A stretch of 15,868 nt of DNA. It comes from a virus. Taxonomy: Duplodnaviria; Heunggongvirae; Uroviricota; Caudoviricetes. Both the position numbers and the translations under genes were made by a program. This document shows positions 1 to 15,868 of this stretch, one piece after another (the stretch's first letter is position 1; the number at the start of each line of letters is the position of its first letter). The stretch lies in the IMG/VR virus record IMGVR_UViG_3300029288_007064. One strand, given 5' to 3'. Below the pieces are notes generated by a model, which was not told where the DNA came from, did not search any database, and saw nothing but the letters and a program-made list of their open reading frames with translations.

Positions 1-1039
1 ATGGTTTAAACCTCTTTGTTTGTGATTCAAATACATAGAATAATACAACTACTACAAATAATGGAACTATAAAATACATTATTATTAGTGGAATAGTGAG
101 TTGTAAAGCAAGTGCGTTATTCAACATATGCGCTACAATTGGGAAAGCTACTGTTCCAGTAAGTACCATTCCTGTTATCCAAGTAAATGATTGGAACTCT
201 AAGAACATTAAGTCTGATGCATTCTTATCTCCAACTGCAATGTGGAATAATGAAAAGACCAAGCTCACAGCCAATACTACTATGATAAACATTGGACCAG
301 GAAACCATTCTGCCATTCTTTTTGTTGCAGCAAACGAAGTTACAACAAGCATTGTTCCATAAAATACTACAAGTCTAAAGAAAAACTCTTCATTTATAGG
401 AGTCATTATTACATTGTAAAATATTAGCTGTGCATTATTGGATACTTCCTCTAACGTAGATATTGAACCAAGAGGCATAACTGAAGCGGTATGGAATAAT
501 GTACCGAATAGTATAAGAAAACCAAAAGTTACGATAATTGCTCCCATAACACCTATCAACGCATTTTCTTTTGTTCCAAATAGAGGAAGTCCTTCTGACG
601 TGTTTGGTTTTTTAAGAAGACTAACTGAGAAGATTATAACGAATGGAATGACATACAACACCGCTCTCATTGTATCTTTTTCAAACAAAAGAACTGCAAC
701 TGTTGTAATAAGCATTACAATAGCTAACATTCTTGCTATGTTTATTCCCCAAGCATCGTCTTTGTAAAAACCAAAGAGCATATTATAGCATTTCTTCCTA
801 TCAATAATTGAGAAAGCGATAATCCCTAAACACATTATCGACATAAAAGTAAGAGGTGCTATAAATGGAATGCTAGCAACACATTCTTTTGCTCCATATT
901 CATCAAATCCATATGTATAACCATCTACGCAATAACAATTACCATCTGTTGTGGATTCTTCCATGTGCTCTCCTGTACATTCTGCAAAACAGAATCCAAT
1001 GAGCATTAAAAATACCAAGTATTTTATAGTTTTAGACAT
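1..1039 (-). CDS. CPBP family (CAAX protease/Abi, Rce1-like) intramembrane glutamic protease with N-terminal signal peptide and EGF-like Cys module; 3' end truncated by the window edge
   Basis: Not in the ORF track. Manual translation from ATG at 1039 (overlapping the stop of the 1320-aa gene) gives an open frame of 346 codons to the edge with no stop. MSKTIKYLVFLMLIGFCFA signal, about 8-9 hydrophobic segments, and the three CPBP motifs in order: PINEEFFFR (EE at 391-386), VFSLFH (H at 244-242) and AHMLNN (133-116). Confidence 0.9.
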   Translation of the reverse strand, partial: MSKTIKYLVFLMLIGFCFAECTGEHMEESTTDGNCYCVDGYTYGFDEYGAKECVASIPFIAPLTFMSIMCLGIIAFSIIDRKKCYNMLFGFYKDDAWGINIARMLAIVMLITTVAVLLFEKDTMRAVLYVIPFVIIFSVSLLKKPNTSEGLPLFGTKENALIGVMGAIIVTFGFLILFGTLFHTASVMPLGSISTLEEVSNNAQLIFYNVIMTPINEEFFFRLVVFYGTMLVVTSFAATKRMAEWFPGPMFIIVVLAVSLVFSLFHIAVGDKNASDLMFLEFQSFTWITGMVLTGTVAFPIVAHMLNNALALQLTIPLIIMYFIVPLFVVVVLFYVFESQTKRFKP

Positions 1040-4000
1040 ATGTTTCCACCCCAATCAATCTTAATGTATTCGTTAGCATTGCACTATTAAGTATTATTAT
1101 AAATACTCCAAATAACAAAGAAGGTACTGCGGTTGATAATAATCCCCAATCAAGCAAGTTTTTTCTTTTAATATAAATTATTGTAATAACTATTGCTATT
1201 AAAACTCCTAATAGCAAACCACCAAGCCAAAGATATTCCCCTAGATATAAACTATATAATGCTACTTGTTCGCAATACAATAAAGTTATTAAGTGTGCAA
1301 TCGAAGAAGACGTATCCAAAGGACACCATGTTATCGATGGTTTTATCGCACCATCTGTTAATGCTACAATTATTGATACTATTTCAGTCCCATATTCTAA
1401 AGAAAGATATGCATCTGCCGGTTCGAAAAATGGTAATGTTTCTGCTATTTGTTCTGGTGGTGTTCCTACGGGCGGAGAAGGCAATTCTGTATCTTCCGGA
1501 GGTGTTTGTTGATTATTTTCAGAATCCTCTTCTGTTGGTGTTTCTTCCGGAGGTACTTCTTCGGGCGGAGGTTCTTCCGGTGGAGGAGAACCCATGCTAT
1601 CATCACCACTTGTTCCACCACCTCCTCCTGCCGGTACACATGCCCACGCAACACAAATGAAACTAGCAGCACAATCACCTACATTATTGCATGTGCCTAC
1701 TAGATTTGTTATTGGAAGAAAATCTGTTCCAAGCGGTGCGATAACGTATGTTATATCTCCTATTCCATCTCCTGTTATATCAACCCAATTATACCCTCCC
1801 CAATAGTTTCCTCCTATTGTAGTCCCCCCTATTACATTCACTCCTATTGTTGATGTAGTATTCCAAAATGTATTTGTTCCGTTATCATATCCAAATAGCG
1901 TATCGGTAAAGTTGTTATTATATATAAGGTTATTCGTTCCGTTTCCTATTGCTATTTGGTAATTTATGTTCTCATATACTGTGCTATTGGTGAATGTGTT
2001 ATTATCTGCCGTTCCATTAATGTTTATTCCGTTAAAGAAATTTGTTATAGTAAAATTACCTATCGTGCTATTGCTTGTAGAATTTATATAGACTCCATAT
2101 GTTCCAACCGTTCCATTTCCGGTTATTGAATAACCATTACCATTTAAGTTTATTCCACTCGCATTTATTGTAAAGCACGTGTCTCCATTTATTAATACGT
2201 TCCCTGAAAGTGTTCCATCTGTATTTACAATACCACAACCATTATAATAAAATAAATACGGTCCATCTGTATTTGCATATACTACTCCATCTATAAGAGA
2301 ATATGTAATTATATCGTATGTGTTGTTAAAAAGGTGTTCTGAATATGTAAGTGTGTAATAACACGAACGATTATCCGCAGCCATCGTACATGTGTGGTTT
2401 ATTCCATCTATTTCCACATAAGAAACATCTGTCATATTAGCAGATGAAGAGAAATTAAACACCATTCCGTAGGTATTGTTGTTTGTTCCGTTTAACGGTG
2501 ATGGTGATACTAGTGTTATTACCGGAACAAAATCATTGGTGATAGGAATATAATCAAAACCGTTTGTAGTAATGAATAATGATGCATCTCCTATTCCGTC
2601 ATTATCAGTATCTACAACGGTATAATTGCTCCACCAATTTCCTCCGATAACATTTCCACCTATGATGTTTGTTCCAACTACTTCTGTTGTGTTCCAATAT
2701 GTATTCGTGCCGTTGTCATATCCGAGAAGAGTATCTGTAAAGTTATTGTTATAAATTAAATTGTTTGTTCCATTACCTATCGCAATCTGATAATTTACAT
2801 TGTTGTATAAGGTGCTGTTGGTTATTGTATTGTTATCTGCTGTTCCATTTACTAATATTCCATTGAAAAGATTTGTGATAGTGAAGTTTCCTATAGTATT
2901 ATTGCTCGTAGCATTAACATATATACCATAAGTACCTGCTGTTCCGTCTCCAGTAATAGAATAACCCGCTCCGTTAAATGTTATTCCACTAGTATTTATT
3001 GTGAAGCAAGTTCCTCCGTTTCTTGAAACATTAGCAAGCAATGTTCCCGATTGATTAATTATTCCACAACCATAATACGGAATAATTCTTGTTTCGTTTG
3101 TAGGATACCAATTTCCCCCTTCACTTATCCACCCTTTTATGTCATAGGTGTTATTGAAAACGTGTTCATAATATGATAGAGTATAACTACAAGATAAACT
3201 ATCTGCTGATAATGTACCAGTTTGGTTTATTCCGTCAATTTCCATTAAACAACTATCCATTGCGGTGTAGTATGTAAAATTGAATGTCATTATATAGGTA
3301 AAGTTATTTGTATTATTTGTAGAAGTAGGAGAAACGAAAACACCGGCGTGGTTATTCGTTAGAGGATAATAATCATAGTTTGCACCTCCGAGCACCGAAT
3401 AAATATTGTCTCCTATTCCATCACCATCGGTATCAAATCCAAGATAATCCGAGTAGAAGTTTCCACCTATGTTCGCTCCACCTAAGATGTTCGTACTTAA
3501 TGTTTTTGTTGTGTTCCAATAATTAGTGCCATTATCATAAGATACTCCTTGTATTCCTGTTGCATTAATAATATTATTATAAAGTAGATTTGAAGAAGAT
3601 GATGATATAAAAAATTGATATAGTGTATTGTTTATAGCGTAATTAGAAGAAAAATTATTATTAAAACTATATATGTAAAAACCGTATGTATTATTGTATG
3701 CAGTATTATTAGTAATATTGGTACTATTTGCACTTAATCCGAGCGTAATTCCGTATTTGGAATTGTTATATGCAATATTTTTATATAGTGTATTATTGGC
3801 GTTTGAAATAACAAATCCTGCATATGTACCCGTTCCTCCATTACTATAAGCAACATTAGAAGTTAAATTATTATATATGGTTCCGATATAAAATCCATAT
3901 CTAGAATTACTATGCGCTGTATTTGAAGTAATATTATTGGATGTGGAATTAGTAACTAAGTATATACCATAATATGTATTATAATATAATGTATTGTTAG

Positions 4001-4994
4001 TAATAATGTTATAAGAACTATTTGAAAAGTAAATACCATATCTAGAATTGTTATAAATGGTATTGTTGGTTATGTTATTATTATTAGAATTTGATACAAA
4101 CCAAATTCCTGCATACGTACCTACTCCTCCATTATTATATATAGTATTATTAAAAAACATAATATAGGTATTAGAATACAAATAAAATCCTTGCAATGTA
4201 TTATTATATACACTATTATTTTCATATGTGATATTATAATCTTCTGATGTTCCTATTCCATAATAGTTATTATTGTATATCTTATTATAATAAAATTTGT
4301 TTGAATTAGTGTTAAATAAAGAAAATATTCCACGTGTATTATTATATATAGTATTGTTTTCTATGATGCTATTATTTGTATATTCTAAATAAAGTCCAGA
4401 CAAAGTATTATTATACATGGTATTATTTATAATTATATTTTCTAAATTGTTATCAAGAATAATACCGTAGTTATTATTACTAAATGAAACACTACTAGTA
4501 ATGGTGTTATTATCCGAAAAGTAAATAATCATACCATCATCATTTCTAAATGTAGTGCTATTGGTAATACTATTATTGATTCCAGAAATTCGAATTCCAT
4601 ATTCTGTATTGTTGTATGAAGTACAATTGGAAATAATGCTATTATTAGAATTATAGATATAAATACCTGTGATGGTATAATTAGATATAGATGTACAATT
4701 CTTTATTGTAACATTTGACACAGAACCATTTACTAAAATTCCATACGCTAATAATGTAGAATCATTATGAGTGATATTATAACCGGCACAATCAAAAAGT
4801 ACATTAGATGAAGATATTTTTACACACGCATTTGCTCCAAAAGGATTTGCTCCATACGGTGCTCCAATATAATTATTTGCCATCGTATATGTTCCTGCTG
4901 CGGTTATATTATCACAATTGATAGAATAACCTAAACCTAGAAGTAATAACACCGCAATAAAAATCTTCATGTTCATTACGTTGTTATTCAACAA
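1032..4994 (-). CDS. Large membrane-anchored surface glycoprotein with parallel beta-helix (PbH1/NosD/CASH-like) repeats; putative adhesin or receptor-binding protein
   Basis: Signal peptide MKIFIAVLLLLGLGYS; many NNTxxNNxxGIxL beta-helix coils; three GGN(F/W/Y)xxxYxxxDxxxDGIGD motifs typical of archaeal NosD-like surface proteins; very dense N-x-S/T sequons; small Cys module, Gly/Pro/Glu linker and C-terminal TM helices. The true start may be the TTG at 4994 or a nearby ATG. Confidence 0.85.
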   Translation of the reverse strand: MLNNNVMNMKIFIAVLLLLGLGYSINCDNITAAGTYTMANNYIGAPYGANPFGANACVKISSSNVLFDCAGYNITHNDSTLLAYGILVNGSVSNVTIKNCTSISNYTITGIYIYNSNNSIISNCTSYNNTEYGIRISGINNSITNSTTFRNDDGMIIYFSDNNTITSSVSFSNNNYGIILDNNLENIIINNTMYNNTLSGLYLEYTNNSIIENNTIYNNTRGIFSLFNTNSNKFYYNKIYNNNYYGIGTSEDYNITYENNSVYNNTLQGFYLYSNTYIMFFNNTIYNNGGVGTYAGIWFVSNSNNNNITNNTIYNNSRYGIYFSNSSYNIITNNTLYYNTYYGIYLVTNSTSNNITSNTAHSNSRYGFYIGTIYNNLTSNVAYSNGGTGTYAGFVISNANNTLYKNIAYNNSKYGITLGLSANSTNITNNTAYNNTYGFYIYSFNNNFSSNYAINNTLYQFFISSSSSNLLYNNIINATGIQGVSYDNGTNYWNTTKTLSTNILGGANIGGNFYSDYLGFDTDGDGIGDNIYSVLGGANYDYYPLTNNHAGVFVSPTSTNNTNNFTYIMTFNFTYYTAMDSCLMEIDGINQTGTLSADSLSCSYTLSYYEHVFNNTYDIKGWISEGGNWYPTNETRIIPYYGCGIINQSGTLLANVSRNGGTCFTINTSGITFNGAGYSITGDGTAGTYGIYVNATSNNTIGNFTITNLFNGILVNGTADNNTITNSTLYNNVNYQIAIGNGTNNLIYNNNFTDTLLGYDNGTNTYWNTTEVVGTNIIGGNVIGGNWWSNYTVVDTDNDGIGDASLFITTNGFDYIPITNDFVPVITLVSPSPLNGTNNNTYGMVFNFSSSANMTDVSYVEIDGINHTCTMAADNRSCYYTLTYSEHLFNNTYDIITYSLIDGVVYANTDGPYLFYYNGCGIVNTDGTLSGNVLINGDTCFTINASGINLNGNGYSITGNGTVGTYGVYINSTSNSTIGNFTITNFFNGININGTADNNTFTNSTVYENINYQIAIGNGTNNLIYNNNFTDTLFGYDNGTNTFWNTTSTIGVNVIGGTTIGGNYWGGYNWVDITGDGIGDITYVIAPLGTDFLPITNLVGTCNNVGDCAASFICVAWACVPAGGGGGTSGDDSMGSPPPEEPPPEEVPPEETPTEEDSENNQQTPPEDTELPSPPVGTPPEQIAETLPFFEPADAYLSLEYGTEIVSIIVALTDGAIKPSITWCPLDTSSSIAHLITLLYCEQVALYSLYLGEYLWLGGLLLGVLIAIVITIIYIKRKNLLDWGLLSTAVPSLLFGVFIIILNSAMLTNTLRLIGVETYV
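1704..3353 (-). repeat. Internal tandem duplication of a ~275-aa module (Ig-like spacer plus short beta-helix plus DGIGD cap) in the 1320-aa protein
   Basis: Units 3353-2535 (273 aa) and 2534-1704 (277 aa) share EIDGIN, FNNTYDI, GCGI, TCFTIN, GYSITG, NYQIAIGNGTNNLIYNNNFTDTL, GYDNGTNT and DGIGD; each ends in PITN, as does the first unit (PLTN). Confidence 0.95.
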
Positions 4995-5182
4995 CTACAC
5001 CTTCGTTGTCTTTTCCATCTTTCTTTTTGTGCTTTACTCATCTTTTCATTAGATGGCATATTCACCCATTCTTTTAAACATTTCTTAGAACAAAAATATG
5101 TAGTTCGTTGTGAAGTGTTGGGAGGCAATAATGTGAAACTACCATATCTACAATTTGTTTCACAAGTGGAGCAAGGTCTCAC
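4988..5182 (-). CDS. Small Zn-binding protein (TRASH/FCS-type treble clef) with a basic NUMOD3-like tail; possible DNA-binding regulator
   Basis: CSTC ... YFCSKKC Cys pairs followed by EKMSKAQKERWKR; GGTGA RBS at 5191-5187 before the GTG start; stop overlaps the next gene. Confidence 0.65.
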   Translation of the reverse strand: MRPCSTCETNCRYGSFTLLPPNTSQRTTYFCSKKCLKEWVNMPSNEKMSKAQKERWKRQRRCSC

Positions 5183-5214
5183 GCAATCACCTTGATAATA
5201 GAATAAGATAAACT

Positions 5215-5239
5215 AAATAAAAAGAAAAGAAATAAAAAA
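5215..5239 (-). terminator. Archaeal oligo-U terminator after the membrane-protein operon
   Basis: Minus strand reads CTTTTTTATTTCTTTTCTTTTTATTT about 30 nt after the 5267 stop, within one of only three sizeable intergenic gaps. Confidence 0.65.
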
Positions 5240-5266
5240 GGGAGGAGTTTGTTCATCTATATCACG

Positions 5267-5692
5267 TCATATTTTAGGTACAACTTCCATAACTCTTTTT
5301 GTAACTTTTGCTCCGGAAGCGAAGTCCAAAAAAGCTACTCCTGCAATAAACACCGGAATAGAAAGCAACGAAGAACCTCCGACAGATAAAATTTCAGTAA
5401 TAACCGCTAGCAAACATAGTATTGCTCCGATTGTTCCAAATATTATTCCTTTAAAAGCTCCCGCTCCTCTATTAACCATTTTTACTCCATAATAAAGCAT
5501 AGCAATTGAAACAATAAGCACCATTACCGAAATCACTATTCCAAACGCGAATAAGATACCAATATACGGAATATTAAGCAATGTTAATATGCTATTCCAT
5601 GTAATAGCACCTAAAGAGCTTACAAGCAACGTTGAACCTAGTATAAGCAAAAATGTTCCAAAAATCATGTCAAATAGTTCTTTGCTTTTCAT
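5267..5692 (-). CDS. Integral membrane protein, ~4 TM, unknown function
   Basis: 141 aa, about four hydrophobic segments, basic C-tail; RBS GGGTGA 6 nt upstream of the ATG. Confidence 0.8.
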   Translation of the reverse strand: MKSKELFDMIFGTFLLILGSTLLVSSLGAITWNSILTLLNIPYIGILFAFGIVISVMVLIVSIAMLYYGVKMVNRGAGAFKGIIFGTIGAILCLLAVITEILSVGGSSLLSIPVFIAGVAFLDFASGAKVTKRVMEVVPKI

Positions 5693-5698
5693 TTTATA

Positions 5699-5989
5699 TC
5701 ACCCTTTTTTATCTGGAAATGCCGTTTGCACAAACTTAGCTGCTACTAAAGATACCAACGATAGGAACACACCAAGTAGGAATAATCGAATAACGGTTTG
5801 CATTATCCACACAAATATAGAAGTGAAGAATTCCACCATTCCAACCGTGCTTATTTCAGGAAAGCCAAAGCTAAAGAAAGCCCCGTATATTCCTCCTAGT
5901 TGCGCAATAATACTACCTATGAGGAACACTATCGCTAGTGCAAATATCGCAACGAGCGATACGAATAACTTTCTTATGCTTACTCCCAC
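5699..5989 (-). CDS. Small membrane protein with two long hydrophobic helices (helical hairpin)
   Basis: 96 aa; GGTGA-AATAAC-GTG start; two long hydrophobic stretches with basic termini. Confidence 0.8.
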   Translation of the reverse strand: MGVSIRKLFVSLVAIFALAIVFLIGSIIAQLGGIYGAFFSFGFPEISTVGMVEFFTSIFVWIMQTVIRLFLLGVFLSLVSLVAAKFVQTAFPDKKG

Positions 5990-5995
5990 GTTATT

Positions 5996-6553
5996 TCACC
6001 CAATAGTTTCTTTTCTATTTGCGGTTGGTAATTTCCAACCTAACATCTTGTATCCAATTGCTACTAAAAACACAATAACCGATATCCAAGCGACATTAAG
6101 AACTAATTGAATTATGAGTTCAACAATACTAACTGTTGCGGTTATTCCACCCGTAAACATCAACACAACCGTCGCAATAAGCAATACCACCGGAATTACC
6201 ATTCCCGCATATATCATTAGCAAGTACGGATTTAACCCCTTTAAAACGAATCGTAGCGGTGTATACATGCTTACCGTCAACGCCCAAGAGTTCAAATACC
6301 ATGTTATCATTCCTATAATTGCCGATAGTGCGATAATTGCTACAATACATAAACCGGCGAATGCAAGAATTAATTCATTAGCTACATTTCCGAATATAGA
6401 AGTGACTGGGTCATATTCGGTGATAGTATTGGAGATATCCGTAGGTAAGAATGGAATTAATATTGCTGTAAGAATAATTGATGCCATCGCTGTCGTTATT
6501 CCGTAAATTGCACCAAAGCCCAACCACTTTAACCTAAGAATATCTCCAAACAC
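5996..6553 (-). CDS. Integral membrane protein, ~4 TM, unknown function
   Basis: The track start at 6562 is the GTG inside the GGTGA RBS itself; the GTG at 6553 lies 5 nt downstream of that RBS like the other genes, giving 185 aa with four hydrophobic segments. Confidence 0.8.
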   Translation of the reverse strand: MFGDILRLKWLGFGAIYGITTAMASIILTAILIPFLPTDISNTITEYDPVTSIFGNVANELILAFAGLCIVAIIALSAIIGMITWYLNSWALTVSMYTPLRFVLKGLNPYLLMIYAGMVIPVVLLIATVVLMFTGGITATVSIVELIIQLVLNVAWISVIVFLVAIGYKMLGWKLPTANRKETIG

Positions 6554-6558
6554 TTTTA

Positions 6559-6678
6559 TCACCTTTTCTTTTTCTTCACAATCTTTTTAACTACTTTCTT
6601 TGTGTCTTTCTTGACAACCTTTTTCTTATCTTCTTTACATTTGCATTTTTTAGTTTTGCATTTACATTTTGGTTTCAT
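6559..6678 (-). CDS. 39-aa very basic Lys-rich protein with two CKC motifs; candidate nucleic-acid-condensing protein
   Basis: Below the track cutoff. MKPKCKCKTKKCKCKEDKKKVVKKDTKKVVKKIVKKKKR; 21 Lys, 1 Arg, 4 Cys; GGTGG RBS at 6690-6686; fills the gap exactly and its TGA is part of the RBS of the next gene. Confidence 0.8.
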   Translation of the reverse strand: MKPKCKCKTKKCKCKEDKKKVVKKDTKKVVKKIVKKKKR

Positions 6679-6694
6679 AGTTATTCCACCTATA

Positions 6695-6994
6695 TCACTT
6701 TTTTATTCCGATGTGCTGGTATAATCCTTTATCAAATAACGTTGCATATATCCATAGCAATATTATTAACTGTCCAAATACCAATGAAAGTATTGCGCTC
6801 AATAAGTAATTGAAACTTAGCAAGACTTTCTTTTTTAGTTTTGCATATACGATCATTGCTAGAATTATTCCAATTACATAAAGTATACCTGCAAGTCCCG
6901 TTATTGCATAACTACTAGTAATTAGCATAATCAAAATATTCAACACTAACACCATCGCAAGCAACCATCCGTAGAATTCAAATTTATATGTCAT
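6695..6994 (-). CDS. Small integral membrane protein, ~3 TM
   Basis: 99 aa, mostly hydrophobic with a KLKKK loop; GGTGA-TATAA-ATG. Confidence 0.8.
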   Translation of the reverse strand: MTYKFEFYGWLLAMVLVLNILIMLITSSYAITGLAGILYVIGIILAMIVYAKLKKKVLLSFNYLLSAILSLVFGQLIILLWIYATLFDKGLYQHIGIKK

Positions 6995-7004
6995 TTATAT
7001 CACC

Positions 7005-8081
7005 TTATTTCTTTATTATCGCATAATACATTAACACTCCTATTGCTAGTACAAGTATTCCAATAACAACATATATAGCTATATCATTGTTAGATGTAGG
7101 AGTAGTGGTGGTTTCGGAAGGTTCAGAAGGTATAGTAGGTATCGTTTCCTCGTCCCCACCACTACTCGCAACTATACATTGTCCATCTAATTTTTCATAT
7201 CCGTTATTACATTCATATGCACAAGACGTTGTACTCCAATAAGAGTTTGATGGCTGTGTTCCGGATGCGGTGCATTCTGAAGGTGTAGGTGTTATCGGTG
7301 TAGTTGGACAATCTGCTTCACATGCTCCGTTCTTTTCGGATGTTTTGCATATTCCATCACCACAACCCAATGGACAAGATGTTCCTGATATCCATTGTCC
7401 ATCTACCGAGCACTTCTTATAATTTACTGTAGAACCATCCCAGCATTCTTTTGTTTGGAATGTTCCAGGAGTGCAATCCCAAACAACATCGTCGGTATTC
7501 TTTATATAGAATTGAAATGTCCAAGACCTTTCGTGGTCTGCAACATATTCGTTGTATGCCTCTTCTGTTACACATTCTATATCACTTGTTGCGCATTCTG
7601 CTGTGGTTGCGTCATAATACGCTTTTATATAGTTCATATCTAAATATGTTATTGAAGTAAGATGAGCGACGATTGTAGTTTTTCCGTTGTTAAAATAACA
7701 CAATTCATCAACATTTTCTTTTACTGTACATGGAGCAGAACCGGAATCCCCATTCTTGCTGGTATATGTAAAAGGTATAGTTTCTGAACCATCGTCTACA
7801 TTTAATACTACAGGACCATTTTTCTTTATTGTAAATCCATCAATAGCATAAGAAGGATGCAGTTGCTCTCCATTTTCTGTTCCAGAACACCATTTTGATA
7901 CGTCTAGAGATGCGGTGCTTAACGAAGTCCATTTATACGTTCCTGCTACCCAATAACCCGATGGCGAGGAGTAATATGAACCTAAAATTGTCTGTCCAAA
8001 ATCTGTAATGATAGCCATAGATAAAACAACTACAAATGCAATAATAATGTAATGTGTTTGATTTAACTTTATTTTATTCAT
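7005..8081 (-). CDS. Cys-rich membrane-anchored surface protein
   Basis: 358 aa; N-terminal hydrophobic segment, CWDGS and CGDGICxxxExxxxCxxDC motifs, Pro/Thr linkers, CAYECNNGY module, C-terminal TM plus KK; GGTGA RBS; ATGA overlap with the upstream gene. Confidence 0.85.
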   Translation of the reverse strand: MNKIKLNQTHYIIIAFVVVLSMAIITDFGQTILGSYYSSPSGYWVAGTYKWTSLSTASLDVSKWCSGTENGEQLHPSYAIDGFTIKKNGPVVLNVDDGSETIPFTYTSKNGDSGSAPCTVKENVDELCYFNNGKTTIVAHLTSITYLDMNYIKAYYDATTAECATSDIECVTEEAYNEYVADHERSWTFQFYIKNTDDVVWDCTPGTFQTKECWDGSTVNYKKCSVDGQWISGTSCPLGCGDGICKTSEKNGACEADCPTTPITPTPSECTASGTQPSNSYWSTTSCAYECNNGYEKLDGQCIVASSGGDEETIPTIPSEPSETTTTPTSNNDIAIYVVIGILVLAIGVLMYYAIIKK

Positions 8082-10117
8082 TTTATCACCGTCATAATAT
8101 TTTTCCTAAATATAAATACTATTGCAATAATTACTATTCCTACACCAACAATTATTAGTAGAGTATTCATCGAAAGCAATCCTTCTTGCGGACCAACGTT
8201 TGAAGGTGTTTCTCCTACTCCACTTGTTTGCGTTTCTTCTTCTGTCGAGGAAGGAGTTGTAATACTATCTGCAACTATTTGCGATACTGAAGGTGTAGAA
8301 CTTATGAATTCATAGTCTTCTGTTATTTCTTGTGAATTTCCAAAAGAATCTATCAAATAACCATACTCCGCAACGTATTTACAATATGGTGAAGAAAGCC
8401 ATATTTGGTGTGTTTTGTTTTCTGGAATAAATAGCATGTTATCTGCAATATAGTTCTTTATTCCAGTTTGCTTATTTAGTTCTTTGCAATGTTTTTCTCC
8501 AGCATCGTTTCTTGGATCTACTTCACTTTCTATATAACTATTTCCTGAAGTTCCGTCTTCTCTTTGATAATTCGAAGTTGAATACTCTTCTAAATCAATA
8601 ATTTCACAATCCGATTCAAATATATTGTGTAATGCCGTGTTTTCATCTGATTCTAATGTAGAATCTTTATATTGGTTTGGACAAATCCATTCGCAACCAT
8701 ATTGCGTATATACTGCTACGTGCTGCGCGCTTGGCTTATTTTTATCGCAGAACGGAAGTATTTTTATTCTAACTTCTTTTGTGTCTTTTTGGTCTGGGTC
8801 TGTAACAGAAGATACTTGAACGGTATAGGTTTTAATAATTCCGGTTCCTTGGAAAAACACATCTACAGATTGCGTTTCACCGGAAGCAAGCGTTACTCTC
8901 TTGCTTACTGTTGCGATATCTGAACCACCAAGTAGAGCAATATCAACCGCACCACTTACATTTGCATTATTCTTCACTATTACGGTTATTTTGTTATTTG
9001 CAGATGGTGTGTAATCAGAAGCAACTGTTACATTAACTATTTCAGGTATAGCAACAGGTACGGTTATTCCAAGTGTTCCTTGCGATAATATTATTGTAGT
9101 TTCTGGAATAACTGCTTGCGTTTTTGGTACGCATCTTATTTTAGTTGAAAATCCATCCGACGTTGCATTATCGCAATTATAAAATTCTGCTGCGTGCGTT
9201 GTTGGTATTTGTGCTAGAGCAGATTGGCAGGATTGAACTCCAGATACCGAATTTACGTTTGTACACATTGAAACTACTTGATTTAATATGTATTTATCTT
9301 TTATCTGATAGTTCATTGTATTATATGGTCTCCAAACAGAATAATCTGCTGCCGGAACTGGACAAGTTCTTTGTCCGGTAAGGTATCCTGTAAGTTTAAC
9401 ATACATCACTCCTTCTAATTGCTTTTCTAGTTCTTCTGATGTAACTTCAAGAGATTTTTCTACGCTACCTATTTTTAGAGTTGTATTAATCTTAGTAAAG
9501 AATGTAGTAGAAGAATCTATCAAATGAACTGTTCCTGCTATTGCTGATTTATATGCTGGACATTCACATGTTGCAGATGAATCACAAGCGTTACCAGAGC
9601 TTCCCCAAGAGCTACTTGTAATTGTTCCAGCTAATATTGTATAACCTGTTTTAGCACTACAACCACAAGAAGAGCCTACTGCTGGAGGAGATACTCCGCA
9701 AGAAACTGTTTTTGTCGAAGAAACAACTGTCCAATTCTGTATTATATAAGTAATGTTTGTCACTTGATATTCACATGCTTGCTCAGTTATTCCTTGTTCT
9801 ATTGTAAATGGTTCTGCAACAAGCAATCCGAATTTTTGATATATTAATTCAGGAGTAAATGTTCCTTCTGCATATTGCCCTGAACCATCCACTCTTGTAA
9901 CCATAGTCCAAGAACCATTATTAAATATTGGATTAGTAGATTGATAACTCATTTGGTCAAGTGAAACAACTGTAAATCCAGTTAATGAACCAAGAGGAGT
10001 TGAGATATTAAGATTTGGTGCAAGAACAAGATATGCAATAAGCGATATACATAAAACTAGTCCTACAAGTAAGTAAGGGTTCTTCATTATTTTGTGGAGA
10101 GTTATTGCACCACTCAT
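8078..10117 (-). CDS. Type I membrane glycoprotein, putative class II fusion/fusexin-like protein (paralog B)
   Basis: 679 aa; N-terminal signal/anchor, ~310-aa beta-rich region with a Cys-rich loop, Ig-like domain (GITVPVAIPEIVNV ... ITVIVKNNANVSGAVDI ... VTLASGETQSVDV), Cys module, Ser/Thr/Glu linker, single C-terminal TM plus RK. The CDS is certain; the fusexin call is pattern-based inference. Confidence 0.55.
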   Translation of the reverse strand: MSGAITLHKIMKNPYLLVGLVLCISLIAYLVLAPNLNISTPLGSLTGFTVVSLDQMSYQSTNPIFNNGSWTMVTRVDGSGQYAEGTFTPELIYQKFGLLVAEPFTIEQGITEQACEYQVTNITYIIQNWTVVSSTKTVSCGVSPPAVGSSCGCSAKTGYTILAGTITSSSWGSSGNACDSSATCECPAYKSAIAGTVHLIDSSTTFFTKINTTLKIGSVEKSLEVTSEELEKQLEGVMYVKLTGYLTGQRTCPVPAADYSVWRPYNTMNYQIKDKYILNQVVSMCTNVNSVSGVQSCQSALAQIPTTHAAEFYNCDNATSDGFSTKIRCVPKTQAVIPETTIILSQGTLGITVPVAIPEIVNVTVASDYTPSANNKITVIVKNNANVSGAVDIALLGGSDIATVSKRVTLASGETQSVDVFFQGTGIIKTYTVQVSSVTDPDQKDTKEVRIKILPFCDKNKPSAQHVAVYTQYGCEWICPNQYKDSTLESDENTALHNIFESDCEIIDLEEYSTSNYQREDGTSGNSYIESEVDPRNDAGEKHCKELNKQTGIKNYIADNMLFIPENKTHQIWLSSPYCKYVAEYGYLIDSFGNSQEITEDYEFISSTPSVSQIVADSITTPSSTEEETQTSGVGETPSNVGPQEGLLSMNTLLIIVGVGIVIIAIVFIFRKNIMTVIK

Positions 10118-10389
10118 TATATCACCATTTCAAAAATCCAATATGTTATTCCACAACCTACCAGAGAAACAACTCCACTTATCATATCATTTTTAATATA
10201 ATTTATGCTTGTTAAATAAATTATTACAAAGATAGGAAAGTTCAAAAGAAATGCTAGTGTAAGTAAGTTTGACAATGTTGTATATGGAATATTCAAGAGT
10301 ATAAGCAAAATAGCAAGTATCGGTGCTCCTACTAGGCATATGGTGAAGAACCCAAGTGCTAATTTTTCATACTCTTGCTTCCATTTCAT
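10117..10389 (-). CDS. Small 3-TM membrane protein between the two glycoprotein paralogs
   Basis: 90 aa with three hydrophobic segments; TAATG stop/start overlap with the 679-aa gene. Confidence 0.75.
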   Translation of the reverse strand: MKWKQEYEKLALGFFTICLVGAPILAILLILLNIPYTTLSNLLTLAFLLNFPIFVIIYLTSINYIKNDMISGVVSLVGCGITYWIFEMVI

Positions 10390-10393
10390 TACA

Positions 10394-12487
10394 TCACTTT
10401 TTTACCTTTACCTTACCCTTACCCTTAAAGAACACCAAATATGCTCCCAAGCCAACAACTACGATTACCATAAAACCTACAGCAATCCATAGTAAATTGC
10501 TTAGTAAATCTTGTATTGCACATCCAGCTTCATCTATTGGCTTAGTAATTGCTCTAGTTGGACCACACAATAAATCAAGTGAGCCACATGGTGTTGCATA
10601 TTTTGCTATTATTCCAGCTTTACAAGATGTATCTTCCTCTTCTGTGTCTTTTACACAAACACTTTGTTGTAAAGTATTATTAAATGATTCGTGATATCCA
10701 CCATTGCAATTCCATGCACAATCTGGTTGCTTACCTGTTCCTGTGTATACAGAATATTGAGGTTTAGTTGTGCAATCTTTTCCTTGTTCATAAGGAACGC
10801 AAGTACATGTTTTGGACGTGTCTGGATAATAATTTGCTTGACAATTTGTTAAATCACATTTCCAAGTGCATCCTTCTCCTTGTCCGTACCAAGTCCATTC
10901 TCCTGCTGTTGGAGGGGTAGTTTGTTTGCACAATTCAACTACCTCTGTATTAAATGTACAAGTTCCCGTAGTTGCACCAATACCATTTACTGCTTTAGCT
11001 GAGCACGTACTTTTTCCTGGTTCTGTGCTTAATATATTAAAAGTAAAAGGTGTTATTCCACCATTTCCGTTTACAGTAAGAGTTTTAGAAGTTGTTCCTG
11101 AAGGAGTAACTAAATCACAGTTAATAAATGAAACCGTAACTGCACCAGTATCTCCGGTATTTGTAGCAGTTATCGTAACAGAATCTACATCGTTTTCTAT
11201 TGAATTAAGCGTAGTTGTAGGGCATTTTAAACTAGCTATTGCCACCGGAGTATATATTCCTACATTCTTCGCGTTTAAATCAATAGTAAGCACCGGAATA
11301 GCACCGCTTACATCTCTATCAAAGTATAATACCCCACTAGATACTCTTGATTGCTCTGAAGAGCTAAGAAGTTGTTGTACGGGTTCTAATGTTTTACATT
11401 TTTGCATTGTAGTTCTATAATCTACTATTTCAGTTTGAATATCAGTTAATGTTTTACTTGTTCCATAAGCAAGAGAAGGTTTCGTTTTCCCTGTATATGC
11501 AATCCAAGCATTTGTATTTATAAATCTATTCTTGCCTAATGTGCTATCATAAAAGAAATTTAAATCAGAACCTGGAAGAGCAAATGAAGAAGCATAATTA
11601 ACAAATCCTCCTAGAAGTGATGCTTTTCTTATAATTGTTCCTCCTACGGTTGTTTCGCCATTTTCATCAATAGTAACTTTATTTGCTTGTACTATTTTAT
11701 CGCTAGTAGAATCTATTGTAAAGGAATCCTTAGCAAGACCATTAATATATGCCGTTCCCGTAATTTTTGTAAAATAATAACCATCCTTTCCTGTGAATAT
11801 TGTATCCCTTGATTTTTCATAAACTTTCGCACAAATCCATGTATTAGAATTAGCTTTATATTCTATCATTGTTCCTCCATTAGCATAACAAACGGAATTA
11901 TAATAAGGTTTGCAATCACCGAGTGCTCCATTCAAACTCGCAGGAACACCACCTGAATATGTATGAGCACCACCCAATAAATATGTTCCACACGTTCCTC
12001 CCCAATTAGCTGAATTTAAAGTTACATCTTTATAAGTGATATCATAATCTACTAAATCATAACTAGAACCTGCTACTGCATAAGTATATTTATATCCGTT
12101 TCCATCTAACTTTACTCCTAGAGCAAATTTTTCTTTTGGTTTCGTACTAGTTCCTTCTACATTAACAGTTTTTGCTGTAAAATCGTCTTCATCGGTATAA
12201 ACAGTATCTCCGATTGCCCAATCATCTTGTCCGTTCAATAAAACTTCAACTCTTGCTATATCAACACTATCATCAGCTTCTGCAGAAGTAAAATATTTTA
12301 TTGTAGAAATATCTAAAATTTCAGCACTATTAGAATGTGTATATGGAAGAGTTGTTCCGCCGGTTAAATTTGGAATGGTTATTACATTAGTGAATAGAAG
12401 TGCTGATAAAATGACTATTAAACCAATTCCTAAAAGTAGACTTTCTTTCCCTTTGACTTGTGCTAGTATGTTTGTCATCGCAACCAC
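10394..12487 (-). CDS. Type I membrane glycoprotein, putative class II fusion/fusexin-like protein (paralog A)
   Basis: 697 aa (start may be the ATG at 12478, 5 nt after GGTGG); N-terminal signal/anchor, ~370-aa beta-rich region with loop NWGGTCGTYLLGG, Ig-like domain (LTIDLNAKNVGIYTPVAI ... TITATNTGDTGAVTVSFINC ... STCSAKAVNG ... TCTFNT), Cys modules, C-terminal TM plus KGKGKVKVKK. The CDS is certain; the fusexin call is inference. Confidence 0.6.
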   Translation of the reverse strand: MVAMTNILAQVKGKESLLLGIGLIVILSALLFTNVITIPNLTGGTTLPYTHSNSAEILDISTIKYFTSAEADDSVDIARVEVLLNGQDDWAIGDTVYTDEDDFTAKTVNVEGTSTKPKEKFALGVKLDGNGYKYTYAVAGSSYDLVDYDITYKDVTLNSANWGGTCGTYLLGGAHTYSGGVPASLNGALGDCKPYYNSVCYANGGTMIEYKANSNTWICAKVYEKSRDTIFTGKDGYYFTKITGTAYINGLAKDSFTIDSTSDKIVQANKVTIDENGETTVGGTIIRKASLLGGFVNYASSFALPGSDLNFFYDSTLGKNRFINTNAWIAYTGKTKPSLAYGTSKTLTDIQTEIVDYRTTMQKCKTLEPVQQLLSSSEQSRVSSGVLYFDRDVSGAIPVLTIDLNAKNVGIYTPVAIASLKCPTTTLNSIENDVDSVTITATNTGDTGAVTVSFINCDLVTPSGTTSKTLTVNGNGGITPFTFNILSTEPGKSTCSAKAVNGIGATTGTCTFNTEVVELCKQTTPPTAGEWTWYGQGEGCTWKCDLTNCQANYYPDTSKTCTCVPYEQGKDCTTKPQYSVYTGTGKQPDCAWNCNGGYHESFNNTLQQSVCVKDTEEEDTSCKAGIIAKYATPCGSLDLLCGPTRAITKPIDEAGCAIQDLLSNLLWIAVGFMVIVVVGLGAYLVFFKGKGKVKVKK

Positions 12488-12504
12488 CTTGCTCCTATTT
12501 TATT

Positions 12505-12528
12505 AAAAATAAAAAAAGAAAAAAAGAA
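12505..12528 (-). terminator. Archaeal oligo-U terminator after the 318-aa gene
   Basis: Minus strand reads TTCTTTTTTTCTTTTTTTATTTTT about 12 nt after the TAA at 12540. Confidence 0.7.
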
Positions 12529-12539
12529 TTTGGGGTTAA

Positions 12540-13496
12540 TTACCAAATTCCTATAACGAAGTCGTAGTTGGTTGCACTAACATCCGCAAGGGTATCCGTG
12601 TTCTGATAATCATTGAACACTACACCATTGGATTGCTTTACAAACGTTCCATAATCAATAATTCTTACTGTTACGGTATCGTTCGGGTCTACACCAGCTA
12701 CCGGAGTACAACGCACACCAAGAGTTGCTGCATCATAATGAGTAATGCTATCAATTCCGGTGTCCCAGCACTCTTCGTATCCACTTGCAACGCCTGCGAG
12801 GCTTTGTGTAAGTTTAACTGCACCCGCATTTGTAACTTCGCACCTTGAAAAGTTCAAAGTATCGTAGTTAAAGCACGCTGTGGGGTGTCTATACACTCCT
12901 CTTGCAGTTGCGCCTTCAAGTCTAACTTGGAGTGTTCTTGCTTCATCAGTAGTGAGAAGCTGCCCCATTGAAGTTGCTGCCCAAGATCCACTCGTGGTGT
13001 TCTGACCAGTAACAGTCAAGGTATTAAGTCTGTCTGCATACATCGTCATCTTATAATTTGCGATAGACGGAACAGCCATAACATCAGACTTCACCGTGTA
13101 GTGTGTCGCGTTCTGACCAACGAGGAAGAGTTCTTGTCCAACGTTTGCTGTAGTTGCTCCTTGAATAAACCCTGCCGGAGTAGCAATTATCGTATCAAAC
13201 GGAGTAGTCGAATCCTTGTCGTATACACCTACACTCATACCAATCCTATTTTTAAGACCAGTTGAGTCGGGAATCGTTTCCCTCACTTCCACAAGCAGAT
13301 TAACTCCATTAGACGCATCAAAGAAAGTTTGCGTTGCCGGAATCTCCGTTGTTACTTGCCCCGCCGCAACCTGACCAGGTTGGAGAGCTCCACTTGTAGG
13401 AGTAATTCCGACACCCATAATCATAGCGACAACAACTAAAGCCACTATTCCTAAGAGTCCGAAAAACCCATACATCATCGTTTTTTGGCTTACCAT
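12540..13496 (-). CDS. N-terminally anchored beta-rich protein with high-expression features; candidate major virion/envelope or surface lattice protein
   Basis: 318 aa; single N-terminal TM; strongest RBS in the window (GAGGTGA); visibly more GC-rich with C-ending codons (e.g. AAC TAC GAC TTC near the end); own upstream TATA-like box and downstream U-tract; several sequons. Confidence 0.7.
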   Translation of the reverse strand: MVSQKTMMYGFFGLLGIVALVVVAMIMGVGITPTSGALQPGQVAAGQVTTEIPATQTFFDASNGVNLLVEVRETIPDSTGLKNRIGMSVGVYDKDSTTPFDTIIATPAGFIQGATTANVGQELFLVGQNATHYTVKSDVMAVPSIANYKMTMYADRLNTLTVTGQNTTSGSWAATSMGQLLTTDEARTLQVRLEGATARGVYRHPTACFNYDTLNFSRCEVTNAGAVKLTQSLAGVASGYEECWDTGIDSITHYDAATLGVRCTPVAGVDPNDTVTVRIIDYGTFVKQSNGVVFNDYQNTDTLADVSATNYDFVIGIW

Positions 13497-13503
13497 ATGG
13501 TTT

Positions 13504-13510
13504 TCACCTC
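13504..13510 (-). promoter_or_regulatory. Strong archaeal Shine-Dalgarno GAGGTGA
   Basis: Complementary to the archaeal 16S 3' end (AUCACCUCC), 7 nt upstream of the ATG at 13496. Confidence 0.85.
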
Positions 13511-13532
13511 ATTTCAAATTATCTACCTTCAA

Positions 13533-13581
13533 CGACGATAAGTTTGGTTTCTTACCGTCGAGGAGCAGGGGTTTAAACCCC
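13533..13581 (-). promoter_or_regulatory. Two stem-loops in the probable 5' leader of the 318-aa gene
   Basis: Perfect palindrome GGGGTTTAAACCCC at 13568-13581; minus-strand hairpin CGACGGTAAG-AAACCAAA-CTTATCGTCG at 13560-13533 (10-bp stem with one G-U pair). Confidence 0.6.
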
Positions 13582-13616
13582 GATTAATAGATAATTGATA
13601 AAAGAAGCGGGGCAAG

Positions 13617-13627
13617 TTATTTATAAA
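13617..13627 (-). promoter_or_regulatory. TATA-box-like element TTTATAAATAA, probable promoter of the structural operon
   Basis: Palindromic TTTATAAA at 13620-13627, about 120 nt upstream of the ATG at 13496; the upstream BRE match is poor. Confidence 0.45.
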
Positions 13628-13757
13628 GGGTGCGGTTTTTAAAAAAAAACTCATGGTATTAAATACTAGTTAGGTGCATATACTACTTTCCGGCATTTTT
13701 CTAGTTCACGACGTATCACCGTCGTTAAAATCAAAAATTATAATTCATGTAATAACA

Positions 13758-13991
13758 AGTTATAGAAAACGGTAAATAAAAAGTGGATTCTAACGACGTG
13801 AAATGATACAAAAATAAAAAATTTAACGACGATAATCAGAACTATTAAATACTTCCTAAAAATAAGAGTTATAGAAAGTGGATGGATGGTAAATAACGCG
13901 ATGTAGCACACCAAAACCCGCACAAGCAAGGATTTTTGGAAAAAGGGTGGGTTAAACTAGAAAATAGGGCGGAAGAAAGAGTTATAGAAAG
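13758..13991. repeat. Three direct repeats AGTTATAGAAA at ~110-bp spacing
   Basis: Copies at 13758-13768, 13867-13877 and 13980-13990 (spacing 109 and 113); the last two extend to AGAGTTATAGAAAG. Confidence 0.85.
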
Positions 13992-14048
13992 CGGTTATTC
14001 ACTATTTACCTCGCTTTAGTTATTTCTAAAATTAAGCAAACACCGTTT

Positions 14049-15509
14049 TCATTCATCTACGTCGGAGTATTCGTCTTCTTCAAGCATTTTAGTTCGTGCT
14101 TCAGACGGTGCGCCTTGTTGAACGTTTTCTTGCATAATAGCGCTACGTGGGAAGATAGGGAAGAATTTTTTAAGACCTTCTTCGCTATCTGGTTGAATAA
14201 GCACGAATTGTTTAACTGGCTCTATATCTTTCCATCTTAATTTTTTGCATTCTTCTTCTATTACCCATTTAGGTACTCCTCTATCACGTAATAACTTCTC
14301 TTGTTCTTCATTCATTATTTTGCAAGTTACTACATACTTACTTTGCTTTAGTATTACTCTATCGAGGAGATTTGGTTCTTGTGTAATAAATATGCCTGTC
14401 ATTCCGAACTGACCATATCTAGTAAGCATTTGTCTAAAAGCAAATCTACCAGGACTTCTTACAAAATTATTTACTATCGTGTCTGCCTCATCCATCACTG
14501 TAACAATAGGTCTATCCAATAACCCTTTAATATATCTTGTTCGCAAATCAGGTTTAAGAAATGCGACTCTACTTTGAATAACCTTTTCAGCAGCAATTTT
14601 AATATATGTTTGAAGTGTGGATTCATCTTCGACATCAATTGCCGTTTCCAAGAAGACTATTTTGTTATTCGCTAGTTTTTCTTCGAAATCAAAAGAATCT
14701 CTTTTTCCACCGAGTTCTCCACCGTCTACTCTATCTCTAAATTTATATAGCAAATCTCTAGAAACGCTTTGCTTTTTTCTTTCTTTCTCTTGGTCTTTTA
14801 TATCTTCAATAACTTTATTAAGCATATCAAGAGTATCTTTTGGCTTTTTGTTTAATACTCTTCTTAAAGCCATTCCAGCGGGTGACATCTGTCCTACGTT
14901 AAGAAATCTACACCACAATTTAATTCTAGACGGTAGTCCTAAAACATTAAAATCAGTCGGATTAATTCTATAAACATAAAATCCGTTTCCGGTTTTTATT
15001 CCGGTTCCCCTAGCTAAAAATTCAGGTACTGCATAACAAGCGTTTGGATAACCAGTTGGCTTTATTCCAAACTTCTTAAATTGTGTAATCGCTCTTGGGT
15101 CTTCTTGTTTTTCCGCAACATTAGTCATTTCGTTCTTTGGGTCTATGCCAAAATAATAATAACCTCTATCACCATGTATTTGGTCTAATGCAAAAGTCTT
15201 AACCCATTGTGTTTTACCTGCTCTTCTGAGCATACACACAACCATACCAAAAGATTTACCATCTGACCAATCAAGTGTTACGGGTTCATAGCTTTCAAAA
15301 TCTTCAACACCAAGAAGTAGATGTCCTTTTGGTATGCTTATTTCTTTCATATCTTCTGGAATAAATACTTCACCGTATTTTCCTCTCAAGGATGGTTTCT
15401 TAGAGTATTTAGCAAAATCAGCTAATAATATTTTATCGAAACCTTCTTTGTCTTTGTCTTCTTCTCTTTTAAATATAAAATATGAAGATGCAGATATAGT
15501 ATTCACCAA
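14049..15509 (-). CDS. HerA/FtsK/VirB4-superfamily P-loop ATPase (putative DNA packaging or translocation motor)
   Basis: 486 aa; Walker A-like MLRRAGKT (15233-15210), IDPKNEM motif typical of HerA/VirB4/VirD4, Walker B VMDEAD (14498-14481), then FG-x4-FITQEP and ILKQ; acidic C-tail; no TM. Confidence 0.85.
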   Translation of the reverse strand: MVNTISASSYFIFKREEDKDKEGFDKILLADFAKYSKKPSLRGKYGEVFIPEDMKEISIPKGHLLLGVEDFESYEPVTLDWSDGKSFGMVVCMLRRAGKTQWVKTFALDQIHGDRGYYYFGIDPKNEMTNVAEKQEDPRAITQFKKFGIKPTGYPNACYAVPEFLARGTGIKTGNGFYVYRINPTDFNVLGLPSRIKLWCRFLNVGQMSPAGMALRRVLNKKPKDTLDMLNKVIEDIKDQEKERKKQSVSRDLLYKFRDRVDGGELGGKRDSFDFEEKLANNKIVFLETAIDVEDESTLQTYIKIAAEKVIQSRVAFLKPDLRTRYIKGLLDRPIVTVMDEADTIVNNFVRSPGRFAFRQMLTRYGQFGMTGIFITQEPNLLDRVILKQSKYVVTCKIMNEEQEKLLRDRGVPKWVIEEECKKLRWKDIEPVKQFVLIQPDSEEGLKKFFPIFPRSAIMQENVQQGAPSEARTKMLEEDEYSDVDE

Positions 15510-15868
15510 CTTGTTCCTTTTGTTTCTTTCTTAGATTGAGCGAATATGTTACTAAAAGGATTACCAAACCTAAGTGCTTGGAATAATACTTTATCGCCTT
15601 GCTCTGCCACTTGCCAACTAATATCAGAAACTCTTCCACTAGCCATTTCCCAAAATTCATTCGGTGCTTTATTGCCTAAAAACATTTTCTCTGTTCTATT
15701 AGAGACCTTGTAAATAAAAATGTTAAATTTCTTTTTGTTCATTATCCAGCGTTCATCCTTCTTTGTCCACTTTATGAATTTCTTCTTGTTTATTTTTTCT
15801 ACTAACTGCTCAGAAGGTTCTGGTTCAAGAGCATCAAGGTTCTTCGGAAACGGTGTCCACTTCTTCAT
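15503..15868 (-). CDS. Hypothetical soluble basic protein, coupled to the ATPase gene
   Basis: 121 aa, Lys/Trp-rich, overlaps the ATPase start by 7 nt; begins exactly at the window edge, so the true start may lie upstream. Confidence 0.7.
   Translation of the reverse strand: MKKWTPFPKNLDALEPEPSEQLVEKINKKKFIKWTKKDERWIMNKKKFNIFIYKVSNRTEKMFLGNKAPNEFWEMASGRVSDISWQVAEQGDKVLFQALRFGNPFSNIFAQSKKETKGTSW

What the first reader, a model, noticed from the sequence alone, without database searches (positions are those of the whole stretch)
1..1039. Unannotated CPBP intramembrane protease fused to an EGF-like extracellular module; candidate maturation protease
Seen: a 346+ codon ORF missed by the track with intact EExxxR, FxxxH and HxxxN motifs, preceded by a signal peptide and ECTGEHMEESTTDGNCYCVDGYTYGFDEYGAKEC (979-881), a 4-Cys CxCxxGY EGF-like module. 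Established: CPBP proteases cleave substrates at or in membranes and are normally just the multi-TM core; many class II fusion systems need proteolytic priming. Inference: it is coupled to the adhesin gene and could process the locus's own membrane proteins, with the Cys module aiding substrate or partner recognition.
Basis: partly seen in the sequence, partly recalled or inferred. Interest (0 to 1): 0.75.

Follow-up and report, generated by a model that had tools for sequence, protein, structure and literature searches.

The report
Viral-element membrane protease paired with adhesin tail
This is a real, complete gene for a very divergent Rce1/CPBP-type membrane-embedded protease on an uncultivated archaeal virus-like element; in every relative found it sits directly behind a large surface protein with one conserved membrane tail, so it is most likely that protein's dedicated processing enzyme, while its cysteine-rich front end is unique to this element and is not demonstrably EGF.

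Summary
Window 1039..2 (-) is a complete 346-codon gene, not "346+". It matches Pfam Rce1-like above the curated cut-off. EExxxR, FxxxH and HxxxN are intact, and the predicted fold is closest to the two solved CPBP structures, SpdC and MmRce1. A signal-peptide-like helix and a 4-Cys stretch (979-881) precede the core.

The family is tiny: 7 proteins at E<=1e-3 among 1.84 billion representatives. None has the N-terminal extension. "EGF-like" rests only on a CxCxxGY pattern; no HMM or confident fold supports it.

New here: in seven lineages the gene lies 0-1 small genes downstream of a large surface protein. These share a roughly 110-residue C-terminal tail: a short motif, TM, basic cluster, second TM. 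A YdjM-type hydrolase gene lies nearby in five. This resembles the dedicated CPBP sorting proteases MrtJ and myxosortase, which are encoded beside their client, but it fails their membership tests.

The proposed link to class II fusogen priming has no support.

Best reading: a dedicated maturation or sorting protease for the adjacent adhesin's tail. This is inferred, not shown. The scan has already noted Rce1-like genes beside surface-protein genes on other archaeal elements. Moderate interest.

The parts
2..1039 (-). Complete CDS of a 346-aa CPBP/Rce1-like intramembrane protease. The stop codon straddles window position 1.
   Evidence: Translation. Public gene call of 346 aa with PF02517. Pfam E=6.9e-8, above the gathering score. 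AF2 model pTM 0.75. Best structural matches are SpdC 6u0o_A (Z 10.8) and MmRce1 4cad_C (Z 9.5).
983..1039 (-). Residues 1-19: signal-peptide-like N-terminal hydrophobic helix, either cleaved or an extra anchor helix.
   Evidence: Sequence and helix 3-18 in the model. No signal-peptide predictor was available. The cleavage site after Ala19 is inferred.
881..979 (-). Residues 21-53: 4-Cys module (C-x13-C-x-C-x2-G-Y-x11-C), predicted to be extracellular.
   Evidence: Sequence. Absent from all 7 relatives. No Pfam hit at E<=10. pLDDT below 50 with three short strands. Not matched by a profile of the Cys modules of the neighbouring spike-like proteins.
803..868 (-). Residues 58-79: extra first membrane helix. 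It places the N-terminus outside and precedes the 8-helix CPBP core.
   Evidence: AF2 helix 60-79. K+R count is 12 in the loops assigned inside versus 3 outside when the N-terminus is outside (counted).
110..433 (-). Residues 203-310: Pfam Rce1-like match holding the three catalytic motifs, EExxxR (391-374), FxxxH (256-242) and HxxxN (130-116).
   Evidence: E217, F262, H266, H304 and N308 are invariant in the 8-sequence family alignment.
1045..1052 (-). Shine-Dalgarno-like GGGGTGGA, 5 nt upstream of the ATG and inside the end of the adhesin gene.
   Evidence: Sequence. Function inferred.
1032..4976 (-). Upstream gene: 1314-aa NosD/right-handed beta-helix surface protein ('adhesin'). It is 1320 aa if read from the TTG at 4994.
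   Evidence: Pfam NosD 4.8e-69 and Beta_helix 4.1e-49. Gene call.
1035..1379 (-). Conserved C-terminal tail of the adhesin (last 115 aa): Cys pair, motif C-E-x2-A-L-Y-S-L (1274-1248), TM, KRK cluster, second TM, short end. This is the proposed client signal of the protease.
   Evidence: The tail aligns with those of the genes upstream of the CPBP relatives. Leave-out profiles: a window+L002 profile finds L005 at E=8.6e-10. A window+L002+L005 profile finds L009 at 3.4e-7 and L011 at 8.3e-6, each at the very C-terminus.

Best explanation
The gene encodes a functional but very divergent CPBP/Rce1-type glutamic intramembrane protease. It has 9 membrane helices with the N-terminus outside and the C-terminus inside.

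It belongs to a small clade known only from uncultivated, probably archaeal (DPANN-associated) virus- or plasmid-like elements. In that clade the gene is kept directly behind a large glycosylated surface protein. The ectodomain of that protein is mosaic, but its last ~110 residues are conserved: a short motif [C/A/G]-[E/D]-x2-[G/A/T]-L-[L/Y/Q]-[S/A]-[L/M/I], a membrane helix, a basic cluster, a second membrane helix and a short end.

The most likely mechanism is that adhesin and protease are made from one coupled message, the tail docks in the membrane onto the protease core, and the protease cuts in or next to the tail. This would mature, release or re-anchor the ectodomain. It would be a dedicated one-enzyme, one-client arrangement like MrtJ with JDVT-CTERM proteins. 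A YdjM-type membrane metal hydrolase encoded next to it may carry out a second step.

The signal peptide plus 4-Cys module is a recent addition found only in this element. It sits outside the membrane next to helix 1 and probably helps bind a partner.

Shown: gene, family, motifs, fold, synteny, tail conservation. Inferred: catalysis, the substrate, the cleavage, and the roles of the Cys module and YdjM.
For: Family and fold:
- Pfam PF02517 above the cut-off.
- Catalytic E, H, H, N and the motif-2 Phe are invariant across the family alignment.
- AF2 core is confident, pTM 0.75.
- The top two structural matches are the two solved CPBP proteins, Z 10.8 and 9.5. APH-1 is next at Z 5.0, level with the unrelated rows below it.

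Coupling: 8-nt overlap of stop and start, with an SD-like site.

Synteny in seven lineages at 23-54% CPBP identity:
- Window/L001, L002-4, L005-7/L013, L008, L009, L010 and L011.
- The gap between the tail-bearing gene and the CPBP gene is -8 to +5 nt in five lineages.
- One small gene is inserted in the other two.

Tail conservation:
- Tested by leave-out profiles against 489 ORFs of the loci.
- The motif lies at a fixed 64-81 residues from the C-terminus, and only in the CPBP-adjacent protein of each related locus.
- Searching outward from the tail returned only proteins followed by a CPBP gene.

YdjM (PF04307) lies 0-4 kb downstream in five of the seven lineages.

Precedent:
- CPBP enzymes as sorting proteases encoded adjacent to a single client, with unrelated N-terminal domains: bioRxiv 10.1101/2023.06.07.544157.
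- Cleavage shown experimentally for myxosortase: PMC11980579.

Topology: the positive-inside count places the Cys module outside, which explains why only this version needs a signal peptide.
Against: - No cleavage, expression or protein data exist.
- All seven lineages are related elements, so conserved gene order may partly reflect common descent rather than function.
- The upstream proteins also share patches of ectodomain similarity, so the tail is not the only shared part.
- The tail is not a classical tripartite sorting signal. It has a second membrane helix after the basic cluster.
- Its two cysteines are both missing in L008 and L010. This looks like a disulfide pair rather than a modified invariant Cys.
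- The best NCBIfam match, MrtJ, scores 23.4 bits against a cut-off of 75.
- The relative P0008 lacks the second Glu and the Arg of motif 1.
Confidence: 0.5

Rival explanations
1. Scaffold or regulator rather than protease. Like SpdC with the glycan hydrolase SagB, the CPBP body binds the membrane helix or helices of the beta-helix surface protein (possibly a glycan-cutting enzyme). It would position or control that protein without cutting it.
For: The best structural match is SpdC in its complex with SagB (6u0o_A, Z 10.8). The neighbour is a NosD/pectate-lyase-type beta-helix protein. The conserved tail is mostly membrane helices.
Against: SpdC-type scaffolds are described as non-catalytic (from my own knowledge; compare CflP, PMC13692083 abstract). 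Here E217, H266, H304 and N308 are invariant across the clade, which argues for retained catalysis.
Confidence: 0.15
2. Immunity, exclusion or host-directed protease. Like Abi/CPBP bacteriocin-immunity proteins, it would protect the carrier cell or block superinfection. Alternatively it would cut a host membrane protein, unrelated to its neighbours.
For: CPBP members on mobile elements have been annotated as self-immunity proteins, for example on an Asgard archaeal element (PMC11529989). The family name itself comes from bacteriocin processing and immunity.
Against: No bacteriocin-like or toxin gene is recognisable in the locus. This reading does not explain the fixed position behind one tail-bearing gene in seven lineages, or the translational coupling.
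Confidence: 0.15
3. One reading: a priming protease for the 697- and 679-aa spike-like proteins (and the 318- and 358-aa proteins), analogous to the activation of class II fusion machinery.
For: The degenerate tail motif occurs 4 times in the 5,049 residues of the locus. Three of these lie immediately before the C-terminal anchor of the adhesin, the 697-aa protein (DLLSN) and the 679-aa protein (GLLSM). All genes are co-oriented.
Against: A profile of the motif-TM-basic core does not detect either protein; the 679-aa protein scores E=3.7 and the 697-aa protein is not among the 25 best-scoring ORFs listed. No relative's locus held here contains homologues of those proteins next to the CPBP gene. 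Fusogen identity was not confirmed by earlier follow-ups on this window and was not tested here.
Confidence: 0.1
4. The N-terminal 53 residues are not part of the protein. Translation would start further in, and the 'fusion' would be an ORF-extension artefact.
For: All relatives start at the position equal to residue ~54. The module has no detectable homologue.
Against: There is no in-frame ATG, GTG or TTG between residue 1 and M66; residue 54 is GTT. M66 lies inside helix 1, which is conserved in the closest relatives. The ATG has an SD-like site and overlaps the upstream stop. The extension reads as a coherent signal peptide plus acidic Cys-rich segment on the side predicted to be outside.
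Confidence: 0.05

Closest known systems
MmRce1 (Methanococcus maripaludis Rce1, PDB 4CAD) and the Pfam PF02517 Rce1-like/CPBP family
   Same: Pfam match above the cut-off. The same three motifs occur in the same order and the same helix orientation. The predicted fold aligns over 160 residues at rmsd 3.6, Z 9.5.
   Different: Only about 11% identity. A family profile does not reach any solved CPBP chain at E<=1. There is one extra N-terminal membrane helix plus an extracellular Cys module. No CAAX-type prenylated substrate is expected. The gene is carried by a virus-like element.
MrtJ / JDVT-CTERM, and the myxosortases MrtX/MrtC/MrtP and MrtA / CGP-CTERM (Haft, bioRxiv 10.1101/2023.06.07.544157; Guo, Haft & Wall, PMC11980579)
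   Same: A CPBP core encoded directly next to a single surface-protein client that carries a conserved C-terminal membrane signal (motif, TM, basic cluster). The N-terminal domains of the enzymes vary freely. An archaeal example exists (MrtA).
   Different: The MrtJ model scores 23.4 bits against a cut-off of 75. The tail has a second TM after the basic cluster and no invariant Cys. No known sorting-signal model reaches its cut-off on the tail. The setting is a mobile element, not a cellular housekeeping system.
SpdC (LyrA) of Staphylococcus aureus in complex with SagB (PDB 6U0O)
   Same: Best structural match: Z 10.8, 178 residues aligned. It is a CPBP-fold protein that pairs in the membrane with a single-pass glycan-active enzyme.
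   Different: SpdC works as a non-catalytic partner (from my own knowledge). This protein keeps all catalytic residues.
EGF-like domains (Pfam EGF families; PROSITE EGF_2 pattern, recalled from memory)
   Same: A C-x-C-x2-G-Y core, a short predicted beta-hairpin and an extracellular location.
   Different: Four cysteines, not six. There are 11 residues, not 4-8, between the aromatic residue and the last Cys. No Pfam hit even at E<=10. The model is low-confidence. Atlas structural neighbours are an unspecific mix of small Cys-rich modules.

Membership tests
CPBP / Rce1-like intramembrane proteases (Pfam PF02517) | Match to the family HMM above the curated gathering score | tested here: met
   33.1 bits against 22.4, E=6.9e-8, residues 203-310. 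The public precomputed hit agrees.
CPBP / Rce1-like intramembrane proteases (Pfam PF02517) | Motif 1 EExxxR, motif 2 FxxxH and motif 3 HxxxN/D, in this order on separate membrane helices | tested here: met
   E217-E218-R222, F262-H266 and H304-N308 lie on model helices 203-235, 247-270 and 298-311. E217, F262, H266, H304 and N308 are invariant in 8 sequences.
CPBP / Rce1-like intramembrane proteases (Pfam PF02517) | Fold of the solved family members | tested here: met
   VIA-align against 48,161 chains ranks SpdC 6u0o_A (Z 10.8) and MmRce1 4cad_C (Z 9.5) first and second. The next row is Z 5.0. Foldseek alone found nothing.
CPBP / Rce1-like intramembrane proteases (Pfam PF02517) | Endopeptidase activity | not testable with these tools
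   Needs expression and a cleavage assay.
Mrt-type CPBP sorting proteases (MrtJ, MrtX/C/P, MrtS, MrtA) | Match to one of the NCBIfam equivalog models above its cut-off | tested here: not met
   The best match is NF033192 (MrtJ) at 23.4 bits against a cut-off of 75. No other Mrt model was listed.
Mrt-type CPBP sorting proteases (MrtJ, MrtX/C/P, MrtS, MrtA) | Client with a short tripartite C-terminal signal: a motif with an invariant Cys abutting the TM, then an Arg-rich end at the very C-terminus | tested here: not met
   The adhesin tail has motif, TM and basic cluster, but then a second TM and 13 more residues. Both Cys are missing in L008 and L010. No sorting-signal model reaches its cut-off.
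Mrt-type CPBP sorting proteases (MrtJ, MrtX/C/P, MrtS, MrtA) | Protease gene adjacent to its single client (as for MrtJ, 16 of 17 cases) | tested here: met
   Directly adjacent in 5 of 7 lineages, with one small gene between in the other 2.
EGF-like domain | Match to an EGF-family HMM | tested here: not met
   No Pfam family at E<=10 for residues 18-58, and none for the whole protein at E<=1 apart from Rce1-like.
EGF-like domain | Six cysteines forming three disulfides in an EGF fold | tested here: inconclusive
   Only four Cys lie in the module. The model shows three short strands at pLDDT below 50. Atlas neighbours are unspecific small Cys-rich modules with TM 0.4-0.6 over about 30 residues.
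Shared Cys module of the locus's 358-, 679- and 697-aa proteins (C-x16-19-C-x-[WY]-x-C-x2-[GQY]-Y) | Detected by a profile of those modules | tested here: not met
   The profile recovers its own three proteins (1e-16 to 1e-29), but the CPBP ORF is not among the 30 best-scoring ORFs listed (search at E<=50). The spacing also differs: C-x-C rather than C-x3-C.
SpdC-like non-catalytic CPBP scaffolds | Loss of the catalytic Glu/His residues | tested here: not met
   All catalytic residues are present and conserved in the clade.

The most novel reading that the evidence does not exclude
Archaeal virus-like elements carry their own, so far undescribed protein-sorting system. It would consist of a CPBP protease (with a YdjM-type hydrolase) that recognises a new two-helix C-terminal signal on the element's main adhesin, and cuts it to mature or re-anchor the protein on the virion or cell surface. 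In this element the enzyme has additionally gained an extracellular Cys module for partner recognition.
Probability: 0.35. Interest if true: 0.7.

Novelty: new variant of a known kind. Interest (0 to 1): 0.45.

Why it matters
CPBP proteases are abundant in prokaryotes, but a function is known for very few. Only recently was one shown to sort surface proteins: myxosortase (PMC11980579).

A clade carried by archaeal virus-like elements, locked to one adhesin with a conserved tail, would extend that principle to mobile elements of DPANN-type archaea. It would also offer a compact two- or three-gene system (tail, protease, YdjM) that can be tested in a surrogate host. Finally, it names a concrete candidate for how these unstudied elements mature their surface proteins.

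If the pairing turns out to be only inherited gene order, the finding reduces to a divergent member of a known family.

Tried and rejected
Searches that found little or nothing:
- No whole genome is held for the window.
- PHROGs gave nothing for the protease.
- IMG/VR scans with the CPBP alignment and with the 486-aa ATPase found no relatives.
- The genome-contig scan found only a remote bacterial CPBP, in Sporosarcina at 25% identity.
- The metagenome-contig scan found none.
- A word-indexed profile search with the 8-sequence alignment added no new members.
- A family profile against PDB sequences gave only chance hits to acetylcholine-receptor chains at E>=0.04.
- Foldseek against PDB had no match at E<=0.001.

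Jobs without a usable answer:
- Complex prediction of the protease with the adhesin tail returned 'no answer', score 0.00. This is no evidence either way.
- No RNA holder was listed among the sequencing runs, so nothing can be said on expression.
- The laid contigs were identical to the window, so no variation was available to test selection on the N-terminal module.

Ideas tested and dropped:
- That the protease's Cys module is a copy of the spike proteins' Cys module. Rejected at the sequence level.
- That the 697- and 679-aa anchors are homologous to the adhesin tail. Not supported by the core profile.
- That known C-terminal sorting-signal models (CGP-CTERM, MYXO-CTERM, JDVT-CTERM, Loki-CTERM, LPXTG) fit any tail. 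Only sub-threshold scores were seen.
- That the tail search would reveal an independent lineage. P0011/L013 proved to be the same lineage as L005, with 81% CPBP identity.
- A literature search for a YdjM-CPBP link found nothing.

Full report
**1. What is in the sequence**

The minus strand of window 1039..2 carries an ATG-started ORF of 346 codons. I fetched the parent contig, a 93,958-bp metagenome assembly. Its public gene calls list the same product at exactly 346 residues, with a precomputed Rce1-like hit. The gene is therefore complete, with its stop codon straddling window position 1, and it is not uncalled in public data.

The ATG (1039-1037) overlaps the last codons and stop of the upstream 1314-aa gene by 8 nt. 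It follows GGGGTGGA at a spacing of 5 nt. Between codon 1 and M66 there is no in-frame ATG, GTG or TTG; codon 54 is GTT. M66 lies inside the first membrane helix.

Contig fragments from a groundwater study, with zero differences from the window, cover 801-962, 918-1189 and 1005-1290. The junction and the Cys stretch are therefore not an assembly accident.

**2. Family**

- Pfam gives one hit, PF02517 Rce1-like, E=6.9e-8 and 33.1 bits against a gathering score of 22.4, over residues 203-310.
- The three CPBP motifs are present: E217-E218-x3-R222, F262-x3-H266 and H304-x3-N308.
- In an alignment of the eight family members, E217, F262, H266, H304 and N308 are invariant.
- An AlphaFold2 model built on that alignment has pTM 0.75 and a confident core from residue 60 to the end.
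- Foldseek against the PDB found nothing.
- The exhaustive VIA-align search placed the two solved CPBP proteins first and second: SpdC 6u0o_A (Z 10.8, 178 residues aligned) and MmRce1 4cad_C (Z 9.5, 160 residues, rmsd 3.6). APH-1 was third at Z 5.0, level with the unrelated rows below it.

Membership in the CPBP family is met on HMM, motifs and fold. Activity cannot be tested here.

**3. Topology and the N-terminal addition**

The model has helices at 60-79, 96-119, 123-142, 157-182, 203-235, 247-270, 275-294, 298-311 and 316-343. With the N-terminus outside, the loops assigned to the inside hold 12 Lys+Arg and those outside hold 3.

From what I recall of the MmRce1 structure, the motif-bearing helices then run in the same directions as there. 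On that reading the protein is the 8-helix core plus one extra helix in front.

Residues 1-19 look like a signal peptide: two Lys, twelve hydrophobic residues, and Ala at -1. Residues 20-57 are acidic and hold C21, C35, C37 and C53. This is consistent. A 38-residue acidic segment that must cross the membrane needs a signal, whereas the relatives, with only 4-6 residues ahead of helix 1, do not.

**4. Is the module EGF-like, and does the fusion exist elsewhere?**

- Pfam finds nothing in residues 18-58 even at E<=10.
- The model is below pLDDT 50 there, with three short strands.
- The ESM Atlas model's structural neighbours are a mix of small Cys-rich modules (EB, follistatin N-terminal, meckelin, TIL-like) at TM 0.4-0.6 over about 30 residues. 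That is not informative.
- The stretch has four cysteines, not six. The spacing after G-Y is 11 residues, outside the 4-8 of the PROSITE EGF_2 pattern as I recall it.
- The neighbouring 358-, 679- and 697-aa proteins share a different Cys module (C-x16-19-C-x-W/Y-x-C-x2-G/Q-Y). A profile of those modules does not pick up the protease.
- An exhaustive phmmer search of 1.84 billion representatives found only seven proteins at E<=1e-3. All start at query residue 55 or later.
- The closest relatives, at 54% identity and 292-295 aa, align from residue 54-57 onward.

The module is therefore real as sequence and unique to this element. 'EGF-like' is only a pattern resemblance.

**5. Surroundings here and in relatives**

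In the parent contig the gene order is:

- 1314-aa NosD/beta-helix protein
- CPBP
- YdjM (PF04307, 165 aa)
- 40-aa protein
- 2591-aa DUF2341 protein

.

I looked up the contigs of all relatives:

| Locus | CPBP identity to window | Gene order |
|---|---|---|
| L002-L004 | 54% | NosD protein (650-722 aa), 115-aa soluble protein, CPBP, YdjM, 1278-aa surface protein |
| L005-L007 | 35% | 610-aa, 966-aa, CPBP, three small genes, YdjM |
| L008 | 28% | end of a large gene, CPBP, several small genes, YdjM |
| L009 | 26% | NosD protein, 67-aa, 1511-aa, CPBP, 348-aa protein, then integrase |
| L010 | 24% | end of a large gene, 161-aa HEAIH protein, CPBP |
| L011 | 29% | DUF2341 protein, 815-aa, CPBP, several genes, YdjM |

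The gap between the large gene and the CPBP gene is -8, +5, +1, +2 and +4 nt in the five directly adjacent cases.

**6. The conserved tail**

The large upstream proteins differ in length (464 to 1511 aa) and are mosaic, sharing only patches of ectodomain. Their last ~110 residues, however, align end to end. The order of features is:

- a Cys pair 16 residues apart
- the motif [C/A/G]-[E/D]-x2-[G/A/T]-L-[L/Y/Q]-[S/A]-[L/M/I]
- a membrane helix
- a basic cluster
- a second membrane helix
- a short end

To avoid circularity I built profiles that left the targets out and searched all 489 ORFs of at least 50 aa in the loci.

- A profile of the window and L002 tails found the L005 tail at E=8.6e-10.
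- Adding L005 found L009 at 3.4e-7 and L011 at 8.3e-6. These were the best non-training hits, each aligned over the whole profile at the very C-terminus.
- L010 (E=0.11) and L008 (E=0.71) were weak but in the same position.

In the related loci the motif occurs 64-81 residues from the C-terminus, and only in the protein next to the CPBP gene. A profile search outward from the tail returned three proteins, each followed by a CPBP gene. The one new protein belongs to the L005 lineage, so it adds no independent lineage.

Both cysteines are absent together in L008 and L010. This suggests a disulfide pair rather than a modified invariant Cys.

**7. Mechanism**

CPBP enzymes are now known as sorting proteases. 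Haft linked MrtJ to the JDVT-CTERM signal largely because the two genes were adjacent in 16 of 17 cases. He also noted that myxosortases have 'radically different N-terminal domains' around a conserved core, and proposed an archaeal example, MrtA with CGP-CTERM (bioRxiv 10.1101/2023.06.07.544157). Cleavage by myxosortase MrtX has been shown experimentally (PMC11980579).

The arrangement here has the same logic: one protease, one neighbouring client with a conserved membrane tail, and coupled translation. I therefore read the gene as the dedicated maturation or sorting protease of the adhesin tail, possibly acting with YdjM.

It is not a member of the Mrt families:

- The MrtJ model scores 23.4 bits against a cut-off of 75.
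- The tail has a second helix after the basic cluster and no invariant Cys.
- No sorting-signal model reaches its cut-off.

Where the cut falls cannot be told.

**8. Caveats and rivals**

- All lineages are related elements, so part of the synteny is inheritance.
- A complex prediction gave no answer.
- The SpdC-SagB precedent allows a non-cutting scaffold role, but the catalytic residues are conserved.
- An immunity or exclusion role, as annotated for a CAAX-like protein on an Asgard element (PMC11529989), does not explain the fixed pairing.
The degenerate tail motif occurs four times in the 5,049 residues of the locus, three of them directly before the C-terminal anchors of the adhesin, the 697-aa protein and the 679-aa protein. 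A profile of the motif-helix-basic core does not detect these two proteins, and fusogen identity remains unconfirmed (not tested here).

**9. Novelty**

This is a divergent member of a known enzyme family with a unique N-terminal addition. It sits in a conserved pairing that works like, but does not belong to, the described CPBP sorting systems.

Notes from this scan on other genomes already describe Rce1-like genes beside surface-glycoprotein genes on DPANN-associated elements. The general theme is therefore not new to the scan. The conserved tail and the Cys-module fusion are what this report adds.

Noticed in passing
window 10496-10510 (697-aa protein) and 8168-8182 (679-aa protein), minus strand: Both spike-like proteins carry DLLSN or GLLSM immediately before their C-terminal membrane anchor. 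This is the same 5-residue pattern as the motif in the adhesin tail. The pattern gives 4 hits in 5,049 residues of the locus, 3 of them just before an anchor. A profile does not support homology.
   Followed up: partly
L014:16510-16593 (C-terminus of the 2591-aa protein, outside the window); L002:7990-8084; L009:1150-1232: Three other large surface proteins of these elements end in a Cys abutting a single membrane helix plus a basic end: CCP...RRRKKD, MCLP...KKKK and PLCLG...KKN. This architecture resembles the Cys-type tripartite signals that CPBP sorting enzymes process. No known signal model reaches its cut-off.
   Followed up: partly
L001:15691-16188 (just left of the window) and L002, L005, L008, L011: A YdjM-type membrane metal-dependent hydrolase gene (PF04307) accompanies the CPBP gene in five of seven lineages, and is directly adjacent in two. 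The window and L002 versions are 30% identical. No literature link between the two families was found.
   Followed up: partly
window 7176-7274, 8588-8770, 10628-10945, minus strand: The 358-, 679- and 697-aa proteins share a membrane-proximal Cys module (C-x16-19-C-x-W/Y-x-C-x2-G/Q-Y). It occurs twice in the 697-aa protein and has no Pfam match.
   Followed up: partly
L010:912-1397: In one relative a 161-aa soluble protein with an HEAIH zinc-metalloprotease-like motif is inserted between the tail-bearing gene and the CPBP gene.
   Followed up: no
L008:1278-1622: In another relative the gene directly after the CPBP gene encodes a 114-aa membrane-anchored protein with 8 cysteines. It may be a free-standing counterpart of an extracellular Cys module.
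   Followed up: no
L008:1861-3702 and L011:7632-11117: An AdoMet-decarboxylase-like gene and a small acetyltransferase gene recur between or beside the CPBP and YdjM genes in two lineages.
   Followed up: no
window 1-1400: Fragments identical to the window occur in groundwater metagenomes from a different study than the landfill sample that probably yielded the contig. The same element, or a near-clone, lives in more than one habitat.
   Followed up: partly
window 14049-15509, minus strand: The 486-aa protein gives only weak matches to the terminase large subunit (PHROG 2666, 9e-5) and to HerA (NCBIfam, 1.3e-3). It looks like a packaging or translocating ATPase of uncertain type.
   Followed up: no

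What the first reader, a model, noticed from the sequence alone, without database searches (positions are those of the whole stretch)
8078..12487. Two tandem paralogous fusogen-like proteins: possible heteromeric or two-sided fusion machine
Seen: the 697- and 679-aa proteins are colinear: ILDISTIKYFTS vs VVSLDQMSYQST, EVLLNGQDDWAIG vs VTRVDGSGQYAEG, IPVLTIDLNAKNVGIYTPVAI vs IPETTIILSQGTLGITVPVAI, TITATNTGDTGAVTV vs TVIVKNNANVSGAVDI. They differ most in the putative tip: A has a hydrophobic WGGTCGTYLLGG loop, B has a more polar Ser/Gly/Cys loop (CGVSPPAVGSSCGC...SSWGSSGNAC, 9700-9557). Inference: duplication with division of labour, for example A as the fusogen and B as a shielding/priming companion or heterotypic partner. 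Characterised fusexins act as homotrimers from a single gene.
Basis: partly seen in the sequence, partly recalled or inferred. Interest (0 to 1): 0.85.

Follow-up and report, generated by a model that had tools for sequence, protein, structure and literature searches.

The report
Two unlike surface proteins sharing one anchor module
Two neighbouring genes on an archaeal virus-like DNA element encode membrane-anchored surface proteins that share only a short membrane-proximal module, so they are not whole-length duplicates, and no test here showed either to be a membrane-fusion protein.

Summary
Both genes are real: A (window 10394-12487) and B (8078-10117), on the minus strand. Each has an N-terminal hydrophobic segment, a large ectodomain, a C-terminal membrane helix and a short basic tail.

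Their similarity is confined to about 150 residues (A397-545, B337-480): an Ig-like beta-sandwich plus a CxWxC motif just outside the membrane. There it beats chance (shuffle z 7.3; hhalign E 6e-4). The roughly 300-350-residue N-terminal halves show none (hhalign E 0.64; z 1.2). The same cassette occurs alone in a 212-aa archaeal chromosomal protein, and its Cys part occurs in the next gene.

One other lineage keeps the six-gene order: small protein, HerA/FtsK-type ATPase, 318-aa protein, A, B, 358-aa protein. There B is 48% identical end to end. A is alignable only in its C-terminal half (23%), and its "fusion loop" is not conserved.

No sequence or profile search links A or B to Fsx1 or HAP2; the only viral class II hit was a non-significant one for B (E 0.15). 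Both structure models failed (pLDDT 34-38), so the fusexin fold is untested.

Most likely reading: A is a fast-evolving host-recognition protein and B a conserved core partner in a virion or transfer surface module.

The parts
10394..12487 (-). Gene A: a 697-aa ORF, or 694 aa from the ATG at 12478. It has an N-terminal hydrophobic segment, an ectodomain, a C-terminal TM helix and a short basic tail.
11300..12367 (-). A head (residues 41-396). It is fast-evolving, with no significant similarity to B or to its own positional orthologue P0012. Only a C-x7-C spacing and an ICAKV core are retained. It contains the WGGTCGTYLLGG loop at 12004-11969.
10853..11299 (-). A cassette (residues 397-545): an Ig-like beta-sandwich plus a CxWxC motif. 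This is the only region similar to B. It is also 31% identical to the stand-alone 212-aa protein P0010.
10117..10389 (-). A 90-aa three-TM mini-gene between A and B. It is absent from the related element, where A and B overlap directly.
8078..10117 (-). Gene B: 679 aa, with the same overall membrane topology as A. It is 46-48% identical over its full length to P0009 in the related element.
9110..9997 (-). B N-terminal ectodomain (residues 41-336). It is conserved, with peaks at residues 61-105 and 196-270, and has no detectable relatives outside this lineage. The Ser/Gly/Cys loop (residues 140-178, window 9700-9584) is its most variable stretch.
8678..9109 (-). B cassette (residues 337-480): an Ig-like domain plus the LPFCDK...YTQYGCEW.CPNQY motif. 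This motif is the most conserved window of B, at 77% identity.
7005..8081 (-). P0004: a 358-aa Cys-rich type I membrane protein whose start overlaps the end of B by 4 nt. It carries the same Cys module, and its head is variable (29% identity, C-terminal half only).
12540..13496 (-). P0005: a 318-aa N-anchored beta-rich protein, 48% conserved, followed by a T-tract. It is a candidate major structural protein of the module.
14049..15509 (-). HerA/FtsK-superfamily ATPase at the head of the conserved six-gene module.
15503..15868 (-). A 121-aa protein, the first conserved gene of the module (48% identical to the 125-aa gene in L008).

Best explanation
A and B are two different membrane-anchored surface proteins of the particle-forming or transfer module of an archaeal virus-like element. 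They are not whole-gene duplicates. What they share is a membrane-proximal cassette (an Ig-like sandwich, a CxWxC knot, a stalk, a TM helix and a basic tail) that is shuffled among the surface-protein genes of this lineage. The gene at position A carries a head that has diverged almost beyond recognition between the two known lineages. By inference, it is the host-recognition or attachment component. B is conserved at the same level as the ATPase and the putative major structural protein. By inference, it performs the invariant step, either as the base of the spike or as the entry effector, possibly in membrane fusion. Shown here: gene structure, membrane topology, the extent of similarity, synteny and the rate contrast. 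Inferred: location on a virion, physical association of A with B, and any fusion activity.
For: 1. A-B similarity is confined to A397-545 and B337-480. The N-terminal halves are unrelated by every test.
2. The cassette is modular. P0010, a 212-aa protein, consists of only signal, cassette and TM, and matches A at E 5e-6 against 1.8 billion representatives. The Cys module also occurs in P0004. In the related element the A-homologue shares its Cys module (41-57% identity, E 8e-7) and its N-terminal leader (44% identity) with the P0004 homologue.
3. The five-sequence cassette profile hits an Ig-like bacterial surface-adhesin domain, 6v3p_C, at E 6.8e-5. Sub-threshold Pfam hits are to the NEW3/Cep192_D3 Ig folds.
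4. The six-gene order is conserved in L008/L004. Identities are 48% (small protein), 48% (ATPase), 48% (P0005), 23% (A, C-terminal half only), 48% (B) and 29% (P0004, C-terminal half only).
5. The genes are tightly packed, with 1- and 4-nt overlaps at P0003/B and B/P0004, which fits co-expression.
6. The ATPase resembles viral FtsK/HerA-type packaging ATPases: phrog_2666 at E 1e-7, Pox_A32, Zot and HerA below threshold, and HerA 4d2i at E 0.002. The related element carries a tyrosine integrase.
Against: No particle, capsid fold or experimental localisation is available. P0005 has no recognisable fold. Only two lineages exist, so the rate contrast and the pairing rest on n = 2, and the second lineage is a single population. 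The long N-terminal hydrophobic segments may be uncleaved anchors, which would be unusual for classical spikes. The cassette similarity between A and B is weak (hhalign probability 29%), and Ig-like domains are common in archaeal surface proteins, so convergence is not excluded.
Confidence: 0.55

Rival explanations
1. A and B are whole-length tandem paralogues with a class II (fusexin) fold that form a heteromeric or two-sided fusion machine, with A as the fusogen and B as its shield or partner.
For: The overall architecture is compatible: a beta-rich region of about 300-350 aa, then an Ig-like domain, a stalk and a TM helix. Foldseek on the only semi-modelled part of A, the Ig-like domain at pLDDT about 50-58, lists Fsx1 7p4l and HAP2 domain III among many beta-sandwiches, at E about 1e-3. 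The B profile gives a sub-significant hit to yellow-fever E domain III, E 0.15. The pair is conserved in the related element.
Against: The N-terminal halves, which would be domains I and II, show no A-B similarity. Neither protein hits Fsx1, HAP2 or PF10699. The flavivirus hit disappears with the broader cassette profile, which instead finds an adhesin Ig-like domain. Complement MG domains outrank the fusexin domain III hits. A's hydrophobic loop is not conserved in its orthologue. B's loop is variable and carries an indel.
Confidence: 0.1
2. A and B are not virion proteins. They are displayed on the carrier cell as adhesins or coat proteins that hold it to a partner or host cell, for conjugation-like or vesicle-mediated transfer of the element.
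For: The cassette resembles CARDB/NEW3-type and adhesin Ig-like domains that are typical of archaeal and bacterial cell-surface proteins. P0010 is encoded on an archaeal chromosome of about 0.9-1.4 Mb. Downstream lie small multi-TM proteins, a NosD-type beta-helix surface protein and a CPBP protease. HerA/VirB4-like ATPases also drive archaeal DNA-transfer systems and accompany Fsx1 in integrated elements (PMC9259645).
Against: The best ATPase matches are viral packaging-type families. No pilin, VirB6/CedA-like or coupling-protein signature was detected in the window. Earlier notes describe a virus-type replisome on this element, which was not re-tested here.
Confidence: 0.2
3. The A-B resemblance is not homology. 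Two unrelated surface proteins each happen to carry a common Ig-like fold and a small Cys motif.
For: The hhalign probability is only 29%. P0012 against P0009 is not significant (z 2.05). Ig-like sandwiches are ubiquitous.
Against: The same order of elements (IP..I....GI..PVA, the N.G..SG.V sandwich strand, C.K..P, GC.W.C) sits at the same distance from the TM helix in all five sequences. The cassette z is 7.3 for A-B and 5.3 for P0012-B.
Confidence: 0.1

Closest known systems
Archaeal Fusexin1 (Fsx1, PDB 7P4L) and HAP2/GCS1; Moi et al. 2022, PMC9259645
   Same: Membrane-anchored ectodomain proteins carried on archaeal mobile elements next to HerA/VirB4-type ATPases and integrases. An Ig-like domain precedes the stalk, and B has an extra conserved region after it, loosely like Fsx1 domain IV.
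   Different: There is no sequence or profile similarity. Fsx1 is encoded by a single gene, forms homotrimers and has three C-terminal TM helices and a conserved fusion loop. Here there are two unlike genes, each with one C-terminal TM helix, and no conserved hydrophobic loop. The fold is untested.
Two-protein class II entry complexes of enveloped viruses (alphavirus E2-E1, bunyavirus Gn-Gc, flavivirus prM-E); general knowledge
   Same: A variable attachment or companion glycoprotein is encoded directly upstream of a conserved type I glycoprotein. This is an analogy of layout only.
   Different: Those pairs are made as one polyprotein and have solved class II folds. Here the genes are separate, and there is no fold evidence and no evidence of binding.
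Pleolipovirus spike/fusion proteins (HRPV VP4/VP5; PMC8875312, PMC10791045)
   Same: They are type I membrane spikes of archaeal membrane-bearing viruses, encoded in a small module with membrane proteins and an NTPase. Relatives include integrase-bearing proviruses.
   Different: There was no hit in PHROGs, in PDB sequences or in 50,697 phage and archaeal-virus records. Pleolipoviruses use one spike gene, not an A, B and P0004 trio.
CARDB/NEW3-type Ig-domain surface proteins of archaea (COG1361-like) and the Ig-like domain of the streptococcal IgA-Fc receptor (PDB 6V3P)
   Same: The cassette shared by A and B is this kind of beta-sandwich.
   Different: Only the cassette matches. All Pfam hits fall below the gathering threshold. 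The N-terminal ectodomains have no known relatives.

Membership tests
Fusexin / class II fusion proteins (Fsx1, HAP2, EFF-1, viral E, E1, Gc) | Detectable sequence or profile similarity to a family member | tested here: not met
   Pfam, including PF10699, gave no hit at E up to 1-5. PDB hmmsearch at E up to 10 found no 7P4L or HAP2. The only class II hit was yellow-fever E domain III at E 0.15 for B, and the five-sequence cassette profile lost it.
Fusexin / class II fusion proteins (Fsx1, HAP2, EFF-1, viral E, E1, Gc) | Three-domain beta-rich ectodomain: domain I sandwich, elongated domain II inserted in domain I, and Ig-like domain III before the stem and TM helix | tested here: inconclusive
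   The AlphaFold2 models had mean pLDDT of 37.6 (A) and 34.2 (B). Foldseek on B found nothing below E 0.01. On A it matched only the Ig-like domain, against complement MG domains and HAP2/Fsx1 domain III alike.
Fusexin / class II fusion proteins (Fsx1, HAP2, EFF-1, viral E, E1, Gc) | A conserved hydrophobic fusion loop at the tip of domain II | tested here: not met
   A's WGGTCGTYLLGG aligns with NNAGCKACLAAG in P0012. B residues 136-180 are the least conserved part of its N-terminal half (37-40% identity, 9-residue indel). This test assumes those loops are the tips.
Fusexin / class II fusion proteins (Fsx1, HAP2, EFF-1, viral E, E1, Gc) | Trimerisation and membrane-fusion activity | not testable with these tools
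   This needs expression and fusion assays.
Tandem whole-gene paralogues | Colinear similarity over most of both proteins | tested here: not met
   Similarity covers only about 150 of about 690 residues. The N-terminal halves give hhalign E 0.64 and z of 1.2 or lower.
Tandem whole-gene paralogues | The pair is retained together in related loci | tested here: met
   L004, L008 and L012 carry the A-homologue directly followed by the B-homologue. This is one additional lineage only.
CARDB/NEW3-like Ig-domain surface proteins | An Ig-like beta-sandwich recognised by family models | tested here: inconclusive
   Pfam NPCBM_assoc scored E 0.12 and Cep192_D3 E 0.011-0.098, all below gathering scores. 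PDB 6v3p_C, an Ig-like domain, scored E 6.8e-5 with the cassette profile.
Pleolipovirus spike (VP4/VP5) | Sequence similarity to known spikes | tested here: not met
   No hit in PHROGs, PDB sequences or phage records.

The most novel reading that the evidence does not exclude
B is a previously unseen, highly diverged class II (fusexin-type) or otherwise new membrane fusogen, and A is its rapidly evolving receptor-binding companion. Together they would be the first two-component, Gn/Gc-like entry machine in an archaeal virus, sitting on a module shared by a 94-kb element and a small integrase-bearing element.
Probability: 0.1. Interest if true: 0.85.

Novelty: new member of a known kind. Interest (0 to 1): 0.33.

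Why it matters
If B or the A+B pair proved to be a fusogen, it would extend fusexin-type or two-component entry machinery to viruses of small-genome archaea and bear on the origin of class II fusion proteins. As the evidence stands, the value is more modest. The analysis defines a rare six-gene surface and packaging module shared by two very different archaeal mobile elements. It shows one conserved and two hypervariable membrane proteins in that module. It also documents shuffling of a small anchor cassette among them. That makes a useful annotation and a defined target for structure prediction and expression, but not a demonstrated new mechanism.

Tried and rejected
**Homologue searches**
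- The word-indexed search of 5.8 billion proteins found only the record's own copy of A, and one homologue of B (P0009).
- A full phmmer search of A against 1.8 billion representatives gave only P0010, plus a low-complexity hit, P0011, which I judged spurious.
- IMG/VR (8 scans), GTDB genomes (2 scans) and INPHARED phage records (3 tblastn searches) gave nothing.

**Structure**
- AlphaFold2 on shallow alignments failed for both proteins.
- The ESM Atlas's own models were also poor, at pLDDT 0.44-0.45. I set aside as noise the structure row for a HAP2 cluster (TM 0.22/0.38) and the feature hits below 0.8.
- Foldseek on the B model gave only meaningless rows.

**Complex prediction**
- One job was run, A41-520 against B41-455. 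It returned no verdict (score 0.00), so it is not used as evidence either way.

**Other checks**
- I considered the flavivirus E domain III hit (E 0.15) as a lead and rejected it after the broader cassette profile lost it.
- I looked for microdiversity in A against B across the near-identical contigs L008, L009, L010 and L012. There are almost no differences, so this is uninformative.
- No whole genome is held for this window.
Full report
**What is there**

The window is one long co-directional minus-strand gene array. In order it holds:
- a 121-aa gene (15503-15868);
- a 486-aa ATPase (14049-15509);
- a 552-bp gap;
- P0005, 318 aa (12540-13496);
- A, 697 aa (10394-12487);
- a 90-aa three-TM gene (10117-10389);
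- B, 679 aa (8078-10117);
- P0004, 358 aa (7005-8081);
- four small multi-TM genes;
- a 1,320-aa NosD-type beta-helix protein;
- a CPBP protease.

A and B each have an N-terminal hydrophobic segment, a large Cys-containing ectodomain (23 and 19 Cys), one C-terminal TM helix and a short basic tail. A's database start is the ATG at 12478. It is preceded by a T-tract and a GGAG/GGTGG ribosome-binding site. The P0003/B and B/P0004 junctions overlap by 1 and 4 nt.

**Is A similar to B?**

Only locally.
- BLASTP finds one block, A395-544 against B335-479, at 24% identity and E 0.005.
- The local score exceeds all 300 shuffles, with z 4.6-5.2 for whole proteins and 7.3 for the block alone.
- With family profiles (A + P0012 + P0010 against B + P0009), hhalign again reports only A397-545 against B337-480, at E 6e-4 and probability 29%.
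- The N-terminal halves alone give E 0.64 and probability 0.1%.
- All four cross-family shuffle tests of the N-terminal halves give z of 1.2 or lower.

**What the shared block is**

The block aligns coherently across five sequences. The order is an IP..I....GI..PVA lead-in, a CARDB-style "V.V.N.G..SG.V" strand, then C.K..P and GC.W.C.
- Its profile hits an Ig-like domain of a streptococcal surface protein, 6v3p_C, at E 6.8e-5.
- Sub-threshold Pfam hits are to the NEW3 and Cep192_D3 Ig folds.
- The only part of A's model with pLDDT above 50 is this sandwich. Foldseek matches it to complement MG domains, and to Fsx1 and HAP2 domain III. That makes it a generic beta-sandwich.

The block is modular. 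P0010, at 212 aa, is just signal, block and TM. It matches A at E 5e-6 against 1.8 billion proteins. It lies in a low-GC island of an archaeal chromosome of about 0.9-1.4 Mb. The Cys part recurs in P0004. In the related element the A-homologue shares this Cys part, and also its N-terminal leader, with the P0004 homologue.

**Related loci**

B has one full-length homologue, P0009, at 46% identity. Metagenome contigs L002-L004, and then L008-L012, come from one near-clonal population. Together they show a second element that carries a tyrosine integrase, many small ORFs and the same six genes in the same order.

Identities to the window:

| Gene | Identity to window |
|---|---|
| Small protein | 48% |
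| ATPase | 48% |
| P0005 | 48% |
| A | 23%, C-terminal half only |
| B | 48% |
| P0004 | 29%, C-terminal half only |

The N-terminal 355 residues of A and of its positional orthologue P0012 are not significantly similar (z 1.8). Only a C-x7-C spacing and an ICAKV pentapeptide at matching positions hint at common descent (13 of 500 shuffles). The 90-aa gene between A and B is absent from the second element. So the pair is conserved, but in one additional lineage only. A is the fast-evolving member and B the conserved one.

**Fusexin test**

- Pfam, PHROGs, NCBIfam and PDB sequence searches give no link to Fsx1, HAP2 or PF10699.
- The B profile gave a cluster of yellow-fever E domain III hits at E 0.15-3.8, placed at the N-terminal edge of B's Ig-like domain. 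These are one homologous target set and are not significant. They vanish with the five-sequence cassette profile.
- AlphaFold2 on the shallow alignments failed, with mean pLDDT of 37.6 and 34.2. The defining three-domain topology therefore remains untested.
- The proposed fusion loop of A is not conserved. The proposed polar loop of B is B's most variable N-terminal stretch.

**Context**

The ATPase belongs to the HerA/FtsK superfamily. It matches HerA 4d2i at E 0.002-0.003, the NCBIfam HerA model at E 0.001, and phrog_2666 (annotated as a terminase) at E 1e-7 for the L008 copy. Pox_A32, Zot and DUF87 fall below threshold. Earlier notes of this scan describe the host record as a closed element of about 94 kb, probably of DPANN archaea and virus-like, with its own replisome. 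I did not re-test this. The same six-gene module also sits in a much smaller integrase-bearing element. That fits a portable morphogenesis or entry module.

**Interpretation**

The best-supported reading is that A and B are two unlike surface proteins that share a shuffled anchor cassette. A, and likewise P0004, carries a rapidly diverging head suited to host recognition. B is a conserved core component. Whether B fuses membranes, and whether A binds B, is inference only.

It has lost its sequence arguments, though, and I put it at about 0.1.

Noticed in passing
L008:1-16325 (ENA ERZ27247121 k141_340518, 17.3 kb); also L009, L010, L012: A second, much smaller element carries a tyrosine integrase (L008:1498-2154), about 18 small ORFs with no family hits, and the same six-gene module as the window. 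The contig ends 196 bp after the P0004 homologue, so the size and ends of this element are unknown.
   Followed up: partly
L005:4500-11000 (JGI Ga0209514_10000001, 1.37-Mb contig): P0010, the stand-alone cassette protein, lies in a roughly 6-kb island of unannotated small ORFs. The island has 31% GC against 36% in the flanks. It sits between a DDE transposase and the SRP54/ribosomal-protein genes of a small-genome archaeon. It may be a remnant of a related element and a clue to the host.
   Followed up: partly
L004:1548-3752 and L003:795-1778: In the related element the A-homologue and the P0004 homologue share a 44%-identical N-terminal leader/TM segment and a 57%-identical Cys motif. This suggests recombination among surface-protein genes within one genome.
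   Followed up: partly
window 12488-12539: A T-rich tract (TTCTTTTTTTCTTTTTTTATTTTT) follows the P0005 stop codon, and an A/T box and a GGAG..GGTGG site come before A. This could give partial termination and higher expression of P0005 than of A and B.
   Followed up: no
window 10117-10389: A 90-aa three-TM gene is inserted between A and B in this element only. Its function is unknown.
   Followed up: partly
window 8318-8414 (B residues 573-604): An aromatic-rich membrane-proximal stretch of B (WL.SP.C.YVAEYGY..D.FGN.QEI.EDYEF) is among its best-conserved parts (67% identity), about 40 residues before the TM helix.
   Followed up: no
window 8753-9997 (B residues 41-455): In the complex job, ESMFold2 reported pLDDT 72 for this part of B, whereas AlphaFold2 with a two-sequence alignment gave 34. 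The B ectodomain is probably modellable with other predictors.
   Followed up: no
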